In this document: positions 1 to 64,000 of the stretch, piece by piece
How positions within the stretch are numbered: the first letter of the stretch is position 1
Layout: each line of letters opens with the position of its first letter
Source: a virus
Virus record (IMG/VR): IMGVR_UViG_3300022843_000001
Location: 1-64,000 of that record
Reading direction: 5' to 3' (one strand)
Length of the DNA: 64,000 nucleotides
Notes under the pieces: model-generated
Database searches by the model: none
The model's input: the letters and a program-made list of their open reading frames with translations, nothing else
What the model was told of the DNA's origin: nothing
Program-made: the position numbers and the translations under genes

Positions 1-124
1 GTCTTTCTTCAGCGGTCTCATCGACCATTCTTACTCCTGCAATAACATCGTTGATGAGTGCTATTGAGTGACCCATTGCTGTAAAGTCTTGTAGTAATTC
101 TACTTCAGTTCTTTTTTCGTTCAT
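1..124 (-). CDS. Small tail-fibre-associated protein, N-terminal part (MNEKRTEVELLQDFTAMGHSIALINDVIAG..., runs off window edge)
   Basis: ATG at 124-122 overlaps fibre stop; open frame to position 1; resembles small proteins that follow chaperone-tipped fibres in marine phages. Confidence 0.6.
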   Translation of the reverse strand, partial: MNEKRTEVELLQDFTAMGHSIALINDVIAGVRMVDETAEER

Positions 125-3100
125 TTTGTCTGTCCTTCTAAGGTTAAAATACGGGCTTCTAAATCATCGTTCTTGGTTGATAGTTCTTGTAACGCTTTGA
201 CAAGCACTGGGATTAATGCTGTATCCACCATGCGAAGTTTGTCTTCGTCTTCATTGTCTACAATGACGGGGCTATCACCCTCAAGCGCCAATACGTCTTG
301 AGCTTTGAAGCCATAGCGCACACCGCCATTGGTTTCTTCAGAGTCCCGCGCAGTGCGGAACTGATACGCCGTGGGCTGCAACGCTTTGACAAACTCAAGG
401 CCGTGGGGAACAGGCGCGAAGTTAATCTTGTCCCGCGCATCTGACACAACTGTCCATGCCACTTGAATGTAGGCATTGGTAACACCCGTCGAACCCATGC
501 AAAAACGGTTATTTTCGGTCGTTGGGTTGAAGACTGGTGCGTTAGAGCCTGCTGAATTGCGCGGATTGATTGCTGTGTTTCCGCTACCCGTGGTGTTGCT
601 ATAGAGCGCGTCTGCTCCACTAGCTGTGTTGTCACTACCCGTGGTGTTGTTATAAAGGGATGTGTATCCACTAGCTGTGTTATTAACGCCTGTCGTGTTG
701 CTATAAAGTGCGCTTCGTCCACTAGCCGTATTATTAACGCCCGTGGTGTTGCTATAGAGCGCGTTAAGTCCACTAGCTGTGTTGCTATGACCTGTGGTGT
801 TGTTATAGAGTGCGTTTACTCCACTAGCTGTGTTGCTATATCCAGTAGTGTTGTTATAAAGGGATGTGTATCCACTAGCTGTGTTATTATATCCTGTCGT
901 GTTGCTATAAAGTGCGCTTTGTCCACTAGCCACGTTATTAACGCCAGTAGTGTTGCTAAAGAGTGCGTTTTGTCCACTAGCTGTGTTGTTACTACCAGTG
1001 GTGTTGCTATAGAGTGCGCTTCGTCCACTAGCTGTGTTGCCACTACCAGTAGTGTTGTTATAGAGTGCGTTTACTCCACAGGCCGCGTTGTTATATCCAG
1101 TAGTGTTTAGATAAAGCGCCCGAAACCCACTAGCAATGTTGTTATATCCTGTGGTGTTGCTATAGAGTGCGTCCCTCCCACTAGCCGTGTTGCTAGTACC
1201 AGTAGTGTTGCTATAAAGTGCGTTTTGTCCACTAGCCGTGTTATTAGCGGCCGTGGTGTTGCTATAGAGTGCGTTCAACCCGATGGCGGTGTTGCTACTA
1301 CCCGTGGTGTTGCTATGGAGCGATTGTAACCCACTAGCCGTGTTATTATTACCAGTAGTGTTGGTTTGAAGTGCGTCTTGTCCACTAGCCGTGTTATTAA
1401 CGCCTGTAGTGTTGCTATAAAGTGCGCTTTTTCCACTTGCAATGTTGTTATATCCAGTCGTGTTGCTATAAAGTGCCTCTGTTCCACTAGCTGTGTTGCT
1501 ATATCCAGTGGTGTTGCTATAGAGTGCGCTTTGTCCACTAGCTGTGTTGTTATATCCAGTCGTGTTGCTATAAAGTGCCTCTGCTCCACTAGCTGTGTTG
1601 CTATATCCAGTGGTGTTGCTATAGAGTGCGCTTTGTCCACTAGCTGTATTATTATATCCTGTCGTGTTAGAACCTATTGAACTTGTTCCGACAGCAGTAT
1701 TATGAAAACCAGTTGTGGTGGCATATAAAGATTGGAAGCCTATAGCTACGTTATTATTTGAGGTGGTGCCCGAGGCTAACGCACTTTCCCCTATTGCAGT
1801 ATTTTGTGTTCCAGTAGTAAGAAGTCCACCAGATTCACTGCCAATAAAAGTGTTTCTTGCACCAGTAGTAATAGCATCACCTGCGTTATAACCAACTGCC
1901 GTGTTGTTACTACCTGTAGTGTTGGTATAGAGCGCCCGAAACCCACTTGCTGTGTTATTATCGCCTGTGGTAATCGCAGTTCCTGCACCATCTCCAATCA
2001 GCGTGTTATTATTACCACCTGCAACGATTGAGTCGCCAGCGCCAGCGCCTGCCACAAAATTGCCTGTTCCTGCTGTGACCGATGATATTCCTGCCGTTGT
2101 AATGTTGCCTGCCATAGTACCACCAGCTTTAGGAAGTGCTGCATTGGCTACATTAGATACAAGCGTATCTTTAGCATCAATCTGAGCTTGGGTGTAAGTA
2201 TCTGAAGATTCAAATACACTATAGGATGAAACTTCAAATACATCATTTAATGTAGCACCAGTAGTTAATGTAATACTATCAGCAGCAGCGTCACTAGTAA
2301 AGTCAGTTGTCTTTGATAATTTTACACCATTTAAAAACACCTGAATAGAGGTCGAGCTTGAAAATTGTAACAGCAAAGAATTGTCATCGTTTCCTACAAA
2401 AACCGTTTGTCCGGCCGTGGCAGTGTAGACAAAATTTTGCACAAGCCCAGGTGTTGCACTTGGGAATGGAAGTACTGTACTAACCAAAGCAAGTATTTCT
2501 ACACCATTTATTGGTGGGTTGTTAAACGTAACTGAAGTATCCGAGCTAAGTATATATTCAGATCGAGGTCTTAGCACACCATCATAATAAATAGTCAGTG
2601 CATCATTAACACCACCATAATTAAACCCTGCCGCAGGTGCAAAGTCAGATGCAGAAAATGTAGTCTTAACACCATTACCGGTCGCTATAAATTCTGTTGA
2701 AGTTGTCTGCGCGGAAAGTATAACAACTTCAAATACTTCTATTTTAATAGAACCAGAAGCAGGAGGAGATGTAAAAGTGACTACATCCGAAGACGTTTCT
2801 GTAAAATCTGAATCATCTGCCCGCATACCGTTAACATATATCTTAATGGTGCGAGTAGCAATATTATAATTGAAATTAGAAGGAGTAAAGTCAGACGCAG
2901 AAAATACGGTCTTTACGCCGTCACTTGTTGCTATAAACTCTTTTCCGCCATAACCTGCGACTTGATTTTGCCATGATGCACTAGTTCCATCAATCGCGGT
3001 AAGTACCTGATTTGCGGTAGGTGCAGCAGAAGCAGATATAACAACCGCGGTTGTTGCCGTTGTGAGTGCGTCTATTCCACCTGTTGCTGTGACTGCGCCA

Positions 3101-3594
3101 CTAATCGTTGTGTCGCCATTGCCGTTGACTGTAAACTTGTTAGCACCATCACCAGCCTGAATAGCCAACACCAAATCCGTATCTAAAGCACTGCCTCGTC
3201 TTATAGAAAGAGCACCCTTCGAAGCATTAGTTGTTATTTCGGGTGATGCTGTGGATGCCTCATATGTATCTTGTAAATTACCCGCTGTGTCTTCTGACTG
3301 CCATCCATTAGTTGCGTCATATGTTAATACTTGGCCTTCCGTAGGAGACATAGATGTAAAAACATCCGTCAGACTCGCTAAAGTAGAAGTAGGTGGCGGC
3401 AGTATGGAAGCTGGTAGAAGATTGTCGGCACCTATTATAGGGATGCTTCCATCAACCGTTCCTGTATCTAATGCCGCGGCAGTACCAACAGCAGACGTCT
3501 CGACTTTGTCAGTGTTTAGATTGACAAAATTGGCATCGATCTCATTGTTAGTTAATAATGCCCCTTTACCGCTTCTGGTAGTTATAGTAGACAT
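121..3594 (-). CDS. Tail fibre with 17-aa beta-helix/YadA-like repeats and C-terminal intramolecular chaperone (peptidase S74)
   Basis: N-term TITTRSGKGALLTNNEIDANFVNLN typical of T4-like virion proteins; 27 NTASGxxALYSNTTG repeats; C-term SDARDK...GFKAQDV...LIPVLVKALQEL + coiled coil. Confidence 0.9.
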   Translation of the reverse strand: MSTITTRSGKGALLTNNEIDANFVNLNTDKVETSAVGTAAALDTGTVDGSIPIIGADNLLPASILPPPTSTLASLTDVFTSMSPTEGQVLTYDATNGWQSEDTAGNLQDTYEASTASPEITTNASKGALSIRRGSALDTDLVLAIQAGDGANKFTVNGNGDTTISGAVTATGGIDALTTATTAVVISASAAPTANQVLTAIDGTSASWQNQVAGYGGKEFIATSDGVKTVFSASDFTPSNFNYNIATRTIKIYVNGMRADDSDFTETSSDVVTFTSPPASGSIKIEVFEVVILSAQTTSTEFIATGNGVKTTFSASDFAPAAGFNYGGVNDALTIYYDGVLRPRSEYILSSDTSVTFNNPPINGVEILALVSTVLPFPSATPGLVQNFVYTATAGQTVFVGNDDNSLLLQFSSSTSIQVFLNGVKLSKTTDFTSDAAADSITLTTGATLNDVFEVSSYSVFESSDTYTQAQIDAKDTLVSNVANAALPKAGGTMAGNITTAGISSVTAGTGNFVAGAGAGDSIVAGGNNNTLIGDGAGTAITTGDNNTASGFRALYTNTTGSNNTAVGYNAGDAITTGARNTFIGSESGGLLTTGTQNTAIGESALASGTTSNNNVAIGFQSLYATTTGFHNTAVGTSSIGSNTTGYNNTASGQSALYSNTTGYSNTASGAEALYSNTTGYNNTASGQSALYSNTTGYSNTASGTEALYSNTTGYNNIASGKSALYSNTTGVNNTASGQDALQTNTTGNNNTASGLQSLHSNTTGSSNTAIGLNALYSNTTAANNTASGQNALYSNTTGTSNTASGRDALYSNTTGYNNIASGFRALYLNTTGYNNAACGVNALYNNTTGSGNTASGRSALYSNTTGSNNTASGQNALFSNTTGVNNVASGQSALYSNTTGYNNTASGYTSLYNNTTGYSNTASGVNALYNNTTGHSNTASGLNALYSNTTGVNNTASGRSALYSNTTGVNNTASGYTSLYNNTTGSDNTASGADALYSNTTGSGNTAINPRNSAGSNAPVFNPTTENNRFCMGSTGVTNAYIQVAWTVVSDARDKINFAPVPHGLEFVKALQPTAYQFRTARDSEETNGGVRYGFKAQDVLALEGDSPVIVDNEDEDKLRMVDTALIPVLVKALQELSTKNDDLEARILTLEGQTK
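586..1962 (-). repeat. 51-bp (17-aa) tandem repeat array, 27 units
   Basis: Units read directly from translation; 102-bp near-exact duplication at 1451/1553. Confidence 0.9.
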
Positions 3595-3600
3595 AGTTTA

Positions 3601-4047
3601 TTATGTAATTGTAATTTTCCAAGTAATCGCCAAGCTGTCGTCCGAACCTTTGTTGACAACACTAAAAACAGTTCTACATGCCATAGTACCACCAGAAGCG
3701 GCATTAAAAATTGCGGCTTCTACAATAGCACCAGTAGAAACACCAGGGCCGAAAGTTGCGGTATATGTAACTTCTGCATCAGAAACTGCATCAGCAAGAG
3801 CAACTCGTGATCCTGTTTCTGTTGACAAAGTACTTTGCCCGACAACAGCAACAGTGTTGTCAGTACCTAACGCCATATGAGACATAATTGGAGTACTGCC
3901 TTGATCATTGATCATACGAGAAGCAATAAATTCCTTACCTGTAGTTACAACTAAATTGTTGACAGTTTTGTCTGCCTTGATCTTTCCATCAGGACCAGTT
4001 AAAACCATTTGTAAACGGCCTGTCGCGATAATGTTTTCTTTAATCAT
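3601..4047 (-). CDS. Virion structural protein (tail/baseplate-associated)
   Basis: NLVVTTGKEFIASRM...MALGT...EAAIFNAASGGTM motif pattern common in phage tail proteins; late promoter upstream. Confidence 0.7.
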   Translation of the reverse strand: MIKENIIATGRLQMVLTGPDGKIKADKTVNNLVVTTGKEFIASRMINDQGSTPIMSHMALGTDNTVAVVGQSTLSTETGSRVALADAVSDAEVTYTATFGPGVSTGAIVEAAIFNAASGGTMACRTVFSVVNKGSDDSLAITWKITIT

Positions 4048-4091
4048 TTTTAAAATCTCTTTGGTTGGTTGGTTTGTTTGTTATGTAAGGT

Positions 4092-4099
4092 TATTTATA
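4092..4099 (-). promoter_or_regulatory. T4-type late promoter TATAAATA
   Basis: Exact box upstream of 4047 ORF. Confidence 0.7.
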
Positions 4100-5965
4100 T
4101 CAAAACGATCTTGTGTCTCCAACATAATCTTCGGCAAAATAATCACTTGCATAACCTTGATTATGTAAAGAACCTTCGTCTGAAGCAATCACATCTTCAA
4201 TATAAAGATTACCGGCTGTAATAGATACATTTTCAAATGCTGCCGTTGAATCTGAAAATTCTGTTGTAAATGATATAGATAAATTATCCGAGACAGGTTC
4301 GTCTTCATTTAAAGCAGTGGCATAATCCAAGAATAAAGTGTCTGTGGTGTTTGGTGTTTCGACAAACGATCTATTCGCGGCAAAAACGAATGTAGGTGTA
4401 TCAGCAACCGAAGAGTCGTCCAAAAATGATTTGCCAATATTCCAATTAAACTCTTCTGTTGGTTGCGAGGAATCGATTATTGATCTGTATGCATTAAATG
4501 TGACGTTAAAATTCTCGGATGCGTTCACACTTTCATTCGATGTTTTGTAATATTCCCAAGTAATGCCGTCAGGTACACCTATCAAATCTTCGACGCTAGC
4601 TTCGTCTTCTATTGATTTAAATATATCAAATTTCTGATCATCACTTGAAGAAAAAATGTCGGTAAATTGCTTTGTAGGCATCATGGACAATTGATCACTT
4701 GAAGAAAAAATGTCGGTAAATTGCTTTGTAGGCATCATGGACAATTGATCACTTGAAGAAAAAATGTCGGTAAATTGCTTTGTAGGCATCATGGACAATT
4801 GATCATCACTTGAAGAAAAAGAATCTGTTATTGATTTAAATATATCAAATTTCTGATCATCAGTTGAAGAAAAAATGTCGGTAAATTGCTTTGTAGGCAT
4901 CATGGACAATTGATCATCAGTTGTATAAAAAGAATCTGTTATTGATTTAAATATATCAAATTTCTGATCATCAGTTGTAGAAAAAGAATCTGTTATTGAT
5001 TTAAATATATCAAATTTCTGATCATCAGTTGAAGAAAAAATGTCGGTAAATTGCTTTGTAGGCATCATGGACAATTGATCACTTGAAGAAAAAGAATCTG
5101 TAAATGTTGTCCCATACGCCAAGGAAAGAAAATCCTCTAATCCATAACTATCATTAAACTCTCTTCTGAAATCTACAACCCGTTCAAAAACTTCAGAAGA
5201 AATTAAAGTGTCGCTTAATGCTTTTATAGAATCTACAATTATCAAATCAGATAAAGATTGGTAATCAATAAAAGGTTTTGTGGAAAGTATATGAACTACG
5301 CTTGCCGTAGAAACGTTGTCTATAAACGCAGTTTTATCTAAATATTTTGATATTAATTCTTCGGGTGCAATATAATCATTAAATATTCTATTAAAATCAA
5401 TTGACAGAGCAATTAAATCTTCGTTTGTTGTAAAATCCACAACAGGTTTGCTTAACAGAAGATCTGTGTTGTCCAACGATTCTAATGCGTCATTAAGATC
5501 TCTATTGAAATCCGCAACCAGAGTTATGTTGTCCGTGGCTTGTTGCGTCTCCGCAACAGACTTGATAAATTCAATTAATGATGAATCTTCGTTATTTGTC
5601 GAATCATTAAAGGACATGTTAAATGATAACGATAGAAGATCTGCCAAAGATACGGTATCAACTGGGGCCGACAATGACACATCAAATGATATAAACTCGG
5701 CCGTTAATATTGTTTCGTTAGGAGATCTTGCAAAGTCCGATATGTAACTAAATTCATCGGTAGGAGAACTTAATATATCTGTAAAGGCCTTTGTTGGTGT
5801 AAGACTAAATTTTTCATTAACAAATGTATCTTCGTCGATCAGATGAAAAGATCTTAGTACAGTACCGAGTACTGCAACACCCATAAAAGGTGTAAGATAA
5901 TCTACCTTTGATTTACCTACAAAGTTATCATAGGTGATCTTAATATCTGAAAACTTTTTAGTCAT
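4100..5965 (-). CDS. Acidic Ser/Asp/Thr-rich repeat virion protein
   Basis: Long ORF in tail module; ~18-aa periodic D/S/F repeats. Confidence 0.7.
   Translation of the reverse strand: MTKKFSDIKITYDNFVGKSKVDYLTPFMGVAVLGTVLRSFHLIDEDTFVNEKFSLTPTKAFTDILSSPTDEFSYISDFARSPNETILTAEFISFDVSLSAPVDTVSLADLLSLSFNMSFNDSTNNEDSSLIEFIKSVAETQQATDNITLVADFNRDLNDALESLDNTDLLLSKPVVDFTTNEDLIALSIDFNRIFNDYIAPEELISKYLDKTAFIDNVSTASVVHILSTKPFIDYQSLSDLIIVDSIKALSDTLISSEVFERVVDFRREFNDSYGLEDFLSLAYGTTFTDSFSSSDQLSMMPTKQFTDIFSSTDDQKFDIFKSITDSFSTTDDQKFDIFKSITDSFYTTDDQLSMMPTKQFTDIFSSTDDQKFDIFKSITDSFSSSDDQLSMMPTKQFTDIFSSSDQLSMMPTKQFTDIFSSSDQLSMMPTKQFTDIFSSSDDQKFDIFKSIEDEASVEDLIGVPDGITWEYYKTSNESVNASENFNVTFNAYRSIIDSSQPTEEFNWNIGKSFLDDSSVADTPTFVFAANRSFVETPNTTDTLFLDYATALNEDEPVSDNLSISFTTEFSDSTAAFENVSITAGNLYIEDVIASDEGSLHNQGYASDYFAEDYVGDTRSF
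4612..5100 (-). repeat. Interleaved near-identical 54-57-bp repeats (DQLSMMPTKQFTDIFSSS x5, DQKFDIFKSITDSF x4)
   Basis: DNA-level near identity visible in sequence. Confidence 0.9.
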
Positions 5966-5974
5966 CGGAGATTG

Positions 5975-6319
5975 TTATCTCGTAACGCCAGCAGTGACTG
6001 TTATAATTCCTTCAACAGCTCTGTATTTTTCTCCTTCTCCACTGATAACAACAAGATCATACATATATCGCCCAGGTTTTATTAATGCGGTCTGTTCGTC
6101 AGTCAACATCATATACACCTCACCTAACATAGGTTGAGGAACACTACAAGTCATCGCCGCGGTTACTGTGCTTGAAGATGCAGTCTTTCTAATTTGTGCA
6201 GTTGGCTCGCCATAACCTGTAAGATTATATGCCTCATAATTATTTCCGGCCGCGACAAGCGTAATCTTTACAGAAAATGTAGAGCCTTGATCGATTGTTA
6301 AGTTTTTTACAATTGCCAT
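5975..6319 (-). CDS. Small virion/baseplate-associated structural protein
   Basis: NLTIDQGSTF...AQIRK...GRYMYDL...RAVEGIITVTAGVTR pattern, widespread in T4-like phages. Confidence 0.75.
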   Translation of the reverse strand: MAIVKNLTIDQGSTFSVKITLVAAGNNYEAYNLTGYGEPTAQIRKTASSSTVTAAMTCSVPQPMLGEVYMMLTDEQTALIKPGRYMYDLVVISGEGEKYRAVEGIITVTAGVTR

Positions 6320-6321
6320 AG

Positions 6322-6681
6322 TTACATATCTTTAAATAGCCATGATACGGAATTTAGTTCATTGGCTGAAAGTTTAATGTCATTACTTAAAGATTCAACA
6401 TCAAGAGTTTTAACGTCTATATCGATATCTGAAAATAACATTTCGTTTAATTCCTTTTGAAACGTGTCCATATTCTCTTCTTTGATATTGGTATTACCTG
6501 TATCTTCATCTGCTTCACCATACGCGACGAACAATGCTTGTCGCTTTTCCTCGAACATCTTAAACACTTCATTGACTTCGACTACATTCTTCGACAACTT
6601 GATGGCTGCAGGCAATGGTAAATCCATCGCGGACAGTTTTTCTAATGTACCCTTTGCGTTAATTATATCATACGTTTTCAT
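6322..6681 (-). CDS. Hypothetical protein (helical, tail-associated)
   Basis: Clean ORF with late promoter upstream. Confidence 0.6.
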   Translation of the reverse strand: MKTYDIINAKGTLEKLSAMDLPLPAAIKLSKNVVEVNEVFKMFEEKRQALFVAYGEADEDTGNTNIKEENMDTFQKELNEMLFSDIDIDVKTLDVESLSNDIKLSANELNSVSWLFKDM

Positions 6682-6719
6682 TTAGTTCACTTTAGTTAAG
6701 TTATATTATTATACCTATT

Positions 6720-6727
6720 TATTTATA
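6720..6727 (-). promoter_or_regulatory. T4-type late promoter TATAAATA
   Basis: Exact box in intergenic gap. Confidence 0.65.
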
Positions 6728-6731
6728 TTGA

Positions 6732-7178
6732 TTAGATGTTCTTATAAAGAAATAATTCATTATAACCATTATAACCCGCCTGCCCGGTATAATCACCAAG
6801 CGGTTTAAAATCAAGTTTGTTAAACATTTCTCTATTAGAAGGACTGCTGATAACAGTCACAAGTAAAGGATTCTGTTCAAGCACGTAGGACATTCTAGCA
6901 TCAAACAATTTTCTATAAATGCCTTGCCGTCTATGTACTTTAGGTACAAGTGAACTTCTTAAATACCATATGTGGGGTTCCAAATACTCGGCGGCACAAC
7001 AACCCACAAAGTTGTCGTCATCATCGTATGCTAACCACCATGTAATATTCTCAGGGTTATCCATGTGGAATCGAGTTCGGCCAACCCCAAAAAATGACTG
7101 TTCCGATTCCTCAAAATAGTCATACATGAAGTCAGCACCTGCGTTGTCCATCTTAATTCGTTTTATTGATATGTTCAT
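6732..7178 (-). CDS. GNAT-family N-acetyltransferase
   Basis: VPKVHRRQGIYRKL acetyl-CoA binding motif A; WWLAYDDDDNFVGCC beta-strands. Confidence 0.8.
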   Translation of the reverse strand: MNISIKRIKMDNAGADFMYDYFEESEQSFFGVGRTRFHMDNPENITWWLAYDDDDNFVGCCAAEYLEPHIWYLRSSLVPKVHRRQGIYRKLFDARMSYVLEQNPLLVTVISSPSNREMFNKLDFKPLGDYTGQAGYNGYNELFLYKNI

Positions 7179-8215
7179 TCAAATCCCTTATCTGTAAAAA
7201 ACTTAGGATAGTTCAAATCCTTCATAGTTATGTTATTACTTATAATCTGTATGATCATGTACCTTTGTATCTCATCAGGTCTATCACGCAGCTCAGACTG
7301 TCTTAGATGCATATTAGGGTCTGTTGCCGACCGGCGCTGTATCTGTTCTACGGTAGTGAAGGGGTCAACATCATCATGTATACCACTTATGAAATCCAAT
7401 CCCTGAATGATTCTGAGAGGATTGCTTTCTTCGGCAAACATCGACCTAAGATATCTTAACGGAAAATCAATCATATTTTTAAGCACGATAGGATTTTCAG
7501 TTGAAGAAAACAACCTAAACTCAATAGTTTCTTCCTTTGCCGCCATATGACCATAGTTAAACATCGGCCGGACAATCTTACTCTTATCTGTAGTGCAAGT
7601 TGGGGGTTTACTTAAAGGCGCTCCATTATGTAGAGTGTGTATTATTTCAGATACAGTTGCCTTGCTATCAAGATTTCTCATGTTCTCGATAACCCATTCG
7701 GGGTATATGGTCATCTTCTGTTTGGCCACATAACGAGCCCAATATATTAAATGTGCTTTCAATTCGTCGGAAAGTGCATTTAAATTAGGCAGCTCACGTT
7801 TTTTGGTCATATTGACCAAAAACTGAGATTCCCATTGACGACTCCATAGTATCATTCGTTTCAATAAATCAGGTCGTTCTAACAACTTAGGTATTCTTAC
7901 ATGCATGTGAAGGCCGTTAGTACCTGCCACCTTATCCTTTAAGTGCTCGGGTATTAGATACTCTAATAAACTCGTTATTGAACTTAATAGTTCCGCTTCT
8001 GAATTTTCAGGTTTTAGTTGTAATTCACCACCAAACATATTTAACTTTAGAGTTCTATCACAAAACAAACCCGATGGAGTTATCGGGTAGTCTTCTCTTT
8101 TGCAATATACCGTACCTTCAGGTAAGGGAAGATGCCTATCCAAAGCACCGCTTTCATATTCCATACCAAAAGTTGTACCTTCAAATAAGTCGTCTATTTC
8201 AGACGGAGACATCAT
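7175..8215 (-). CDS. Putative amidoligase (COOH-NH2 ligase, glutamine synthetase/GCS-like fold, Amidoligase_2-like)
   Basis: TFGMEYE, GGELQL, GLHMHV, NYGHM..TIEFRLF motifs. Confidence 0.7.
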   Translation of the reverse strand: MMSPSEIDDLFEGTTFGMEYESGALDRHLPLPEGTVYCKREDYPITPSGLFCDRTLKLNMFGGELQLKPENSEAELLSSITSLLEYLIPEHLKDKVAGTNGLHMHVRIPKLLERPDLLKRMILWSRQWESQFLVNMTKKRELPNLNALSDELKAHLIYWARYVAKQKMTIYPEWVIENMRNLDSKATVSEIIHTLHNGAPLSKPPTCTTDKSKIVRPMFNYGHMAAKEETIEFRLFSSTENPIVLKNMIDFPLRYLRSMFAEESNPLRIIQGLDFISGIHDDVDPFTTVEQIQRRSATDPNMHLRQSELRDRPDEIQRYMIIQIISNNITMKDLNYPKFFTDKGFE

Positions 8216-8217
8216 AT

Positions 8218-8481
8218 CTAAAGAGGCAGACCTTTTCGAGCTATCAGTTCAGCCGTTACTTCTTCTGTTGCCCATTCAGGAACTGAGGGTACGTCTGGAA
8301 CTTCGGTTAAGAAATATTTTCTGTATTGTTCTTCCGTCCACTCATTCTGTTCAGCTTCAAGTGGTATAGCATGGTTTCTTAAAAGTGTAACTTCTGCATT
8401 CGTCGACGAATGCCATTCTAAAAGCATAGTTGCGGTACTTGCATCGGTTCCTACAACTTTAAAACTGTCATATTGTATCAT
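8218..8481 (-). CDS. Hypothetical protein
   Basis: ORF tightly coupled to neighbours (4-nt overlap, 2-nt gap). Confidence 0.6.
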   Translation of the reverse strand: MIQYDSFKVVGTDASTATMLLEWHSSTNAEVTLLRNHAIPLEAEQNEWTEEQYRKYFLTEVPDVPSVPEWATEEVTAELIARKGLPL

Positions 8482-8918
8482 GATTTTCTCTCTTTGTTAA
8501 ATTTGTCGTATATTGTCATAGCCAATGCCTGATCTCCATACATAGGGTAATTTGGATTAGGCACGGTTATATGTACTCTATGTGTGACTTCAGGAAAATA
8601 GTCACTGGGTTGACCATATCTAGAACACCCAACTATATATACCGCATCTCCGGGATGCTCAAAATTTCCAAGTTCTACCGACTCAACACCTTCGTCATAT
8701 TCTTGAATCGCTACTACCGGTCGATTGCCGTATATTTGCGCTTCTTCGGGTTCAAAAATAAGTTGGCCGCTCAATCCATATATAGCACACAACTGCACAT
8801 AATGATCTTCGAATCTTGCCCTATCTTTTTCAGCTTCAGACTCAGGCATTGGATAAAACCCCACAACCGTTATATTAGGTTGGCAATTTTTAGTTAGATT
8901 GGTATTTATTTTATACAT
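8478..8918 (-). CDS. SPOUT (TrmH-like) methyltransferase-fold protein, paralog 2
   Basis: VVAIQE..LGNFEHPGDAVYIVG..RVHITVP..GDQALAMTIYDK matches SPOUT C-terminal knot pattern; start at 8918 overlaps upstream stop. Confidence 0.5.
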   Translation of the reverse strand: MYKINTNLTKNCQPNITVVGFYPMPESEAEKDRARFEDHYVQLCAIYGLSGQLIFEPEEAQIYGNRPVVAIQEYDEGVESVELGNFEHPGDAVYIVGCSRYGQPSDYFPEVTHRVHITVPNPNYPMYGDQALAMTIYDKFNKERKS

Positions 8919-9351
8919 TGAATCTCTCTTTACTAAATTTATCATATAACGCGATAGCTAGTACCTGATCTCCGTATATAGGGTGTTCAGGATTTCCAGT
9001 TGGTATGTGAACTTTGTGTGTAATTTGAGAAAAATGTTCACTGGGCCAACGATATTGTGAATTACCTACTATATATACCGCATCCCTAGGATGTTCAAAA
9101 TCAATTAGGGATACAGATTCGTCGCCTTCAACGACTTCTTGTATTGCCACCACAGGCCGATTGCCGTATATTCTCGCTTCGTCAGGATGATTTATTAACT
9201 GTCCTGAAACTCCATAACCTAAGGTCAGTGACAAATAGTGAGAGGTAAATCTGCGTTTAACCTCCTCATGATTACATTCTGGAGTTGGATAAAATCCTAT
9301 GATCTTCACATTAATGTCGGCTACTTTTTTTATAATTTGATCGTGAATCAT
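8911..9351 (-). CDS. SPOUT (TrmH-like) methyltransferase-fold protein, paralog 1
   Basis: LIDFEHPRDAVYIVGNS..KVHIPTG..VLAIALYDK; clearly paralogous to next ORF. Confidence 0.5.
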   Translation of the reverse strand: MIHDQIIKKVADINVKIIGFYPTPECNHEEVKRRFTSHYLSLTLGYGVSGQLINHPDEARIYGNRPVVAIQEVVEGDESVSLIDFEHPRDAVYIVGNSQYRWPSEHFSQITHKVHIPTGNPEHPIYGDQVLAIALYDKFSKERFNV

Positions 9352-9354
9352 TAT

Positions 9355-10275
9355 TTATACAAGACCGCCGTAATATGTTCCCAACCCAGAAGGAAATGAA
9401 ACATTACCTGTTCGATATATTGCATTATTGCTGGCACCACCGCTGCCTCCGGACCAGGTCGCTGATGCGCCTGAAGAACCCCCGACACCGAGTGCACCGC
9501 CATTTCCACCAGCACCACCGTATCTGCCAGTTGTTGTAGCACACGAATCTTCTAGCACATATCCGACAGCACCACCTGATGTTGATAGAGCCATGTTACC
9601 TCCATTTCCGTATCCGCCACGGCCGCCATTAGCGTATCCGTATGCCCCATTAGCGCAAGGTACACCATATCCTCCCGAGAAAGCGCCACTACTTGGGTTT
9701 TTGGTTCTAGGTACATAGTAGGCATTTGTATGTGCAGCGATAACTCTGATTCTTCCACCACCGCCACCGCCACCGCCACCCGCGGCGATATAGTTGTTAT
9801 TATACACAAAAAGATTATTTCGAGTTGTAGACCCTCTAAAGATTGCGCCAGGACCACCTGGCCCGCCGTTGCCTCCTGATGATGATGTACCGCCTGCGCC
9901 TTGTGCGCCTTGTGCTCCTCGAACGTTACCATTAAGTTGAATTGTAACTTTCCAATGATTGGCGAGATTACCCGTGTCAAATGCCCAATTGCTCGATGAT
10001 GTACCGTATGCATCACTAGTCAAGGTCACAACAATCTCTCCAGTAGAATCCAGTGCGGCAAAAGCGGCATTGGCGGCTAGATTAAAATTTGGACCCATCG
10101 ATATCGTTAGTGTTTGTGGACCCTGAGCACTATAGAATTGATTAGCACTAATTACACCCGATGTAGGTATCTGAGAATCTTTTCCATAATATTCAGATAT
10201 AGAAATAGGGTTTGTGCCGCCCATTTCCGTTTGTATGTCTGTAAAAGACAATGTACCAGACGAAGCAATAGGCAT
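9355..10275 (-). CDS. gp38: Glycine-rich tail fibre adhesin, T2/T6 gp38-like
   Basis: N-term PIASSGTLSFTDIQTEMGGTNPISISEYYG; poly-Gly GGGGGGGGG motifs; follows chaperone-tipped fibre. Confidence 0.7.
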   Translation of the reverse strand: MPIASSGTLSFTDIQTEMGGTNPISISEYYGKDSQIPTSGVISANQFYSAQGPQTLTISMGPNFNLAANAAFAALDSTGEIVVTLTSDAYGTSSSNWAFDTGNLANHWKVTIQLNGNVRGAQGAQGAGGTSSSGGNGGPGGPGAIFRGSTTRNNLFVYNNNYIAAGGGGGGGGGRIRVIAAHTNAYYVPRTKNPSSGAFSGGYGVPCANGAYGYANGGRGGYGNGGNMALSTSGGAVGYVLEDSCATTTGRYGGAGGNGGALGVGGSSGASATWSGGSGGASNNAIYRTGNVSFPSGLGTYYGGLV

Positions 10276-12995
10276 TACTTATTCTCCAATATCTTAATTT
10301 TAGAGTTAAGTTCTTTTACGGCTTCTATCAACACGGCCACTAGTTTATCATATGATACCGTTTTATATGAATCGCCATCGATTTCAATCGACTCAGAAAC
10401 TATTTCAGGAAACACAGCTTCAACTTGATCAGCAAGAACACCAATGTCCTTAGTACCTGCTTTACATTCCGTATGAGCAATGCCAGATTTCCATGTGAAA
10501 TCAACACCATCTAGTTGCATTAGTTTTTCGATAGGACTTTCTATTTTACCTATAACATCTTTTAATCTTGGGTCTGAATAAGCAGTAAGATTACCTGCGG
10601 CAACCATATCTCCATTTGCACTACTATACCACGACCATGCAGCTCGACTCCATCCACCTAAACCAAAAGTTCCGTCATTACGCACACCCAATTTAATACC
10701 GTAGGAATTATTATGAAAAGATAATCCTGCTAGTTCACTATCACCGGTGCCATTCGATTTACATGTGAAACTTCCATTAGCGATGGTATTATTAAGAGCA
10801 ACATTCAAGCCGGAAGTTATTCCCGTTATATGATTGTTCTGGTTGTTACTAGATAAGTATGTAGCATTGGTTGATTGACTTACAGATGCAGTCAGGGTAA
10901 CATCACCCGAACCGTCTATAGAAACCGTACCCGTTGCATTTCCACCCAAAGAAATAGATCGTGCAGTTGCCCATGCAGATGCAGTTGATGCATTACCTAC
11001 AAGTGCAGCAGTAACCGTGGTGCCCGTCATTGAAGTAAATCCTACAGTACCCGTGAAGGTAGGAGACGCGGATTTTACTAAACTTGATGTACCTGTAACC
11101 GAGGTCGTTCCTGTTCCACCACGGGTTGTTGGTAAAGTGCCCGAAGATATTGCAGTAGCGGCAAGGCCTGAAATTGTTCCACCTGAGTGATTATGCGAAT
11201 TGTCAGCAACAACCAACGACACATCACTCACATCTGCACTTCCATCGATTGTAAAGTTACCGGTGACATCACCTGTGGCAAAAGTTACAGTTCGTGCAGT
11301 TGTCCATTTAAGAGCGGTGTTTGCTTGATCACCAAGTTGCATATATCGATTATCAAGATCGGCCGATGCTATCGTGGAGATATGACCAAACGTGTCAAGG
11401 GTTATATCTTGTATAACATTACCAGCCGAATTATTGACTGAACCTTGTGAACTTGTATCTGCGTGAGCAATTTCCAATACAAACGCGGGTTCTGTTGAAT
11501 CGGTATAATTAACTACGATACCAGAACCGCTAGATATTTGTAATGTATCATTACTATCCAAGGCAACAGAAGTTGTGTCACCGTCGGTTAGAGTTAATAC
11601 TGTGTCGATGCCCTCGCGCATTACATTATGCACAATTCCTGCAATAGCATCATCTACAGGAGTTACAGTAGTCCAGCGATTGCCCGTTTCATCCCACAAT
11701 AAAGAAGCATTTGTGTAAATGCCACGTTCTAATTCAATTCCACCTGACTCTGTAGGTACGCCAACTACGTCATTATTCAATACAATAGTATTGTCTGCTA
11801 CATTGATTGTGTTGCTATTTACAGTAGTTGTAGTACCGTTAACAGTAAGATTTCCGCCTACAACCAAATGACTGCTAATGTCTAATATACCAGTGATATC
11901 GGTATTACCGACAATGTTTGTCGCGGCATTAATATCGACAATGTTTGTCGCGGCATCAATTACTAGATTGCCAGTTGTTGTGGTTAATGTATTATCTGTG
12001 GTAACACCTGTAGTGATATTACCTGCAGTAAGACCAGAAACAATTGGATTTGCAACTAGGCCGATTGTTACATCAGATGTCTCAACATTATTTGATGATA
12101 CGGTAGTTTGATTAGCTGTTGCAATTATTTGTTTAACATAAGCGCCAGTTGATTGTGTTCCAAGAGCGACAGCATTGGCCTGAATGGCTGTATCGAAAGT
12201 CTGTGTAACCGAATCCCATACTACATCAACACCAGTTTCTGTGTTGTTGGCAAACAATTCAAAAGCGTTAAGTCGTGTAACCATTTTACTTGTGGTAGCG
12301 ACTTCTGCCGCGTCAACACCATTAACTACTTTGACGTACCAATCTCGAAGCGTCTCGTCCCATTCGAGGCCACTGGTTAATCTAGGAGTTCCGTAAGTAC
12401 CACGAGAAATAAGAACACCACCAGAAATTGCAGTAGCTGCCGTAATGTCACCAAGTCGAATGTAACTCGTGTTTATAGCAAGAGTCCCCGTGGCCGAAGG
12501 TACTTTCAAAGTACCGTTCGTCATATCGAGTGTTCCATTGAATGTGACTGTTTTTGTTGATGGATAAACTAAATCACTATTTAAAGTCTGTGAAGTAGTT
12601 GATAATAATTCTAATTTACCTACCAAAGAAGCATTGACTACGTTTACAATATCGTCAACCGCAGTACCAGCATCAGAAAGAGTAACTGTATTACCCGCAG
12701 ATACCTGAACAACTTCCCCTGATTGAAATGTTCCGACAATATCTGTGATGCATATTTCCGCAACTTGGGTAACAGTAACAACACCTGCCACAACACCAGT
12801 TGCGCCAGAAGTCAAACCAGTCACTACATTTCCATGAACTATTGCACCTGCCAAAGAAGCAACCGTATGAGTAAAAACCTTTGCATTCTCGGGATGTTTC
12901 ATGGATGATAGATCACCCATTCCAATAGAAATATTGTTGGAATTGATTCTCAATTCATCAAGAGAGTTAGTCTTTGCTGTGGATATTACGGTCAT
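10275..12995 (-). CDS. Long tail fibre with C-terminal S74 intramolecular chaperone (gp37-like)
   Basis: WATARSISLGGNATGTVSIDGSGDVTL repeats; YSDPRLKD..GVLADQVEAVFPE..VSYDKLVAVLIEAVKEL. Confidence 0.85.
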   Translation of the reverse strand: MTVISTAKTNSLDELRINSNNISIGMGDLSSMKHPENAKVFTHTVASLAGAIVHGNVVTGLTSGATGVVAGVVTVTQVAEICITDIVGTFQSGEVVQVSAGNTVTLSDAGTAVDDIVNVVNASLVGKLELLSTTSQTLNSDLVYPSTKTVTFNGTLDMTNGTLKVPSATGTLAINTSYIRLGDITAATAISGGVLISRGTYGTPRLTSGLEWDETLRDWYVKVVNGVDAAEVATTSKMVTRLNAFELFANNTETGVDVVWDSVTQTFDTAIQANAVALGTQSTGAYVKQIIATANQTTVSSNNVETSDVTIGLVANPIVSGLTAGNITTGVTTDNTLTTTTGNLVIDAATNIVDINAATNIVGNTDITGILDISSHLVVGGNLTVNGTTTTVNSNTINVADNTIVLNNDVVGVPTESGGIELERGIYTNASLLWDETGNRWTTVTPVDDAIAGIVHNVMREGIDTVLTLTDGDTTSVALDSNDTLQISSGSGIVVNYTDSTEPAFVLEIAHADTSSQGSVNNSAGNVIQDITLDTFGHISTIASADLDNRYMQLGDQANTALKWTTARTVTFATGDVTGNFTIDGSADVSDVSLVVADNSHNHSGGTISGLAATAISSGTLPTTRGGTGTTSVTGTSSLVKSASPTFTGTVGFTSMTGTTVTAALVGNASTASAWATARSISLGGNATGTVSIDGSGDVTLTASVSQSTNATYLSSNNQNNHITGITSGLNVALNNTIANGSFTCKSNGTGDSELAGLSFHNNSYGIKLGVRNDGTFGLGGWSRAAWSWYSSANGDMVAAGNLTAYSDPRLKDVIGKIESPIEKLMQLDGVDFTWKSGIAHTECKAGTKDIGVLADQVEAVFPEIVSESIEIDGDSYKTVSYDKLVAVLIEAVKELNSKIKILENK

Positions 12996-13243
12996 TATTT
13001 AGCACTCTTCTGCGTTTTTGGTTTATTTGAACTATTTATAATGCTTTCGATCATACCTCGCAATTCATCAACTTCGGCTCGAAGTGATAACAATTCATTA
13101 TCCTTTGCCTTAATGGCAGCTTTCCTTTGTTGGAATTGAGCAAAGGATTTCTGATTTGTGTTGACAATAGCGCCAGTGCTAGCATCTCTTTCGAGATCAG
13201 ATTCTCCTTGTACCTTTAATTTCTTACTCATTTTATTACCCAA
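12995..13243 (-). CDS. Small virion protein (coiled coil)
   Basis: LERDASTGAIVN motif, coupled to flanking genes. Confidence 0.65.
   Translation of the reverse strand: MGNKMSKKLKVQGESDLERDASTGAIVNTNQKSFAQFQQRKAAIKAKDNELLSLRAEVDELRGMIESIINSSNKPKTQKSAK
13033..13040 (-). promoter_or_regulatory. T4-type late promoter TATAAATA for long tail fibre
   Basis: Exact box 38 nt upstream of 12995 ATG. Confidence 0.55.
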
Positions 13244-16200
13244 ATAATGCGATTGTTCGGAATTCCTTAATTTGAGGAACCTTAGCAGAATTGTTACTTG
13301 TCAAGACGATCTTTAATTGTATCGCGCTGAATACGGAAGCAAAGGAATCACCTGCCGCAAGGCCTGAAACATCCTGTGCAGCAACTCCATTTTCGAAATC
13401 ATATTCAATTTCAGTAAAGAGAGAAGCATCATCATTGGCCAAGGGAGCTCCACCAAGAGGATAAGCTCGAATCCATGGTTGTTCATTGAAGATCAAAGTG
13501 TCTTCTTCATCAACTCTATAATACAAATCGATGTTAGTTCCTAATGGACGATTAACTACCATCCAAGCCTTAAAACCATTAGCACTTTGTTCGAAAGTTA
13601 TCTTTCTTGTCATGTATCGACTTAATGCTGAGTTATCTGTAGGGTTTAATTCGTCAATGTATCTAGAAGTTGTACCATCAAGCTCTTTGTAAACTCGATC
13701 ATTGACACCTACAGTATACGAGTCTTCATCGACTGGTTGATTAATTCGGTTGTTGACTGTAATTACAGACATACGTTCTTTGTCCAATACTGGAGACAAG
13801 TTAGAATTAACAGAAGTCATGACACCTTTAAGATAAAAACTTCTTGCATTTCCTACGGGTTGATTATTAGTATGAGGTATAACCTGTGGAGTTGTTTCTA
13901 CTAAACTGGTATTTTCTAATAATCCTATATACGATGTAGCAGGATTATAAGGTTTTGCAGATTCACTAGAAGATTTCTTCTCCCAAGCAATAGCCGTGTT
14001 AGGCAAAATAATTGACTGTATTTGTGTCTGCATCAATTCGAATTTTCTATTCTCTGTTGCATTCACAACAATGCCGCCACCTGTTGCGGTAGAAGTTGCA
14101 GCACTGCCTGGTACGATAACATAAAAATCAGGTTCAACTTTTGATATTACATGATCACCATTTATTGTTAATCCACCCGTTGCAGTCGCCCCTGTTATAG
14201 AAACAGTATCGCCGATATTCATTCCGTGGTTTCTGTGTGATACTCTAACATCGGTTTTTGTGTTAACTGCTTCGATAGGGTCTTTGCCCAACAATTTAGC
14301 AGGTACTTCCTTGTTTACCAAAGTAACAAGTCCGGTTGCCGAAGTGTCGAATGCAGCACGATATATCGTGAATTTTAAATCCTTAAATTGATCTGAATGC
14401 CATGCGGTCCCGTTGGCAGATTTAAATAATACACCAAGGGCAGGTTGCTTTGCAATACGGTAATTAGCATTCGTAACGTCAAATTTACCTAGTTCTGATA
14501 CCCATGCTTCATATTCTGTATTGTCTGCTTTCAGTACAAGGGCGTATTCAATACCGTCCTTTAAATAAACAGGGTCATTAAAGGTAAAAGTTGTTGGAGT
14601 TACTGCCGTTTCAGAAACACTAACGTCTGCAGAAGTCAATGAAGCTTCGGCAATTATTTCTGCTGTAGGATAACCATTCACAACTGTTCTAATTTGCGCC
14701 AACACAACACTAGTAGTTGTTGCCGATTTAGTTTTAAAGAAGGCGTCGATCATCGTAACAAAAGCACCTCCAACTTCATTTATTATAAATGTTTGTGCCA
14801 ATGGATCTCTACCACCGCCACCGCCACCGCCACCGAAAGTTTGTATATTCTGACTACTAATAGATCTGTTGACTGTAACAATAGTTCGATTTTGAGAAAT
14901 TTCAGTTTCTTCGAATGTTGGCACCTTAGTACTTATTACAGTACCTTCAACCGCCTTTAATAATCCTTGTGCAGCATAAGAATTACTTGCCGTAGAAGAT
15001 TCAAACTCATCGTTGTTGTCAGCTTCGTCTGTTAATTTAACTTCGCGCTGGCCTGTTTTAAAAGTATGTGTCGTATTTGAAGGTACGATAAATGAACCCC
15101 AAATTTCGCCATCAGCACTTGTAATTAACTCTGTTGTAGTCTCTGGATGGCTTGTAAATCCTTTATACGAAGTATCGATATTAGAACCATTTGCCTGACC
15201 TGCATTCCAAGTAGCATAAGTAGAAGAAGATTCATTTTTTGCATAGTCAGTAAGATCAATGCCGTCAAAATACAAATACATAGTTGTGCTAGGTTTTAGT
15301 CGGTTAGCATAAAAGAAAACCTTTCTTGATCTCATAAAAGGAATAAAGTTTATATTAACAACTTTATCACCAAGATCTTTTTCAACCGTTTCATGACTAA
15401 TATTAGTCCGAATACCTGTATTGGTTTGTCGACTGGTTGTTGTGTTAGTAGTCGTAGTTGTAAGTGCATTTTGGTTACGAGTTGTTCGACTATTAGAATC
15501 AGTACCCGCCCAAGTTGTTTGCCAAGCATTCCATTCTGTACCAAGCACACCTGCTTTATCAGCAAGAAATTTCATAGCATCATAAACACCAGTCTCATTA
15601 ATAACTACCTGAGGTCTAGTTTCTGTGTCTATCCAATCATCTGTTGCTGGTGATAATTTTAGATTACCTGCATAATCAAATACCAAATAAGGCATCAGAT
15701 TTTCTACACCAGAAGCGTATGGTTGTGTAATTGAAGCAACCATACCAGTTAAATCTGCTCTGCCTGATGTAGTAATAGTATTATCGTAAGGCAGTGTTAT
15801 AATAGTCTCATGTTGCTTGATACCTGCAATATTGCTTGATACATCAACCTTCAACGAAATTGCATCTTGGTGAAAGTGAGGACGAAGTATTCCTTCTTGA
15901 ATGTCCATTGCAATTTTATAATCTGTGCTGGTAACGTCTCCTACACTATGACCGTTGAAGTTATCTACAACAAAGCCATTTTTAAATCGTTCCACACCGG
16001 AAGCATCCAGAGTAGAAGCAGACAATACACTCTGCTCTAATAATGACAAGGTTGTGTAATACTCTAGATTTTTTACGCGTTTGTCCAATTTGCCAATATC
16101 ACTCATAGTGTATCGACGATTGTTAATGATTCGTGGACGAACATCAGATAAAGCGCCTGTGTATGGAGCAATGTCTAATTCGTATAGAGTCATTGAATCT

Positions 16201-18446
16201 TCATTTGATTGTGGCGATTTTGGATCAATTGCTGATTCACCACGAACCACACCAAATTCTCCATTATCCTTGAGAAACAACTTATCTTTTCGTGCAAGAT
16301 AGATGTTGAAATCCATGATAGTAATTTGCCCAGGTGCAGCAACACTGCCTGGACTAACAAACGCTGTTCCAGCTTCGTTGATCGTAGGACGAAAGTCTAT
16401 AACGTCATGTAATGAGAAAAGACCCTTCGAAGATTCATATGATGGAATCTCGTCCCAAGTAATTTCCGATATACCTGCGTATGATGCAACAGTGAAGAAA
16501 TCACCCGCGCCATGAGAGAAGTAATCAAAAACGATTGTGATGCCTGCCGTGGGTGCAGGTGCACCATATTTTAATCGAATACGACCAACATCATAGAAGT
16601 TATCTCTTTGTCCATTATCAAGACTGTAACGTTCAGTAATATCTTGACCACCCATTGTAACACTCTTCAATTGATAAATGTCTGTTTTTGAGAGCGAATC
16701 ATGTGAACCTGCCACAAGATTAGGAGAAGCGATAGTTAATGACGAATCTACAACCATAGACTTAGTCTTAGGAGTTGCGACCGCGGCTTGTACTGCAACA
16801 TCGATGTATAGAATATAAGTTTCTGCTGCAACACTGCCATCCGTAAATGTAATGCCTTGATTTCCGCCAGTAAAAGCAGAAGTATAATTAACAATATCAC
16901 CTGTTGCTGTGTTACATAACACCGCCGCGGCTTTGTTAGTAAACAATTCGTTTGCACCCGATGTGCTGAATGAAACACTTGTTCCAGCAGAACCAGTTCC
17001 TGTAAACGTTTTGCTTAGGTAAGTAGTTGTTGTATTAACATCAATTGATTCAATATTACTATACGCTAATGGAAACAAAGCAATATTATTTCCGCTGTCA
17101 TTAAGAATACCTGCATTCGCACCTAAAGTAGCAAGGAATGGAAATGTGCCAGAATGTTTAATAAACCCTATGTCACTTTTAAGTTGACCCGCATTCATTT
17201 TAATATCGAAAAGATAAAGATTGTATACACCAGAGACACCTGTGTATTCCATATTTCGAATTCGTGCAGAGCCGATGTTTGCGTTATTTGCCGCGTTATG
17301 TAATTCGACAGGAACAAGACTTAAAACGTGATTAATGTTACCGCTCATTGCAGTGGTGGTAACATAATTACCGTATAGAATTGGCGTTGCGGAGTTTCCT
17401 ACAGCAGATATATCTGCCGCTGATCTTGATCTATCGATATCAATATAAGTTGGAGAAATTGTTTCAATGCGAGTACCGTTAACATATGCAACCGAAGGTT
17501 CAAGTACAGTCTGTAGTTTAGCCGCGTCAGATGGATGATCTCTCATTGATATTTGAAAAGGTCGTAATGTATAATTACCAGATTCTTCAAATGTTCGCGT
17601 TGCAAGAATTTTTAGTAATTCGTTATATTCTGTGCCACGAGCTTCCAAGAGCAATGCTCCGTTTTCTATGTGCGCCAATTGAATGAATTTGTTTTCGGTA
17701 CGACTCGCCTCATCTACTGGTTGGGTTTTTAATACCAAAGTTATGTTGTATCTGTGAGCACCAGGTGCTGCTTGATTGGGAGAATTTGTAGCGTTATCTC
17801 CAAGAGTTGCATCTTCAGCAATAGTAATAACCGCTTCTGTTATAGCAAGAACAACTTTGATTGTTGGTACGTTTGAATATTTACCCACGACAACTGTTTG
17901 AGCACCCGAGTGTACAAAGTTACCATTGACAAAATATATTCCAGGTAATATATCATAGGTCGAAGCTTTACCAATTGGCGTTGTCGCGGCAGCACCAATC
18001 GTTGCTGCAACTCCACCTGTGATTGCAAGAACTTCATCTGCAATGAATAATTTTGCACCAGCAGAACCTGAAGTTGTATATTGAATATAGATTGTGTCTG
18101 GGTCAGAACCTGCAGCAGCAGTAGTTGTGATAACTTTCGCGGTAACACCAGTTCCAGCACCAGTAACTACGCTTCCTGCAACAATTGTTGCAAATGCGCC
18201 AGTTGTTACGGTGATTTTTGCGTAGTGGACATTTGTATCGAAAGTCGGGTCACCCCCTATTACTCTAGTTCCGTCTTTAAATACATGCTCTCCAAATCGA
18301 GCGACTTGATTTTGAAGTACGGTTTGTAATTGCGTTAACTCTCGGCCCTGCACAGCATGACCTGGGCGAAACAACATCCGAAGATAATTTTTAGTTTCGT
18401 CAAAATCATCATTATAAGGTGCTTGCGTATAGGTTCTTAATGTCAT
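13236..18446 (-). CDS. Large baseplate/virion structural protein (DUF4815, VrlC-like)
   Basis: APYNDDFDETKNYLRMLFRPGHAVQGRELTQLQ N-terminus; RFKNGFVVDNF; DPLAQTF motif; position after gp8. Confidence 0.9.
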   Translation of the reverse strand: MTLRTYTQAPYNDDFDETKNYLRMLFRPGHAVQGRELTQLQTVLQNQVARFGEHVFKDGTRVIGGDPTFDTNVHYAKITVTTGAFATIVAGSVVTGAGTGVTAKVITTTAAAGSDPDTIYIQYTTSGSAGAKLFIADEVLAITGGVAATIGAAATTPIGKASTYDILPGIYFVNGNFVHSGAQTVVVGKYSNVPTIKVVLAITEAVITIAEDATLGDNATNSPNQAAPGAHRYNITLVLKTQPVDEASRTENKFIQLAHIENGALLLEARGTEYNELLKILATRTFEESGNYTLRPFQISMRDHPSDAAKLQTVLEPSVAYVNGTRIETISPTYIDIDRSRSAADISAVGNSATPILYGNYVTTTAMSGNINHVLSLVPVELHNAANNANIGSARIRNMEYTGVSGVYNLYLFDIKMNAGQLKSDIGFIKHSGTFPFLATLGANAGILNDSGNNIALFPLAYSNIESIDVNTTTTYLSKTFTGTGSAGTSVSFSTSGANELFTNKAAAVLCNTATGDIVNYTSAFTGGNQGITFTDGSVAAETYILYIDVAVQAAVATPKTKSMVVDSSLTIASPNLVAGSHDSLSKTDIYQLKSVTMGGQDITERYSLDNGQRDNFYDVGRIRLKYGAPAPTAGITIVFDYFSHGAGDFFTVASYAGISEITWDEIPSYESSKGLFSLHDVIDFRPTINEAGTAFVSPGSVAAPGQITIMDFNIYLARKDKLFLKDNGEFGVVRGESAIDPKSPQSNEDSMTLYELDIAPYTGALSDVRPRIINNRRYTMSDIGKLDKRVKNLEYYTTLSLLEQSVLSASTLDASGVERFKNGFVVDNFNGHSVGDVTSTDYKIAMDIQEGILRPHFHQDAISLKVDVSSNIAGIKQHETIITLPYDNTITTSGRADLTGMVASITQPYASGVENLMPYLVFDYAGNLKLSPATDDWIDTETRPQVVINETGVYDAMKFLADKAGVLGTEWNAWQTTWAGTDSNSRTTRNQNALTTTTTNTTTSRQTNTGIRTNISHETVEKDLGDKVVNINFIPFMRSRKVFFYANRLKPSTTMYLYFDGIDLTDYAKNESSSTYATWNAGQANGSNIDTSYKGFTSHPETTTELITSADGEIWGSFIVPSNTTHTFKTGQREVKLTDEADNNDEFESSTASNSYAAQGLLKAVEGTVISTKVPTFEETEISQNRTIVTVNRSISSQNIQTFGGGGGGGGRDPLAQTFIINEVGGAFVTMIDAFFKTKSATTTSVVLAQIRTVVNGYPTAEIIAEASLTSADVSVSETAVTPTTFTFNDPVYLKDGIEYALVLKADNTEYEAWVSELGKFDVTNANYRIAKQPALGVLFKSANGTAWHSDQFKDLKFTIYRAAFDTSATGLVTLVNKEVPAKLLGKDPIEAVNTKTDVRVSHRNHGMNIGDTVSITGATATGGLTINGDHVISKVEPDFYVIVPGSAATSTATGGGIVVNATENRKFELMQTQIQSIILPNTAIAWEKKSSSESAKPYNPATSYIGLLENTSLVETTPQVIPHTNNQPVGNARSFYLKGVMTSVNSNLSPVLDKERMSVITVNNRINQPVDEDSYTVGVNDRVYKELDGTTSRYIDELNPTDNSALSRYMTRKITFEQSANGFKAWMVVNRPLGTNIDLYYRVDEEDTLIFNEQPWIRAYPLGGAPLANDDASLFTEIEYDFENGVAAQDVSGLAAGDSFASVFSAIQLKIVLTSNNSAKVPQIKEFRTIALFG

Positions 18447-18458
18447 TTTGGAATATTC

Positions 18459-19868
18459 CTAGAATTCAATTATGATTTTTACATCTTCAATTTGGGTAGT
18501 CGATCTGTTGACTGGGTCTCGATTTTCGATAAACAGAATATCTCCTGTGAATCTTTCATATTCTTCTGCCACAAGACTATTTATCGTGCCTGCGCCAGCA
18601 CCGGCAGTACCAGTACCTACCAACTTGGTAGTTGTCTCTGCTTGAAATGGTACCCAACCTGTCTTAAAGTTTTGGTGATACTTAATAACATTGGTTGCTG
18701 TGTTTACCGAATCGATAAACGCAATAGCTCCACTTGTATCACCTGTTATAACGTCACCCTTCACATAAACACTTGCATCTGCAACGTTTAGTGATTTAAG
18801 GCCAGAAAGTGTAGTGTCTGTTGCAATAACATCTGTCCCTTGATTCAATGGATTCTGAATTATTCCGACCTGACGAAAAGCATTGTCAGTGATAAAGTCA
18901 CCCGAGCCGTCACCGTATGTTAACTGTACATTAGTTGACATATAGAAAGCACCTAGATTTGCAACAGGATCTGAACCATGACCTTTACCTGGACTTAATA
19001 CTGCTCTTGCCGTAGCAACGGTGCCTGTATGTCCTGTATGAGTTATAGCAACATTTGCCTGTTCGTAATTGGCGCCGCGATTAGCAACTTGAACTTGAAT
19101 TTCTGTAATGACACCTGCAGTAATTGTAACATCGTCTGTAGCAACGGCCGAAACTACACTTGCCCCTGACCCGTTGCCCGTGATTGTAACTGCCAATCCT
19201 GTAAAATCGTAATCTGTTCCACCATCAACTACTACGATTCTATAAATCGACCCGTTGTTATTAGTTTCTGCCGCTTCTTGTGCATCCCATTGAGTTTTAT
19301 CATCGGGAACACCTGCCAAATCAACACCGTTGTTAGCACTAACGACCGTTTTTACAGGCATATAGTTTGTTGTGAGGAATTTATTTGCATCCGAGGCTTG
19401 TAGTGTATACATATACTTCCAAGTATAACCATCAGATTCTTTTACAGCATATGAAGTCTGAACATGAACTGGTTTAGTAACAACACCGGCCGACGCAGCT
19501 GTTACATTAACACAAGCATAGACTTTGAATTGATCTGTGACGCAATACCATGCTTTATCATAAATGTCAGCATCTTGGTCATCATAAGGAACAAATATTC
19601 CGCCAGATACCCAATTGTGTCGTGCATTAACGTGAGATATGTCACCAGTGATGATCTTTTTCATTGCGATCATGTTATCATGCACATCAGACTCTTCGTT
19701 GAGCGTGTCTAACGGCGTTGCAGGGTCGGCGACATCGGTTGTGTCGGTATAAGTATCCGACCATGCGTCTGACTTACCTATGTAGATGTAAGTTTTTCCA
19801 AGGTCGACCTGAGTTTTAAAATTGGCAGCGTTAGCAATTCTAAATTTGTTGGTTACTATAGCTGGCAT
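18459..19868 (-). CDS. gp8: Baseplate wedge subunit gp8
   Basis: MPAIVTNKFRIANA, DGYTWKYMYT, GDILFIENR..QIEDVKIIIEF. Confidence 0.9.
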   Translation of the reverse strand: MPAIVTNKFRIANAANFKTQVDLGKTYIYIGKSDAWSDTYTDTTDVADPATPLDTLNEESDVHDNMIAMKKIITGDISHVNARHNWVSGGIFVPYDDQDADIYDKAWYCVTDQFKVYACVNVTAASAGVVTKPVHVQTSYAVKESDGYTWKYMYTLQASDANKFLTTNYMPVKTVVSANNGVDLAGVPDDKTQWDAQEAAETNNNGSIYRIVVVDGGTDYDFTGLAVTITGNGSGASVVSAVATDDVTITAGVITEIQVQVANRGANYEQANVAITHTGHTGTVATARAVLSPGKGHGSDPVANLGAFYMSTNVQLTYGDGSGDFITDNAFRQVGIIQNPLNQGTDVIATDTTLSGLKSLNVADASVYVKGDVITGDTSGAIAFIDSVNTATNVIKYHQNFKTGWVPFQAETTTKLVGTGTAGAGAGTINSLVAEEYERFTGDILFIENRDPVNRSTTQIEDVKIIIEF

Positions 19869-19877
19869 TGTGTTCCT

Positions 19878-21776
19878 CTATAATTCATTAGTTAATTTAA
19901 GTTCTATGTCTGACAACAATGTGCCGTCGTATGTGTGTCCAAAAAATGCATTAGTTCCCGAATCATAACTAAACAATTCCGTACTAACATTCGATTTTAT
20001 TACAGTATCTTCGTTAGTTTCTAATTCTTCAAAGGTCAAATCTTCGTAAGCATGAAGAGCGGTTGTATCGTAAAAGTGCAACAAATCAACCCAATTTTCA
20101 CTTCTTCTCTCTTTGTAACTTCTACTATTTTTGATCTCTAACTCTAGTTCAAAAAAGAATTCGGCGACCCTGTCTACCCTACCAGTTATAGTTATAATTG
20201 GGTCAAGAACCCTTGTATAACCACTTCCCCCGTTTGTAATATTTATACCAGATAGTCGACGGGATGAGTCTAAAACTGCATTACCTGTTGCAAGAGTTGC
20301 ACCAGTAATACCAGAAGGAGAAAATGTTATAGTAGGTGTTACATTACTTGGATATTTATAACCCGAAGAAACGTCTACTGATTTTATCTGGCCTGTCAGA
20401 GCATTTGTAGTTATAGAAGTTGTGGTGTTCGTGGTTGTGTAACCAGCACCAGCCGTTGCCATACTAATATATGCAACACCTGCCGCTGTAACACCCGAGG
20501 GTATAATCTGACCTCTACTGTTGAGTGTGACAACTGCTGCTGCACCTGTTCCATCACCCGTAACTGCTATTATTGGTGCAACTGTATAACCTAATCCTAG
20601 ATCTTCTATTTCAATATATGATACATTAGTACCAGAAAGAATAGTCGTGCCCACCTGTGCCGATCTATGTATTTGTATCGCAAAATTCGCATTGCTTAAA
20701 CTTATAAACTTGTGAATTTTATGTACTAAATCTTCCGCCCCTATCAATCCAGGCTGAAGTAGTGGCATCATAGAGTTTCGTTGTTGAAGATATATCAGTA
20801 TTAATATCTCACCAAAGAACTTAAATCCTGCAGGGTGAATCAATTTGTTGAATGCATTTTCCCAGTACGATACGTTAGTACCTGTCCGGATTAGATATGA
20901 AAACTTCTGATAAAAGAAAGAATCTTGAAGTTTCTTATAATCAGACAAGAATCCACTATTGTCGATGAATTTACCCGAGGTAAACTCCGACCCATCTACA
21001 ACACCCTCGGCATTAAACGTTTCTTTATACGAAGATGCATCTTGGTCCCAGCGGCCGTCGGATGGTATAAGCATATCGTTGGCGGGATACTTAATTTCTA
21101 CGTTGTCTCCAATAAGAATCTTGAAGAACACCGCGATTGATTCCTCAGAACCACGTTCTCTATAGAATTGAGTTATATTCTTATATAACAACTTCTTATC
21201 TGTTTGAAGTTCGCGAGGTATAGTTGCTGCAATTTCTTTTTGAATAAACTTAAGATAAGAATTTTGAATAGTATCAATATCTCGTTCTTCAAGTAGGGTA
21301 TCAATTGCGTGGGTGGGATTGTCACCAACGTATCTAATAACATTGGTAACTAGCTTCAATTGTTTTAATTCGTATCCAATAAGATCGTCGTGGTTAATAT
21401 TAAACAGAACACCATATGTTACTAAAGGCGTTGTTAAGGCATCGGGTAAATCATCCGTACCGCCAACGTAATTTGTAGCTGGCATTGATATTTCAACACC
21501 ATTATTATCATATAAAGTAAATGTATTGTTTGTGCTATAGAAGTAATCGTTGGCGTCTGCTTTAAATATGACATGGTTATTAACAACTGTTGCATAATAA
21601 GTCTGTGCCGCAAGATTATACGAATGGCCAAACAGATTCATGAAATCGTAATATGCATCCATCATTGTTATCAGCAATGCAGAGTCTTCTCTCAACTCTA
21701 ATGGAATCATTCCTTCTATACGAACACTTTCCTTGGTTTTACGTCTAGCAGAAGCTACTGTTTCGATTACACTCAT
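19878..21776 (-). CDS. gp7: Baseplate wedge initiator gp7-like
   Basis: FYRERGSEESI..FF, LIPSDGRW, LQDSFFYQKFSY, LIHPAGFKFFG; synteny gp6-gp7-gp8. Confidence 0.85.
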   Translation of the reverse strand: MSVIETVASARRKTKESVRIEGMIPLELREDSALLITMMDAYYDFMNLFGHSYNLAAQTYYATVVNNHVIFKADANDYFYSTNNTFTLYDNNGVEISMPATNYVGGTDDLPDALTTPLVTYGVLFNINHDDLIGYELKQLKLVTNVIRYVGDNPTHAIDTLLEERDIDTIQNSYLKFIQKEIAATIPRELQTDKKLLYKNITQFYRERGSEESIAVFFKILIGDNVEIKYPANDMLIPSDGRWDQDASSYKETFNAEGVVDGSEFTSGKFIDNSGFLSDYKKLQDSFFYQKFSYLIRTGTNVSYWENAFNKLIHPAGFKFFGEILILIYLQQRNSMMPLLQPGLIGAEDLVHKIHKFISLSNANFAIQIHRSAQVGTTILSGTNVSYIEIEDLGLGYTVAPIIAVTGDGTGAAAVVTLNSRGQIIPSGVTAAGVAYISMATAGAGYTTTNTTTSITTNALTGQIKSVDVSSGYKYPSNVTPTITFSPSGITGATLATGNAVLDSSRRLSGINITNGGSGYTRVLDPIITITGRVDRVAEFFFELELEIKNSRSYKERRSENWVDLLHFYDTTALHAYEDLTFEELETNEDTVIKSNVSTELFSYDSGTNAFFGHTYDGTLLSDIELKLTNEL

Positions 21777-21778
21777 TA

Positions 21779-23638
21779 TTAATGTCTCGAAGTTGTCTCG
21801 TAATTAATGGCACCGGCAGAACCAGCAGTCGCAATTGTATCTACTTCGCCGTTAACTGAAACACTCAATAAATCAATTTCAATTAGTTGATTGCGTTTTG
21901 GCGCAATATCATACGAGTTAGGAGTTACTGTTACTTTAATTACGGTTGCATTGTCTGGAGTAAAATTACTTAATAACACCACTCCAGTTACAGGGTTCAT
22001 GTTACCCGCCTCTGCTATAACCGTGATTTTCTCGTTGCTTCCACCCAATTTGTAGACGTATACTGTTCGGCTTGTGGAATCGGTAATCGGCTTGTCTCCA
22101 AAATAATGATTGACACCATCTATTAGAAAGGCACTTGACGACAAAGTTTGTTCGGCCGAATCAGAAACATAAGTAGGAGCGGAATAATTCAACGTAATAG
22201 AATTGGTAACACCAGCATTTGGAGTAACATTTTTGTACATAAATACGCGAACATTAGAATTCAATATGCCGCTATCACTTGTGTCAATGTTATTGAGAAG
22301 TTTGGAGTGTCTTAGCACGCCATCAAAACGTCTTAACTCTGTGAGATTATATTCAGTTATCTTTTGTATAGCCAAGGCCTGCAATTCTGCTTGTGTTCTG
22401 TCCGTCAGATTGGGATTATACTTAAAGAATACTTCAAGTGATATGTAGGTATATTCAGGGTCGAGAAATACAGGAGTTATTGATACAACATTCTTACCCT
22501 TCAATATCGAGGTAACATCGAGCTTTGCCTGGGCAGATAAGAAACTGCCTGACTTTGGTTTGATTGATATGTAGACTTTGCCATAATCTGGAGGATCACT
22601 ATTTTCACCGCCCCAGGTTGATATAGCTTCAATGTCGCCATATTCCTTAACAAGAATTGCACGATAATCGTCTGCAGTTACAGCACGATTCTGTGTAATG
22701 AAAGTCAAAGGTGCGTTGAATCTAATCGAATCCAAATCTTCCCTATCGTCACCGCCAATAGATAAAGCGCCTACCGTAGAAGTGGTCACTACTACATTTG
22801 TGTTACCTTCGATATTTGATGTGAAGGTATAGGGTGCGGTTGCGTCTTTGCCAGCGCCATTTCCTGCTACACCAGAGGAGTGTATATATTCAATTTCTAC
22901 GATATTATTCGACACCAATTTATTACCGATAATACCGTCACCAAAATAGATTTCGTAATAACCACTATTGTTTTCTTGTAGAAAGAATATGTTAGAATTT
23001 CCGTCTGGACTTACAAATGACGTAAACTGTTTGTATATCTTATAACTTTCCGCTTCTTGATTTTCTCGTACTCGAACTATCATTGTGGTAGTGTCGATGT
23101 TATTATCTGGAATATCGAATCTTTGATTGCTTGTGCTATTATCAACACGGTCCTTAACGGTTTTAAATACACCCTGTTTTATCACAACATCGCTGAAGGT
23201 GAATGTATTTGTAGAAGATAGAGTTACTGTTTTAGAATCCGTGACAATGAATGGATATTCAACACCGTCAATTATTGAGGATAAAGCAGAGCCGCGAGAC
23301 AAAGTTAAGGTAGTTGGTGGTGCGCCAATCGGGGTAGGAACACTTATGTCAACAACAGCAGTAGCGCCCAGGGTTGACCTAGGAATATATCCCAATAGTT
23401 TACCATGAGATACCACGTTGCCCCGAATCTGTGCAGAATCAAGGAATGCTTCGTTAACCGTGAAGTGAGCATTCAATGCGTTGTAGTGTGTATTATAAGC
23501 AAGTAGATCTAAAAAGATACTCATGCCCGAACCATCAAAGTTATAGTCGTTAAACTTTGATTGACTCTCTAGATACGATTTTAAGTTGGTGCGTATCTTG
23601 TCAAAATCTAATTCTGTGGCGTTTAATTGTGTTGCCAT
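21779..23638 (-). CDS. gp6: Baseplate wedge subunit gp6
   Basis: ELDFDKIRTNLK..DYNFDGSGMS..LDLLAYNTHYNA; QNRAVTADDY. Confidence 0.95.
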   Translation of the reverse strand: MATQLNATELDFDKIRTNLKSYLESQSKFNDYNFDGSGMSIFLDLLAYNTHYNALNAHFTVNEAFLDSAQIRGNVVSHGKLLGYIPRSTLGATAVVDISVPTPIGAPPTTLTLSRGSALSSIIDGVEYPFIVTDSKTVTLSSTNTFTFSDVVIKQGVFKTVKDRVDNSTSNQRFDIPDNNIDTTTMIVRVRENQEAESYKIYKQFTSFVSPDGNSNIFFLQENNSGYYEIYFGDGIIGNKLVSNNIVEIEYIHSSGVAGNGAGKDATAPYTFTSNIEGNTNVVVTTSTVGALSIGGDDREDLDSIRFNAPLTFITQNRAVTADDYRAILVKEYGDIEAISTWGGENSDPPDYGKVYISIKPKSGSFLSAQAKLDVTSILKGKNVVSITPVFLDPEYTYISLEVFFKYNPNLTDRTQAELQALAIQKITEYNLTELRRFDGVLRHSKLLNNIDTSDSGILNSNVRVFMYKNVTPNAGVTNSITLNYSAPTYVSDSAEQTLSSSAFLIDGVNHYFGDKPITDSTSRTVYVYKLGGSNEKITVIAEAGNMNPVTGVVLLSNFTPDNATVIKVTVTPNSYDIAPKRNQLIEIDLLSVSVNGEVDTIATAGSAGAINYETTSRH

Positions 23639-24082
23639 TTATCTTACCCTGTCCAAATAAAAGTCTATGCTAACGTCTTCTTCTAGGTTAACAACTGAGA
23701 AATTGAGAGAAACAAACAGTGAATTATTTTCTTCTTGATTTGTTATCTGTATATAGTTAACGCTTACTCGAGGTTCGTATTTTGTGAGTACTCTCATCAT
23801 TTCTTGTTTTATAGAACCTATAGTTACGTTGTCTGCAGGTTCAAATAAGAGATCACGAACACCCGAACCTAACCATGGCTGAAACAATCGTTCTTGCTTT
23901 GAGGTTAATATCAAATTCTTTACTGATTGTTTAACCGCGTCTAAATCCAACAATGGGAGTATATCACCATGGGCCGGATTCTGTTTCAGACTTAAGTCTA
24001 GATCGGAATAACCCTTTGATCGTGATACGATACGGGATTTTTCGCCGAGTATACTCTTGTCGCTTAATATTTCTGTAGACAT
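23639..24082 (-). CDS. gp25: Baseplate wedge subunit gp25
   Basis: YSDLDLS, AVKQSVKNLILT..ERLFQP..GS..LLFEP, YEPRV. Confidence 0.95.
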   Translation of the reverse strand: MSTEILSDKSILGEKSRIVSRSKGYSDLDLSLKQNPAHGDILPLLDLDAVKQSVKNLILTSKQERLFQPWLGSGVRDLLFEPADNVTIGSIKQEMMRVLTKYEPRVSVNYIQITNQEENNSLFVSLNFSVVNLEEDVSIDFYLDRVR

Positions 24083-24087
24083 ATGTT

Positions 24088-24095
24088 TATTTATA
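24088..24095 (-). promoter_or_regulatory. T4-type late promoter, 5 nt before gp25 ATG
   Basis: TATAAATA AACAT ATG. Confidence 0.8.
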
Positions 24096-24126
24096 CCCTA
24101 TCTATGAAAGAATATCAGTATTTGTT

Positions 24127-25017
24127 TTATTCATGTGAATGGGTGTCAAGAGAGACATTAGATGAATCTATAGTTGCTCCTGTTATACCACCTACAGCAG
24201 ATATGGTTGACCCAGCGGAGATTGCAGTACCTGCCGTGATCGATGTACCTGCAATGATGCTTCCACCAACACTCAAGTTGCCTGTAATCGTGGTGGAGGC
24301 ACACGTTAATATAGTACTTCCCCCGACAGTTATGTTAGCATCAGAATCAATATTGACTTGCATTGCACCCGTGATATGCACCTTGTCATTGCCCGTGGTT
24401 ACAGACCATTTGTTTCCATTTCGGGTGACCATATCTCCGTTGGGGTGTATTTCAACGAGTGTGCCGCTTTTGTGCTTTATTCTTATACGTTCAGCACTAG
24501 GAGTATCATCCATTTCTATGATATGGCCTGCAGGACTCTCAATTACTTTATTGTTTGGATATACAGCAGCATAGGGTGAAGCGGGCTCATTTATTATAGA
24601 ATCGGGTGTGTATGATATTGTATCCGTGCCGGTAGCAAGTTTATTAACGTCACTTCTATTTAAATAATCGCTCTTGGGATAATTACCTGTCACATCCGAG
24701 AATCCTTTCGATGTGTCGGGCATTCCGCCCTGTAACGCCATCATTGTTCCTATAATAACTGGGTCTTGGTGCGAATCTCCATCTTTGAAAAACCCAAACA
24801 CCCAACTACCTGCATATAATCCATGAGGGGATGCTCCAAGGCCGGACATTCCAGACGAGGTACAGGGCATCATAACAGTTGCCCATGGTAAATCCTTGGT
24901 GGGTATTAATGTTTTGTCGTCGGTGTGAAAACCAAAACACCTTGCACGAACTCTATTTAACATGCTCGGGTCTTGTATGTCTTCAATTACACCTGAAAAC
25001 CACATAAAATTATTCAT
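24127..25017 (-). CDS. gp5: Baseplate central spike gp5 (OB-fold + beta-helix, no lysozyme domain)
   Basis: WFSGVIEDIQDP..RVRARCFGFH..LPWA..GSWVFGFFKDG; ESPAGHIIEMDDTP. Confidence 0.92.
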   Translation of the reverse strand: MNNFMWFSGVIEDIQDPSMLNRVRARCFGFHTDDKTLIPTKDLPWATVMMPCTSSGMSGLGASPHGLYAGSWVFGFFKDGDSHQDPVIIGTMMALQGGMPDTSKGFSDVTGNYPKSDYLNRSDVNKLATGTDTISYTPDSIINEPASPYAAVYPNNKVIESPAGHIIEMDDTPSAERIRIKHKSGTLVEIHPNGDMVTRNGNKWSVTTGNDKVHITGAMQVNIDSDANITVGGSTILTCASTTITGNLSVGGSIIAGTSITAGTAISAGSTISAVGGITGATIDSSNVSLDTHSHE

Positions 25018-26342
25018 TATGTTTTACTCGGTACATTTTCATTTAAACTTACGTCTGTACTGTCTCTAACTATTCTTACTATACATTTATACACGCCCTT
25101 TTCGAAAGAATGAACGTTGTTTATTACCAAGTATTTACCTGACATAAACCGATCAATGTTATGTTCGGCATCAATAGCGCTTAGATCATCGAGCGCGGGG
25201 TCGATAGGTTTCGGTAATAGAATATCAACAATAGAACCGCTACTTAGCTCGGGATTGCCAGGGACGGTCATGCTATGAACCATTGCCTGTATATTCTCCT
25301 CTATTGAATTGGTTATACCAAACATAGGAGCTATGGTTGAATTATAATTTTGTTCATTATCAAACAATAATGAGCTCTTGTTGATAATACTAAAATATGT
25401 ATCACCAAACTCCGAGAGTTCGAGATTCTTGAACTTTATACCCGAGGAATAAAGAGACTGGGTATTGATAATGTTTTTGTTGTTGTATTTGAATAAGTGA
25501 TTTTTATAAGTTTTCTTCGATGTATCGACTTCAAGAGTATTGGACGAATACACACCATTATTCTGTGCTGCCAACTTAGAGAATCCCAATTCGGACGACA
25601 AGTCAATAATATTATATTTGTCTTCATTAAACCCTGCGGCAGCATGTGGGTCACCAGCATTGTCATTACTTGCTTCTTTGTTTTTAAGTGCGTTCTTTTT
25701 ATACACGCCTCGTACCTTTCGTTCAAGCATCGGTTTAAATGATTCTATTCTAATGCCATCAAACAATGTTTCATAAACAAAAAACTTATAGCCCAATTCA
25801 TCGTATGCACGCTCAAGCAATGTGTCGATTGCTTCGTTTATGTTCATGTTAGGAATAATACCCTTGATATTACCGGCAGACGTTAAACTGACGTTTGCGA
25901 CCGGCGTATCTAAATCTCCTTCTATTAGATTTTTAATAATACTTACAACAGATCCGTTTATCTTTTTTGATACTCTTACTATACTTGCGAGATATCCATG
26001 TTTTGATATGCATGATAATTTATATATCTGAGTATTGTTACCTTGGCGAGAATACAATGGTATATCAACGACATAGCACTCCTTTTCGAAAATCTCAAGT
26101 TCTTCTCCATTATGTTTTGCCAATACAAAATTGATCTTTTCGTTTCCAGATATCTTAACTAGATTGAAAAAATCCGCGGCATCAACTATAGAGAATTCAT
26201 ACGTTAGCGTCGATGTGTATACACTTTCCACAATTTCCACGCTCTGAATCAAGTCGCCTATATCCCAGGTAATACCGGCATGGTTGGTAAGTTCTATCTT
26301 CTTAAATTGATACGATGTAGCCGATATATTAGACTGACCCAT
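25017..26342 (-). CDS. Baseplate hub protein (gp27-like)
   Basis: Position between gp53 and gp5; VPGNPELSSGSIVDI, MSGKYLVINNVH typical of hub/tail proteins. Confidence 0.65.
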   Translation of the reverse strand: MGQSNISATSYQFKKIELTNHAGITWDIGDLIQSVEIVESVYTSTLTYEFSIVDAADFFNLVKISGNEKINFVLAKHNGEELEIFEKECYVVDIPLYSRQGNNTQIYKLSCISKHGYLASIVRVSKKINGSVVSIIKNLIEGDLDTPVANVSLTSAGNIKGIIPNMNINEAIDTLLERAYDELGYKFFVYETLFDGIRIESFKPMLERKVRGVYKKNALKNKEASNDNAGDPHAAAGFNEDKYNIIDLSSELGFSKLAAQNNGVYSSNTLEVDTSKKTYKNHLFKYNNKNIINTQSLYSSGIKFKNLELSEFGDTYFSIINKSSLLFDNEQNYNSTIAPMFGITNSIEENIQAMVHSMTVPGNPELSSGSIVDILLPKPIDPALDDLSAIDAEHNIDRFMSGKYLVINNVHSFEKGVYKCIVRIVRDSTDVSLNENVPSKT

Positions 26343-27132
26343 TTAACAACCTTTTGAATTTTAAAGCAAAATCTTGAATTAATTCAGGACGGATTGCTCT
26401 TATTGCAGATCGTTTATCATTCAATTCAGTTTCCCATTCTCTATTACTGACATAGGTTAAGGTATTATTCCCAGCACCGCCAGGGATGAATAAACTATTG
26501 TCAGTAATAAGACCATTAGCATCGGTGTAATATTTTGGAGCAATCTTTCGTTGGAATACCTGCCATGACGATATAAAATCTAATGAAGTTTCCCCTTGTA
26601 CGTTCTCAGGATCCCCTGTTGCTCCCCCAGGTTTAAATGACCCTGTGACGTTCTCTAATGTGATATGATTATATCGAGAGTTCTTGGCCACGATTTTTCC
26701 TGTAGCGCCAGACAAACTACCCGTTATTGTTTCTCCAATGGTGAAACGACCTGCCACACTATCCAGATAGTTAGTAATCAATTGATCGGAATTTCTTTGT
26801 ATTGTAGGCAAAGCGCTTATCACAACACCGGCATACTCTTCATCCATATATTTTTCAAATTCCTGTGAAGACAATGGCCAACCAGACAATCCTCCATGTA
26901 GCGTGTCATTAACGATAAAGAAAGTCCAGTAATAGTCAGGAGTTCCATATAACTTATATGATACAACATCAGGTCTCTCGCCATCGTGTATCTGATAATA
27001 TTTGTAACCATTGGCATCATCGATTATATTTTCACGAACATGTATATATCGGAAAATGTCCTTGATGTTAGTCTTAACACTATCGGTACCGAATTCATAT
27101 TTGGTGTATGGAAATGGTTTAAAAAATGACAT
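26329..27132 (-). CDS. gp53: Baseplate wedge subunit gp53 (LysM-like)
   Basis: YQIHDGERPDVVSYKLYGTPDYYWTFFIVN. Confidence 0.92.
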   Translation of the reverse strand: MSFFKPFPYTKYEFGTDSVKTNIKDIFRYIHVRENIIDDANGYKYYQIHDGERPDVVSYKLYGTPDYYWTFFIVNDTLHGGLSGWPLSSQEFEKYMDEEYAGVVISALPTIQRNSDQLITNYLDSVAGRFTIGETITGSLSGATGKIVAKNSRYNHITLENVTGSFKPGGATGDPENVQGETSLDFISSWQVFQRKIAPKYYTDANGLITDNSLFIPGGAGNNTLTYVSNREWETELNDKRSAIRAIRPELIQDFALKFKRLLNGSV

Positions 27133-27135
27133 TAT

Positions 27136-27930
27136 TTAACTCCTTTTAGCGCCATAAGAACGAACCTTATATTTTTCAAGATTATCAATGTCTTTTTGTG
27201 ATAATGATCTAGTCTCTTGAAATGAAATTGCAACATCAACTTCGCTTGGCTCACCATTTTCGAAGAACACACTAGACGTTGGATTATATGAAACATTCAT
27301 AGAAGTCATGTAGGTTTCATAAATTTTCGAAATGTGTTCCATTTCGTCTTCGCCGTTGAAGAATGATATTTCGAACTTAGAAGGATATTTAAGTATAAAA
27401 GCGTCTTGTTCTTTCGGGTACATATTACGTCTAAACGCATTAATAATAGAGGTAATCACTTTTGATTCGTCTGCATTAACTGCAATCAATTTAAATGCAA
27501 AAGAATAAGATCTAGGTGTGATGCCTGTAAATGTAACATTGGTATAAGAATTCATTACCTTTTTGTTAGCAAAGGAGAAAACTTCTCTTGCAGAAGAAAA
27601 TGAAGCGCCAGGGACCACATTAGCAAGAACAGTTGCCGCAATGGCAGATCCCCAATTACCACCCGAGGATTGTTTTAGATTTCTCATTGCGCCAGAAATT
27701 GCACTACCAGTTGCCTTGGCAAAATCTCCAATACCGCCACCTGCAAGCACAGCACTACCTATTGCGCCAAGATTCATTGTACCATAACCAGCGCCATCTG
27801 CAAATGCAATACCTATAGGCATGTGAAAGTTTATTTCTTCTACCTTATCTGCATCGATAATCTTGAACTTAATAAAGGGATGAATCTTTCCTAAGTCCGA
27901 AGGAAATCTGTGTATTGTGGTTTCTGCCAT
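27136..27930 (-). CDS. gp48: Baseplate tail tube cap gp48
   Basis: FTGITPRSYSFAFKL, LKYPSKFEI, MNVSYNP..FFENGEPSEV...FQET. Confidence 0.85.
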   Translation of the reverse strand: MAETTIHRFPSDLGKIHPFIKFKIIDADKVEEINFHMPIGIAFADGAGYGTMNLGAIGSAVLAGGGIGDFAKATGSAISGAMRNLKQSSGGNWGSAIAATVLANVVPGASFSSAREVFSFANKKVMNSYTNVTFTGITPRSYSFAFKLIAVNADESKVITSIINAFRRNMYPKEQDAFILKYPSKFEISFFNGEDEMEHISKIYETYMTSMNVSYNPTSSVFFENGEPSEVDVAISFQETRSLSQKDIDNLEKYKVRSYGAKRS

Positions 27931-27943
27931 GAGGTGGTTACCT

Positions 27944-27951
27944 TATAAATA
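27944..27951 (+). promoter_or_regulatory. Late promoter TATAAATA for gp4
   Basis: Exact box; divergent overlap with gp48 promoter. Confidence 0.8.
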
Positions 27952-27968
27952 ACTTTTTTGTATGTGTT

Positions 27969-27976
27969 TATTTATA
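27969..27976 (-). promoter_or_regulatory. Late promoter TATAAATA for gp48 operon
   Basis: Exact box. Confidence 0.8.
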
Positions 27977-27977
27977 T

Positions 27978-28418
27978 ATGGCTTATAGCGGAAAGTTTGT
28001 ACCTATTAATAAAAATAAATATAAGGGTGACTGGAACAAGATAGTATACCGATCAACTTGGGAGAATGCTGCGTTCAAATGGTTGGATATGAATCCAGAC
28101 ATTAAGTTTTGGAATTCAGAAGAAGTGGTAATTCCTTATACATGTGCTACCGACCGGCGCAGGCATAGATATTTTGTCGATCTTTGGTTCGAGACCACGA
28201 AAGGAAAGAAGTATCTAATAGAAATTAAACCAAACAAAGAAACTAAACCACCCAAAAAAGGGGTAAGACGTACTAAAAAATATATACGAGAATCAATGAC
28301 GTATGCAAAGAATATGTCTAAATGGAATGCTGCCTCTGAATTTGCGTTAGACAATGACTGTGTATTCTTTATATGGACAGAGATCGAACTTAAGTCTCTT
28401 GGCATTAAAATTATGTAG
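27978..28418 (+). CDS. gp4: Head completion protein gp4 (TnsA-like nuclease fold)
   Basis: MAYSGKF.P.N..KYKGD...IVYRSTWE, HRYFVD, LIEIKP, NMSKWNAA. Confidence 0.95.
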   Translation: MAYSGKFVPINKNKYKGDWNKIVYRSTWENAAFKWLDMNPDIKFWNSEEVVIPYTCATDRRRHRYFVDLWFETTKGKKYLIEIKPNKETKPPKKGVRRTKKYIRESMTYAKNMSKWNAASEFALDNDCVFFIWTEIELKSLGIKIM

Positions 28419-28450
28419 CACATACCAACCTGCCTCGGCAGAACTTAATT

Positions 28451-28479
28451 ATTATAACACAATAACTAACATTTGTCAA
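28451..28479 (-). promoter_or_regulatory. Consensus sigma70 promoter pointing antisense into gp4
   Basis: TTGACA-17-TATAAT. Confidence 0.75.
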
Positions 28480-28499
28480 CCATTATCTGAAGCAAATTT

Positions 28500-29327
28500 C
28501 TATAGTTTTAATGTCCAACCAGATCTGGTTTTATAATTAGGCCTGTTTAAAATTCTGCTAATCTGCCATTCCGATAGATTTAAATCTGCTACCATCTTCG
28601 CTCTAGTGCCAGAAAATGAGGCACCCGATATATTGATTAATGTGTATATCTCTTCTGCTCTGCGCGCTATATACGCGATTCTGGCCATTGACATCTTTTG
28701 TCTGGTTTCCTCTGATGCTTTTTTACCTTTCGATGCTATTGACATATTGCGCTTGGCTTCCTCAGAATGTCTTTTACCAGTTCTCGTTATCGACATTTTC
28801 CGTTTAGTTTCGTCTGACATATTTAACGCAGCAGTCCTCATACGAGCTTTTGTTTCGTCTGACTTGGCGTGGTGTAAACGCGCTTTTGTTTCGTCGGACA
28901 TATTTAACTTAGCAATTCTCATACGAGCTTTTGTTTCGTCTGATCGCTTTCTACCTGTCCTTGATAATGACAGCTTTCTTTTATGTTCCACGGACTGAGG
29001 TGTGCCCAAGGTATTAAACCCCGATGCAGTTGCTTTAGATCTATTATAAAATAAAGGATTTCTTGATACATTATGATCATTATGAAGATCTATTTCATTC
29101 TGGGAAGCTTCGTCTCTCGTATCAAATATTGAAATGATGATCTTTTCGAAAGATAACATACCTTGTATTGATATGGACTCATCAAGATATTTTGAAGAAC
29201 CCATATATGGATCATCTTCAGGTAAACATTTACAAGATCTGACACCGATGTAATATCGACATCTATCTGTGGGATGCAAATTAGTTATTAGATAGGTGTA
29301 GTGATAGGTATAAATAGAATTATGCAT
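28500..29327 (-). mobile_element. Free-standing GIY-YIG homing endonuclease (Seg-like) with NUMOD3-type repeats
   Basis: YTYLITN..YYIGVR..PYMGSS; repeated SDETKARM / HSEEAKRNMS motifs; inserted between gp4 and gp2 on opposite strand. Confidence 0.9.
29309..29316 (+). promoter_or_regulatory. Late promoter TATAAATA upstream of gp2
   Basis: Exact box. Confidence 0.6.
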
Positions 29328-29354
29328 TTCAATATCTCAGTTATTGTGATGATA

Positions 29355-29387
29355 GAATCGGAAGGTTCTTCAACCACCTTCCGATTC
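29355..29387. promoter_or_regulatory. Perfect 12-bp hairpin in endonuclease/gp2 leader
   Basis: GAATCGGAAGGT-9nt-ACCTTCCGATTC. Confidence 0.75.
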
Positions 29388-29395
29388 GTTTCTAT

Positions 29396-29403
29396 TATTT
29401 ATA
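29396..29403 (-). promoter_or_regulatory. Late promoter TATAAATA for GIY-YIG endonuclease
   Basis: Exact box. Confidence 0.65.
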
Positions 29404-29448
29404 ACAAACCCATTTTGTGGACGATTACAATGGCAATAAAATAACAAT

Positions 29449-30036
29449 ATGAGTTCATTATTCGACAAACTACAATCCGCGGCCTTTAGAAAAGGAATCA
29501 CAGCGCGCACCAAAGAATCCAATGAGTGGTTTCGTGATCGTATCAAAGATATGGGCACGATTAATCGAAATCAATTGCTTAAGGATGAAAGATTGCAGAA
29601 ACGACAAAGATTTGGTGTAGGCAATCTTTATATGTTTTTCTATAATCCCAAACATCGTAAAACACTTCCTTATTATGATGCATTTCCTCTAGCAATTATG
29701 GTAGGGCCCGCACCAGACGGCTTCTACGGGCTTAATCTGCATTATCTACCACCTACGTTGCGTGCCAAATTGTTTGATGAGTTATTGACTATAGCCTCAA
29801 ATAAGAGATTCGACGAAACGACTAAGTTTAAGTTGACGTATGAATTATTGGCAGGAGTACAAAGGTTCAAATTATTCAAACCTTGTTTAAAGCATTATCT
29901 TACAAGTCAAGTACAGAAACCTGTGGCGTTGGTCGAGGCCAGTGAATGGGAATTAAGTATTTTCCTACCGACAGAAAGTTTCAAGAAAGCCAAGAATAGT
30001 AGAGTTTGGTCCGATTCGAGGAAAGCAGCAAAATGA
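29449..30036 (+). CDS. gp2: DNA end protector gp2
   Basis: GNLYMFFYNPKHRKTLPYYDAFPL, GFYGLNLHYLPP..RAKL, FKPCLKHYL. Confidence 0.95.
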   Translation: MSSLFDKLQSAAFRKGITARTKESNEWFRDRIKDMGTINRNQLLKDERLQKRQRFGVGNLYMFFYNPKHRKTLPYYDAFPLAIMVGPAPDGFYGLNLHYLPPTLRAKLFDELLTIASNKRFDETTKFKLTYELLAGVQRFKLFKPCLKHYLTSQVQKPVALVEASEWELSIFLPTESFKKAKNSRVWSDSRKAAK

Positions 30037-30740
30037 GTATATTTAATCAGGTAAGAGATTATACAGGAGATGCAACAGGTCATTCAATCGATGCACTGAA
30101 ATCTGCTATAAGTAGGAAAGGTGGAGTTGCTCAGGCCAACATGTTTGGTATTTACATGAGTCAACCTTTTATCAATAGAGATCTTAACGCTATTGGGGCA
30201 AGTGTGCTTGCAGGTAATACAGACATAACACAAGTCTATAACGATCCACGGGATGTCTCATTTCTTTGTGAGTCGTGTTCTCTTCCTGGCAGAAGCATTG
30301 CAACTAACGATTATTCTACTTGGAATTCAAATGCAAAGAAAGTACCATACGGATTCATTAATGAAGATGTTACATTTACTTTTATTCTAACACAAGATTA
30401 TAGCATGAAGCGCTTCTTCGATAATTGGATGTCTAATATAATTGATTTTGATACAAGCAGAGCAAAATATCTTAATGATTTTGTAGAAGATGTTAATATT
30501 ATTCAAATGAGCAAGAATGGAACACCTATATACAATGTTCGTCTTATAGATGCTTATCCTATAACTGTGAATGCCATAGAATTAAGCACCGCATCAGAGA
30601 ACACGGTACAGAAATTGACCGTAACTTTAACTTACAAAAATTTTAAAGAGGAAGGATTGACAGACCTTGTTACCAACATTGGCAAATCATTAACCGATAA
30701 CACAAAAACATTGACTAACAGTGTGAAAGATTTATTTTAA
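30033..30740 (+). CDS. gp54: Baseplate-tail tube initiator gp54 (tail-tube fold)
   Basis: GGVAQANMF, FLCESCSLPGRSI, VRLIDAYPITVNAIEL; start MSIFNQ overlaps gp2 stop. Confidence 0.8.
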   Translation: MSIFNQVRDYTGDATGHSIDALKSAISRKGGVAQANMFGIYMSQPFINRDLNAIGASVLAGNTDITQVYNDPRDVSFLCESCSLPGRSIATNDYSTWNSNAKKVPYGFINEDVTFTFILTQDYSMKRFFDNWMSNIIDFDTSRAKYLNDFVEDVNIIQMSKNGTPIYNVRLIDAYPITVNAIELSTASENTVQKLTVTLTYKNFKEEGLTDLVTNIGKSLTDNTKTLTNSVKDLF

Positions 30741-30764
30741 ATAACTATATTTTGAGGATATATC

Positions 30765-31472
30765 ATGGCTTTACCAGTAATTACAGCACCAAAATACCAA
30801 TTGACAATACCGTCTACAGGTAAGAATATTGAATACAGACCATATTTGGTAAAAGAAGAAAAGATTTTAGTTCTGGCTCTTGAGTCTGAGAATTCTAATC
30901 AAATGATTAGAGCAATACGGGACATTATTAATATTTGCACCTTTAAAAATGTAGATGCAAACACACTCACAATATTTGATCTTGAATTTGTGTTTTTAAA
31001 ATTAAGAGCAGTGTCGGTAGGTGGTAGTACTTCTCTAAAGATAAAATGTGTTGACTGTGAATCATACACTGAAATAGATCTCAACCTCGATCATGTTAAA
31101 ATAAAAGGCGAAATGAAATCTGATGTAAAAATTCAACTCAACGATGATGTTGGCGTTATCATGAGATATCCAACAGTAAAAGGCACACTACTTGGTGCTA
31201 ATACCGCAGACACAGATGATTACTCTACAGCAATATCAACTATAGCCTCATGCATAGAGACCATTTATGATGCCGAGAATACTCACAGTGCGGATGCATC
31301 AACAAAAGAAGAACTTATTGATTTTATAGAATCGTTAAGTCAAGAACAATTTGCAAAAATTAACACATTTTTTAATGATATGCCTACATTGTCTCATGAT
31401 GTAGATTTTGATTGTAAATCATGTGGTACAAATAAGACAACTACGATTAAAGGCCTTCAGAGTTTTTTCTGA
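30765..31472 (+). CDS. gp26: Baseplate hub assembly protein gp26
   Basis: MALPVITAPKYQLTIPSTGK..YRPYLVKEEKILVLA; ends GLQSFF. Confidence 0.93.
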   Translation: MALPVITAPKYQLTIPSTGKNIEYRPYLVKEEKILVLALESENSNQMIRAIRDIINICTFKNVDANTLTIFDLEFVFLKLRAVSVGGSTSLKIKCVDCESYTEIDLNLDHVKIKGEMKSDVKIQLNDDVGVIMRYPTVKGTLLGANTADTDDYSTAISTIASCIETIYDAENTHSADASTKEELIDFIESLSQEQFAKINTFFNDMPTLSHDVDFDCKSCGTNKTTTIKGLQSFF

Positions 31473-31657
31473 TAGCCCTTTCTCATGAATCGTTAGTATC
31501 TTTATATAAAACAAATTTTGCTTTAATGCAACACCACAATTATGCATTAAGTGATCTAGATAATATGATACCATGGGAAAGGGAGATATATGTCACAATG
31601 CTTGCGGCACATATCGAAGCAGAAAATGAACGAATCGAAAAGGAAAATAGAAAATAA
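31469..31657 (+). CDS. gp51: Baseplate hub assembly catalyst gp51 (not in ORF track; no ATG at conserved N-terminus)
   Basis: LIALSHESLVSLYKTNFALMQHHNYALSDLDNMIPWEREIYVTMLAAHIE..; MIPWEREIY is the gp51 signature; first ATG only at 31526. Confidence 0.88.
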   Translation: MIALSHESLVSLYKTNFALMQHHNYALSDLDNMIPWEREIYVTMLAAHIEAENERIEKENRK

Positions 31658-31944
31658 TGTCAATGCAAGATATGGACAATGACGGTAAAATTTCAAGCAA
31701 TGATCTTGAGTTAAATAAGATCATGCAAGAATTGGATAGAGCTGAAGAAAAAGCAAACGCGCAGATGATGATGGCGTGGATTGCTTTGATCATGACTGTG
31801 TTCTTCACGGGTATGCTTTTTACTCCTATTATATCAACTGACCGCATTGCCGCATTATCAAATGTTCTTGATTGGTTTTATATAACTCAGGCATCCATCG
31901 TGTGTGGATTTATGGGCGTTACTGCCTATGCAAATAGGAAATAG
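31657..31944 (+). CDS. Small two-TM membrane protein
   Basis: DMDNDGKIS N-term, two hydrophobic segments; TAATG coupling. Confidence 0.65.
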   Translation: MSMQDMDNDGKISSNDLELNKIMQELDRAEEKANAQMMMAWIALIMTVFFTGMLFTPIISTDRIAALSNVLDWFYITQASIVCGFMGVTAYANRK

Positions 31945-31946
31945 AC

Positions 31947-33707
31947 ATGGCAGAATCAACATTAAAAGACATTTCAAAACAACTTGCTGAAGAAGGATCT
32001 CATAACAGAGAATCTTTAGAGTCCGTTAAAGAAGTAATTATGAAAAGCGCGGCCGCTACGTCTTTGGGCCCGTCCGCAAGTTCTCGCGCTATAAATGCAT
32101 TTATTACGGGTATGAAGCAGGACAACCTTGCCAACATCGAAAGAGCAAATGAATCTGCCAGAAGAGCAGAAGCTGTAGAAGATGCAGTTAAGGAGAACAC
32201 AAAAACATTATCTGAGGAAATTTCAAACATTGACACATCTTTTGATTTGGGGTTTGCCATTCCTACATTAATTGCAGGTATACTTGGTACACTAGTCGGC
32301 GTGTTGTCTGGCGCTCTTATAGGTGGAATATTAGGTGCATTTAAGGAAGCAAAGCTTTGGGGCAAACTTATAGACAAATTAACGGGTGGTGTTATTTCAA
32401 GAATGCTCGCTGCTTTTAAGATTCAAAACATTCGAATGGTGTTTATGGGTCAGATGGGCAAAATATCTACGGCACTTGGAAACGTTGGCGCTACTCTTAC
32501 TTCCATTGTAGATAAATTTAAAACCTTTGGTGCTAGCATAAAAGCATCTATAGGTAATAGCAAAATTGCAAAGTTTATTATGGGTGTCGGTGATTTTATA
32601 ACAAAACAAGCAACTGAAATTAAAAACACATTTGTAATAGCCAAGACTGCTATTACTGGATTATTTTCTGGCATTGGTGGCGGTGGTGGTGGCGGTATTT
32701 TCTCCACGATAAGCAAAGGCTTTGGTGTAGTAACAAAATTTCTTGGTGGTTTTGCCTCTTTGTTCAGTGGCATAGGAACAGTTGCAGGAAAAGTTGCAGG
32801 TTTTGTAGGCAAGATATTTTTACCTTTACGTGCTGTTATGGTATTATTTGATACAGTAATGGGTGCCTGGGATGGGTTTCAAAAAGAAGGTATACTTGGA
32901 GGCATCAAAGGAGCAATAAAAGGTTTGTTTAAAGGTTTAATTGGAAGTGTATTAGACTTAGTAAAAGACGGCATTTCTTGGGTTGCTGAAAAGTTTGGAT
33001 TTGGTGAGATTTCCGCAAGCTTGGATAGTTTTAGTTTTAGCGAGGAATTCGATAAAATTATAGACGCGGTTTTTGCCGTTGTTGGAGATGCTTTTAAATG
33101 GATATCTGGTATATTTAGCGGAGTTAGTAAATCCTTTATGGGTGCCGTTGATTCCTTTGTTGCATTTGATACAACAAAATTTCTGGCAGATATGGGTGCC
33201 AGTATTATGTCTGTTGTTAATAAACTTGTGGATAATGTTATTGGATTATTTAAAGGGTCGGGTAGCGCAATAATGGATGCAGTTGGTAACATCGGTGATA
33301 TGTATAGAAATTTTTATGCATCTATACTTAGATTTATATTACCAACCCCTAACGCAAATGCAGAATGGTACGACATTGGCAATCTTATATCAAAGGTAAT
33401 ACCAGAAAGTGTTTATAAGTTTGCAGGTCTAGACAAAACTACGGGAGAAAGAGTACCGATGGAAAGTATTATGGATATGGTACTTCCTAATACAGACATG
33501 GTACCTTCTCAGATTGCTGGAGATACAGTATCAACATTGTCAAGAAGCATGGCAAGCCAACAAGCACCGATTGTTGTCATAGAAGGATCTAAGGGTGCTA
33601 AGGCAGGCGATAATAATAGTGATAACAGCATCAACTCTTTTTATGGTTCTAGTGCTGCTTCGACAGGTAAGAATTTTACAGGGCGATCTTTAAACAGAAA
33701 ATACTAA
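31947..33707 (+). CDS. Tape measure / baseplate hub gp29-like protein
   Basis: Gly/Ala-rich amphipathic helical repeats; follows gp26-gp51. Confidence 0.75.
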   Translation: MAESTLKDISKQLAEEGSHNRESLESVKEVIMKSAAATSLGPSASSRAINAFITGMKQDNLANIERANESARRAEAVEDAVKENTKTLSEEISNIDTSFDLGFAIPTLIAGILGTLVGVLSGALIGGILGAFKEAKLWGKLIDKLTGGVISRMLAAFKIQNIRMVFMGQMGKISTALGNVGATLTSIVDKFKTFGASIKASIGNSKIAKFIMGVGDFITKQATEIKNTFVIAKTAITGLFSGIGGGGGGGIFSTISKGFGVVTKFLGGFASLFSGIGTVAGKVAGFVGKIFLPLRAVMVLFDTVMGAWDGFQKEGILGGIKGAIKGLFKGLIGSVLDLVKDGISWVAEKFGFGEISASLDSFSFSEEFDKIIDAVFAVVGDAFKWISGIFSGVSKSFMGAVDSFVAFDTTKFLADMGASIMSVVNKLVDNVIGLFKGSGSAIMDAVGNIGDMYRNFYASILRFILPTPNANAEWYDIGNLISKVIPESVYKFAGLDKTTGERVPMESIMDMVLPNTDMVPSQIAGDTVSTLSRSMASQQAPIVVIEGSKGAKAGDNNSDNSINSFYGSSAASTGKNFTGRSLNRKY

Positions 33708-34162
33708 GTAGATTTTGCTTTTTCAAAATGAGGGCCGTCTATAAATGGGCGGCGTCCTTGAGATACTCTTAATGAAATATACGCGAAGTGTTCATCTTCC
33801 ATCGAATTCGGAGATTTTGTGATATCGGGTAAATGCCAAGCACCGCCCCATCGTAATGGTTTCTTTGCCTTGATAGCCGCAGTTTTCATCGCTTCTGCTA
33901 TAGTCCAATAGGTGGACATCTCCCAAGAGACTTCTCCACCAATGTACCCGACAACATCAAATGCTTCGCCAACGATGTGTTTTGATTTCATGGTGGTTGA
34001 CGCACCACGCGCTACTAATTCCTTTTGACGTTGCTTCGTGCGAAGTCCTTCCGTGACCCCAAAATCTAATTCAGTAATCTTTATTGCATTCTTTACAACT
34101 TCTATTAGATCATCATCAACACCCTTAAGTTTGTCAAGTGATCGCTTCGATAGTTTAAACAT
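33704..34162 (-). CDS. Endolysin, peptidase M15 (L-Ala-D-Glu endopeptidase type)
   Basis: FKLSKRSLDKLKGV, TEGLRT..RQKELV, MKSKHIVGEAFD, WGGAW, DGPHFE. Confidence 0.9.
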   Translation of the reverse strand: MFKLSKRSLDKLKGVDDDLIEVVKNAIKITELDFGVTEGLRTKQRQKELVARGASTTMKSKHIVGEAFDVVGYIGGEVSWEMSTYWTIAEAMKTAAIKAKKPLRWGGAWHLPDITKSPNSMEDEHFAYISLRVSQGRRPFIDGPHFEKAKST

Positions 34163-34175
34163 AATTGTCTCCTAT

Positions 34176-34201
34176 AAAAATGGGCCCCGTTTCCGAGGCC
34201 C
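34176..34201 (-). terminator. Rho-independent terminator after gp32
   Basis: GGGCC...GGCCC stem followed by TTTTT. Confidence 0.6.
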
Positions 34202-34207
34202 TAGCAT

Positions 34208-35116
34208 TTAACTATTTGCTAATTTTGCAAAATAGTCCATTGTATCGTCATCATCGGCAGGATCATTATTGCTTGCCTCTGGTTTCGATTTTTGCTCTGC
34301 AGCTTCCTTTGATTTAGGCTCTGGAGCATCCATTTGATCTTCCGTTGAAATCGCTTCTGCGGTAGACATTGGAGCTGTTGCACCAAGAACACGAGCCAGT
34401 TTTGCCTTCAACTCAGCATATGGCTTGAAATTCGATGGGTCGGTGTATTTTGCCAACGGTTCAAGTTTACCATAAAACTCTTCAAGTTTTGCATCATCAC
34501 CCTTTAGAAAAGGTGACGCAGCAGCAAATTCTGACTTATCATAATTTACCCAACCTTCGACCTTTCGGATTTTGACTTTAAAATCCGCACCACCCCAGAA
34601 ATCAAATGGGTTAACCGCTTCTTCGTCATCAAATTCTGGTTGCATAGAATCCATGATCTTATCAAAGATTTTCTTGCCGAACTTGTATTGCATAATTTTG
34701 CCTTCGTTGGCAGGATTAGCAGCATCAGCAACTACGAAGATGTTTGCAACATAATGCAACCTACGTTTTTGCTTACGAGCAAGTTCTTTGTCGTCGTCAG
34801 CACCAGTTGCCCACAATCTAGAGTTGTGTTCGGAGACAGGGTCGTCTTCACCTAGTGTTGTACGAGAGTTTTCGATATACCATTGACCTGTAGGTCCTTG
34901 AAATCCGTGGTCCCAAAAACGCACCCATGGCAATTCTTCGCCTTCGGCAGCAGGGAGGAAACGAATAACCGCGTAACCATTGCCCGACTTATCTCGAGTT
35001 GGTTTCCAAATGTTATCATCTCCATAAGACTTCTTTCCACCACCAACATTTTCAGCGGCGGCGGTCATGGCTTTAAGTGCATCAGCACGAGACTTTTTCA
35101 TATTACTAAACGACAT
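34208..35116 (-). CDS. gp32: Single-stranded DNA-binding protein gp32
   Basis: WKPTRDKSGNGYAVIRFLPA, GPTGQWYIENS, YKFGKKIFDK, FDFWGGADFK, acidic tail. Confidence 0.97.
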   Translation of the reverse strand: MSFSNMKKSRADALKAMTAAAENVGGGKKSYGDDNIWKPTRDKSGNGYAVIRFLPAAEGEELPWVRFWDHGFQGPTGQWYIENSRTTLGEDDPVSEHNSRLWATGADDDKELARKQKRRLHYVANIFVVADAANPANEGKIMQYKFGKKIFDKIMDSMQPEFDDEEAVNPFDFWGGADFKVKIRKVEGWVNYDKSEFAAASPFLKGDDAKLEEFYGKLEPLAKYTDPSNFKPYAELKAKLARVLGATAPMSTAEAISTEDQMDAPEPKSKEAAEQKSKPEASNNDPADDDDTMDYFAKLANS

Positions 35117-35213
35117 TTAATTTACCTTTATTTTATTATTGCAGTGTATTACAGTGTATTATTCAATGTATCATTATATAGTGTATTATATATACAAATT
35201 GAGTAACAGTACT

Positions 35214-35242
35214 ATTATAACATAAACAGCACCGTTTGTCAA
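35214..35242 (-). promoter_or_regulatory. Sigma70 promoter for gp32
   Basis: TTGACA-17-TATAAT. Confidence 0.8.
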
Positions 35243-35254
35243 CATATAGTTAAG

Positions 35255-35839
35255 TCAAAAAATTTGAATAATATCTTTTTTTATCTTTTCAGATAATGTT
35301 TTGCTCATAATGAATGGAGTATAGTTCTTTATCTTTGCAGACAATTCTGGCCAGAGTATAGTATCAACCACTTTTTTGTTTGCGTGATCGACAAAGCCAG
35401 TCAGACTGTTTAAAACAACTACCGTCTCTAACAGCACTTCTTTCGACAAATATTCATGTATAATAGAAGGATAAGTTTTACCTTCCATACTTAAAACCGT
35501 GTCGAAGTTGGTGTATTTAGATTCCATCTTATATAAGTCTTGCTTGATATTATAACTCAATGACTCATTAACTTTTAACCAATTTTGATATTCCTCCTCG
35601 TTATTTAACATATCACCAACCCACTTGCAATCATTTACAAAGTGGGCCACATAGTATTTGATTAACTCTTCCTTATCATCAAAGCGCTTCGCAACCTTTG
35701 CAAAGAAATATTTGTCTTTTCTTTTCCAAAAAGACTGTTGTGTTGCACTAGTTTTAAATCGATACTTGATAGCATCGTATTTAGATGTAAAATGCAACTT
35801 CAGCGCGTTATGATAAGAATAAGCATCAAATGATTCCAT
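35255..35839 (-). CDS. gp59: Helicase loader gp59
   Basis: Y.ALKLHFTSKYDAIKY..KRKDKYFF.K, LLETVVVL, YTPF. Confidence 0.9.
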   Translation of the reverse strand: MESFDAYSYHNALKLHFTSKYDAIKYRFKTSATQQSFWKRKDKYFFAKVAKRFDDKEELIKYYVAHFVNDCKWVGDMLNNEEEYQNWLKVNESLSYNIKQDLYKMESKYTNFDTVLSMEGKTYPSIIHEYLSKEVLLETVVVLNSLTGFVDHANKKVVDTILWPELSAKIKNYTPFIMSKTLSEKIKKDIIQIF

Positions 35840-36075
35840 TAGACAGGTAATGTGTTACCGCCCTTGATGTAATTTAAACGCACCGCCTCACCTTCAAGTT
35901 TATCTTTAACAATATCAGATAAGAACTTGTTAGCATCCTCGGGATACAGTTCATGCTTTTCACATAACATTAGGATAGCATCCATATATCCCATTTTGTT
36001 TTTTGTGACCTCGTGTTCGACCATAGAAGAAAATTTCTTCTTGGTGATCATTTTTTCCTCTACGGCGGCTATCAT
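35839..36075 (-). CDS. gp33: Late transcription coactivator gp33
   Basis: TKKKFSSMVE..YMDAIL..CE..IVKDKLEGEAVRLNYIK. Confidence 0.9.
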   Translation of the reverse strand: MIAAVEEKMITKKKFSSMVEHEVTKNKMGYMDAILMLCEKHELYPEDANKFLSDIVKDKLEGEAVRLNYIKGGNTLPV

Positions 36076-36341
36076 TCAGGTAACATCGTAGAAAATTCAG
36101 TTACATTGTCAACCCTAAAGGATCTCCAATCTTCCGCTACAACGTCATAGACTGCAAGAACTTTATCGGTGCGCGCCGCCTTTTCCTTTTGTGGAGCTAT
36201 ATTGGGAGTTGGCGCAGGTGGAATTGAATCCGAGTTTAAGGTACATTCCATAACCCGAAGATCCCCATTAACTTTGGTGAATGTTACTTTGCAGTTTGAA
36301 CTTCTCAGTTCAGACACCATTTCTTCTCTTGTCATTATCAT
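36072..36341 (-). CDS. Conserved T4-like SH3/WYL-like small protein
   Basis: VTFTKVNGDLRVMECTL..VYDVVAEDWRSFR. Confidence 0.75.
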   Translation of the reverse strand: MIMTREEMVSELRSSNCKVTFTKVNGDLRVMECTLNSDSIPPAPTPNIAPQKEKAARTDKVLAVYDVVAEDWRSFRVDNVTEFSTMLPE

Positions 36342-36370
36342 TATATTGCCTATTTGTTTGTAGTGTAACT

Positions 36371-36399
36371 ATTATAACACAGATAGCATCAATTGTCAA
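36371..36399 (-). promoter_or_regulatory. Sigma70 promoter
   Basis: TTGACA-17-TATAAT. Confidence 0.8.
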
Positions 36400-36532
36400 T
36401 CTTTATTTGAAATGTCTATTCAGATACGGCACTTTGCCATCTATTGTTATTATTTTTGTCACTTCGTTTGTGTGATTGTTGGGATGTTCTCTCAATGCAG
36501 GTATTCGGTCTTTGGATAATCGAATCTTTACA

Positions 36533-36763
36533 TTACCCATTATGTTTAACTCCTGTATTGAATTCTTGAGGGCCTTCGGTGGTGAATTCCATACCAGCAA
36601 TATTGCCGACATAAGTTTTACCATTCCACCGCATATGAATTTTGTTATGTGCAATGAATGCATTTAATGATTCACCCACCTTTACATTATCCACCTCTGC
36701 CTCAACCGCTTTATCATTGCGAGTGTTTATGATTATTGCTGTCTTTGCAAAATATGTGCTCAT
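36533..36763 (-). CDS. Conserved hypothetical protein
   Basis: Start MSTYF overlaps upstream stop (ATGA). Confidence 0.6.
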   Translation of the reverse strand: MSTYFAKTAIIINTRNDKAVEAEVDNVKVGESLNAFIAHNKIHMRWNGKTYVGNIAGMEFTTEGPQEFNTGVKHNG

Positions 36764-36954
36764 AGAGAATTCATCGCTGTGTAACATAATGCAGTTGCAA
36801 ATGCACCTAACCAATGATAAATGTTAAGTTTATACCCACGGTCGTGAATAATCGATCTGATCAAAGTGGCGATAATTACAGGCACCAGTGAAAAGAAAAC
36901 CAACAGAACAACAATGTTGATAATATACGGAAGCAAAATTTCTAATAAACTCAT
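36760..36954 (-). CDS. Small membrane protein
   Basis: Two hydrophobic stretches, coupled ORF. Confidence 0.5.
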   Translation of the reverse strand: MSLLEILLPYIINIVVLLVFFSLVPVIIATLIRSIIHDRGYKLNIYHWLGAFATALCYTAMNSL

Positions 36955-37187
36955 AATTTAATCTCTTTAGTGGATATATCTTTTATTCGTCGAATTCTAA
37001 GATTGATATAATGATTATATTCAAGACCGATCATGTCTCCAATCTCAAGATGCGTCATAAATTTTCTAACACCTTCAGATGTTGTCATAACAAAATCGTC
37101 GGGATACATATCAAAGAACTCTTGGAGAGTTAGTATTTCATAATCTCCTTGATAATCAATGTCATATTTACGGACCTTGAATAACAT
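36951..37187 (-). CDS. Hypothetical protein
   Basis: Coupled ORF in early cassette. Confidence 0.55.
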   Translation of the reverse strand: MLFKVRKYDIDYQGDYEILTLQEFFDMYPDDFVMTTSEGVRKFMTHLEIGDMIGLEYNHYINLRIRRIKDISTKEIKL

Positions 37188-37188
37188 A

Positions 37189-37500
37189 TTATACGACTAC
37201 GATAGCGTTTTTCTTTTCGCGATATTCAACACCGCGAGCACGAATACATTTAAAACCATCGGCACCGCCAAATTCGATTTCTTCATTCGGATCAAGATCT
37301 AGATCATTCATCATCTCGTTTGTTACAAGAGAGTAACGACCCTTAAGCAAGGTATGAACCTTTGCAAATTTATATTCAACAGTGATTTCTTTAGAGTGTG
37401 ATATCAATGAACCTAGTCCACCTGACTTCAGGTTGTCCATACAGAATTCAGAGTAACGGCCGCCGTTTGAGTCAGTAGTTTGGAAAGCAGGATTGTACAT
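37189..37500 (-). CDS. Hypothetical early protein (start MYNPAF)
   Basis: Downstream of repeated early promoter/leader. Confidence 0.6.
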   Translation of the reverse strand: MYNPAFQTTDSNGGRYSEFCMDNLKSGGLGSLISHSKEITVEYKFAKVHTLLKGRYSLVTNEMMNDLDLDPNEEIEFGGADGFKCIRARGVEYREKKNAIVVV

Positions 37501-37532
37501 ATTTTTAGTCTCTTCAATTAATTTATACATAT

Positions 37533-37561
37533 ATTATACCATGGTTGGGGTATAATGTCAA
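37533..37561 (-). promoter_or_regulatory. Early sigma70 promoter of repeated cassette
   Basis: TTGACA-17-TATAAT plus shared leader TATAAATTAATTGAAGAGACTAAA. Confidence 0.9.
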
Positions 37562-37613
37562 CAACTAATTTCAGTTTAGTTATAATTAGTTGTTATATCG
37601 TTAGAATTAGTTG

Positions 37614-37928
37614 TTATACGATTGCATAATCAGCAGGAGAATTGTCTACTAATTGTCTCGCGGCTTCTTTCATGATACAAACCAAACCAGACAATGTCGG
37701 GCCGTCACCAGCTAATCTTAACAAGGCTACAGTAGAAGAAGAAGGATAGGCTATCGCATCCCAATGTTTGACCGATGTTATATCATTAAAATATTGGTCA
37801 TCACTTTTAAGCAACAATTCGATGGAAAATCGTTGCAGCACACGATTTCGAGTTTCCTCTGTGACAAATTGAGCATAATATTCGCGGTGATTGCATTTTC
37901 TGTTTAGATAATCATTTCTTGATAACAT
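37614..37928 (-). CDS. Hypothetical early protein
   Basis: Directly follows repeated promoter/leader. Confidence 0.65.
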   Translation of the reverse strand: MLSRNDYLNRKCNHREYYAQFVTEETRNRVLQRFSIELLLKSDDQYFNDITSVKHWDAIAYPSSSTVALLRLAGDGPTLSGLVCIMKEAARQLVDNSPADYAIV

Positions 37929-37959
37929 AATTTAGTCTCTTCAATTAATTTATAGATGT

Positions 37960-37988
37960 ATTATATCATAGACTTATTATAATGTCAA
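37960..37988 (-). promoter_or_regulatory. Early sigma70 promoter of repeated cassette
   Basis: TTGACA-17-TATAAT; palindrome at 38009-38023. Confidence 0.9.
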
Positions 37989-38075
37989 CAACTTTGTTAT
38001 AATTAGTTGTTATATCGATATAAGAAGTTCGTCAAGTGCAGTTATATAACTTTTTGCCTCGTTTCTTCGTTCTGC

Positions 38076-38633
38076 TTATGACACACCTTCTTTAAAGTCT
38101 ATGGCCATTTGTTTGGCATCTTCCATAGTTTTTGCTACCCATTCACCTCGCCCTAGATCTGATATACGATGCAAACAACCGCCAATAGTGTTATGAAGAC
38201 TTAAGTTTGGAGTAGTGTTCGTATACTCCCACTTGATATCGTAACATTTTTCGCCTTGCTCTTCAACGATGCCATCGCATCTGACGTTAATGTGGTATTC
38301 ATCCTTCCAAAAATCAATAGCGGCTTGTTTGTCGTCCTCTGGATTATTTGCTATATAATGACAATCACCTTTTACGCAAGTAGACCCAACTTTAAAGCCG
38401 TTCAGTGCACGATGACTCCAACCAAACCATTCTTTTTGTAGAGGACTATACCCAACACCATGTGTCAATTGTTCTGTGATTTCAAGCTTTGCAAGAATCT
38501 CAACCTGATCTTCCATACCAACGTGAGTAATATAAGACTCGTCAAAATTGCTAAAGTAGCAATCCATGTCTTCATCGCAAATATTATAGGGTTTGATATA
38601 CGCTACTTGTGCTAACCATTCTTTTGTATTCAT
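38076..38633 (-). CDS. Hypothetical protein
   Basis: 185-aa ORF, WFGWSHRA motif. Confidence 0.65.
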   Translation of the reverse strand: MNTKEWLAQVAYIKPYNICDEDMDCYFSNFDESYITHVGMEDQVEILAKLEITEQLTHGVGYSPLQKEWFGWSHRALNGFKVGSTCVKGDCHYIANNPEDDKQAAIDFWKDEYHINVRCDGIVEEQGEKCYDIKWEYTNTTPNLSLHNTIGGCLHRISDLGRGEWVAKTMEDAKQMAIDFKEGVS

Positions 38634-38848
38634 AATTTAATCCTGTGTATTATCCACCAAGAACCAGAGTGTTTTCTTCTGAGTTGTCGGCAATTAATAT
38701 ATGTTTTGGTTCAAAGTCTACATAACAACAAGCATCGGCGTCGAATGTTGACGCCTTTAAATCTCCATATAAAAGCAAGTCGGTTTCTAATTTGGCAATA
38801 ATTTCTGAAATCATCATAATTTAGTCTCTTCAATTAATTTATAGATGT

Positions 38849-38877
38849 ATTATACCACAACTATGATGTAATGTCAA
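38849..38877 (-). promoter_or_regulatory. Early sigma70 promoter of repeated cassette
   Basis: TTGACA-17-TATAAT plus shared leader. Confidence 0.9.
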
Positions 38878-38919
38878 CAACATATTTAGAACTTGTAGTT
38901 ATATTGTTATAATTTTTAA

Positions 38920-39183
38920 TTATATCGCAAAATGCGCGCCGACACCCTCAGACCACACAAGCAATTTGTTTAACGCTTCTTTTGGTGTACCGCACGAATC
39001 AGCCGTACCTAGATGAGATATAACTAACGCCTCGTCAACCACATATTTCCATTCTTCAAGCTCTGCAACCTTTGCCCGTAGAATGTAAATTTCAGGATCT
39101 GTCCAATCAACGTTGCAACAACACTCACTGCTACTATATGCAAAGCATTTACATCCTTTTCCTGCGTAATAATCTTCATTCAT
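38920..39183 (-). CDS. Hypothetical Cys-containing protein
   Basis: CKC..ECCC, coiled coil. Confidence 0.55.
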   Translation of the reverse strand: MNEDYYAGKGCKCFAYSSSECCCNVDWTDPEIYILRAKVAELEEWKYVVDEALVISHLGTADSCGTPKEALNKLLVWSEGVGAHFAI

Positions 39184-39343
39184 AATAAAATACCAAACTT
39201 GATTTAATAAAAACTTTTAAAAATTGGGTCTGCACCTCGACTAGGTAACTCAGAATCCACGGTTCTTTTTGTCTCGCCACAAAACGTTGTTGGATGTCGC
39301 ACCAGAGTGAATTTTCATCACATAGGATATTTCTATTAGTTCA

Positions 39344-39691
39344 TCATCCATTATTTTTCTCTATATGTTTGCATTTGCGCCGAAATTTAAATCCAGGGCA
39401 AGTGCATGATAATTTTCCTTCAACATCAGACACAACATAATTAGTGCCTTTGCTGCCTTGGACAACCCAAGTGATACCTTCTGGTACAGCAGGGGCAGAA
39501 GCATCATTTCGACTACACAAAGTTCTGAACTTACGGCGGGACTTGCTGAATCTCTTCATCGGATTGATGAACTCTTTATATTCACCATTTGGCGGCTGGT
39601 ACCCTACAAGAGCACCGCTATCATTGACATGATACATACCGCCTGGGTATTCCCAATCAGTGATTTCTTCTAATACCGTAATTGATGCCAT
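39344..39691 (-). CDS. SWIM zinc-finger protein
   Basis: CTCPGFKFRRKCKHI (CxC-x7-CxH). Confidence 0.8.
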   Translation of the reverse strand: MASITVLEEITDWEYPGGMYHVNDSGALVGYQPPNGEYKEFINPMKRFSKSRRKFRTLCSRNDASAPAVPEGITWVVQGSKGTNYVVSDVEGKLSCTCPGFKFRRKCKHIEKNNG

Positions 39692-39722
39692 AATATAGTC
39701 AACCTTAATTTCTTATATAACT

Positions 39723-39751
39723 ATTGTATCATAATCTTTGTGTAATGTCAA
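39723..39751 (-). promoter_or_regulatory. Sigma70 promoter
   Basis: TTGACA-17-TACAAT. Confidence 0.7.
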
Positions 39752-40017
39752 CCAATAACTTCAAATAAATGAAGTACTAGGCCGCTATCGATATATGCTG
39801 TGGTCATGTATTTGTGTTCAACACCCATAATGTAGGGTATTTCCTCTCCTGTAAATATCACATCAAAATGTCTTATCTCTGTATATGCACTGGTATCGAT
39901 CTTGGCCCATAACACAAAACGATCATTTTCTATAGAAGCTGTCAATATCTCAGCACCGATGGGCAATTTTAATTCAGTTTTGCGATTTGTTAACTCATAT
40001 TTAAAAATTTTAATCAT
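39748..40017 (-). CDS. Conserved phage hypothetical protein
   Basis: KIFKYEL..LPIGAEILT..LWA..FTGE..LVLHLFEV pattern. Confidence 0.65.
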   Translation of the reverse strand: MIKIFKYELTNRKTELKLPIGAEILTASIENDRFVLWAKIDTSAYTEIRHFDVIFTGEEIPYIMGVEHKYMTTAYIDSGLVLHLFEVIG

Positions 40018-40031
40018 CTAATTTGTCTCTT

Positions 40032-40220
40032 TTAATTGAAAACGTCTAATATAATATCTGTTATTACGATAGAACAAATGTCCTCGTAATCTTCTCCACA
40101 CAAGTCTTCTGCTAAATCCAACATATCCTCGATGGATGCATCCCCACTTGCTCTGGTTCCGTATTGTCGACCCGTTCCGTCTAATTTACGGGTTCTGAAT
40201 GTTATTTCATACGTTCCCAT
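40032..40220 (-). CDS. Hypothetical protein
   Basis: Short ORF coupled to rtcB. Confidence 0.45.
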   Translation of the reverse strand: MGTYEITFRTRKLDGTGRQYGTRASGDASIEDMLDLAEDLCGEDYEDICSIVITDIILDVFN

Positions 40221-40224
40221 AGTA

Positions 40225-41412
40225 TTAACCCTTTACACAAAGCACTTGTTTAATTTCATGTACAATCTCTACCAAATCGGCCTGAGCTGCCATTACATCA
40301 TCGATAGGTTTATACGCACTTGGAGTCTCGTCTATAATACCTTCGTCTATTCTACACTCCACACCACGAACTGCTTCTTCGTGTTGCTGCATAGTTACTA
40401 ATTTCTTCGCTTGGGTTCTGGACATAACCCGACCGGCGCCATGACTACAACTGTGGAAAGATTCCTTGTTTCCCAAGCCTTTAACTATGAATGATCTCTG
40501 TCCCATGCTACTTGGAATGATACCATATTGCCCTTTCTTAGCAGAAACCGCACCCTTTCGAGTAACCCACACATTTTCGTTGTAATGGTTTTCTTTCTGT
40601 ACATAGTTATGATGACAGTCAACAGTCAACTCATCTACCGTAAAAGGTTGTGTATGTTTTTCAAGCACTTCTAAAACATTTTTCATCATCAAAGCACGAT
40701 TCATCTTCGCGAATTCTTGTGCCCAGTCAACGGCTTCGATATATTGATCGAAGTAGGTCGAGTTTTCTGGTAAATATGCCAAGTCCTCGTCTGGCAAAGA
40801 AATAAAATACTTCTCCATTTCCAACTTTGCTTTCTCAATAAAGTATCTGCCAATAGCATTACCCACACCACGACTACCTGAATGTAGCATTACCCACACC
40901 GAATTGTCTGCTTTCTCGATACACACTTCGATGAAATGATTTCCACCACCCAAGGTGCCTAGATGAGCAATATTGTTTGTCTTCTCGACAGGGGCAAATT
41001 CACGCAAATTATCAAAGCCTGAACTTAAATGTTTATTCCAAGTATCGATAACTTCCTTGGGTAATTTCTGGACGTTATGTTTCCCTTGTCCTACAGGAAT
41101 CACCGCTTCAATGTCTAATCTCATCGATTTTAGGTTAAAAGGCAAGTCAGACGCAGTTAAAGACGTTTTAACGGCTTGCATGCCGCAGCCAAGGTCAACG
41201 CCAACTGCAGACGGGATAATCGCTTTTTTGGTGGCCAGAACTGTTCCTATAGCGCAACCTTTACCTAAGTGGGCATCAGGCATAGACGCAATCCATTTGT
41301 GTATGAATGGCATATCAGCAAGGTTCATTAATTGTTCTTTTGTGTTTTCCGCAAAATCAACACCATCACACCAAGCCTTTACTACATGGCCGCGGCCAGT
41401 TAAAACTTTCAT
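40225..41412 (-). CDS. rtcB: RtcB family RNA ligase (3'-phosphate/5'-OH)
   Basis: MPDAHLGKG, VGVDLGCG, LGTLGGGNHF, LHSGSRGVG, HHNY, RKGA, HGAGR, DETPSAYK. Confidence 0.97.
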   Translation of the reverse strand: MKVLTGRGHVVKAWCDGVDFAENTKEQLMNLADMPFIHKWIASMPDAHLGKGCAIGTVLATKKAIIPSAVGVDLGCGMQAVKTSLTASDLPFNLKSMRLDIEAVIPVGQGKHNVQKLPKEVIDTWNKHLSSGFDNLREFAPVEKTNNIAHLGTLGGGNHFIEVCIEKADNSVWVMLHSGSRGVGNAIGRYFIEKAKLEMEKYFISLPDEDLAYLPENSTYFDQYIEAVDWAQEFAKMNRALMMKNVLEVLEKHTQPFTVDELTVDCHHNYVQKENHYNENVWVTRKGAVSAKKGQYGIIPSSMGQRSFIVKGLGNKESFHSCSHGAGRVMSRTQAKKLVTMQQHEEAVRGVECRIDEGIIDETPSAYKPIDDVMAAQADLVEIVHEIKQVLCVKG

Positions 41413-41930
41413 TATTGTAACTCCTTTCCTATATTATTTTTGTTGAGACCTGCCGTATACCAAACAGGCACTGTATTAAATTTCCATGCAGCGAAGTAAC
41501 TTTTTTCTTCGACATAATACTTACGGTATGCATCGACAGCAGAAGTACCTTTGCAGTAATCTGGCATACACTGTGGCGGTTCGCGCCAACCTGCATCTGG
41601 AATACCTTTCGGTAATTTTCCAAGCAAGGTACCTAATTTTCTCCAAGACAAATGTACCTTGCCGTAACGTGCCGTGTATTGCTCCGAAAGGGATTGAAAC
41701 AAGTTATACATGTACATATATTGTTGCTTGTTTTCTCGCACCCATATAGTTGATGGGTGGTTTTTATGAGCGATTTTATATAGATCAGTTGATAATTCTG
41801 TACCTTCGTCGAGTATACGATGGGCAGTTGATAACATCTGTGCATATTCAAGAATCATTTTAACACAATGTTTGTCACAATGCATTGCTGCAGCAATCTC
41901 GTAATCATTGCTAAGATAAAATATATTCAT
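41412..41930 (-). CDS. Pyrimidine-dimer DNA glycosylase family protein (DenV-like)
   Basis: MNIFYL...HCDKHCVKMILEYAQMLSTAH; HKNHPS..W; PPQCMP; YRKYY. Confidence 0.8.
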   Translation of the reverse strand: MNIFYLSNDYEIAAAMHCDKHCVKMILEYAQMLSTAHRILDEGTELSTDLYKIAHKNHPSTIWVRENKQQYMYMYNLFQSLSEQYTARYGKVHLSWRKLGTLLGKLPKGIPDAGWREPPQCMPDYCKGTSAVDAYRKYYVEEKSYFAAWKFNTVPVWYTAGLNKNNIGKELQ

Positions 41931-41962
41931 AATTTAATTTGTTTCTCAATTTCAATACGTGT

Positions 41963-41991
41963 ATTATATCATAAGGTGGGGGTTGTGTCAA
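41963..41991 (-). promoter_or_regulatory. Early sigma70 promoter
   Basis: TTGACA-17-TATAAT; perfect palindrome GTTATATCGATATAAC at 42002-42017. Confidence 0.9.
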
Positions 41992-42037
41992 CAACTTAGT
42001 TGTTATATCGATATAACTGATAGTTATATGGGGGAAT

Positions 42038-42112
42038 TGGTGGGCATGCTAGGGTTCGAACCTAGGATAGCAGATTCAAAATCTGCCGTGTTTCCTACTA
42101 CACTACACGCCT
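42038..42112 (-). tRNA. tRNA-Gln(TTG)
   Basis: Cloverleaf, loop TTTTGAA, CCA encoded. Confidence 0.85.
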
Positions 42113-42131
42113 ATAATTAGAATATACAATT

Positions 42132-42204
42132 TGGCGCTCCCGATAGGACTCGAACCTATAAATTCCCAGCTTCGTAGGCCGAGTTGCATCCAGTTGCCGA
42201 GAGC
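42132..42204 (-). tRNA. tRNA-Arg(ACG), compact D-arm
   Basis: Loop CTACGAA, T-loop TTCGAGT, CCA. Confidence 0.75.
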
Positions 42205-42390
42205 ATAATTTAATAATTTTCGAATTTGCATTTATTGCAGTGGACGTGATGCCTATGGTCTTCTTTGTTTTTCTGGTCACAATTGGTTAGATTACCGGAC
42301 AAGCAATGAGGGCATATTTTACCTGCCTTCAATTTGTCTCGGAACTTTCTATGTTTACCGCTTCTATTAGACATTTCGTTTCCTATAAAT

Positions 42391-42480
42391 TGGCGGAAAG
42401 ATGAGGAGTCGAACCCCTAACGCTACTAACGTCACCACGGTATTCAACACCGTTTGCCGGCCTACCCAGCGGATCAATCC
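42391..42480 (-). tRNA. tRNA-Ser(TGA)
   Basis: Loop GTTGAAT, long variable arm, G73, CCA. Confidence 0.7.
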
Positions 42481-42490
42481 ATAATTTAAA

Positions 42491-42588
42491 ACTGTCTCAG
42501 GATCGTGCCTGATTAACTGGGTTAAGGACCCATTGCATTATTGCTGTGTCATAGTGCACTAATCACAGAAATTATTATGCTAAACAGT
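42491..42588 (-). ncRNA. Putative structured ncRNA in tRNA array
   Basis: Closing stem ACTGTTT/AGACAGT plus hairpins CTGTG/CACAG, TGGGT/ACCCA, CAGG/CCTG; no ORF, no anticodon arm. Confidence 0.55.
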
Positions 42589-42630
42589 GTGTTATAACAA
42601 GATTTTCTACTATATTCAGTAGATGTAATT

Positions 42631-42717
42631 TGGAAGAAGGTAGAGGTAACGATCCCCGAACGCTATAAACGATCCCTTGGGGTTCAAACCCAATTTGTGC
42701 CCAGCACGGTACCTTCC
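42631..42717 (-). tRNA. tRNA-Ser(TGA), second copy, compact D-arm
   Basis: Stem TTGGG/CCCAA, loop TTTGAAC, long variable arm, CCA. Confidence 0.65.
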
Positions 42718-42722
42718 ATTTT

Positions 42723-42796
42723 TGGTAGTCAATGTTGGAATTGAACCAACGTCTCAGGCATGTAAAACCTGTGCTAATCCCCTCAGCTAATCGACT
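42723..42796 (-). tRNA. tRNA-Val(TAC)
   Basis: Canonical cloverleaf, loop TTTACAT. Confidence 0.9.
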
Positions 42797-42801
42797 TTAA
42801 T

Positions 42802-42879
42802 TGGTGGGCCGAGAGGGTCACGATCCCTCTCTCTCCAAATTATGAGTTTGTTGCTTTCCCAGTTAAGCTGTACCAGCCG
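42802..42879 (-). tRNA. tRNA-Met/Ile2(CAT), aberrant 5' end
   Basis: Loop CTCATAA, intact T-arm and CCA; 5' acceptor strand overlaps 3' end of an upstream tRNA remnant. Confidence 0.5.
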
Positions 42880-42950
42880 AGGGATTGAACCTCGTATTGG
42901 ATATCAAAGTGACGCCTTGACAATAATATCCTAGCAAACCATGCGCTGGC
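42871..42950 (-). pseudogene. Degenerate tRNA remnant overlapping the CAT tRNA
   Basis: Acceptor GCCAGC/GCTGGT and T-arm GAGG-TTCAATC-CCTC but no valid anticodon arm. Confidence 0.45.
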
Positions 42951-42955
42951 ATTGA

Positions 42956-43026
42956 TGGTGGTGAGCCTAGGTATCGAACCTAACTGATCTGAGATATGAA
43001 CTCTGATTGGTCCCTGACCGCCCACC
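42956..43026 (-). tRNA. tRNA-Met(CAT), compact D-arm
   Basis: Loop TTCATAT, T-loop TTCGATA, CCA. Confidence 0.7.
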
Positions 43027-43033
43027 ATAAAAG

Positions 43034-43123
43034 TGGAGGAAGACGCTGAAATTGAATCAGACACACATTTCTGGTGCGATTTGTTTAGCAAACAATCCTA
43101 GTCACCAGACTAGATCATCTTCC
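43034..43123 (-). tRNA. tRNA-Ser(GCT)
   Basis: Loop TTGCTAA, long variable arm, CCA. Confidence 0.75.
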
Positions 43124-43128
43124 GAAAA

Positions 43129-43199
43129 TGGCGACCCGATAAGGAATTGAACCTTACAAGACAACGTTTGGAGTGTCGTCACCGCCCAGCGGCCGAGCC
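43129..43199 (-). tRNA. tRNA-Trp(CCA), compact D-arm
   Basis: Loop CTCCAAA, G73, CCA. Confidence 0.75.
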
Positions 43200-43204
43200 A
43201 ATAT

Positions 43205-43280
43205 TGGAGGCAAATAAGAGAATCAAACTCTTCAATAACGAATTTGCAATTCGCACCCGTCATCAGCTGGGTCATCTGCC
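43205..43280 (-). tRNA. tRNA-Cys(GCA)
   Basis: Loop TTGCAAA, U73 discriminator. Confidence 0.85.
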
Positions 43281-43287
43281 GTAAAAT

Positions 43288-43359
43288 TGGTGGAGAATAT
43301 CGGTAACGATCCGATCCATCGACATTGCAAATGTCAAGTCTATCCCATACAGATTCCCC
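43288..43359 (-). tRNA. tRNA-Ala(TGC), compact D-arm
   Basis: Loop TTTGCAA; G3:U70 identity pair. Confidence 0.85.
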
Positions 43360-43457
43360 AAATTTGGTGGACCTTTTAAGAAGGTAGCCGAACCTTTATT
43401 CTATCGCGTGTTCCATATTACACCACATGCCGGACTCGAACCGGATCTCTAAGAATT

Positions 43458-43543
43458 TGGTGGTAGTGGAAGGATTCGAACCCTCAATGACTAGCATACC
43501 TGCGGGTTACAGCCGCGTACCCTTCCTAATGGGTGTCACTACC
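43458..43543 (-). tRNA. tRNA-Tyr(GTA)
   Basis: Loop CTGTAAC, long variable arm, CCA; 5' end overlaps endonuclease stop. Confidence 0.85.
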
Positions 43544-44077
43544 TTTGTTTCTTTTCAATGTTCTAGTTGCATTGGTCACCGTTGCGGCACAACTAGAACT
43601 ACAATATTTGTTCTTTCGTTTTTTATAAGATATAGCATCATGACAATATTCACATATCTTAGGAGATTCTTTATATATAGCTTGAGTCTTATAATGTCGG
43701 GCATTAGCTTTTTCTGATGCCCCATTTTCATTAGCTATGCGCATTGCCTTTTGATTTTTAAGTTTTCTCAATTTCTCATTAGAGTTGATATAGTCCCATC
43801 CACCAGAACCACCTAATTTTAGGTTATAGGTATTAGATTCAGCAATGAAATCAAGATTAACAATTTCAGATTCCTTGTTAAACATTTCCTCTGGGTTGTC
43901 ATAAACGAATAAGATTTCTTTTGTGAATTTGTCTAATCCATGTTTGTCCTGAGCGTATTTTAAGTATTTTCCAGAACCCATATAATTGTCGTTCAAATTT
44001 TTGGTCTTATGTGTTCCAATATAGAACTTGCCATTGATTTGATTTGAAATCTTATAAACAGTGTATTTTATTTCCAT
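43526..44077 (-). mobile_element. GIY-YIG homing endonuclease in tRNA array (SegB-like position)
   Basis: [24 protein letters not shown]; C-terminal CxxC..CSSSC zinc finger. Confidence 0.9.
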
Positions 44078-44082
44078 ACATC

Positions 44083-44090
44083 TATTTATA
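44083..44090 (-). promoter_or_regulatory. Late promoter, 5 nt before endonuclease ATG
   Basis: TATAAATA GATGT ATG. Confidence 0.75.
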
Positions 44091-44117
44091 ATATTTCGAG
44101 TCTTGACTTCGACTCAA

Positions 44118-44191
44118 GGGAGCAGGTAGGGATAATCGAAATCCACTCAGCACGGCTTGGAAGGCCGGCGACTCACCTCGAGCTTACCTGC
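44118..44191 (-). tRNA. tRNA-Gly(TCC), ends CCC not CCA
   Basis: Loop CTTCCAA, U73. Confidence 0.75.
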
Positions 44192-44203
44192 AAAAATAAA
44201 ACA

Positions 44204-44299
44204 CACGACAGACAGAGGGCGATAACAAATGGGCTTTAACGATATATCAGCATCATCCCTGCCGCACCTCGACGGCTTTTCTCTACTTCATCTGTCGTG
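44204..44299 (-). ncRNA. Putative structured ncRNA in tRNA array
   Basis: Perfect 9-bp closing stem CACGACAGA/TCTGTCGTG enclosing AGAG/CTCT, AGGG/CCCT, GCCG/CGGC helices. Confidence 0.55.
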
Positions 44300-44305
44300 C
44301 ATATT

Positions 44306-44377
44306 TGGTAGCGGAAAGAGGACTTGAACCTCTGCTTCACAGGTTATGAGCCTGGAATGCAACCGTTGCGTTCCGCG
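44306..44377 (-). tRNA. tRNA-fMet-like (CAT), compact D-arm
   Basis: C1:U72 mismatch, loop CTCATAA, CCA. Confidence 0.75.
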
Positions 44378-44384
44378 TTAAAAA

Positions 44385-44449
44385 GGTCGAGAGCGCAGGA
44401 CTTGAACCTGACTATGATTCCCGTATAGGGACTTAACATTGTACTCTCT
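44385..44449 (-). pseudogene. Degenerate tRNA remnant
   Basis: T-arm CAGG-TTCAAGT-CCTG and GAGAG/CTCTC acceptor but broken D and anticodon arms. Confidence 0.45.
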
Positions 44450-44517
44450 ATAAATTGGCGGCAAACTTTCCATTCGCCTTGCTGATCACCTTGTACAAAG
44501 TGGTAGCATCTACATGT

Positions 44518-44593
44518 TGGCGACCCTTACGAGTTTTGATCTCGTTGCCTCCACCTTGACAGGGTGGCGCTCTCCCGATTGAGCTAAAGGGTC
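44518..44593 (-). tRNA. tRNA-Asp(GTC)
   Basis: Canonical, loop CTGTCAA, G73. Confidence 0.92.
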
Positions 44594-44611
44594 TTAATTT
44601 AAAATATTCTG

Positions 44612-44771
44612 TCAGGATGGTTGGACTCGAACCATCCATCTAAAGCATTTAGTCAGGACGGCTGGATTCGAACCAGCGTCTCCGCGTTCCAAACGCGGTA
44701 CTAAACCAAGCTCAGCTACGCCCGGACTAAATGCTCTATAAACGTGACTTACCAAGCTAACCTACACCCTG
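44612..44771 (-). pseudogene. Outer tRNA-Pro-like shell interrupted in its anticodon arm
   Basis: CAGGGTG/CATCCTG acceptor, AGCTTGGT D-loop, TTCGAGT T-loop flank an inserted tRNA. Confidence 0.7.
44653..44725 (-). tRNA. tRNA-Pro(TGG), nested; CCA not encoded
   Basis: Stem CCGCG/CGCGG, loop TTTGGAA, T-arm GCTGG-TTCGAAT-CCAGC. Confidence 0.85.
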
Positions 44772-44788
44772 ACACAATATTCTAAATT

Positions 44789-44864
44789 TGGTGCGTCCTC
44801 GAGGAATCGAACCTCGTTATCTGGTTCTTCAAACCAGCGCATTGACCACAACTGCCTAAGACGC
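44789..44864 (-). tRNA. tRNA-Phe(GAA)
   Basis: Loop TTGAAGA, CCA. Confidence 0.88.
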
Positions 44865-44869
44865 GTAAT

Positions 44870-44944
44870 TGGAGCCCCTAGTCGGAATCGAACCAACTTA
44901 TCCGGATTACAAAACCGGTGCATCACCTTTTATGCTTTAGGGGC
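44870..44944 (-). tRNA. tRNA-Thr(TGT)
   Basis: Loop TTTGTAA, CCA. Confidence 0.9.
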
Positions 44945-44948
44945 GTTT

Positions 44949-45103
44949 TGGCATTCCCGATAGGACTCGAACCCTGAACTTGACTTTAGAAGAATCGTGT
45001 GATTTCCAGTTTTACCATACACGCATTATTTGTTATCATGTAATATACACGTTACCTTATATCGACTTATTGCAACGTGCCTATCCAATTAGACTACGGG
45101 AAC
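44949..45103 (-). pseudogene. Chimeric/interrupted tRNA-Arg locus (outer acceptor pair plus inner Arg(TCT) body)
   Basis: GTTCCCG (45103) pairs with CGGGAAT-G-CCA; inner GCGTGTA..CTTCTAA..T-loop lacks its own 3' acceptor strand. Confidence 0.6.
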
Positions 45104-45147
45104 ATTAAATTGCACAGTAACATTGCTGTTGTTACTGTTTTAAAAAT

Positions 45148-45224
45148 TGGCTCCAAACCTAGGCTACGATCCTAGCACGCTTGCATTAACAGTGCAATGC
45201 CCCCACCTAGAGGGCCCGTTTGGA
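45148..45224 (-). tRNA. tRNA-Asn(GTT)
   Basis: Loop CTGTTAA, G73, CCA. Confidence 0.88.
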
Positions 45225-45300
45225 ATAAATTGGCTCAACCGTATTTTTTTATAAGGCAGCTGAGTTCCTCCTTAGATGATTTACAATTTTTTTTCTACGA

Positions 45301-45546
45301 TCAAGAGTTCGAACTCAAAGAAAGTTTATAAAAATTGTTGCTGCAGCACTGACATCTCAGTTGAATCGTAAGAATACTTTTTGATGGTGATCTGCAAACC
45401 ATATGCAGCGTTATTACCATTAAAAAGTAATCTTTGATTGTTTTCTTAAAATTTGACTTACCCTTTCGAGTATAATCTTTTTTCTTGTCACGCATTACAA
45501 CAGACTTGTTATAAGTACGAGCATGTTTTGCCACTGGATTTTTCAT
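45301..45546 (-). CDS. ArfA-like small basic protein (candidate alternative ribosome rescue factor)
   Basis: AGGAGG SD 6 nt upstream; MKNPVAKHARTYNKSVVMRDKKKDYTRKGK resembles ArfA NxxAxxL..F/Y..V..KK..YxRKGK; internal hairpin 45375-45429. Confidence 0.55.
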   Translation of the reverse strand: MKNPVAKHARTYNKSVVMRDKKKDYTRKGKSNFKKTIKDYFLMVITLHMVCRSPSKSILTIQLRCQCCSNNFYKLSLSSNS

Positions 45547-45549
45547 CCC

Positions 45550-45705
45550 GTTCCTCCTATGAAAGATTAATAAAGGCATCTGATTGGCTGCCCAGCAACT
45601 GAGCACTCGCACCAATCATATCCTCGCGGTGATTCTATCATCAAATAGTTAGCGAATCACCGCTTTGTATATTCTAATTTATTGAAGATCATTCATCAGA
45701 GGAAC
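45550..45705 (-). ncRNA. Structured 5' leader / ncRNA upstream of ArfA-like ORF
   Basis: Closing GTTCCTC/GAGGAAC overlapping SD; 10-bp GCGGTGATTC/GAATCACCGC and 7-bp TGATTGG/CCAATCA hairpins. Confidence 0.5.
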
Positions 45706-45737
45706 ACCCCGATGTATTTCTTATTTCTTATACATGT

Positions 45738-45766
45738 ATTATAACATGGTTTTTCGAACTTGTCAA
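45738..45766 (-). promoter_or_regulatory. Sigma70 promoter
   Basis: TTGACA-17-TATAAT. Confidence 0.85.
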
Positions 45767-45820
45767 TCTTTTTTCTTAATTTTCTTTATAATTAATTGTT
45801 ATATCGTTATAATTATAAAG

Positions 45821-45849
45821 AAAATTAAGGCCTGATTTGCAGGCCTTAA
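45821..45849 (-). terminator. Rho-independent terminator-like hairpin
   Basis: TTAAGGCCTG/CAGGCCTTAA 10-bp stem then T-tract. Confidence 0.65.
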
Positions 45850-45957
45850 CCATATCTTATGTCGTCTTCTTCTATATTTTTCTATTTTTCAACTAAAGGA
45901 ATTCTTAATTCTTGATTCTTGATCAGCATTTACAAATTCCCAATTTCCTATACATTC

Positions 45958-45986
45958 ATTATAACAGGATTTAGTACCTGTGTCAA
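45958..45986 (-). promoter_or_regulatory. Sigma70 promoter
   Basis: TTGACA-17-TATAAT. Confidence 0.8.
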
Positions 45987-46216
45987 CAACTAATTGCAAT
46001 ATTCTTATAATTAGATTCAGTACTTATCGTAGTGAACTAATGATATCAGCGATGGAAGCGGGTTTAGCTTGACTGTACGTCTTTACAGCATATTCATAAT
46101 TATTATCAAGCATTTTTGCTACATCATTCTCATTGTTTCCCCATTTTAATAACAATTTAGTTACCTTGGATTTGAATTTATTCTGTATCATAATATTTCT
46201 CAATTTCTATACATGT

Positions 46217-46245
46217 ATTATACCATAGTCCCGGCAATATGTCAA
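46217..46245 (-). promoter_or_regulatory. Sigma70 promoter
   Basis: TTGACA-17-TATAAT; palindrome at 46276-46290. Confidence 0.85.
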
Positions 46246-46292
46246 CAACTAATTTCAGTTTAGTTAGAACTTATGGTTATATCGATATAATT

Positions 46293-46366
46293 TGGTTCTC
46301 AATGATGGTAACGATCCACCGTCGTTCGGTTATCAGCCGAATGCTCTACCTTTGAGCTAATCGAGA
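46293..46366 (-). tRNA. tRNA-Ile(GAT)
   Basis: Canonical, loop CTGATAA. Confidence 0.92.
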
Positions 46367-46391
46367 ATAATTTCTCATTTCCTATACATTT

Positions 46392-46420
46392 ATTATAACA
46401 GGATTTTGTGCCTATGTCAA
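46392..46420 (-). promoter_or_regulatory. Sigma70 promoter
   Basis: TTGACA-17-TATAAT. Confidence 0.8.
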
Positions 46421-46445
46421 CCTTTATTTTTAATTTATTCAGTCC

Positions 46446-46479
46446 AAAAAAAACCCCAATCTGTGAAGAGTTGGGGTTT
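46446..46479 (-). terminator. Rho-independent terminator
   Basis: AAACCCCAA/TTGGGGTTT stem then T-tract. Confidence 0.75.
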
Positions 46480-46668
46480 GGTATTCTTGAATATGGTTTT
46501 TATATCAAGTTATACTTTCCCCAAGCCAATATCGGCCATGCTCGCCCAATTGCCGCGATCATTGATCGTCGGATATTGAATCGATATAAACTGTTGTCTT
46601 AGGGAAGTCATTTTGCTCATTAATTTTGGTTATGTATTATATATACAAGTTTTGTGCTTAATCTAAAT

Positions 46669-47112
46669 TTATTTTAAACTAAATGATTCACCACATCCAC
46701 ATGCCTGTCCTGCCAGTGGATTGTTAAATGTCAAGCCAGACTCGAATAGTTTCTTAACGTAGTCAACTTCCATTCCATCGATAAACAATATAGATTTCTT
46801 ATCAACAAATATAGACACGCCGTCATGAGCATCCGTGAACTTGTAATCATATTCATCAGGCGTCTCCACGAATTCAACCAGATATTGATAACCACCACAA
46901 CCAGCACCTTCTACACCAAATCGAACTCCTATAGTCTCGATTCCACGGTTATCAATCTCCCATTTGATAAATTGTGATGCATCTTTGGTTAATGTCAAAC
47001 CCACAACCTCAAGTTTTTGTGCAGGTATATTGAAATTTATGTCTGGCTCGATATTCACGATATCTCTGCTTGCTTTGCGGACTGCAGCATAGTAATGTGC
47101 TTTCTGATCCAC
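46669..47112 (-). CDS. iscA: Fe-S cluster assembly A-type carrier (IscA/ErpA/HesB family)
   Basis: RFGVEGAGCGGYQY, VDKKSILFIDGMEVDY, FNNP..ACGCGESF. Confidence 0.92.
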   Translation of the reverse strand: MDQKAHYYAAVRKASRDIVNIEPDINFNIPAQKLEVVGLTLTKDASQFIKWEIDNRGIETIGVRFGVEGAGCGGYQYLVEFVETPDEYDYKFTDAHDGVSIFVDKKSILFIDGMEVDYVKKLFESGLTFNNPLAGQACGCGESFSLK

Positions 47113-47276
47113 CTCATAAACATAATGGCCCGATCTGAGGCCATTAATGAAGCGCCGCCCACATCAGCAATAGGTACTGGGAAATTAAAACCACAAGCAG
47201 TAGAGTACCACAATTCCCCTTCTCTGTAATATTGGAAGGTTACTTGCTTGTTCTTGACCATGTCTTTGATATTCAT
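47055..47276 (-). CDS. Conserved phage hypothetical protein (start MNIKDMVK)
   Basis: VTFQYYREGELWY..GFNFPVPIADVG..MFMRWIRK. Confidence 0.6.
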   Translation of the reverse strand: MNIKDMVKNKQVTFQYYREGELWYSTACGFNFPVPIADVGGASLMASDRAIMFMRWIRKHITMLQSAKQAEIS

Positions 47277-47301
47277 AATATTTCCTGTTTCCTGTTTAAA
47301 A

Positions 47302-47378
47302 TGGTACGTCGAGCGGGAGTCGAACCCGCAACATCTGGATTTTAAGTCCAGCGCCTCTGCCAATTGGACCACCGACGC
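47302..47378 (-). tRNA. tRNA-Leu(TAA), short variable loop
   Basis: Loop CTTAAAA, A73. Confidence 0.88.
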
Positions 47379-47384
47379 ATAATT

Positions 47385-47462
47385 TGGTACCACCACTCGG
47401 ATTCGAACCGAGACATTAACTACTTTTGAAACAGTCCCCTCTGCCAATTGGGGTATGGTGGT
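47385..47462 (-). tRNA. tRNA-Leu(CAA), short variable loop
   Basis: Loop TTCAAAA. Confidence 0.8.
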
Positions 47463-47489
47463 ATTATTCTAACCTAAGTCAGATTAATT

Positions 47490-47564
47490 TGGTGTCTCTA
47501 GGGGGAATCGAACCCCCTACTCTTGGGTGAAAGCCAAGTGATCTAACCGGTAATCCATAGAGAC
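47490..47564 (-). tRNA. tRNA-Glu(TTC)
   Basis: Loop CTTTCAC. Confidence 0.9.
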
Positions 47565-47570
47565 GTAAAA

Positions 47571-47646
47571 TGGTGGGTCCACAGAGATTCGAACTCTGAT
47601 AACCGGATTAAAAGTCCGGGATAATTGCCCTTTATATTATGGACCC
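47571..47646 (-). tRNA. tRNA-Lys(TTT)
   Basis: Loop CTTTTAA. Confidence 0.9.
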
Positions 47647-47682
47647 AGGTCCGCTTTGTTATCGTGTAGCGTTCACGCATTT

Positions 47683-47765
47683 TGGTACGAGGAGAGGGAC
47701 TCGAACCCTCAAAGGCCTGGTTTCTAAAACCAGTAGATCTGCCAATTCTCATTAGCCACCCTCGC
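47683..47765 (-). tRNA. tRNA-Leu(TAG), enlarged D-loop
   Basis: Stem CTGGT/ACCAG, loop TTTAGAA. Confidence 0.8.
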
Positions 47766-48024
47766 ATTAAATCCTCAACTTATTAAGTTGTTTTTCTTTT
47801 TCTATATCGTAGACGGTTGCGGCAAGCGTAAGCAGTCCCGCGGTTATTATCAACTCCCATCATCAAATTAGTGATCTCATTAAATACAGCAACTGGCACC
47901 TCGCCATTATCCATAATATGACTATTGGCAAGTTTACCTTTACCCATCTTACGAAGATGTTGCATTTTGACCTTAATCATAACGGGCATTGTTTTCCATA
48001 TAACCATCATACTATTCTCTTATT

Positions 48025-48102
48025 TGGTACATCTGACGGGGATCGAACCCGCATTTCCCTGATTGAAAGTCAAGTTGCCTATTCCAGTTAGCAGACAGAT
48101 GT
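48025..48102 (-). tRNA. tRNA-Glu(TTC), second copy
   Basis: Loop CTTTCAA. Confidence 0.8.
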
Positions 48103-48122
48103 ATAATTCTTTTAATATATTT

Positions 48123-48198
48123 TGGGGTGTAATCTGGGTTTCGAACCCAACCCTCATGAGTCACAGTCATGCATGCTTCCAATTACACCTATCACACC
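48123..48198 (-). tRNA. tRNA-His(GTG)
   Basis: G-1:C73, loop CTGTGAC, CCA. Confidence 0.92.
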
Positions 48199-48218
48199 CC
48201 AAAATATATTCTACCCAT

Positions 48219-48249
48219 AAAAAAACCCGCGATATTTCTATGGCGGGTT
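48219..48249 (-). terminator. Rho-independent terminator
   Basis: AACCCGC/GCGGGTT stem then T-tract. Confidence 0.7.
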
Positions 48250-48283
48250 AACGTTGTCTCTTATTATAAGTTTGTTACTTTCT

Positions 48284-48358
48284 TTAAGACAATGCATCCC
48301 CGCTACACAATTTCTCGTGTTTTAAGAGTTGTTCTAGTTTTAAAATTAATGTTTTCAT
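48284..48358 (-). CDS. Candidate 24-aa late peptide MKTLILKLEQLLKHEKLCSGDALS
   Basis: TATAAATA (48364-48371) 5 nt upstream of ATG, terminator downstream. Confidence 0.35.
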   Translation of the reverse strand: MKTLILKLEQLLKHEKLCSGDALS

Positions 48359-48395
48359 ATGTTTATTTATACGTTTTATTATTTAATATATAGTT

Positions 48396-48424
48396 ATTAT
48401 AACAGGTTTTTACACCTTTGTCAA
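48396..48424 (-). promoter_or_regulatory. Sigma70 promoter
   Basis: TTGACA-17-TATAAT. Confidence 0.8.
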
Positions 48425-48427
48425 CCT

Positions 48428-48664
48428 TTATTTTGGTGCTTCGTGAGACCAACCCATATCTTTCATTTTTAGATGATCTGCTTTAACCTTTGCCATTTTG
48501 CTTTTTCCTGTCTTAGGGTCATACATCATGTGCGGCTCAAAATCATCTTCTTTGACACATTTATTAACCATCTTACCTTTGTTCTTTCCAGTACCGTCCT
48601 GCTTACCGTCTTTCTTATAGCCGTCCCAGCAATCTTGTTCTCTAAAAAATTTAAATGTTTTCAT
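48428..48664 (-). CDS. Small putative internal head protein
   Basis: MKTFKFFRE N-terminus; CWDGYKK..KCVKE motif. Confidence 0.65.
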   Translation of the reverse strand: MKTFKFFREQDCWDGYKKDGKQDGTGKNKGKMVNKCVKEDDFEPHMMYDPKTGKSKMAKVKADHLKMKDMGWSHEAPK

Positions 48665-48665
48665 A

Positions 48666-49046
48666 TCATACCTTAATTTTAGGGTCGTTAGACTTAAAGT
48701 CTTTCTTTCTCATGATAGTCTTTGTGACCATCTCTTTATCTTTTGGACGTGCGTTTATGACAAACGGTATGTTTACATCGTTTGCAACATCATTAATAAC
48801 TGCCTCGAAATTGTCTGGAAAGTCTGCCATAGATTTTCCCATTTTTTTCCAAGCTTTTCTGAACAGACTTATTAACTCTGCAGCAGTAATGGGTTTTCCA
48901 TTTCTCTCATCATTCATTCTGTCGGCGAAATGTCGTGTAAAAGATACATCGATGTTTGCCTTTTTAAACAACTTGTCGGCAAACTTCTCTACCTGATTAA
49001 GTTGATCTTGAGTTATTTCTTCGTTAAAGTTTTTAAAGGATTTCAT
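48666..49046 (-). CDS. Putative internal head protein
   Basis: MKSFKNFNEE N-terminus; late promoter 49052-49059; FTRHFADRMND..VTKTIMRKKDF. Confidence 0.7.
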   Translation of the reverse strand: MKSFKNFNEEITQDQLNQVEKFADKLFKKANIDVSFTRHFADRMNDERNGKPITAAELISLFRKAWKKMGKSMADFPDNFEAVINDVANDVNIPFVINARPKDKEMVTKTIMRKKDFKSNDPKIKV

Positions 49047-49063
49047 TTAGCTATTTATAACTT

Positions 49064-49333
49064 TTAAGATTCCCAATAACTAAAGAATTGTATCTTGTAG
49101 TATTCCAACCTTGTTGCCACGTAGTTTAAATGATTATTGAACCATCGTCTAACAATATAACCACGAGCAATACTGATTACAGTAAAAAATGTAACAATGG
49201 CCCAATGTTGATTAGATGTAAAGTTCATGCCTGTTATTGACGCAATCACAGGCCATGAGATAAACCCTATTACAAATCCAATGATCGTATTTAGACAAGT
49301 TTCCACCAACGATACAAATTTGCTCTGTATCAA
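49064..49333 (-). CDS. Small membrane protein
   Basis: SLVETCLNTIIGF..FFTVISIARGYIVRRWFN. Confidence 0.65.
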   Translation of the reverse strand: MIQSKFVSLVETCLNTIIGFVIGFISWPVIASITGMNFTSNQHWAIVTFFTVISIARGYIVRRWFNNHLNYVATRLEYYKIQFFSYWES

Positions 49334-49587
49334 GATTTATTTCTCATTTTTTGGTATTCATGGTGCAATACGGATATCCACACACCAGACAAAATGAATG
49401 CAGCCAGAAAAACATAGTCCCAACTGTGTTGAAATGGCGCACCCCATATTAGGATTTCGATCATTCCCTCTATTGCATTAAAGATCATAAACATCATAAA
49501 GATGCCATACCAAATAGAACAATAAGGATGCTTATGAAACTTGACTGTATCCACCACACAAAATGCATATCTGTTTAATATATTCAT
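49330..49587 (-). CDS. Small membrane protein
   Basis: Two hydrophobic segments. Confidence 0.5.
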   Translation of the reverse strand: MNILNRYAFCVVDTVKFHKHPYCSIWYGIFMMFMIFNAIEGMIEILIWGAPFQHSWDYVFLAAFILSGVWISVLHHEYQKMRNKS

Positions 49588-49802
49588 CTATAATCCTCGC
49601 TGTCATAATGACCTCTAGACAGTATTTCATAAATGTCTTCGGGTTCAGGCTCGGGGTTGTTTACAAGATCCATCTTGGACATTTCCTCTTGGTGCCAGTA
49701 GTCCCATTCCATGGCGCTTTCGTACATATGTTCTGAATACCACGAATCATTTTCTTCTTCCATAATAAGATATTGTTCGTCTGTATAATTTTCTGTTGAC
49801 AT
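49584..49802 (-). CDS. Acidic hypothetical protein
   Basis: Start MSTENY. Confidence 0.5.
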   Translation of the reverse strand: MSTENYTDEQYLIMEEENDSWYSEHMYESAMEWDYWHQEEMSKMDLVNNPEPEPEDIYEILSRGHYDSEDYR

Positions 49803-50055
49803 AAATTTTTTTCTCAATCTTCTTATAATTAGCACCAATAAACTCACGCAGGTTCGCACTTTCTATTTCTGATTCAGTTTTCCAGATATCGAAGTAACGT
49901 ATATATGAAATATCTACATGACAGCGCAAACATCTACTGTACCGTTCACTGTGGTAATTTGATTTTATGTCAAAGAAAGTGTAAGTGCCTCGTACCCGAC
50001 GATGAACGTTTTTTCGATCAACTTTATGGCCAAACCACGAACACATCATACCCAT
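49747..50055 (-). CDS. Hypothetical protein
   Basis: First ORF after promoter 50090-50118. Confidence 0.5.
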   Translation of the reverse strand: MGMMCSWFGHKVDRKNVHRRVRGTYTFFDIKSNYHSERYSRCLRCHVDISYIRYFDIWKTESEIESANLREFIGANYKKIEKKIYVNRKLYRRTISYYGRRK

Positions 50056-50089
50056 TTAATGACTTCCTACTTAATTATTTAGTACGTGT

Positions 50090-50118
50090 ATTATACCACA
50101 ACTATGGTGTAATGTCAA
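50090..50118 (-). promoter_or_regulatory. Sigma70 promoter
   Basis: TTGACA-17-TATAAT. Confidence 0.8.
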
Positions 50119-50539
50119 CAACATCGCCAATATATCGTTCAACTACGCGTTCTCTCAAATTAGTAGTGCTAAAAGAGTGCTTTCGTTGGTTGTACACGAT
50201 TTCGATGTCTCTCTTACCACAAATCGACTTACCTGTGAAATTTGTCATTTTATACTCTTCGCCAATAAATCTCTTGTGTATATCATATGTGAGCATTATA
50301 TCTTCAAGATCGGTCTCACGTGTGTACGGCACGATCTCATCAACGTACCGACACCCTTTTAATTGCACATATCTTTCAAACAAAGACTGAATAGGTGCAT
50401 TCTTTTGAGGCCTGTCGATAGTCGGGTCTGACTGTAATCCTACAATTAGATAATCACATTTTTGTTTTGCTTCGTGTAACATGGAAACGTGACCTGCATG
50501 AAAAAGATCAAAGGTGCTAAAAGTTATGCCTATGATCAT
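50102..50539 (-). CDS. Glycerol-3-phosphate cytidylyltransferase-like (TagD family)
   Basis: TFSTFDLFHAGH HIGH motif, YLIVGLQSDP, QRKHSFSTT. Confidence 0.9.
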   Translation of the reverse strand: MIIGITFSTFDLFHAGHVSMLHEAKQKCDYLIVGLQSDPTIDRPQKNAPIQSLFERYVQLKGCRYVDEIVPYTRETDLEDIMLTYDIHKRFIGEEYKMTNFTGKSICGKRDIEIVYNQRKHSFSTTNLRERVVERYIGDVVDITP

Positions 50540-50808
50540 TGCGATACACCACCTTGTCTTTCTTCGCCATGTTTGATTTCCCACATATTCAAGTTTCTTG
50601 TCAGATAATCAAAAAACAAGTCGCTTTTAGTAACACTCCAAGCTACACATTCGTCTTTCATCACAAAGATAGTATCTTCCTTAGGACTATCATCATCATC
50701 ATCATCCTGGGCTACATATATAGCGTTGATACCCCTTGACATTTTTCCATGTACAACCTCGAACATATGTAGCATTTTTTCTTCAATTGTTAAATCTTGT
50801 TTATTCAT
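50536..50808 (-). CDS. Hypothetical protein
   Basis: Coupled between ligase and cytidylyltransferase. Confidence 0.55.
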   Translation of the reverse strand: MNKQDLTIEEKMLHMFEVVHGKMSRGINAIYVAQDDDDDDSPKEDTIFVMKDECVAWSVTKSDLFFDYLTRNLNMWEIKHGEERQGGVSQ

Positions 50809-52127
50809 TACATTTTCTCCTGTTCATCAAAGCCGCGGAATCGGACGAATCGCGGAAATCTTAAACTATAAGTGTCTTTATCTCTAGACTGAGTGATGGC
50901 GTCTGCTTTTATCTCTACGACACCAACAGGGTTATCGCTATTCCATATAAGATCGCGAGTCTCGTCAGTCAACCCTGACCCAACACTAACCAAGATCTCT
51001 TTACCATCTTCAACACCACTGCATACAAGTGCACCAAGGGTGCCTTTATATTTTCCTTCGCCTTCTTCTAGCTTTATCACCTTCAAGTCAAGCGTTATGA
51101 ATGGTTTTAATTTCAACCAACTTGAAGACCGTTTACATTCATAAAATGATTCTGGGTCTTTAAGCATGATTCCTTCATATCCACCCTCGATTGCTTGTTT
51201 ATTAATTTCTTTATATCTTGCCCGACCTGCGTCAGTATCAAGATCAACCACTTCACTAGATAAAAATCTAATGTGTTTGAATAGATATGATTTGTTATAT
51301 GATTCTACAACAACGGAGCGTTCGGCTTGTTTTAATAGACTTTTTCCAGCAAGAAATTCATCCAAGGGCAATATATCAAATACGTGAAGCACAGCATCAC
51401 CAGCATCCACATCACTTTGTCTATTGACTTGAGTCATCAGGTCTTGAAAGTTGCTCGACATAATTTCACCGTCAAGTACCATATCAACAGGAAAATCTAG
51501 TGCCGACAATTCCGTCTTCGTGTGGCCAAAATTAAGCAATTCACGGCCATTGCGAGTGGTTTGGATGATACCACCTTTGTTGGCCTTGATTACAGTCAGA
51601 ACTCTAACTCCATCGAGCTTGATTTCTATTTGCTTTTTACCTACAACTTTCTTTTCGTGTTTTGCACTATCATGAGCAAGCATACAAGCAAAAACAGGAA
51701 TACCATATTCTGTTAGCATACCCGCCTCTTTTACTGCCTTGTTGACTGTGGATTCAGTAAATCCTGATCTCATATCCTGAATAAGAATATGGCGATACCA
51801 GAAGTCCCATTGATCTTTGCCAGACTTTTGCATAACTTCGATTATCGCATCTCTTGCTGCATGTCCCGTCAACCTTCTAGATTCGAGGTCATCTGTTAAA
51901 TTAGTAAAGTCATCCCATGGTAACGTAGGTGAATCAAATGATTGTGTAGACCAAGGAATTTTTTTAACTCCAAACGTGATAAGAGGATTCATTGCTAAAT
52001 TAAACCCTGCAAACAATTCGTCATTTCCTGCTTCAGCTTCGACGCGGATGGCATTCTGTTTAAAAGTTTTACCATTGTCGCTCTGAAGATGTACTATGAA
52101 ATCCCAAGGATTTGTTTTAAATGTCAT
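50808..52127 (-). CDS. gp30: ATP-dependent DNA ligase
   Basis: EIKLDGVR (motif I), LDGE, EGIMLK, WLKLK, LRFPRF. Confidence 0.95.
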   Translation of the reverse strand: MTFKTNPWDFIVHLQSDNGKTFKQNAIRVEAEAGNDELFAGFNLAMNPLITFGVKKIPWSTQSFDSPTLPWDDFTNLTDDLESRRLTGHAARDAIIEVMQKSGKDQWDFWYRHILIQDMRSGFTESTVNKAVKEAGMLTEYGIPVFACMLAHDSAKHEKKVVGKKQIEIKLDGVRVLTVIKANKGGIIQTTRNGRELLNFGHTKTELSALDFPVDMVLDGEIMSSNFQDLMTQVNRQSDVDAGDAVLHVFDILPLDEFLAGKSLLKQAERSVVVESYNKSYLFKHIRFLSSEVVDLDTDAGRARYKEINKQAIEGGYEGIMLKDPESFYECKRSSSWLKLKPFITLDLKVIKLEEGEGKYKGTLGALVCSGVEDGKEILVSVGSGLTDETRDLIWNSDNPVGVVEIKADAITQSRDKDTYSLRFPRFVRFRGFDEQEKM

Positions 52128-52247
52128 TATTAATTTCTCATTTCAATTTTATACAGTAGTGCAAAATGCCGATTAACACCAAGAAGGTCACAACCAACAC
52201 CAGCTTAAACTTTAATACAGTTATCTTGTGTTTGTTCATATCATAAA

Positions 52248-52724
52248 TTACGCAAAAGTTAAAGTTGCCAAATAAGCAAAGGCATGATGATATTTTTCAA
52301 TCCGAGCAAAGTCTTTTCCACGCAAACCTTTCATACGAGTTGGGTCCATGTTATGTTTCAGATCAATTAATTTTACCATTACCGCGTCCTCATTTACGGC
52401 GATTCTATTAATGTATTGATCATAATCTTCGTCTGGTAAATGAGTCATCGACTCAATTCCAGCAATAACTCTGTCACTAAAACCCGTGCGCTGCAATCTA
52501 TCAAATGTCCATTCGGGTTTGTCTTCGATCAAGTCATGCATGATGGCGATTTGCATCATTTCAGGGTCGTTTTTTGTTTTCTTTCCAATGTTGTTCATTA
52601 CATGAATACAGTGAAGAATATATGGTCGACCGCCTTTATCTAGATCATAAGAGAAAGCAGCAGCAGTAATTTCGATTGCAATTGAAAGCATTCGGTTTTC
52701 GTGATCTGTTTTCATAATATACAC
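52248..52724 (-). CDS. HD-domain protein, small alarmone hydrolase (Mesh1/SpoT-HD)-like, copy 1
   Basis: DKGGRPYILH..V, AIMHDLIED, VKLIDLKHN. Confidence 0.8.
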   Translation of the reverse strand: MYIMKTDHENRMLSIAIEITAAAFSYDLDKGGRPYILHCIHVMNNIGKKTKNDPEMMQIAIMHDLIEDKPEWTFDRLQRTGFSDRVIAGIESMTHLPDEDYDQYINRIAVNEDAVMVKLIDLKHNMDPTRMKGLRGKDFARIEKYHHAFAYLATLTFA

Positions 52725-52746
52725 TCTTCAATTAATTTATACAACC

Positions 52747-52775
52747 ATTATATCATTAATAATGGTACTTGTCAA
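52747..52775 (-). promoter_or_regulatory. Early sigma70 promoter
   Basis: TTGACA-17-TATAAT plus shared leader. Confidence 0.85.
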
Positions 52776-52799
52776 CACTTATTTTTAATTAATTAGGTG

Positions 52800-52828
52800 T
52801 TGACAAGTGAATAGAAGTGTGTTATAAT
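52800..52828 (+). promoter_or_regulatory. Plus-strand sigma70 promoter with extended -10, antisense to IntC-kinase gene
   Basis: TTGACA-17-TGnTATAAT; no plus-strand ORF downstream. Confidence 0.75.
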
Positions 52829-52860
52829 AACTAAGTCGTGCCGGGGCAGGTTGGTATGTA

Positions 52861-53793
52861 CTAATCGAACTTCCTTGCCATAAGGGTATCAATTGGTATA
52901 TTTGCAGATATCCAACCCCACAATTGAGTTTTAATATCAATCATTTTGTTTACGGGTTTGGATGGCATTTTGAGGGTCAGGTATTTAAAATCTTTTATTG
53001 TACCAAATATATCACCTTTCTGCTTCTTGCCACCGAAAGGTTTATCTAATCCTGTACGACCACGCGCTTGGGTACCACGAATAGAGTCTGTAGGTTTATC
53101 ACCATTTGATCTATAATCTTTTCCATCAGAAGTCTTGAAGAATATAGTATTCTTTTGGTTGTTTAATACAACGTGAATGCCGCCATTCAGACCAACGGGT
53201 ATCTTATTTTTATCTACAATATCCCACATAGTCTTGGCCGCGCCTTCATGAGTTTCGAACATAATATCTGAAGGTACTACTCTTTCTCTGGATGCATTCT
53301 GTTTAATCGCTATCTTATAATCTGTTAATATCCAAACCAAATGTACATTGTTAGGATTATATCCCGCATCATACATTCTAGGTAAAGTTTTATCAATTTG
53401 CTTTAGATCTTTTAGAGTAACGTCAAACATGATGTTTGGCAATATTTCTTTATTCTGCATGGCGCCAATCATATTAGACAGAGTTTTATCTTTGATTCCT
53501 TTTTCGTCTACAAACTTGTGTAGTTTAAAAACGTCTTCAGGTTTCTTTAAATTGAGGCCACGTATCTCTGGATATTTCTTTTTTAACTTATCGATTTTAA
53601 GGAACGTCATTTTCCATTCATCAACATCACGAACTTTATAATCCTGAGAGTTAATAAAATTCTTTGCGGCAAACCCTTTACCAGAGTTATGAACTAACAT
53701 ATTTTGCTTTGTGACATGATAGTTGTGATTGCCCGATATGCTCAGATCGTGAACTACTTCCTTAGTTATTTCACTTCTTCTTATTAATTTCAT
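52861..53793 (-). CDS. Split-intein C-precursor: IntC (36 aa, ends VHN) + C-extein of a zeta-toxin/AAA_33-like P-loop kinase
   Basis: MKLIRRSEITKEVVHDLSISGNHNYHVTKQNMLVHN|SGKGFAAK; Ser +1 at 53685-53683. Confidence 0.9.
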   Translation of the reverse strand: MKLIRRSEITKEVVHDLSISGNHNYHVTKQNMLVHNSGKGFAAKNFINSQDYKVRDVDEWKMTFLKIDKLKKKYPEIRGLNLKKPEDVFKLHKFVDEKGIKDKTLSNMIGAMQNKEILPNIMFDVTLKDLKQIDKTLPRMYDAGYNPNNVHLVWILTDYKIAIKQNASRERVVPSDIMFETHEGAAKTMWDIVDKNKIPVGLNGGIHVVLNNQKNTIFFKTSDGKDYRSNGDKPTDSIRGTQARGRTGLDKPFGGKKQKGDIFGTIKDFKYLTLKMPSKPVNKMIDIKTQLWGWISANIPIDTLMARKFD

Positions 53794-54006
53794 CTGTTTT
53801 TTCCAATTTCTCGGTAAGTTCGGTAAGGGTCAATTCTGGAAAATGACCTCGGTCTTTTAAATATTCAGCCTTTTCTAAAAATCTTAACCATTTTTTGTGT
53901 CGTCATTCATACTCGATGGGCCTTGCCTGTGTCTATAACAACATTTCCCAATCGTATATCTTCCACCATCATTGCTTTATCTATATTTAGTTCCATTTCC
54001 GTCATA

Positions 54007-54020
54007 TATTTATATTTATA
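54007..54020 (-). promoter_or_regulatory. Two overlapping late promoter boxes upstream of the IntC gene
   Basis: TATAAATATAAATA. Confidence 0.7.
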
Positions 54021-54113
54021 TTGCGGAAATTGTGATTCACATGCTAAACGTTTGTCTAAATTTATTCCAAAATCAACTAAACCTTTTGGCAGGTGGTGTT
54101 GGTATTGCGTTTA

Positions 54114-54494
54114 TTATGCTATTGGTATATCCTTTGCTTGTACCCATTCACCTTCAATAAAGAACTCGTGATTTGCAGTGCACTTAACTATTTCGCCATT
54201 ATCGAACTCTAATTCTAACATAGGCTCTGGATTAGCTTCGAAAGAGTGGGTGTCTTCAACTTCTTTAAGTTCTTCGTTTCCTGTATCTTCATTTGTAGTC
54301 CAAACCAAATCACCTTCTTTTATATCTGAAATTGGTGTATGGCCCGATTCAGTATGTACCAGAGTATCTGCCGAGAAACAACCGGCGCCACCGGCAAGTA
54401 TAACAATCTGACCGTATCGAGCGCCTTTGTTGATTAGCAGAAGTTTTTCTTGGAGTTCTTGTTGCTCCACTATATGATTTTTAAAGGATAACAT
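54114..54494 (-). CDS. Split-intein N-precursor: 38-aa N-extein + IntN (88 aa)
   Basis: ..IVILAGGAG|CFSADTLVHT (block A), CTANHEF (block B TxxH); Cys1 at 54380-54378. Confidence 0.92.
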   Translation of the reverse strand: MLSFKNHIVEQQELQEKLLLINKGARYGQIVILAGGAGCFSADTLVHTESGHTPISDIKEGDLVWTTNEDTGNEELKEVEDTHSFEANPEPMLELEFDNGEIVKCTANHEFFIEGEWVQAKDIPIA

Positions 54495-54495
54495 A

Positions 54496-54978
54496 TTAAT
54501 TTACATACATGTTTAGTTCGAATGTTTTGCTTTTGCTTTCTCTGTTGTAGATTTGTATGTGTAGTTTTTTCTTTGATTCCTTGCCATTTTTATCAACAAG
54601 AGTTAAGGTGTATCTATTTGTCTTTCCACGGCCTGGCTTTGCAGGACCTGTTGCAACATCATTCCATCGAGATTCATCTTCGATAGCAAAGCCGGTTTTC
54701 TTTAATTCCTTTTCGACTTCTGTAAATGCATTGCTCATAGAGTCATGATATATCTCATAGGAAGTCTTGGCTTCTTTCAAAAGATCTTTTGCATCAACAC
54801 TCATAGAACCGTTTTTGACACTTACATTAATTGTGCCGTTAGGGTTAACCATATCTACAACACCTTTCAGTGTTTTTGGAGACAAAGAGTCGTATTTATT
54901 TGCATTTTTTACAGTTACAACATCACCCTTGCTAAATTTGGACTTTGTTGCTTCGTCAAACTCTTTAAATGATTTCAT
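54496..54978 (-). CDS. Putative internal head protein
   Basis: MKSFKEFDE N-terminus; late promoter 55013-55020. Confidence 0.65.
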   Translation of the reverse strand: MKSFKEFDEATKSKFSKGDVVTVKNANKYDSLSPKTLKGVVDMVNPNGTINVSVKNGSMSVDAKDLLKEAKTSYEIYHDSMSNAFTEVEKELKKTGFAIEDESRWNDVATGPAKPGRGKTNRYTLTLVDKNGKESKKKLHIQIYNRESKSKTFELNMYVN

Positions 54979-55012
54979 GATCTCTCTGATAATTTGTAAG
55001 TTAGGATAATAT

Positions 55013-55020
55013 TATTTATA
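55013..55020 (-). promoter_or_regulatory. Late promoter TATAAATA
   Basis: Exact box upstream of 54978 and IntN genes. Confidence 0.75.
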
Positions 55021-55179
55021 ACAAAAAGGCGCCGCGCCCTTAATTTATTATGTACCACAGCGACCAGCAGGCCACGACTTGAGACCTTTTTGGCCGTGGT
55101 TCCCGATATGATCAGGTCCTTTTTGACAATTTGACCGCCAGTGCGGTATAACTTTGCTTCTGCTTTTATAATTATTCAT

Positions 55180-55800
55180 TTAATCCCAAAGTGATTGATA
55201 GTGTTTTCCAAACAAATCAAATCCTTCTTGCATCTGTTCATGATGTTTTTTCAGACCGACATGATCACAAACACTGGTATGATTCGGCCCTTTTACTAAT
55301 TCAGAAAGATCTTCATCTGATGTGTCCTCCCATCTATAATCAAATTCTCCTGTATAATATTGACTCTCCCAGCCATCATCAATGGTCTGTTCGAATGCCC
55401 AGATCATTTTGTCCAGGACTTTATCCCATTCCTTTGCGCCAGAATTTTCTTCTAGTTGAAATCCTTCCCCCACAAATGAGTGCTGTGGTGAGTACTCTTG
55501 TTCGTCGCAAAATTCGGAAGGATAACCATGCTGCTCTTTTTTAAGTTGCTTAAGTAATGGAACTATGATATAAGAGAGAGTTGAATAGACAGACCAAGTA
55601 TCGTATTGATCAAGCTTTACTATCACTTTTCGCTTTCGTTTATCATATACCCATTGACATACATCACTAACGCATTCAGGCAGCTTTCCACCAAGTTCAA
55701 AACACTTGTCCTCACTTACACCTATATGCTGAAGTAAATCTGTAAACTGATACGGTCCCCAATAGGTTAAGTATGGCCCTATCTCAACTTTCATCGTCAT
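55180..55800 (-). CDS. Conserved T4-like hypothetical protein
   Basis: MKVEIGPY..WGPYQ, VKLDQYDTWS, WDKVLDKMIWAFEQ, GFDLFGKHYQSLWD. Confidence 0.75.
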   Translation of the reverse strand: MTMKVEIGPYLTYWGPYQFTDLLQHIGVSEDKCFELGGKLPECVSDVCQWVYDKRKRKVIVKLDQYDTWSVYSTLSYIIVPLLKQLKKEQHGYPSEFCDEQEYSPQHSFVGEGFQLEENSGAKEWDKVLDKMIWAFEQTIDDGWESQYYTGEFDYRWEDTSDEDLSELVKGPNHTSVCDHVGLKKHHEQMQEGFDLFGKHYQSLWD

Positions 55801-55901
55801 TATCCTTATTGTGTATTATATTGCTTAGTTCACACATTACAGAAAACATCAACAAACCAAGAATTATAATAGAAGCGGTGACTATGATCAACGAAAAAAG
55901 A

Positions 55902-56126
55902 TCATTCATCATAGTCACCGCTTATTAATTCCTGTGATAGATAATGTGGATTTAATGCCCAGATACCGCATAGATCGACGTATTCGTTTTCAGGTTGAAC
56001 AAGACCTATTATTTCTGCCCATTCTTCCAATTCGTCTTTGGTCAATTCAACTGTCTGTTGTCTTTTATTCATCACCAAAAAATCTTCCAGCTTTAGGATA
56101 ATTACTTTTCGTTTGTCCATAATCAT
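55902..56126 (-). CDS. Hypothetical protein
   Basis: Short ORF in early cassette. Confidence 0.45.
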   Translation of the reverse strand: MIMDKRKVIILKLEDFLVMNKRQQTVELTKDELEEWAEIIGLVQPENEYVDLCGIWALNPHYLSQELISGDYDE

Positions 56127-56233
56127 TAGAAAATGATATGTATATCACATCATGATTGATACCGACGTTTATAATATTTCCTAATATAACTATTACAACA
56201 ACAAGAATTAGTTTTGGCATGGGGTATTTATAA

Positions 56234-56710
56234 TCATTCAGGATCAATGGAACTTAACTCCTCTTTAAGCACTTCGATCCAAAATTCATATTTTGCTTGA
56301 CGCGTCAAGTCAGCATTTTCAATTCTTTTCATTCGCCTTAAATCCATATTATGAGTCATATCACAAATCTTGACTCGCATTGCGATAGGATTTAACATAA
56401 CTCGATCCATGTAGACATTATAATCTTCATAGATAGGTGATTTAATTTTGGTTAGTGCTACAACAGCATCAACAACTTTTCTGTTGAATCCTAACTGACC
56501 TAGTCGAACAGCCGTCATATCGGTATCTTCAACAATGTCGTGCAATAATGCAGCCATAATGTCATTGTCTGTGATTAGTAAAGGATAAGTTTTTTGAAGT
56601 ATCTTTGCAACTTCTCTTGGGTGATTGATGTATATCTCACCGCCTTTATCAAATTGGCCTTCGTGCATTATTGCTGCAATTTGATCTGCATATTCTATAG
56701 TATTAATCAT
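56234..56710 (-). CDS. HD-domain alarmone-hydrolase-like protein, copy 2 (start MINTIE)
   Basis: MHEGQFDKGGEIYINHP..V, AALLHDIVED, VKICDMTHN. Confidence 0.82.
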   Translation of the reverse strand: MINTIEYADQIAAIMHEGQFDKGGEIYINHPREVAKILQKTYPLLITDNDIMAALLHDIVEDTDMTAVRLGQLGFNRKVVDAVVALTKIKSPIYEDYNVYMDRVMLNPIAMRVKICDMTHNMDLRRMKRIENADLTRQAKYEFWIEVLKEELSSIDPE

Positions 56711-56741
56711 ATAATTTTTTTTTCTCAATTTCCATACATGT

Positions 56742-56770
56742 ATTATACCATGGTTGGGGTATAATGTCAA
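56742..56770 (-). promoter_or_regulatory. Early sigma70 promoter
   Basis: TTGACA-17-TATAAT; perfect palindrome at 56801-56816. Confidence 0.9.
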
Positions 56771-56834
56771 TAACTAATTTTAGTTTAGTTATAATTAGTT
56801 GTTATATCGATATAACTAATAGATAGGTCAATAT

Positions 56835-57272
56835 TCATCGCAAATGTAATAGGTTGAAATCAGGGCCGCAGAATTTATAGTCTAATGCCATCTGATCATC
56901 ACTCGTTCTTTTGTAGCGTTCGGCATAGTATAATATTTGTATACCTGCCTGACTTAAATGTTTCAGGCATTGTCTGCAAGGAGATAGAGTTGTATACATA
57001 GTGCCGCCTTCAATTGATAAGCCAGCCCGTGCGGCAAATATGATAGCATTCATTTCTGCATGAATTTCGTGATCTGCACTCCATGCAGAATGTGCCTCCC
57101 CTGATTCAGTCCATACATCACAACAGTTGGTATACCCTTTTGGTGTGCCGTTATAACCGGTTGATATAATGCGATCATCTTTGACTATAATCGCACCAAC
57201 TTGAACAGAGACGCACTTAGAACTGCGTGCAACTTCCCTTGCTATATTCATGTATTGGTGATTGCCTATCAC
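56835..57272 (-). CDS. cd: dCMP deaminase
   Basis: SKCVSVQVGAIIV, GYNGTP, HAEMNAI, SPCRQC. Confidence 0.93.
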   Translation of the reverse strand: MIGNHQYMNIAREVARSSKCVSVQVGAIIVKDDRIISTGYNGTPKGYTNCCDVWTESGEAHSAWSADHEIHAEMNAIIFAARAGLSIEGGTMYTTLSPCRQCLKHLSQAGIQILYYAERYKRTSDDQMALDYKFCGPDFNLLHLR

Positions 57273-57496
57273 CAGAAGCCTCCTTCAAAATTATCAATGT
57301 CATCATTATTGTCATCAAAATTGTCTGAGGATAGATAATTGATCTCTGACTCTTTAACTACAACAGTTCGTTTAGATAACGCCCTGACCTTTGCTTTTAT
57401 GGCAAGCCGTTTCATTGTCAATTTAAATTCATCGCTTTTTTGTGTCTTGGCGACTGCGTCTGCAATGAGATCAATTCTAGTCATCAAAAACTCCAT
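57269..57496 (-). CDS. Hypothetical protein
   Basis: Coupled to dCMP deaminase. Confidence 0.45.
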   Translation of the reverse strand: MEFLMTRIDLIADAVAKTQKSDEFKLTMKRLAIKAKVRALSKRTVVVKESEINYLSSDNFDDNNDDIDNFEGGFW

Positions 57497-57832
57497 CTTT
57501 CTTTAACTTCAATGTTCCAAAAATTACAGACACAACACCGACAATGGCAAAAGCCAAGATATACGCCAAATTTAGTTCTGGGTTATCAAGCATGGCAGAC
57601 GCCAATAATAAGGTAATTATTCCAAACACGAATCTAATCATTTTCTTCATACCCTGGTTCGATTGACAATAACCCTTGTTTAGATTTAGGCACCTTAAGT
57701 TCTTTGATAGCGAAGATTTTGGCGGCGTATAGATCGCCGACGGATAAAGGTATCTCTATTTTCTTAGAGTTATAATATGCAATGTATCCAGTTTGTTTCA
57801 TAATTTAGTCTCTTTAATTAATTTATACATGT

Positions 57833-57861
57833 ATTATACCATGGTTCGGGTATAATGTCAA
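57833..57861 (-). promoter_or_regulatory. Early sigma70 promoter
   Basis: TTGACA-17-TATAAT plus shared leader. Confidence 0.88.
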
Positions 57862-57890
57862 CAACTTTCTTATAACTTGTAGTTATAACC

Positions 57891-58409
57891 TTATAACATT
57901 TCTCTAGCTTGAGCGAGCAAAACAGAATCTGCCTTGGTCAATACATCCAGAAGCAATGCTTTTTCTTTCAAATAAACCTTTGCAAACTTGGGATCGTGTT
58001 CGATAATAGAAACACTGTTGTCTATCAAATCTGCGACCTTGATGTTATGTACATCAGCACTTGCGGCACCTAATCTTTCTCGGTCCATCTTCTTTCTAGC
58101 CGCCCTGTTAGGACTCACACCTTCGATAAATGGGTCATCAGACAATGCTTTGATCATATCATGTACCCTAGTACCAAATTCTTCTTGAATCATATCCAAG
58201 GTGACCTCAGTATCTTCAACTGTGTCGTGCAAGAAAGCAGCAGCGATTACATGTTCATCCGTGATACCTACCGAACGTAATGTCAGCGCTACATTAACCG
58301 GATGAAAGATATAAGGCTCTCCTGTGTATTTTCTTTTATGATATATGTCGCCGTGATATTTCCACGCGAACCAATATGCTTTTTCTGTTAGTGCAGTAGT
58401 AGTTGTCAT
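57891..58409 (-). CDS. HD-domain alarmone-hydrolase-like protein, copy 3
   Basis: HKRKYTGEPYIFHP..VA, AAFLHDTVED, IKVADLIDN. Confidence 0.85.
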   Translation of the reverse strand: MTTTTALTEKAYWFAWKYHGDIYHKRKYTGEPYIFHPVNVALTLRSVGITDEHVIAAAFLHDTVEDTEVTLDMIQEEFGTRVHDMIKALSDDPFIEGVSPNRAARKKMDRERLGAASADVHNIKVADLIDNSVSIIEHDPKFAKVYLKEKALLLDVLTKADSVLLAQAREML

Positions 58410-58436
58410 AATTTAAACTCTTTAATTTATATATGT

Positions 58437-58464
58437 ATTATATCATAACCACGGGCTATGTCAA
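58437..58464 (-). promoter_or_regulatory. Early sigma70 promoter
   Basis: TTGACA-16-TATAAT; palindrome at 58475-58489. Confidence 0.8.
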
Positions 58465-58496
58465 CAACTTATTAGTTATATCGATATAATTAATAG

Positions 58497-58685
58497 TTAT
58501 AAAAATATATAACCATTGTAGTAACCCCAACCTAACCACAAAATGGCGCCAGTTACAATATATATTAAGATGTTGGGCATCATATATAAAAGTCTGACTA
58601 TCAAGACACAAATAAATATAATAAAAGCAATTTCGATAAATGGCGCAGCAATCTCTGGCCAAGTTAGATAACCATGTCTATTCAT
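58497..58685 (-). CDS. Small membrane protein
   Basis: Hydrophobic ORF coupled to upstream gene. Confidence 0.4.
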   Translation of the reverse strand: MNRHGYLTWPEIAAPFIEIAFIIFICVLIVRLLYMMPNILIYIVTGAILWLGWGYYNGYIFL

Positions 58686-59046
58686 TGTTCATTCTCTGCC
58701 AACGGTTGGCTCTTTCAAAAAATTCTTTAGCGAACTTTTGTGGGTTTTTCAAATGTTCATCCGTGCCCATTTCGTCATCATATATTGTAGCAGTGCCGCT
58801 GTCGTTATAATATTCAACGTCAACTTTGAATGCAAAATGCATTTTGCCTTCTTCATCGGTAATTCTGGTAACAGGATGAATTCCAAGATATCCCACCTTC
58901 AAACTGCTTCGAGCATCGACAAGTGCCTCCACGATTGGTTGCAAGACAATCTCACCGACAGTATCTATCTCGAATGTTGTGTCTTCATATTTGCCTTCAT
59001 ATTTGCCTTCGTATTCGACAAGCAACGTTTTTGGATCTTTAATCAT
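58678..59046 (-). CDS. Hypothetical protein
   Basis: Coupled ORF. Confidence 0.55.
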   Translation of the reverse strand: MIKDPKTLLVEYEGKYEGKYEDTTFEIDTVGEIVLQPIVEALVDARSSLKVGYLGIHPVTRITDEEGKMHFAFKVDVEYYNDSGTATIYDDEMGTDEHLKNPQKFAKEFFERANRWQRMNNE

Positions 59047-59363
59047 AAGTATCTAGCTCCATATACGTCCCAAGCAGTAACACAACCTTCATTTTCGTCA
59101 AAGACGTTTCCACGAACACCTTTAGCAGGGGCTTTCCAAGACGCGGCTTTAAGTATATCTCCATTCTCCAAATTCACAAAAGAGTGCACAGATTCGGGAT
59201 TAAATGTGTTGGGTTTACATTTGATAATCTTCGCGTATTTTTTGCCGTAAGATACATCAATATTAAAAACACCTATATCATATTTCATATTCACATAATG
59301 TTCAGCGGTGTGTTTTTCTAAAGTAATTCGCATTTTCTCGATCTGTTCTTTGACTGTATTCAT
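59043..59363 (-). CDS. Conserved phage early protein
   Basis: KKYAKII..VHSFVN..GDILKAASWKAPAKGVRGNVF. Confidence 0.75.
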   Translation of the reverse strand: MNTVKEQIEKMRITLEKHTAEHYVNMKYDIGVFNIDVSYGKKYAKIIKCKPNTFNPESVHSFVNLENGDILKAASWKAPAKGVRGNVFDENEGCVTAWDVYGARYL

Positions 59364-59394
59364 AATTTAGTCTCTTCAATTAATTTATACAACT

Positions 59395-59423
59395 ATTATA
59401 CCATAGGTGTAATACAATGTCAA
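59395..59423 (-). promoter_or_regulatory. Early sigma70 promoter
   Basis: TTGACA-17-TATAAT plus shared leader. Confidence 0.88.
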
Positions 59424-59448
59424 CAACTTATTAGTTATAACGATATAA

Positions 59449-59733
59449 TTAGTAGTAATAACGGCGAGAATCATCGGTGTTTTCGAAATTCCACCGACTT
59501 GTCTCAGGTTGCCACTCGCGAACGCCAACACTCTTCTCGGTGCCAGCAGTAGAATCTTTCATTGATTGTTTGTCAAGATAATTATATCCTGCGTAGTTTC
59601 CTGTAGCGTGTAATATTGTTTCTAGCAAAGCATATTGCCCTATGCGAAAGTCTTTATAGTCGTCACAGCTATTAAGCAACGCATCATTAACTATGTTTTT
59701 AATTTCATCAACACTAAAAGTTTTTCTGGACAT
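59449..59733 (-). CDS. Hypothetical early protein (start MSRKTF)
   Basis: LLETILHATGNYAGYNYL..DDSRRYYY. Confidence 0.65.
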   Translation of the reverse strand: MSRKTFSVDEIKNIVNDALLNSCDDYKDFRIGQYALLETILHATGNYAGYNYLDKQSMKDSTAGTEKSVGVREWQPETSRWNFENTDDSRRYYY

Positions 59734-59765
59734 AATATGGGACTCTTCAATTAATTTATACATGT

Positions 59766-59794
59766 ATTATACCATGGTTGGGGTATAATGTCAA
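59766..59794 (-). promoter_or_regulatory. Early sigma70 promoter
   Basis: TTGACA-17-TATAAT; partial palindrome 59827-59840. Confidence 0.88.
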
Positions 59795-59919
59795 CAACTA
59801 ACTTGGAAATTTTTAGAACTTGGAAATATATCGATATAACTTAGAGTTATATGGTGGAACTTGAAAAAACTTGTATAGAGTAGGGTTATCCTACACAAGT
59901 TATATTACATGCAGCGTAC

Positions 59920-60228
59920 TCAGTTGTCAACTTTCGCGCCAGCACGCCATTGATAACAGCTCCAATACTTTGCTTTCCACTTTGGTCCTGGGTCCTTATC
60001 ACAGCCGTGTCTTGCTCGGAAAGATTTACGTCTAGCAGGGTCGTCTCTTTTGATTTCCATGTTTGGGTCACCAAAAGTAACCTTAACTACGTTATCTTTA
60101 TCATTTTTAACGTAAACGCCAAATTTTTTGGTAGACCCTGAAGGCAACCTAAAAGGGTCATTTAACTTTACTTTCTTTCCTTGATACTCATTATCTTCGA
60201 GCATTGTGTAATCAAGAAACGATTTCAT
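59920..60228 (-). CDS. Basic small protein, putative internal head protein (start MKSFLDY)
   Basis: KKFGVYVKN..VKVTFGD..DPARRKSFRARH.C..KYWSC. Confidence 0.75.
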   Translation of the reverse strand: MKSFLDYTMLEDNEYQGKKVKLNDPFRLPSGSTKKFGVYVKNDKDNVVKVTFGDPNMEIKRDDPARRKSFRARHGCDKDPGPKWKAKYWSCYQWRAGAKVDN

Positions 60229-60331
60229 CAACCTACCCAGACACAGTATTGAGAAGCAGTAGCAACTGCTTGGCATGCCTGCAAAGTTGCGTATTCCGCG
60301 ATTGCTATTCCTTCGTGCATTAAATTATACA

Positions 60332-60577
60332 TTATATTTTATCCTTTGCGTCACAAGATGCGCCAGACAACATATTGGCGACTTGTACTTTTAGTACGAT
60401 TATTTCATTCATCTTAGTTTGTTCTGCTCGAAGACCACCTATTTCGAGGTTCATAGTCTGTAGTTCTTGATTCTGTTCGTAGTATCCATACCCAAACAAG
60501 GCAGAGAGTATAATAAATACAGATAGTGGTTTTTTAACCAGTAATTCTATTATAGCATTGTAATTCATAGAGAACAT
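60332..60577 (-). CDS. Membrane-anchored coiled-coil protein (late)
   Basis: N-terminal TM plus coiled coil; late box 60591-60598. Confidence 0.55.
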   Translation of the reverse strand: MFSMNYNAIIELLVKKPLSVFIILSALFGYGYYEQNQELQTMNLEIGGLRAEQTKMNEIIVLKVQVANMLSGASCDAKDKI

Positions 60578-60599
60578 CCTTCGTTTTCTATATTTATAG

Positions 60600-60626
60600 A
60601 AAAAGGACCTTTAGTAGGTCCTTTTT
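60600..60626. terminator. Bidirectional Rho-independent terminator
   Basis: AAAAAGGACCT-TTAGT-AGGTCCTTTTT. Confidence 0.85.
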
Positions 60627-60631
60627 CGATA

Positions 60632-60705
60632 TGGCGAAGAGCTAAGGAATCGAACCCCAAATTTCAGCGTTGGAAACTGATGTGTTACCATTACACCAAC
60701 TCAAC
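60632..60705 (-). tRNA. Orphan tRNA-Trp(CCA) with two acceptor-stem mismatches
   Basis: D-arm GTGTAATGGTAACAC, loop TTCCAAC, T-loop TTCGATT, G73-CCA. Confidence 0.7.
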
Positions 60706-60709
60706 TTAA

Positions 60710-60955
60710 TTATGCAGAGACTATATAATTATCCGGAGAGAACACCTTATCGGCATCGGCTGCATTAACTTGAAATTTATGCGTTCGATTTGATTCACTA
60801 AAACCATGAGCGGCACTTACACGTCCACGAATTTTTGTATAACCATTGAATGAATGAACTCGAGCTACTCGATAGCCGGCGTTAGTTTTAGGTGCAACGT
60901 CTGCGCGACGAAGTTCGCCGTTAGGCATACGGACTGTTATTAATGTTGTAATCAT
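60710..60955 (-). CDS. Hypothetical early protein
   Basis: Follows promoter 60986-61014. Confidence 0.6.
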   Translation of the reverse strand: MITTLITVRMPNGELRRADVAPKTNAGYRVARVHSFNGYTKIRGRVSAAHGFSESNRTHKFQVNAADADKVFSPDNYIVSA

Positions 60956-60985
60956 ACTATTTTTTCCTTTCATTATTAAGATACC

Positions 60986-61014
60986 ATTATATCACAAACG
61001 AATGTGTTTGTCAA
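60986..61014 (-). promoter_or_regulatory. Sigma70 promoter
   Basis: TTGACA-17-TATAAT. Confidence 0.8.
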
Positions 61015-61015
61015 T

Positions 61016-61819
61016 CTATTTGTCACGAATCTTGTTATTCTTTTCTACCGCGGAAGTAAGTACACCGAGCTCGGAACCCATGAGCTTTGCATAAGATAAC
61101 AAAGCGGAGGTGTCCTTGGGGAAGCAATGTCCACCAAATCCACGATCACCATCAGGTCCAGGGACTTTCATATGAGAAGCACCGACTCTAGAGTCTCGTG
61201 TCAGCATATCGGTAAACTGGGGCCAAGTGGTTTTAGTGTTAGTCTTTTTATGAAGTTCGTGAAGTTCATTCATGAAGGTCACCTTGGTAGACAACCAACT
61301 ATTAATTGTATACTTCAGAAGACTTGCGGAAGCAATATCTACCTTAAATGTAGGAACGACCTTTACCCTACTATGGTTAAGATATGCTCTTTCGACAACT
61401 TCGCAGAGCTCGAAATATCCACCTAGTACTTGCATTGGTGGATTACAGAAGTCCCAATGGGCATTGGCTTCGGTGAGAAATTCTGGATTGTATACAATTT
61501 TTAAATTGTAGTTTGAGACCATCAGTCGAAGATGGTCTGGAGTGATCGTACTCTTGATAACAACGATGCCTCGATATTCCAATTGTTCGAGCTGGAATAA
61601 TGTCTCATAAGTTATAGATGCATCCACTTCGCCGTCTTCTCTTTGTGGTGTTGGAAGGCATAAAAATATGATTTGGGGTTGTGCAAGAGCACAGTCTTCT
61701 AAGCTGAGAGTGGTGTGTCTAGGGTCAACTATTAGTTGATCGACATTGACATTAAATCCATGGGACACACTACCACCGACAAATCCTTTGCCGACAATAC
61801 CTAAAGTTAGTTGTTTCAT
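61016..61819 (-). CDS. ugd: UDP-glucose/GDP-mannose dehydrogenase family protein (short form)
   Basis: GIVGKGFVG Rossmann, IFLCLPTP, IKSTITP, YNPEFL, KYTINSWL, GFGGHCFPKD. Confidence 0.9.
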   Translation of the reverse strand: MKQLTLGIVGKGFVGGSVSHGFNVNVDQLIVDPRHTTLSLEDCALAQPQIIFLCLPTPQREDGEVDASITYETLFQLEQLEYRGIVVIKSTITPDHLRLMVSNYNLKIVYNPEFLTEANAHWDFCNPPMQVLGGYFELCEVVERAYLNHSRVKVVPTFKVDIASASLLKYTINSWLSTKVTFMNELHELHKKTNTKTTWPQFTDMLTRDSRVGASHMKVPGPDGDRGFGGHCFPKDTSALLSYAKLMGSELGVLTSAVEKNNKIRDK

Positions 61820-61856
61820 AATCTAATCACCTTTGATCTATTAATAATATAAGTTC

Positions 61857-61885
61857 ATTATAACACGGATGGTTCTATTTGTCAA
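61857..61885 (-). promoter_or_regulatory. Sigma70 promoter
   Basis: TTGACA-17-TATAAT. Confidence 0.8.
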
Positions 61886-62019
61886 TCTTTATTTAATAAT
61901 TTTTCTATGTACATTTGTCTTGTTGTGTGATATAATAGTTATATCACCTAATTTTAATATTGCGTATGAAGCTTTTAGAAATACAACGACAATTACAATT
62001 ATCACTAATTCTATCATTA

Positions 62020-62310
62020 TTATACACCTTTGATGCCGAAAAGATAAGATATCGACAAAATAATTGCCGTACCCGCGATTGATACCCCTAACCATTTTAT
62101 AGCAGAGCCAATTAAAACTTGACTTACCATTTCTAACTCAAGCTTTCTAATTCTATCTAGCACATCTTCTTCTTTAAAGTGTGCTAGATGTATAGATAGT
62201 TTGTCTACTGCTCTTTCTAATTTACTAGCTATGTCAGATGCTCGTTCCTCTTGAATTTCTAGCTGACGAAGTCTATGCAATACATCATTATTATTATTAT
62301 CATCCGACAT
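62020..62310 (-). CDS. Coiled-coil protein with C-terminal TM helix (late)
   Basis: Coiled coil then hydrophobic C-terminus; late box 62341-62348. Confidence 0.55.
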   Translation of the reverse strand: MSDDNNNNDVLHRLRQLEIQEERASDIASKLERAVDKLSIHLAHFKEEDVLDRIRKLELEMVSQVLIGSAIKWLGVSIAGTAIILSISYLFGIKGV

Positions 62311-62359
62311 AAAGTGCTCCTTGTCTTATGTAAATGATTATATTTATAAGACTTAAATT

Positions 62360-63676
62360 CTATTTAAAATTTAAGTCCCAAAGGAATTCATCTTTGGTCG
62401 TGGTGGATTTCCAATATTCACCTTCAGCTTTTATGTTTTCTATCTGGGTTTTCAATTCATCTACCATCTCTTTGGTTAAAGTCATGATATTAAGACGCAG
62501 CAATTTGTCGCAGTCGTCGTCGGATGCCTTCATGAATGATTGAATTTGTTTGACAACCTTTGCTTTAGTGCTACCTTTAAACTTAACCTCGTCGGCAAGC
62601 ACAGCATTTATAAAAGCGCGTTTAATAAGCAACCATCGCATTTGTTCCTGCAATTTTTCAATCTTAGTTTTGATACGCAGATCAAGCACACCCATCTTGA
62701 ATTCAATAAAATCCTTTATTAAATCCCGCTCGTCAGTATATTCTTTAAGATTCCCTTCTGCATCAATCACAGTAATATTCTCTGCATATGATTTTTCAAG
62801 TTTAAACATCTTCTGAATCTTTGCATCAGTGTCTAAAGTTTTGGCAACCTTGTTGCTTAGGTGAATTTCAAACTGAAAACCATGTGTAGAACACTGATCT
62901 GAATATCTAACTATATTGCCATCATCTTCGATCTTATCAAGTATTTTGATATATGTCTCACGATCATAGCCGTATGGAATTTCAGTGATAATAAGTTTGG
63001 TAGAAGATGGGCGTTTGAATATCCCGTAAGATAAGAACCGGTCAGAAATAGGGTCGTATGATGTAGCACCTTCAAAGTCTGGAAATGTAATAGGCAAACG
63101 ATTAGTTATCTTTCCTTTGGAGATATATTCTTTACATGCTTTTATTATGTCTTTCTCGCTGCGCGGTAGTATATTGGTCGCAAATCCTGTCGCAATACCC
63201 TTTATGCCATTGGTCAAGACCAGTGGTATAACTGGAAGGTAATATTGAGGAGGAAGATGCTCTGGGTCTTCATGCTCTGGAGACAAGTCAATATCCTTGA
63301 TGTATTTGTTGAAGTTTGCGTGTAGTCGTGTGTAGACATAGCGAGCTGCGCCTGCCGCCTGTATCTGACGAGTACCAAACGAACCTCTACCTTCGATCAA
63401 ACAAATATTGTTGTTCCAATTGGCAGCCATCAACTGCCCTGCGCCTGCAGCAGAAGTTTCGCCGTGATTATAACCATAATCAGATATGATGCCCGATATA
63501 GCAGAGACCTTTTTGAACTCTTTGGATGAGTTCACAATCGACGAATAGAGATAGAAGCGCTGCACTGGTTTTAAACCATCCACAGCACTTGGAATTGCTC
63601 GATTCTCGATTGTGTACTTTGCAAAGTCTTTCATTTCATTATTTGCAATGTCTGTCAGAGAGTATATATTAATCAT
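62360..63676 (-). CDS. gp52: DNA topoisomerase II medium subunit
   Basis: RAIPSAVDGLKPVQR, YNHGETS, GRGSFG..AGAARY (catalytic Tyr), NGIKGIATGFATNILP. Confidence 0.96.
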   Translation of the reverse strand: MINIYSLTDIANNEMKDFAKYTIENRAIPSAVDGLKPVQRFYLYSSIVNSSKEFKKVSAISGIISDYGYNHGETSAAGAGQLMAANWNNNICLIEGRGSFGTRQIQAAGAARYVYTRLHANFNKYIKDIDLSPEHEDPEHLPPQYYLPVIPLVLTNGIKGIATGFATNILPRSEKDIIKACKEYISKGKITNRLPITFPDFEGATSYDPISDRFLSYGIFKRPSSTKLIITEIPYGYDRETYIKILDKIEDDGNIVRYSDQCSTHGFQFEIHLSNKVAKTLDTDAKIQKMFKLEKSYAENITVIDAEGNLKEYTDERDLIKDFIEFKMGVLDLRIKTKIEKLQEQMRWLLIKRAFINAVLADEVKFKGSTKAKVVKQIQSFMKASDDDCDKLLRLNIMTLTKEMVDELKTQIENIKAEGEYWKSTTTKDEFLWDLNFK

Positions 63677-64000
63677 TTATAGTTCCACCGTAAAAGATGC
63701 ATCAAAATCTGGATTTAAATCAGTAGGATAATATCCTCGAGGATTACATATCACCCGAGTATTTCCAATTTGATAGTCGCTTGTGTTGTGTAAATGCCCA
63801 TGAACCCAGAGCTCTGGTTGTGCTTCTCCCAAATCTATTACATGTTCGAATAGCTCAGTGCAATAGGCACCATTCAAAGAACTATTTTTGTAGTTATCAG
63901 ATACAGATTGAAACGATGGCGCCATATGTGTTACTACCACCACCTTGTTTCCTTTTTCTTTTTCAATCTTTATTAGTTCCATAATATAGATTTTAGAAGA
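63677..64000 (-). CDS. Calcineurin-like metallophosphoesterase, C-terminal part (runs off window)
   Basis: VVVTHMAPS, LWVHGHLH, TRVICNPRGY; frame open to 64000. Confidence 0.85.
   Translation of the reverse strand, partial: SSKIYIMELIKIEKEKGNKVVVVTHMAPSFQSVSDNYKNSSLNGAYCTELFEHVIDLGEAQPELWVHGHLHNTSDYQIGNTRVICNPRGYYPTDLNPDFDASFTVEL

Follow-up and report, generated by a model that had tools for sequence, protein, structure and literature searches.

A tRNA-Pro gene nested within a disabled tRNA-Pro gene in the genome of a distant T4-type phage

Why should a phage genome hold one complete tRNA gene inside what is left of another tRNA gene of the same type? The question is raised by a stretch of DNA (the window) of 64 kb, which opens a virus record that is complete, 198,785 bp long, and bounded by terminal repeats. 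The virus is a distant T4-type myovirus, having a gp6-like baseplate wedge and a topoisomerase II. Its minus strand carries a dense array of tRNA genes between about 48.2 and 41.9 kb. Within this array, a tRNA-Pro gene sits in the middle of a second tRNA-Pro gene, which surrounds it as a shell.

Two answers were offered when the sequence was first read. In the first, the nest is the gene of a precursor RNA that releases the inner tRNA and has its outer halves put back together, possibly through the RNA ligase RtcB. In the second, the nest records the replacement of one tRNA gene by another that was inserted into the old anticodon, conceivably under pressure from an anticodon nuclease. The second is now the better supported, through the presence of two tRNA-Pro lineages in the one locus, through the recurrence of the design in bacteria, and through a variable block of DNA around the nest that bears an endonuclease gene. 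We place at roughly 60% the probability that the nest is a replacement cassette within a disabled resident tRNA-Pro gene.

Anatomy of the nest

Read along the minus strand from 44771 to 44612, the nest consists, in order, of the 5' half of the shell, one arm of a 13-bp stem, a tRNA-Pro(UGG), the matching arm of the stem, and the 3' half of the shell. It lies between a tRNA-Phe (44864-44789) and a tRNA-Asp (44593-44518). The coordinates, the sequence, and the nesting described in the first-pass annotation were rechecked on the sequence, and stand.

The 5' part of the shell (44745..44771; this and all other parts of the nest are on the minus strand) begins with the acceptor 5' strand CAGGGTG, passes through TA into a D arm (GGTT-AGCTTGGTA-AGTC), and ends with A26. 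The six bases that follow, CGTTTA (44739..44744), are probably a remnant of the resident gene, representing the 5' strand of its anticodon stem together with loop base 32, at a junction that is ambiguous. They are read in this way because C27 starts this stem in all intact homologues, and because the bacterial nests discussed below break approximately after position 32. Next comes the 5' arm of the inverted repeat (TAGAGCATTTAGT, 44726..44738), which runs directly up to base +1 of the inner gene.

The inner tRNA-Pro(UGG) (44653..44725) runs for 73 nucleotides to its discriminator A. It had been described as intact, and it is indeed called by ARAGORN, with a score of 54.6 bits against the Rfam tRNA model. 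Its discriminator A serves also as the first base of the 3' arm of the inverted repeat (ACTAAATGCTTTA, 44641..44653). The 3' part of the shell (44612..44640) then supplies a remnant of a variable loop, (A)GATG, a T arm (GATGG-TTCGAGT-CCAAC), the acceptor 3' strand CATCCTG, and a discriminator A, and has no CCA after it. CCA is thus encoded by neither the inner nor the shell gene, as had been noted at the outset.

The two halves of the shell still fit each other. The acceptor strand on the 44771 side pairs with 44619-44613 at all seven positions, six of them Watson-Crick and one a G-U. The first reading had reported a mismatch in the D stem of the shell and another in the T stem. The T stem does have one, a true A-A mismatch (A50xA64). 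The D stem, however, has two G-U wobbles and no mismatch, as ARAGORN draws it once the shell has been given a donor anticodon arm. The inverted repeat, first seen as 10 bp that could be extended to 13, forms 13 contiguous pairs; these are the 10 perfect pairs and three more that include one G-U.

Taken as an RNA, the nest has three nested helices with no conflict among them, and its fold is much more stable than those of shuffled sequences (z-score -6.1). A single bulged A separates the 13-bp helix from the 7-bp helix, and six unpaired extra bases separate the D arm of the shell from the 13-bp helix. Two registers are available for the anticodon stem of the resident. In one, CGTTT (positions 27-31) pairs with AAATG within the 3' arm, and a 9-nt variable region is left. 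In the other, AGAGC pairs with GCTTT, with seven extra bases before the stem. This, in turn, makes the 3' junction of the insert ambiguous.

The shell and the inner gene

What sort of gene was the shell? Its final 22 nucleotides are exactly identical in seven contigs, and each time they end an intact tRNA-Pro gene (five with the anticodon TGG, one with AGG, and one truncated). When the parts of the shell are joined through the anticodon arm of a homologue, ARAGORN calls a tRNA-Pro. The shell itself lacks an anticodon arm; its acceptor, D, and T arms show little damage.

An interrupted tRNA gene might, of course, regain its anticodon by losing the interruption. All deletions that start at nest positions 26-59 and end at positions 100-135 were constructed in silico, giving 34 x 36 = 1,224 variants. 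ARAGORN called 145 of these as tRNAs, and it could call so many because the acceptor, D, and T arms of the shell are good. A proline anticodon appeared in 0 of the 1,224, and a well-paired anticodon stem was likewise seen in none; exact excision of the inner gene leaves two mismatches in a 5-bp anticodon stem. Given the undeleted nest and allowed to use introns, ARAGORN called the inner gene alone and did not call the shell. The shell is a genuine tRNA-Pro derivative, and it is unable to give a decoding tRNA.

The T stem of the shell reads GATGG where seven of the seven homologues have GTTGG, and this pair-breaking change is found only in the shell. Intact versions of the shell gene occur only in unrelated contigs. 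The lightness of the damage to the shell, together with the intactness of the 13-bp helix, fits a recent event. Selection at the level of RNA would account for it just as well.

The inner gene is the sole tRNA-Pro in the 198.8-kb genome. It has in common with the shell 38 of the 51 bases compared. A segment of 28 nucleotides, comprising its T arm, its acceptor strand, and the first five bases of its trailer (CTAAA), is identical in two contigs from huge phages (L146/L147). The acceptor stem in those contigs is perfect (CAGGACG/CGTCCTG). The inner gene has the 5' strand CCGGGCG, which creates a C2xU71 mismatch, a derived state when compared with L146. Judged by their sequences, the inner gene and the shell are members of two different tRNA-Pro lineages, both widespread.

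The bases that follow A73 of the inner gene are CTA, not CCA. All of the other tRNAs that ARAGORN finds in the genome (20/20) have an encoded CCA. Being of another lineage, and being the only tRNA among the 21 that is without a CCA, the inner gene looks imported. No gene for a CCA-adding enzyme was found in this genome, and the inner gene probably depends on the host for the processing of its 3' end and for the addition of CCA.

The leader and trailer of the inner gene are peculiar as well. More than five contiguous pairs between leader and trailer are seen in only two of the 21 tRNAs of the genome, those for Pro and His, and each of these has 13. A helix of this kind buries the site of RNase P cleavage, and should be a hindrance to that enzyme. 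It may be set down as a counterpoint to replacement that the inner gene is flawed too, in having C2xU71, no CCA, and the leader-trailer helix.

Relatives of the nest and its neighbourhood

Does the design occur elsewhere? The first-pass annotation had suggested a search for tRNA halves that flank a tRNA. IMG/VR and GTDB were scanned for pairs of T loops spaced 18-48 nt from each other, a distance too short for ordinary tandem tRNAs. Other nests were found in this way.

Among the 133 IMG/VR matches listed, three are full tRNA-in-tRNA nests: the one in the window and those at L049 and L091. About 30 further loci among the 133 listed are intron-bearing tRNAs with tRNA-shaped inserts, as called by ARAGORN with introns allowed. 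The other two phage nests combine tRNAs of unlike identity, and neither has a flanking inverted repeat. At L091, a tRNA-Phe lies within a tRNA-Arg, and exact excision gives a 7-nt loop, CTTCTAA. One further candidate, L225, was rejected as a nest; it has two 5' halves that resemble the shell's and are separated by 36 nt, and these are a tandem duplication.

Among the 124 GTDB matches listed, at least six are same-type nests, and these have no nuclease gene. They are Thr(GGT) in Kerfeldbacteria (L332), Thr(UGU) at two loci in Patescibacteria (L376, and L330 with a 12-bp inverted repeat), Val(GAC) in Saccharibacteria (L327, with a 15-bp inverted repeat), Leu in Omnitrophota (L334), and Met in an unclassified bacterium (L378, with a 10-bp inverted repeat). 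At L327, one arm of the repeat ends against base +1 of the inner tRNA and the other opens with its discriminator, a geometry exactly as in the window.

Thus, an insert of the same type as its resident, often with a flanking inverted repeat, recurs in bacteria, and this groups the nest in the window with the bacterial nests. The bacterial examples, mostly from Patescibacteria/CPR, are like it in having an insert of about 100 nt, in having no nuclease, and often in having flanking inverted repeats. They differ from it in that they lie in cellular genomes and in that the anticodon stem of the resident is usually readable on both sides. The nest in the window, in contrast, is found in a T4-like phage, has an ambiguous 3' junction and six extra bases, and has repeats whose sequences are unrelated to those in the bacteria.

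A separate scan sought tRNA-Pro 5' halves having the AGCTTGGT D loop, and found them in about 118 viral contigs. In three of these, an endonuclease ORF interrupts the gene (L231 and L197, both with an ORF of the HNH type, and L261). At L261, a complete spare tRNA-Pro(TGG) comes immediately after the endonuclease ORF, whose stop codon falls inside it. In all three, as in the window, a resident tRNA-Pro has been broken in or near its anticodon arm. The three carry a nuclease gene, however, and have mostly lost one half of the shell, whereas the nest in the window has both halves and no ORF.

Scans for the particular nest gave less. A blastn search of INPHARED with the nest returned single-tRNA matches only. 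Exact scans of IMG/VR returned no match to the 5' half of the shell, one match to its 3' half, and two matches to the 3' half of the inner gene, none of them nested, and a metagenome scan for the 3' end of the shell returned six matches, all to intact genes. The nest is absent from the loci gathered on the basis of RtcB and from those gathered on the basis of the Fe-S protein. In the closest relative by RtcB (L295, 84%), tRNA-Pro is present as a tandem pair of genes that encode CCA, and there is no nucleotide similarity to this tRNA cluster. A second copy of the cassette was found neither in the genome nor in the IMG/VR or metagenome scans, and among close relatives none turned up with an allele of the empty site. 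The repeat arms, with up to one mismatch, have no further copy in the 198.8-kb genome; a MITE was rejected on this ground. In the literature searched, neither the nesting of a tRNA within another of the same type nor replacement nests of this kind were found described; the one mention of a possible tRNA within a phage tRNA intron is that of Devoto et al. (2019).

The DNA around the nest is variable. A related virus (L149), whose Fe-S protein is 77% identical and whose tRNA-Asn is 94% identical, is collinear with the window as far as the tRNA-Asn, and then jumps to an element at window 42949. A BLAST comparison of the cluster with L149 fixes the edges of the difference: window 45226-45144 corresponds to L149 7022-7104, and window 42949-42871 to L149 7108-7185. 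L149 is therefore without a whole block of 2,194 nt (42950..45143, minus strand), and not merely without the insert. The block holds an Arg-like element, tRNAs for Thr and Phe, the Pro nest, a tRNA-Asp, odd tRNA-like genes, a homing endonuclease, a tRNA-Tyr, and a lone T-arm relic. This relic stands after the tRNA-Tyr, and no 5' partner for it was found upstream of the endonuclease gene. Further tRNA relics are present in the same cluster.

The endonuclease in this block is a free-standing homing endonuclease of the GIY-YIG type (43526..44077, minus strand), assigned through PHROG 314 (E 2e-36) and a weak Pfam match to GIY-YIG/SegE. Its gene lies 535 nt downstream of the nest, inside which there is no nuclease gene, and its last codons overlap the tRNA-Tyr. 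Its closest homologues (64% identity) sit in non-tRNA contexts, and so give no clue to its target.

T4 offers an obvious comparison. There, the GIY-YIG endonuclease SegB lies in a tRNA array and recognises the sequence of a tRNA gene, and T2L is without it and without several tRNAs (PMC2330249). Here likewise, an endonuclease and several tRNA genes are missing together from a relative, L149. Homing by SegB, however, has not been reported to nest one tRNA in another, and SegB has no counterpart within the nest of the window.

Replacement and its alternatives

The preferred reading may be stated as a series of steps. A resident tRNA-Pro gene belonging to a different lineage would have received, in its anticodon region, a unit of about 100 nt made of a complete tRNA-Pro(UGG) gene and the 13-bp inverted repeat of its leader and trailer, and would have lost its anticodon to the insertion. 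The resident would then have been left as a shell, its acceptor 5' strand and D arm standing before the insert and its variable loop, T arm, and acceptor 3' strand after it. The inner gene would be the working copy, replacing the function that was lost. It would be transcribed together with its neighbours, which is plausible because no promoter or terminator consensus was found adjoining the nest. Its maturation would presumably require RNase P at the 5' end, a cut by a host enzyme of the RNase Z/BN type after A73, and a CCA added by the host, as with the tRNA-Pro of T4. Such an element could land in a tRNA gene without harm through the spare copy that it brings along, and not through being spliced out.

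What might have moved the unit? Here, the proposal is that the nest is a homed allele, mobilised, probably in trans, by a homing endonuclease, with the halves of the shell acting as homology arms. That a homing endonuclease drove the insertion is a tentative idea, and we would sooner bet against it than for it. It is weakened by the lack of a nuclease in the nest and by the failure to find either an empty site or a second copy. It is weakened also because the closest homologues of the neighbouring enzyme sit away from tRNA genes and do not point to its target.

The nest might instead have a role as RNA, one that does not require its pieces to be re-ligated. It could be a carrier that orders or protects the maturation of the inner tRNA, or it could be a stable tRNA-like RNA. 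An RNase III-type enzyme may, for example, cut in the coaxial helix of about 20 bp, or the product may be an RNA like species 1 of T4. Of the stable T4 RNAs known as species 1 and 2 (rnaC, rnaD), the first is encoded in the tRNA cluster of T4 and is a precedent, being a tRNA-like shell (a T arm and five of seven acceptor pairs) around a long hairpin; unlike the nest in the window, it contains no tRNA. The helices of the nest are free of conflict and far more stable than those of shuffled sequences, as a working RNA would have them. Further, the tRNA-His of the same phage has its own 13-bp leader-trailer helix, implying that such stems are tolerated or used.

The stem-flanked geometry recurs, of course, in L327 and L330, which would suit a working RNA. 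A role of the stem at the level of DNA, in mobility, explains that recurrence equally well. Moreover, an RNA device would not be expected to show the pair-breaking change in the T stem of the shell, found in no homologue, nor the six unpaired extra bases between D arm and helix. We regard it as unlikely, therefore, that shell and stem form a working device that times maturation, or that they yield a sealed, anticodon-less RNA serving as decoy or regulator, although no other rival to replacement is as probable. If they do form a device, then the stem-flanked same-type nests of the Patescibacteria would be the same device, and not selfish DNA.

A little less probable again is the view that the entire nest is dead, with shell and inner gene both decaying relics and the phage relying on the tRNA-Pro of its host. 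A gene that has no CCA among 20 that do, that has acquired C2xU71, and whose two ends are tied up in a 13-bp helix might well be decaying, particularly in a genome with no gene for a CCA-adding enzyme and in a cluster with several other relics. The inner gene has nevertheless kept C1-G72, A73, and the UGG anticodon, and its 54.6 bits place it in the middle of the range for this tRNA cluster. Nor is the lack of CCA a sure sign of decay; the sequence of the T4 tRNA-Pro encodes none either, and that tRNA is functional; the tRNA-Ser of T4 is without an encoded CCA too. Bacteria generally have a CCA-adding enzyme.

The reading in which the nest is the precursor of a tRNA with a tRNA-shaped intron, the inner tRNA being released and the halves of the shell being sealed by an Rnl2-like ligase or by RtcB into a functional RNA, we consider improbable. 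The idea has real antecedents. Lak megaphages have "enigmatic" tRNA introns, one of them possibly encoding a tRNA (Devoto et al., 2019; PMC6784885). Nests that excision can restore do exist, as L091 illustrates, and about 30 intron-bearing calls stand among the 133 viral loci listed. The phage also has candidate ligases: RtcB is encoded 3.2 kb from the nest (40225..41412, minus strand; Pfam PF01139, E 4e-124), much where the first reading had placed it, and the genome encodes two proteins with PF09414 ligase domains. Their substrate would be a shell with little damage to its acceptor, D, and T arms.

The chemistry and the sequence are, however, both unfavourable. RtcB joins a 3'-phosphate to a 5'-OH, whereas RNase P and RNase Z leave a 3'-OH and a 5'-phosphate; the products of these two enzymes would not give RtcB the ends that it requires. 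The shell has no anticodon loop, none of the 1,224 excisions restores one, and the insert has no terminal CCA. The genome encodes no splicing endonuclease of the family PF01974, a search to which control genomes responded, and the nest has no bulge-helix-bulge. The rejoined precursor of the first-pass annotation thus finds no support. Furthermore, since the inner gene and the shell are of the same isoacceptor type, a spliced shell would be redundant.

Comparison with known interruptions of tRNA genes leads to the same place. The Lak introns and the viral inserts at L091, L041, L047, L076, and L128 likewise put a tRNA or a tRNA-shaped element inside a phage tRNA gene. There, the surrounding gene is otherwise intact, its loop can be restored, the two identities differ, and no inverted repeat is present; the nest in the window is the opposite in each respect. 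Although its insert is tRNA-shaped from +1, it has no CCA end and leaves no 7-nt loop to be restored, and an intron of the Lak type was rejected. The introns and split tRNAs of archaea share with the window an interrupted tRNA gene and RtcB. The window differs from them in having no bulge-helix-bulge, no splicing endonuclease, and no recoverable anticodon, and in being from a phage of bacterial type; archaeal-type splicing was rejected on the first two of these.

Other classes of element were considered and rejected. A group I intron would need roughly 200 nt or more, where the insert has about 100, and no ribozyme core was found; a cmscan against Rfam over 44400-45000 (E<=10) returned tRNA and noise only, with no intron or ribozyme. 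An integrase att site was rejected because the halves of the shell occur once each, because the flanks are inverted and not direct repeats, and because the insert has no ORF.

The record is, of course, a metagenome assembly, but the chance that assembly joined two tRNA-Pro variants by mistake is negligible, because all six contigs that reach the nest, taken from different samples and made by two assembly pipelines, agree at 100% identity over it and the surrounding 901 nt, and the repeat arms, at 13 nt, are shorter than assembly k-mers. The same phage was found in the other samples through an exact-protein look-up with the neighbouring endonuclease. The first-pass annotation had named misassembly, and a shell that is not conserved, as the points on which its account might fail. 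Base-for-base identity in six independent metagenome assemblies excludes the former. As for the latter, all of the copies found are identical, and so they offer no variation from which selection might be read or the conservation of the shell judged.

What, then, would replacement mean for the biology of these phages? If this reading is true, tRNA genes can be overwritten by a spare copy that lands in the resident's anticodon region. This would be a third harmless seat in an essential gene, beside splicing, as used by introns and inteins, and the rebuilding of the end of the target, as used by integrative elements. It would, in turn, help to explain the fast change of the tRNA sets of phages. 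The phage example links the bacterial nests, mostly from Patescibacteria, with the long-known traffic of homing endonucleases in T4-type tRNA clusters.

A shell goes unseen in annotation because tRNA finders report the inner gene only. The nest is, in addition, a compact substrate, 160 nt in all, for RNase P, RNase Z/BN, and RNase III acting on tRNA ends that are locked in a helix. Most likely, the nest marks a little-described route by which one tRNA gene is exchanged for another, through the insertion of a spare copy.

Nests and unusual tRNA-Pro-type genes in other viral contigs

The nest, in which a complete tRNA-Pro(UGG) sits inside the anticodon region of a broken tRNA-Pro shell, has counterparts elsewhere. 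Two IMG/VR contigs, L091 and L049, hold full tRNA-in-tRNA nests whose inner and outer identities are unlike. In L091, an outer tRNA-Arg(UCU or CCU) encloses a tRNA-Phe(GAA); this outer tRNA has an encoded CCA, and its loop can be restored. In L049, a related shell encloses a tRNA-Ile(GAU) with CCA, and the loop of this shell cannot be cleanly restored.

Other contigs carry tRNA-Pro-type genes that are unusual in different ways. Two huge-phage contigs, L146 (476 kb) and L147 (296 kb), share a tRNA with a Pro-type acceptor stem (CAGGACG/CGTCCTG) and a GAG anticodon (L146 2160-2275, minus strand). Its D arm is separated from its anticodon arm by a 47-nt insert, which itself holds a sigma-70-like TTGACA-17-AATATT. 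In L225 (7691-7765, plus strand), a 36-nt unit that covers a 7-nt leader plus the initial 29 nt of a tRNA-Pro-like gene is duplicated in tandem. The sequence of L261 (899-1600, minus strand) reads, in order, as a promoter, the start of a tRNA-Pro, an endonuclease-like ORF and a complete tRNA-Pro. The broken tRNA-Pro keeps about 34 nt of its 5' end before the 214-aa ORF begins, and the TAG stop of that ORF forms positions 8-10 of the second, complete tRNA-Pro(TGG). This complete tRNA has its CCA encoded and differs from the broken one upstream.

Broken and odd tRNA-like genes in the window array

The array that holds the nest also contains a tRNA-like element of 163 nt (44948-45110, minus strand), called by neither ARAGORN nor Rfam. 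Its canonical 5' half, GTTCCCG-TA-GTCT-AATTGGAT-AGGC-A, pairs at 7 of 7 positions with CGGGAAT-G-CCA some 155 nt downstream. These two segments enclose an AT-rich spacer (about 75 nt), a second D-like hairpin, an anticodon arm with TCT (Arg) and a T arm. The element could be related to the nest, with the doubling limited to the 5' half, or could be a tRNA interrupted by an insertion at position 26/27.

A lone T arm with the 3' strand of an acceptor stem (GATCCGGTTCGAGTCCGGCATGTGGTG; ~43405-43445, minus strand) immediately follows tRNA-Tyr, a gene that is itself fused with the 3' end of the GIY-YIG homing endonuclease ORF. No 5' partner was found in the 1 kb upstream, and the arm looks like the remains of an older tRNA.

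Six further tRNA-like genes have D arms that are odd or absent (42130-42205, 42394-42481, 42630-42727, 43038-43123, 44120-44193 and 44310-44376, all on the minus strand). ARAGORN missed them, and Rfam scored some of them near or just under threshold. Among them are an Arg(ACG)-like gene (GCTCTCG...CGGGAGC-G-CCA) and a Ser(TGA)-like gene with the T loop GGATCGTTACC. All end in CCA except one, Gly(TCC)-like, which ends in CCC.

Leader-trailer pairing, encoded CCA and ligase genes

Besides the tRNA-Pro of the nest, only one of the genome's 21 ARAGORN tRNAs lies in a leader-trailer stem this long. Inverted-repeat analysis places tRNA-His (48114-48210, minus strand) in a helix of 13 contiguous pairs (AATATATTTTGGG.../...CCCAAAATATATT) that also pairs the encoded CCA; with the acceptor-stem bases counted, the repeat is 20 nt long and 95% complementary. 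Throughout the 198,785-bp phage genome, a 3' CCA is encoded in 20 of the 20 ARAGORN tRNAs other than Pro, and the genome has no gene for a CCA-adding enzyme. It does encode RtcB, two proteins with a PF09414 ligase domain and an ATP-dependent DNA ligase.

The RtcB neighborhood and a weak hint at the host

The RtcB/tRNA region is adjoined by a homologue of Tad6, a Thoeris inhibitor (38076-38633, minus strand; Pfam E 1e-31). A Tad6 homologue (18111-18689) likewise adjoins the tRNA array in L295, the contig with the closest RtcB relative (84%). Outside phage contigs, the best named matches to RtcB come from Thiothrix, Leucothrix and Thiolinea (Thiotrichales), at about 61% identity. These matches hint weakly at the lineage of the phage's host, or at the source of its RtcB gene.

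What the first reader, a model, noticed from the sequence alone, without database searches (positions are those of the whole stretch)
45301..45546. Phage ArfA-like ribosome-rescue factor with an arfA-style 3' hairpin and hydrophobic tail
Seen: a perfect AGGAGG SD precedes MKNPVAKHARTYNKSVVMRDKKKDYTRKGK...; starting exactly at codon 40 the mRNA forms a ~20-bp imperfect hairpin (45375-45429: TACTTTTT/AAAAAGTA, ATGGT/ACCAT, CTGCA/TGCAG) encoding a hydrophobic FLMVITLHMVC tail. Established: E. coli ArfA has the pattern NAIxAL..F..V..KKGKGSYxRKGKH, and its mRNA carries an RNase III hairpin after the functional domain so active truncated ArfA is made from a non-stop mRNA only when tmRNA is limiting; the full-length hydrophobic tail destabilises it. 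Inference: the phage may carry a tmRNA-sensing backup rescue factor inside its tRNA array, alongside RtcB, to keep ribosomes running when host nucleases cut tRNA/mRNA.
Basis: partly seen in the sequence, partly recalled or inferred. Interest (0 to 1): 0.8.

Follow-up and report, generated by a model that had tools for sequence, protein, structure and literature searches.

The report
Phage ArfA-like rescue peptide with hairpin
A 199-kb T4-like phage carries, inside its tRNA gene cluster, a tiny gene for a basic peptide that is a distant relative of the bacterial ribosome-rescue factor ArfA, and a conserved RNA hairpin inside the gene probably makes its message stop-less as in bacterial arfA, though no function has been tested.

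Summary
The ORF at 45301-45546 (-), its AGGAGG site and the hairpin over codons 38-59 are all there. The hairpin folds at -21.8 kcal/mol (z -5.3).

The peptide is not a Pfam ArfA (PF03889). It belongs to DUF7230 (PF23876, E 2.9e-10), a family with no known function. Direct profile comparison with bacterial ArfA gives no signal. Phage-borne true ArfAs (KGKGSY type) bridge the two families: hhalign E 4.6e-4 over 35 columns.

The strongest functional evidence is gene design:
- Chromosomal DUF7230 genes of Gammaproteobacteria carry a strong hairpin or intrinsic terminator inside the ORF, after a Y-x-R-K-x-K-H motif. They end in ArfA-like hydrophobic or -AA tails.
- The window's hairpin recurs in a diverged relative, with four compensatory base-pair changes, while the encoded tail is not conserved.
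- Two other phage lineages have the gene next to a phage tmRNA.

Caveats:
- 34 of 40 distinct stand-alone phage homologues have no strong hairpin before their stop.
- The module also occurs fused to huge phage proteins.

This scan has noted ArfA-like DUF7230 peptides before on other DNA (25 notes). Verdict: a probable ArfA-like rescue factor (about 0.6). The stop-less regulation is plausible but not shown.

The parts
45738..45766 (-). Perfect sigma-70 promoter (TTGACA-17-TATAAT with TG) about 190 nt upstream of the ATG
   Evidence: 12 of 12 matches. L001 has an equivalent TTGACA...TATAAT upstream of its copy.
45547..45737 (-). Long 5' leader. No Rfam family found. Not studied further here.
Evidence: no Rfam hit in 45300-45740.
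45553..45558 (-). Shine-Dalgarno AGGAGG, 6 nt before the ATG
45448..45546 (-). Codons 1-33: the conserved DUF7230 module (NPVAKHaRxYNKxxVxRDkKKDYxRKGK), the presumed functional peptide
   Evidence: Pfam PF23876 E 2.9e-10 on residues 2-30. Alignments A1 and A3. Conservation ends at about residue 33-38.
45370..45434 (-). Imperfect hairpin of about 22 bp over codons 38-59 (outer pairs reach 45364-45439). Proposed site where the mRNA is cut or trimmed so that it lacks a stop codon.
   Evidence: Fold: -21.8 kcal/mol, z -5.25. The homologous hairpin in L001 has 4 compensatory and 1 one-sided change and no broken pair.
45304..45426 (-). Codons 41-81: a non-conserved, partly hydrophobic tail (FLMVITLHMVC...), probably not part of the active peptide
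   Evidence: The tail differs completely from L001's and is offset by a 14-nt indel. The close relative L073 stops at codon 39.
45301..45303 (-). Stop codon TGA, 67 nt downstream of the hairpin foot
45226..45290 (-). Conserved spacer with a second AAGGAGGAAC between the ORF and tRNA-Asn. No terminator was found here, so read-through into the tRNAs is likely.
   Evidence: conserved in L001 3309-3370
45148..45224 (-). tRNA-Asn(GUU), the first of five downstream tRNAs on the same strand. Its 5' processing would give the mRNA a free 3' end.
   Evidence: Synteny is kept in L001/L071.

Best explanation
The ORF is a real phage gene for a small basic peptide of the DUF7230 family. I read this family as a stripped-down sister of ArfA.

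Proposed action (inferred). The first 33-40 residues bind a ribosome stalled at the 3' end of a broken mRNA. The basic C-terminal half (RDKKKDYTRKGK) lies in the empty mRNA channel. The N-terminal half (NPVAKHARTY-NKSVV) recruits a host class-I release factor, which frees the peptide.

Proposed regulation (inferred). The gene is transcribed from its own strong promoter into the downstream tRNAs. The conserved hairpin over codons 38-59 is where the message is cut (RNase III type) or where 3' trimming stops after tRNA processing. The stop codon 67 nt further on is lost either way. The peptide would then be made from a stop-less mRNA and would escape tmRNA tagging mainly when host trans-translation is saturated. 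This is the design of bacterial arfA and brfA.

Shown: gene, family, hairpin, its conservation, and the family-wide design in bacteria. Inferred: ribosome binding, release-factor recruitment, cleavage, tmRNA dependence.
For: (1) Family. PF23876 E 2.9e-10. There are 71 IMG/VR loci and 10 genome loci with relatives.

(2) Link to ArfA.
- Phage proteins that all pass PF03889 (13 of 13) begin NPVAK..RTP[KR]Y and align to the window's peptide over 35 columns (hhalign E 4.6e-4, prob 33%).
- The unselected set of 45 phage ArfAs gives score 15.0 against a permuted mean of 7.7 (sd 1.55); 0 of 100 permutations reach it.
- The NPxA-type phage ArfAs (26 of the 45) match bacterial ArfA at E 1e-16.

(3) arfA-like design in chromosomal DUF7230 genes. 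These sit in housekeeping neighbourhoods (mnmG, serS, lolA).
- Intrinsic terminators lie inside the ORF in L014 and L026 and L025.
- Stems of 13-19 bp lie inside the ORF or over the stop codon in L009-L013 and L019-L021.
- In 7 of the 13 tailed genes this is the strongest hairpin of the whole locus. By the same test the figure for true arfA loci is 17 of 25.
- The tails end like ArfA tails: ERYQIAA against ArfA ESYQIAA.

(4) The window's hairpin is selected as RNA. Against L001 it shows 4 compensatory changes, 1 one-sided change and no broken pair, while the encoded tail diverges with a frame-shifting indel. Further in-ORF hairpins occur in L228, L229, L086 and L116.

(5) The mature length fits. 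The close relative L073 stops at codon 39, exactly at the hairpin foot. Stand-alone homologues are mostly 33-45 aa.

(6) Context. The gene lies within a tRNA array, with RtcB about 4 kb downstream. tRNAs lie within 2.5 kb in 12 of 60 viral loci. A permuted tmRNA lies within 2 kb in L094/L095 and L130.

(7) The five DUF7230-bearing genomes tested have no PF03889 ArfA. The phage has no tmRNA and no RF-domain gene of its own.
Against: - There is no match to PF03889 and none to any solved structure, including ArfA and BrfA entries.
- Profiles of DUF7230 and bacterial ArfA score no better than column-permuted controls.
- The ArfA hallmark KGKGS is absent. This copy has KS where most relatives have KH.
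- The bridge through phage ArfAs is modest (prob 33%). My best local score used a subset chosen by an N-terminal regex, which is partly circular.
- 34 of 40 distinct stand-alone phage homologues have no strong hairpin before their stop.
- The module is also fused to 450-880-aa phage proteins at the N-terminus, the C-terminus or internally. That fits a tail-threading mechanism poorly unless those proteins are processed.
- ArfB-like genes occur in 2-3 of 13 DUF7230-bearing genomes against about 25 of 60 background genomes, so complementarity is not shown.
- The hairpin is AU-rich with no U-tract, so it is not a terminator.
Confidence: 0.6

Rival explanations
1. The peptide is ArfA-like, but the hairpin has nothing to do with stop-less translation. 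It would be an ordinary processing or stabilising element that separates the mRNA from the downstream tRNA precursors, either as an RNase III or RNase E site or as a 3' protective stem. The ORF simply runs on by chance after loss of the ancestral stop at codon 39. An 81-aa product or a normally terminated product is made constitutively.
For: - 34 of 40 stand-alone phage homologues have no strong hairpin before their stop.
- L073 has its stop exactly where the hairpin starts in the window.
- At 39% GC, an open run of 42 codons after a lost stop has a chance of about 0.06 (my estimate from base composition).
- The gene is followed by tRNAs that need processing anyway.
Against: - Two diverged lineages (window and L001), plus L228, L229, L086 and L116, keep the frame open through the hairpin.
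- Chromosomal relatives that have no tRNA downstream show the same placement, and some have true terminators inside the ORF.
Confidence: 0.22
2. DUF7230 peptides bind the ribosomal mRNA channel but do not rescue. They would act as inhibitors or modulators, for example by blocking host trans-translation or SmpB, shutting off host translation, or parking ribosomes.
For: - The peptide has a basic tail like other channel binders. No motif known to contact a release factor has been verified.
- The fusions to large phage proteins, which may be injected, would suit a host-takeover effector.
Against: - Chromosomal copies sit in housekeeping neighbourhoods and carry a self-limiting non-stop design. That fits a backup rescue factor and is hard to reconcile with a toxin.
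- The aligned ArfA positions include the aromatic residue and the following strand that contact RF2 in ArfA (role of F25 from PMC6299226).
Confidence: 0.1
3. The peptide is a general nucleic-acid-binding basic module, such as an RNA or DNA chaperone or a virion-internal polycation. Its resemblance to ArfA would then be a matter of composition.
For: - The sequence is rich in K and R.
- The module occurs in long K-rich proteins.
- Direct comparison with bacterial ArfA is at chance level.
Against: - Highly specific, non-compositional motifs are conserved (N-P-V-A-K-H, F-N-K, D-[RK]-K-K).
- The alignment to phage ArfAs beats column-permuted controls of the same composition.
- The in-ORF terminators of the bacterial members have no place in this reading.
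Confidence: 0.06

Closest known systems
ArfA (YhdL, Pfam PF03889) of Gamma- and Betaproteobacteria, the RF2-dependent alternative ribosome-rescue factor
   Same: - Small size.
- Order of elements: N-x-[IV]-A/K, then an aromatic residue, then V-rich strand, then a basic stretch, then Y-x-R-K-x-K.
- A hairpin inside the ORF after the functional part.
- A non-conserved hydrophobic tail.
- Chromosomal DUF7230 relatives share ArfA-like -AA tail endings and in-ORF hairpins.
- Phage-borne ArfAs bridge the two families.
   Different: - No PF03889 match.
- KGKGS is replaced by (R)D(K/R)KKD.
- Two residues are missing before the aromatic position.
- The roughly 13-residue N-terminal extension of ArfA is absent.
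- There is no H after the last K in this copy.
- The hairpin is AU-rich.
- The gene is phage-borne and feeds into a tRNA operon.
BrfA (YqkK) of Bacillus subtilis
   Same: A small RF2-dependent rescue factor made from a stop-less mRNA, because a structure (a terminator) lies inside the ORF (PMC8012679, PMC6881298). The chromosomal DUF7230 genes L014, L025 and L026 use exactly this device.
   Different: No sequence similarity. The DUF7230 profile finds no BrfA chain in the PDB at E up to 10. BrfA is restricted to Bacillus and has a helical N-terminus.
ArfT of Francisella tularensis
   Same: A rescue factor of about 40 aa with an ordinary stop codon that is not regulated by truncation (PMC6299226). 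In size and expression mode it matches the majority of phage DUF7230 genes.
   Different: ArfT belongs to the KGG-repeat stress-protein family (PMC6514570) and has a KKGGSTNKK tail. It shares no motif with DUF7230.
Phage-borne ArfA homologues (KGKGSY type) in IMG/VR, e.g. L209, L213, L223
   Same: They begin M-x-x-NPVAK-x-x-RT like the window's peptide. They are 33-50 aa, some with hydrophobic tails. hhalign E 4.6e-4 over 35 columns.
   Different: They keep KGKGSY and the P-[KR] before the aromatic residue, and they pass Pfam ArfA (13 of 13). The window's peptide does not.

Membership tests
ArfA (Pfam PF03889) | Match to the family profile above the gathering score | tested here: not met
   hmmscan at E up to 10 lists only PF23876. 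The same holds for five chromosomal relatives.
ArfA (Pfam PF03889) | Conserved KGKGS(Y) motif that lies in the mRNA channel | tested here: not met
   The window has RDKKKDY at the aligned place. No DUF7230 member in A1 or A3 has KGKGS.
ArfA (Pfam PF03889) | Detectable homology to ArfA by profile-profile comparison | tested here: inconclusive
   Against bacterial ArfA there is no signal above permuted controls. Against phage ArfAs: E 4.6e-4, prob 33%, 35 columns. Against the unselected phage set: score 15.0 versus a permuted mean of 7.7 (sd 1.55), with 0 of 100 permutations reaching it.
ArfA (Pfam PF03889) | Aromatic residue plus strand that contacts RF2 (F25 region), then Y-x-R-K-x-K(H) | tested here: inconclusive
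   Y12 followed by NKSVV, and then Y25-T-R-K-G-K, align to those positions. The H is missing in this copy.
ArfA/BrfA-type regulation (stop-less mRNA) | Stable RNA structure inside the ORF, after the functional part and before the stop codon | tested here: met
   The hairpin covers codons 38-59 (z -5.25) and is conserved with 4 compensatory changes. The same placement is seen in chromosomal relatives.
ArfA/BrfA-type regulation (stop-less mRNA) | Transcript actually truncated before the stop, and product controlled by tmRNA | not testable with these tools
   No RNA run holds this phage. This needs 3' end mapping and ssrA genetics.
DUF7230 (Pfam PF23876) | Match above the gathering score (27 bits) | tested here: met
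   40.5 bits, E 2.9e-10, residues 2-30; 42.1 bits in the genome search.
RF-dependent rescue factor (functional class) | Stimulates RF1/RF2 hydrolysis on non-stop ribosomes; synthetic lethality with ssrA | not testable with these tools
Phyletic complementarity with ArfA and ArfB is inconclusive.

The most novel reading that the evidence does not exclude
DUF7230 is an unrecognised, widespread branch of ArfA-type, release-factor-dependent ribosome-rescue factors.
- It is chromosomal in several gammaproteobacterial lineages (for example Methylococcales and Cellvibrionaceae), with the full stop-less-mRNA autoregulation.
- It is carried by many phages, often beside tRNA arrays, RtcB or even a phage tmRNA.
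- Phages would use it to keep ribosomes free when host defence nucleases or phage-induced mRNA decay flood the cell with broken messages.
- This phage would have kept the tmRNA-sensing hairpin version.
Probability: 0.5. Interest if true: 0.8.

Novelty: new variant of a known kind. Interest (0 to 1): 0.62.

Why it matters
Alternative ribosome-rescue factors (ArfA, ArfT, BrfA) are tiny and lineage-restricted. Each was found by a genetic screen, and reviews expect more to exist that sequence searches miss (PMC8012679).

If DUF7230 peptides are rescue factors:
- Rescue is a function that phages bring along, together with tRNAs, RNA ligase and sometimes tmRNA.
- The arfA trick of a stop-less message has been kept or re-used in phages and in bacteria that lack ArfA.
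- A Pfam family of unknown function gets a testable role.
- Phage counter-measures to RNA-cutting defences become easier to study.

I found no paper in the searchable library that mentions DUF7230 or phage-borne ArfA.

Tried and rejected
- Sequencing runs: no RNA holder is listed. Only salt-lake DNA metagenomes hold the stretch.
- Megablast of the locus against GenBank phages: no match.
- NCBIfam: no family.
- PHROGs: only families of unknown function.
- PDB sequence searches with the protein and with the family profile: only chance hits.
- Rfam on 41000-49000: nothing in the gene, leader or hairpin.
- Direct hhalign and HMM cross-searches of DUF7230 against bacterial ArfA: at the level of permuted or shuffled controls.
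- Phyletic complementarity:
  - ArfA is too rare in the sampled Gammaproteobacteria (5 of 400) to test.
  - The ArfB comparison is not significant.
- Locus-internal ranking of the window's hairpin is uninformative, because the surrounding tRNAs fold more strongly. The shuffle z-score was used instead.
- ArfT as the family was rejected. It has a KGG-type tail and no shared motif.
- ESM Atlas look-alikes of a chromosomal member point to viral clusters that are partly PF03889, at score 0.80-0.81. This is a lead only, at chance-prone level. The second Atlas call failed.
- A paper hit for 'ArfA homolog' in an enterococcal phage preprint proved irrelevant in its current version.

Full report
**What is there**

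The window is the first 64 kb of a complete 198,785-bp virus record with direct terminal repeats. It is a distant T4-like phage:
- The gp8 baseplate protein is present.
- The topoisomerase is 44% identical to that of Aeromonas T4-like phages.
- The DNA is held only by salt-lake metagenomes.

The ORF lies on the minus strand at 45546-45301. It has 81 codons and a perfect AGGAGG 6 nt before the ATG. A 12-of-12 sigma-70 promoter with TG lies at 45766-45738. No terminator was found between the gene and tRNA-Asn (45224-45148), which is followed by tRNAs Thr, Phe, Pro and Asp on the same strand. RtcB lies at 40225-41412.

The hairpin is real. It folds at -21.8 kcal/mol against -8.9 for shuffles (z -5.25, 0 of 200 shuffles as good). 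It spans codons 38-59.

**Family**

Pfam places residues 2-30 in DUF7230 (PF23876, E 2.9e-10) and gives no ArfA hit. NCBIfam has nothing, PHROGs has only unknowns, and the PDB has nothing.

Relatives are short. The conserved part is N-x-V-A-K-H-a-R-x-[YF]-N-K-a-x-V-x-R-D-[RK]-K-[KN]-D-Y-x-R-K-x-K(H). Similarity ends at about residue 33-38.

The family occurs in three settings:
- 71 IMG/VR loci.
- A few isolated phages of Xanthomonas and Vibrio.
- 10 of 400 sampled gammaproteobacterial genomes. There it lies between housekeeping genes such as mnmG, moxR, lolA, rarA, crcB and serS, so it is chromosomal and not prophage-borne.

**Is it ArfA?**

By direct tests, no.
- PF03889 does not match.
- hhalign and HMM cross-searches between DUF7230 and 29 bacterial ArfAs fetched here score like column-permuted or shuffled controls.
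- Against a single ArfA, only the Y-x-R-K-x-K-H stretch aligns, at E 0.058.

Phages also carry true ArfAs. At least 49 IMG/VR loci encode KGKGSY proteins, and all 13 that I scanned pass PF03889. Of the 45 distinct ones, 26 begin NP[VIM]AK..RTP[KR][YF], which is the DUF7230 N-terminus.

The tool's hhalign of A1 (first row is the window's peptide) against these phage ArfAs (A6) aligns 35 columns at E 4.6e-4, prob 33%. The pairing is MKNPVAKHART--YNKSVVMRD-KKKDYTRKGKSN over MHNPVAKDVRTPKYRQRVVKPRKGKGSYSRKEKYN.

Further comparisons:
- The unselected phage ArfA set scores 15.0 against a permuted mean of 7.7 (sd 1.55); 0 of 100 permutations reach it.
- The regex-selected subset gave E 6e-5. That choice is partly circular, and I do not lean on it.
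- The same NPxA-type subset matches bacterial ArfA at E 1e-16.
- Four of the 13 phage ArfAs show DUF7230 as a weak second family.

My reading is that DUF7230 is a sister of ArfA reached through phage intermediates. The evidence is suggestive, not proof. Compared with ArfA, DUF7230 has lost KGKGS, lacks two residues before the aromatic position, and lacks ArfA's N-terminal extension.

**Gene design in the chromosomal relatives**

This is the strongest functional argument.
- In the bacterial members the ORF does not stop after the basic motif. It runs through a strong RNA structure.
- L014 and L026 have intrinsic terminators inside the ORF, and L025 has one by folding.
- L009, L011 and L019 have 13-17-bp stems wholly inside the ORF.
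- L010, L012, L013, L020 and L021 have the stop codon inside the stem-loop, with energies of -27.6 to -50.9 kcal/mol.
- In 7 of 13 such genes this is the strongest hairpin of the whole 3-6-kb locus. The same test on true arfA loci gives 17 of 25.
- The tails are hydrophobic or end in -AA, -QA or -SA like ArfA tails. DUF7230 in L010 and L012 ends ERYQIAA, and ArfA in L060 and L061 ends ESYQIAA.

A structure inside the ORF that yields a stop-less mRNA is the hallmark of arfA (hairpin, RNase III) and brfA (terminator) (PMC8012679).

**The window's hairpin**

The relative in L001/L071 has an identical protein for 31 residues and then diverges. It has an 18-bp stem at the same codons.

Over the 14 pairs that are homologous in both, 9 are unchanged, 4 changed on both sides (T-A to A-T twice, T-A to G-C, G-C to T-A), 1 changed on one side and still pairs, and none is broken. 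Meanwhile the loop and tail diverge with a 14-nt indel that shifts the frame. Selection therefore acts on the RNA, not on the tail peptide.

The still closer relative L073 (91% identical over residues 1-33) has its stop codon at codon 39, exactly at the foot of the hairpin position. It then continues with another gene. So about 38 residues suffice for the protein.

Other in-ORF hairpins occur in independent lineages:
- L228, a T4-like phage, with a 15-bp stem right after KHKG.
- L229, a GC-rich stem followed by a U-rich tract.
- L086 and L116.

**Limits**
- Among 40 distinct stand-alone viral genes, only 6 have a strong hairpin inside the ORF or over the stop. The other 34 have no strong hairpin before their stop. 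Most phages would therefore make the peptide constitutively, and the window shows a minority design.
- The module is also fused to 450-880-aa K-rich phage proteins of unknown function.
- Phyletic complementarity could not be shown. None of five DUF7230-bearing genomes has ArfA, but ArfA is rare in the sample (5 of 400). ArfB-like genes occur in 2-3 of 13 DUF7230-bearing genomes against about 25 of 60 background genomes.

**Context that supports a translation-rescue role**
- The phage has 21 tRNAs, no tmRNA and no RF-domain gene, so the peptide would have to use host release factors.
- Twelve of 60 viral DUF7230 loci have tRNAs within 2.5 kb.
- In two independent lineages (L094/L095 and L130) a permuted tmRNA lies within 2 kb.

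**Mechanism proposed**

The promoter drives a transcript through the gene into the tRNAs. Either RNase III cuts the roughly 22-bp stem, or RNase P release of tRNA-Asn exposes a 3' end that exonucleases trim back to the stem. Either way the stop codon at 45301-45303, 67 nt beyond the stem, is lost.

Ribosomes would then run to the end of the message. tmRNA would tag and destroy the product unless trans-translation is saturated. In that case the peptide of about 40-59 aa accumulates and frees stalled ribosomes with a host release factor. Every step after transcription is inference.

**Novelty**

No paper in the library mentions DUF7230 or phage-borne ArfA. Earlier agents of this scan reached similar readings on other genomes. 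I re-tested the ArfA link independently. It is weaker than their wording suggests, but it is supported through phage intermediates.

Noticed in passing
L094 2501-2610 and 4404-4831 (also L095): A DUF7230 gene sits inside a 9-tRNA array with a permuted tmRNA 1.9 kb downstream (RF04321, 105 bits). The ORF is interrupted at a run of eight A (2557-2564). Read in the adjacent frame from that run, the full motif ...DYSRKGKSKWKLEKHS appears. This could be a sequencing error, slippage or a programmed shift. It is identical in two metagenomes.
   Followed up: partly
L130 1649-1774 and 3231-3606: A second phage lineage has a DUF7230 gene 1.5 kb upstream of a phage-borne permuted tmRNA (RF04321, 79 bits).
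   Followed up: partly
L081, L083, L088, L096, L105, L110, L112 (N-terminal); L114 (C-terminal); L104, L120 (internal): The DUF7230 module is fused to K-rich phage proteins of 450 to over 880 aa. They carry repeated ESVEQVDE-like linkers and a CWDGYK..KKKGGK..PNCVP motif. Pfam finds nothing beyond DUF7230, apart from a weak sub-threshold HNH_3 hit in L105. They may be processed polyproteins or polyvalent injected proteins.
   Followed up: partly
window 45226-45290 (-): A block of about 60 nt between the ORF's stop and tRNA-Asn is conserved in L001 (3309-3370). It holds a second copy of AAGGAGGAAC, the same words as the gene's own ribosome-binding site. Its function is unknown.
   Followed up: no
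IMG/VR loci L179-L227: True ArfA homologues (KGKGSY; 13 of 13 scanned pass PF03889) are common in phage contigs. Several have hydrophobic tails (L223-L227, L202, L221). I found no paper reporting phage-borne ArfA.
   Followed up: partly
window 43038-43123, 44310-44376, 42394-42481 (-): Rfam finds tRNA-like matches that ARAGORN did not call. The first scores 45 bits on the tRNA-Sec model, just under its cut-off, and is probably a long-arm tRNA. The array may hold more tRNAs than the 17 listed.
   Followed up: no
window 46669-47112 (-): An IscA/HesB-type Fe-S cluster biosynthesis protein (PF01521, E 1e-16) is encoded inside the tRNA array. Its position just upstream of the DUF7230 gene is the same in L001-L006.
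   Followed up: no
window 45738-46245 (-): Three perfect TTGACA-17-TATAAT promoters, each with an extended -10 TG, lie within 500 nt (46245, 45986, 45766). Each precedes a short gene or a tRNA.
   Followed up: no
L231 244-470: A DUF7230 ORF ends at TAG (it was called as 74 aa only with TAG read as Q). The stop lies at the foot of a 21-bp stem that encloses a T-arm-like GGTTCGATTCC (z -4.6).
   Followed up: no
G001 C1:493778-494026 (L148); G002 C7:66663-66899: Two of the DUF7230-bearing Gammaproteobacteria also carry a PrfH-like, RF-H type release-factor paralogue (open frames of about 240 aa; GPGGQ seen in L148).
   Followed up: no

Follow-up and report, generated by a model that had tools for sequence, protein, structure and literature searches.

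A phage zeta-toxin-like kinase gene split within its P-loop by an intein, with a remnant of an endonuclease gene between the halves

The split inteins gp41-1, NrdJ-1 and IMPDH-1, known from metagenomes and of phage origin, are fast trans-splicers. A route by which genes come to be split in this manner is given by the fractured-gene model (Dassa, London, Stoddard, Schueler-Furman & Pietrokovski, 2009, PMC2677866), in which a phage gene is broken within an intein at the endonuclease insertion site and the halves stay adjacent on one strand. The gp41-7 locus represents step III of that model, with the endonuclease lost and the halves still adjacent, and carries a leader hairpin upstream of its C-half (PMC2677866). 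Inteins inserted in P-loops are common as well, for example at DnaB site b, MCM site a and RFC-S site a; these are mostly contiguous and reside in cellular replication proteins (Novikova et al., 2016, PMC4760082).

Here we describe a locus of a T4-like phage (genome of 198,785 bp, ~199 kb) that is a new example of the known split-intein/fractured-gene arrangement and stands at the endonuclease-loss stage of the Dassa et al. (2009) model, earlier observed at gp41-7. As in the loci of that study, the break in the phage gene falls within an intein, at the site where endonucleases insert, the halves are adjacent and on one strand, and the N-terminal intein half (IntN) is acidic; as at gp41-7, there is no free-standing endonuclease gene between the halves. 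Relatives of the locus that do bear an endonuclease gene have TATAAATA boxes and a leader hairpin as described by Dassa et al., and their endonuclease ORF likewise overlaps the start of the C-half. Unlike the hosts of the Dassa loci (helicase, RNR, IMPDH, DnaE, ligase and terminase), the host here is a zeta-toxin-family kinase; the endonuclease of the relatives appears to be of the PD-(D/E)xK rather than the GIY-YIG type and, at the level of sequence, shows no Vsr-like motifs; and part of the 3' end of the endonuclease gene can still be recognised, so that the deletion is directly documented. The intein shares its position in the ATP-binding loop of a P-loop NTPase with the DnaB-b, MCM-a and RFC-S-a inteins (PMC4760082), a common placement; unlike them, it is split and lies in a phage small-molecule/polynucleotide-kinase-like protein. 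Our literature search found no paper that describes the zeta-toxin-like kinase family as an intein host, in agreement with the first-pass annotation, which had proposed a new host family.

Positions below refer to the window, the whole 64,000-nucleotide stretch of phage DNA that was analysed, unless genome positions are specified; all parts of the locus lie on its minus strand. The N-half ORF (54494..54114, 126 aa) encodes a 38-aa N-extein (38 codons, 54381..54494) followed by an 88-aa IntN (88 codons, 54117..54380). The extein starts with MLSFKNHIVE, contains strand beta-1 (QIVIL) and ends in ILAGGAG, of which AGGAG is the first half of the Walker A motif. IntN opens with Cys1 (TGT, 54380-54378) in block A, CFSADTLV, carries the Thr and His of block B (T..H) within CTANH, and ends ..KDIPIA, followed by TAA TAA (stop codon of the ORF, 54114-54116). 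Beyond a gap of 320 bp (53794-54113), the C-half ORF (53793..52861, 310 aa) has its own ATG at 53793 and encodes a 36-aa IntC (36 codons, 53686..53793) of the pattern VVHDL..GNHNY..LVHN, its sequence including ..VVHDLSISGNHNY..MLVHN, with block F as D..NHNY and block G as VHN. The C-extein follows (274 codons and stop, 52861..53685): Ser+1 (TCT, 53685-53683), GKGF as the second Walker A half, and the remainder of a zeta-toxin-like phosphotransferase.

In profile searches, the N-half matched PT-HINT above its cut-off of 27.7 (E 8e-9, 36.3 bits) and narrowly missed the cut-off of Intein_splicing, 35.8 (E 2.7e-8, 34.2 bits). IntC matched the final 25 positions of Intein_splicing weakly (E 0.078 and, in another search, 4.8e-4), and a contiguous relative, P0068, exceeded the cut-offs of both profiles. 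Cys1 and the block B Thr and His are invariant among seven split N-halves that are 48-69% identical, as are D16, N22-H23-N24-Y25, V34-H35-N36 and Ser+1 among seven split C-halves; Ser+1, which is S39 of GGAGSGKG, is also invariant in the host kinase family. To judge from these motifs, the element, with its halves of 88 and 36 aa and its Cys1 and Ser+1, is a genuine canonical class-1 split intein, and its insertion point, as read from the two exteins, is exactly between the G and the S of the kinase P-loop. The first-pass annotation is borne out here in its ORF coordinates, in the sequences of the halves and in the Hint-domain match of the N-half. Its description of IntN as acidic agrees with a net charge of -18, while that of IntC as basic is only mildly true; at +2, IntC is weakly basic, below the charge pairing of other natural split inteins, an observation that sits less easily with the trans-splicing reading set out below. 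A likeness to the gp41-1 class had also been drawn. Size, the Cys1 and Ser+1 nucleophiles and phage origin do agree with gp41-1, NrdJ-1 and IMPDH-1, but the sequence is nearer to other inteins: among solved structures, IntN is most closely related to a bacterial intein-like domain (2lwy, 2.8e-5) and to inteins of DnaB and DnaE. Its solved-structure matches up to E 10 include no chain named gp41, and no close sequence relation to gp41-1 was detected.

The kinase was assigned through its intact homolog P0001, which scores 37.8 bits against Pfam Zeta_toxin (PF06414, cut-off 22.3), the family of the zeta toxin/PezT UDP-GlcNAc kinases (PDB 2p5t, 3q8x, 1gvn). The C-half alone reaches 17.8 bits and falls under this cut-off because the P-loop is absent from it. 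PezT and zeta toxin are the top fold matches of the P0001 structure model, with low TM-scores (0.40-0.51), and the fold search did not separate polynucleotide kinases, PFKFB and AvrRxo1 from zeta/PezT, the polynucleotide kinases and AvrRxo1 scoring almost as high; a search of the P0001 sequence against solved structures gave no meaningful match. In the Walker A motif of the family GSGKGF is invariant, with a Gly after the Lys that departs from the canonical G-x4-G-K-[ST]; unlike the zeta toxin/PezT loop, which ends GK[ST], that of the phage kinase ends GKG, an ending that we take to resemble adenylate-kinase-type loops. Downstream of the P-loop, an invariant RDVDE occupies what is presumably the position at which such kinases carry the catalytic Asp. 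Candidate model substrates are a UDP-sugar, NAD or a polynucleotide 5'-OH. At the nucleotide level the 2-kb locus has no match among GenBank phages (blastn), and tblastn with the C-extein gave distant relatives only, at most 38% identical, most of them listed as hypothetical proteins. NCBIfam and PADLOC searches were negative for the kinase and for the endonuclease alike, and the 198,785-bp genome was found to contain neither an intact paralog nor another copy of the kinase gene.

Homologs of the kinase present the insertion site in several states. P0001 is uninterrupted (312 aa, 87% identical) and reads ..LAGGAGSGKGFAAKNF.. across the junction, that is, GGAGSGKGF in one piece; P0002 and ~50 further homologs likewise have GGAGSGKGF without an insert, and at L005, the locus of P0001, the empty site is visible in the DNA. 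The Walker A loop that trans-splicing had been proposed to rebuild, GGAG-SGKG, is thus the loop that intact homologs contain. Contiguous mini-inteins of 119-133 aa occupy the identical site in P0048, P0067, P0068, P0069, P0131 and others. With 88 + 36 aa the split intein amounts to 124 aa, and its break falls within the short linker of these contiguous relatives, between blocks B and F. At split loci L002, L008 and one further locus, an ORF of 352-381 aa lies between the halves and overlaps or abuts the start of the C-half. In a tree of the inteins, built on 88 columns, with 16 of 29 inner branches unresolved and used solely for two well-supported cis/split pairs, contiguous P0068 groups, with 98/87 support, inside a set of split inteins, so that changes between the cis and split states have occurred more than once. 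The tree does not fix the order of events, which weighs against the history proposed below.

The ORF found between the halves of relatives is nuclease-like. It matches T7 endonuclease I (2pfj, E 2e-4), carries the motif PDF..(I/V)EVK and repeated CVEYW..KGY..EEA modules, and weakly matches Phage_endo_I and phrog_29037; the structure model of the L008 protein has a mean pLDDT of 86. It probably represents a free-standing endonuclease of the T7-endonuclease-I/TnsA-like PD-(D/E)xK type. In the phage locus, the last ~60 codons of such a gene are still recognisable at 53907..54089 (stop 53907-53909): 25 of 59 residues (42%) are identical to the C-terminus of the L008 endonuclease (E 9e-14), and a 32-aa ORF (54005-53907) is part of this remnant. 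It aligns across 14 members of the endonuclease family, beginning just behind the catalytic (I/V)EVK motif, and the catalytic core has therefore been deleted. On its upstream side, a segment with approximate bounds 54085..54113 resembles by eye the leader of L007 and L008, the stretch between the N-half and the endonuclease gene, and would be the 5' edge of the former endonuclease cassette. The leader hairpin of this edge has decayed (z -0.9, versus -2.5 to -7 in relatives), and no significant hairpin of the gp41-7 type was found upstream of the C-half at the locus. We attribute a match of the first codons of the gap to the GKP.PKG motif of the endonuclease (E 0.87) to chance; by eye, they resemble leader DNA of the relatives. 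The other side of the remnant is a spacer (53794..53906) that supplies the start codon of the C-half; one of its frames shows a weak likeness, judged by eye, to the L001 spacer and a weak one (37% over 19 aa) to the DNA-binding module that is repeated in the endonuclease. Judged by these resemblances, the gap is the debris of a free-standing homing-endonuclease gene that is whole in related loci. The earlier description of an endonuclease-free gap is correct as to the 320 bp and the lack of a working endonuclease gene, but the gap is not a clean spacer.

Upstream of the halves, a T4-type late-promoter-like box, TATAAATA (55013..55020), is directly preceded by a terminator-like GC hairpin followed by a T-run (55025..55041), a hairpin that would mark the start of the transcription unit containing both halves. 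The box lies 35 nt before the ATG of a 160-aa ORF (54496..54978), whose stop is one base before the ATG of the N-half, so that the two are probably co-transcribed. Two further overlapping late-promoter-like boxes, TATAAATATAAATA (54007..54020, comprising TATAAATA twice), lie upstream of the C-half, 214 nt from its ATG, in the stretch of the remnant that encodes YKYKY; they may serve the C-half as an internal promoter. In the window the TATAAATA motif is enriched (20 occurrences versus 8.7 expected), 18 of the 20 being on the coding strand. Since the boxes belong to a single late type, no terminator was found to separate the halves and the N-half adjoins the ORF upstream of it, we infer co-transcription of the two halves as the simpler reading. 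Ahead of the C-half there is no good Shine-Dalgarno sequence, nor is its translation any longer coupled to that of an endonuclease ORF, as it is in relatives; both points weigh against the reading set out below.

We consider it likely that the locus is a fractured gene that gained an intein, then an endonuclease, and then lost the endonuclease, and that its halves, co-expressed late, splice in trans. A class-1 mini-intein would first have invaded the gene of a zeta-toxin-family P-loop phosphotransferase between G38 and S39 of Walker A, and a free-standing homing-endonuclease gene of the PD-(D/E)xK type would next have split it at the usual endonuclease site, between blocks B and F. A later deletion would have taken ~0.9 kb of the endonuclease gene, start and catalytic core included, leaving the 5' edge, the last ~60 codons and the spacer that gives the C-half its start codon. 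Both halves would probably be made late in infection on one transcript from the TATAAATA box at 55020, and the second box, inside the remnant, may contribute to transcription of the C-half. IntN, strongly acidic, would be expected to dock with IntC and re-form the Hint fold; splicing in trans would then proceed by an N-S acyl shift at Cys1, attack by Ser+1, cyclisation of the terminal Asn and an O-N shift. This should yield a kinase of 312 aa in which the GGAGSGKGF loop is contiguous.

Twenty-three contigs carrying the locus were read, all from other samples or assemblies, and seven representative loci were aligned. All seven are 100% identical over the stretch covered (2.1 kb in five, shorter in two), and the identity of independent assemblies rules out an assembly artefact or a frameshifted contiguous intein. 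Since the aligned copies are all identical, they carry no information on selection within the phage population, and the view of the fracture as fixed and domesticated is not upheld. The same copies bear on the reading that fracture and endonuclease loss left a decaying gene, unexpressed or useless and en route to deletion. We regard this as very unlikely. The ribosome-binding site of the C-half is weak, the remnant shows that deletions occur at the locus, close relatives manage without the intein and the kinase gene family is accessory, all as expected of decay; but both ORFs are open, late-promoter boxes are present and the identical state recurs in many samples. Moreover, the extein retains 41 of 41 family-invariant residues, and changes unique to it are not in excess when compared with two intact homologs (10 versus 17, 8 versus 9, 12 versus 13; both extein parts concatenated).

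A structure model of the complex of N-half and C-half scored 0.76 (runs 0.75-0.77), against 0.00 for the best of three controls; 58 of 80 solved complexes attained the mark used in this test, as did 2 of 110 mismatched pairs. Contact agreement among runs was at least 69% and partner pLDDT at least 66. The modelled interface consists of IntN against IntC and of extein strand 29-33 against C-half strands 120-123 and 149-153; the pass may come from likeness to solved split-intein structures. The model shows association only, and would equally suit intein halves that dock as a non-covalent clasp, holding the kinase halves together with no splicing. Such an arrangement seems to us highly improbable, as the residues for all four splicing steps are present, each invariant among diverged split relatives, and an unspliced 124-aa Hint domain inside the P-loop would occupy the ATP site. 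Least probable of all is adaptive gating, proposed earlier from separate late promoters, by which the fracture is kept since kinase activity then needs both halves or conditional splicing, a toxic zeta-like kinase being restrained until late infection, for example: two promoter-like boxes do lie where they had been placed, zeta-family kinases (PezT, zeta) can be toxic to bacteria and the N-half alone has a capsid-targeting-like N-terminus, but the boxes share the late type with no intervening terminator, 87%-identical homologs do without any intein, and the split state, as the endonuclease-bearing relatives and the remnant show, is the work of a selfish element.

If the gene is, as we favour, a fractured one whose product is spliced, its N-terminus raises a further question. 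The capsid targeting sequence of T4 is MKTYQEFIAE, with known key positions (PMC8442874, PMC9026906). We used as a pattern an N-terminal stretch of ~10 residues with an aromatic at positions 4 and 7 and I/L-x-E at 8-10. The phage kinase begins MLSFKNHIVE, the consensus of its family is MKSFKEFLTE and P0004 has MKSFKEFIAE; the N-terminus of the 160-aa upstream ORF, MKSFKEFDE, also resembles a capsid-targeting sequence. Genome-wide, the pattern occurs at 6 of 609 ORF starts versus 2 of 1827 internal Met (p 0.004), and the same phage encodes a gp21-type prohead protease (Peptidase_S77, E 2.3e-41, genome 119172-119609). It is conceivable, if rather doubtful, that the kinase is a head-packaged, injected protein, with the targeting signal on the N-half and the enzyme on the C-half, so that only the spliced product would enter the prohead. 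Were this true, the spliced protein would be cut behind Glu10 and would reach the next host as an injected zeta-like kinase, the first virion cargo assembled by a split intein.

As a compact Cys1/Ser+1 split intein of 88/36 aa with the native junction GAG/SGK, the element is a candidate protein-ligation tool. The same phage has a second split intein, in NrdA, and the two are probably orthogonal, since they are only 32% (IntN) and 41% (IntC) identical. Within one host family all stages are seen, from the empty site through the contiguous mini-intein and the split intein with a whole endonuclease gene to the split intein with a remnant, the last contributed by the phage locus. The fractured-gene model of split-intein origin becomes testable with real sequences, as does the question whether the 3' end of the endonuclease gene has been retained because the C-half draws its promoter and start codon from it. 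The locus extends the host range of split inteins from enzymes of replication and nucleotide synthesis to an accessory, possibly virion-borne kinase.

The phage record is a complete genome of 198,785 bp with direct terminal repeats and a G+C content of 36%; the window is its first 64 kb. T4-type features are present: the window holds 20 TATAAATA boxes where 8.7 are expected, 18 of them on the minus (coding) strand, and a gp21-type prohead protease is encoded (genome 119172-119609). The two minus-strand ORFs have the coordinates and intein blocks described in the first-pass annotation. The N-half (54494-54114; 126 aa) comprises 38 extein residues ending ..QIVILAGGAG, followed by an 88-residue IntN that starts with CFSADTLV and contains CTANH. 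The C-half (53793-52861; 310 aa) begins with a 36-residue IntC carrying VVHDL, GNHNY, and LVHN, and continues with SGKGFAAKNF. The expected Hint-domain match was obtained for the N-half, which exceeded the cut-off of the PT-HINT profile and fell 1.6 bits below that of Intein_splicing; IntC gave a weak match to the last part of this intein profile. A search of the whole genome revealed no second copy of the kinase gene.

A search with the C-half yielded 658 homologs, whose sequences show three further states of the site. Intact homologs with a contiguous GGAGSGKG were anticipated earlier, and an uninterrupted ..LAGGAGSGKGF.. is indeed present in P0001 (312 aa; 87% extein identity) and in ~50 other homologs, with G35, G36, S39, G40, K41, G42, and F43 invariant at the junction. 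The DNA of L005, the syntenic locus of P0001, is likewise an empty site, reading GCA GGT and, across the junction, AGT GGA AAA. A contiguous mini-intein of 119-133 aa occupies exactly the same point in P0048, P0067, P0068, P0069, P0131, and others; the window intein (88 + 36 = 124 aa) agrees in size, and its break falls within their short linker. More split C-halves (P0005, P0018, P0065, P0079, and P0084) and N-halves (P0122-P0126) were found, and an exhaustive N-half search added at least eight 50%-identity clusters of 123-165-aa N-halves ending GG(A/S/G)(G/A) before C(F/L). These sequences indicate that the intein occupies a real host site in the kinase. The codons for AGGAG directly before the intein (54381-54395, minus strand) are nearly palindromic (GCCGGTGGCGCCGGT); at this position L005, which has the empty site, reads GCTGGTGGTGCAGGT, and its junction Ser codon is AGT, not TCT.

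The same intein clade is also found in AAA_33 kinases, in terminase large subunits, and as SAM synthetase N-halves. An IntN close to that of the window ends P0155, P0210, P0226, P0230, and P0234, which read ..GGGAF before CF..; the profile-scanned member, P0155, proved to be an S-adenosylmethionine synthetase cut short at IntN, pointing to split inteins in phage SAM synthetase genes. Other close IntN relatives sit in AAA_33 kinases (GGPG before C) and terminase P-loops. In a tree built on the 88 IntN residues, and otherwise poorly resolved, the window falls in a mostly split clade (support 93/91), contiguous P0068 is sister to split P0123 (98/87), and among AAA_33 hosts a split form is paired with a contiguous form (99/99). 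The latter two pairs argue that cis and split states have interchanged more than once.

Splicing residues are conserved. Cys1 and the block B Thr and His are invariant in seven split N-halves (48-69% identical), as are the block F Asp and NHNY, terminal VHN, and Ser+1 in seven split C-halves. All 41 positions that never vary among 50 intact homologs are retained in the window extein, which has no excess of lineage-specific changes compared with two intact relatives (10 versus 17, 8 versus 9, and 12 versus 13). Modelled as a complex, the two ORFs gave a score of 0.76 (0.75-0.77 across runs; best of three controls, 0.00), a mark that 58 of 80 solved complexes attained, as did 2 of 110 mismatched pairs; the runs shared at least 69% of contacts, and partner pLDDT was 66 or higher. 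Apart from the intein halves, strand 29-33 of the extein is packed between C-half strands 120-123 and 149-153, where strand beta-1 of a P-loop fold is expected. Since split-intein structures have already been solved, this result may reflect likeness to them, and it concerns association only, not splicing.

Related split loci carry a 352-381-aa ORF between the two halves, and the stop of this ORF overlaps or directly adjoins the start of the C-half. N-half, in-between ORF, and C-half lie at 2490-2891, 2946-4004, and 4001-4963 in L002 and at 3001-3375, 3444-4556, and 4559 onward in L008; in a third locus they measure 126, 381, and 297 aa. The in-between ORF (family P0276-P0294) carries 2-4 repeats of a CVEYW..KGY..EEA module and a C-terminal nuclease motif, PDF..(I/V)EVK. 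Its best-supported match is to T7 endonuclease I (2pfj; E 2e-4), with weak ones to Phage_endo_I and an endonuclease PHROG; among its 19 homologs, some have TnsA-like and NUMOD3 Pfam matches, and the L008 fold was predicted with pLDDT 86. We infer that a free-standing T7-endonuclease-I/TnsA-like PD-(D/E)xK endonuclease fractures the intein in these relatives. The 320-bp gap of the window, described earlier as free of an endonuclease, encodes, in frame after the N-half double stop, 59 residues 42% identical to the C terminus of the L008 protein (E 9e-14). Their alignment with 14 family members starts right after the EVK motif and runs to the C-terminal end, which indicates that the nuclease core and gene start were deleted; the gap is endonuclease debris. 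Compared by eye, the first ~30 nt of the gap look like the leader that lies between N-half and endonuclease gene in the relatives, and the last 113 nt bear a weak likeness to the L001 spacer. The leaders of the relatives fold into strong hairpins (z -4.0, -2.5, and -7.0), and two of them contain TATAAATA, exactly as described by Dassa et al. (2009); the window hairpin is decayed (z -0.9). The window locus is best read as step III of the gene-breaking model, observed once, at gp41-7 (Dassa et al., 2009).

A second, classical fractured gene lies outside the window at genome 71874-74878 (L011, L012), where an intein splits the gene for the large subunit of ribonucleotide reductase at SNL|CTEI. 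A whole 252-aa HNH-motif ORF (72896-73654) stands between its N-part (73724-74878) and C-part (71874-72899), overlapping the C-part start. Identity to the kinase intein is 32% for its IntN and 41% for its IntC.

On the minus strand, a terminator-like hairpin (55041-55025) precedes a TATAAATA box (55020-55013), followed by a 160-aa ORF and, one base past its stop, the N-half; no terminator-like site was found between the halves. A second box pair (54020-54007, minus strand) lies inside the remnant's YKYKY codons. Together with TTATAAATT at the homologous place in L008 and TATAAATA 105 nt before the C-half start of L002, within the 3' end of the endonuclease gene, it makes it plausible that the cassette 3' end carries a C-half promoter and was retained for it. 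Gating of the halves by separate promoters and co-expression, as proposed earlier, gains no support, because both boxes are of one type. Two sigma-70 promoters that match the consensus perfectly (52747-52828; TTGACA, 17 nt, TATAAT; TG before each) stand back to back on opposite strands between the C-half stop and an HD-domain gene, the plus-strand one directed antisense into the C-half.

P0001 passes Pfam Zeta_toxin (1.7e-9; 37.8 bits versus a cut-off of 22.3). Its AlphaFold model (mean pLDDT 72; disordered insert 215-270) matches PezT (4e-5), zeta toxin, the PFKFB kinase domain, Clostridium and T4 polynucleotide kinases, and AvrRxo1, with TM-scores of 0.3-0.65. The family's Walker A loop ends GKG, resembling adenylate-kinase-type loops; RDVDE, NxxFDxT, RxRVV, and one His are also invariant. 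Its Atlas clusters are all viral, auto-named "putative UDP-N-acetylglucosamine kinase." Of the proposed new host family and fixed fracture, the host stands to this extent: the literature collection searched, which is incomplete, yielded no paper that connects an intein with a phage protein of the zeta-toxin family. Inteins in P-loops are well known (PMC4760082), as are adjacent halves without an endonuclease gene (Dassa et al., 2009).

In T4, capsid targeting is directed by the sequence MKTYQEFIAE (PMC8442874); its positions 4 and 7 are important to targeting, and its positions 8 and 10 to cleavage (PMC9026906). The kinase-family N-terminal consensus is MKSFKEFLTE (P0004, MKSFKEFIAE; window, MLSFKNHIVE). 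Six ORF starts in this genome, versus two internal Met, fit the T4-like pattern M-[KL]-[ST]-F/Y-x-x-aromatic-..-E (p 0.004), all on the minus strand: 48428-48664, 48666-49046, 54496-54978, and 54114-54494 in the window, and 78860-79075 and 79916-80320 elsewhere. Several stand just behind TATAAATA boxes. Together, the six may represent proteins that are packaged in the head and injected. Should the signal be genuine, the kinase would be virion cargo, with the signal on the N-half only.
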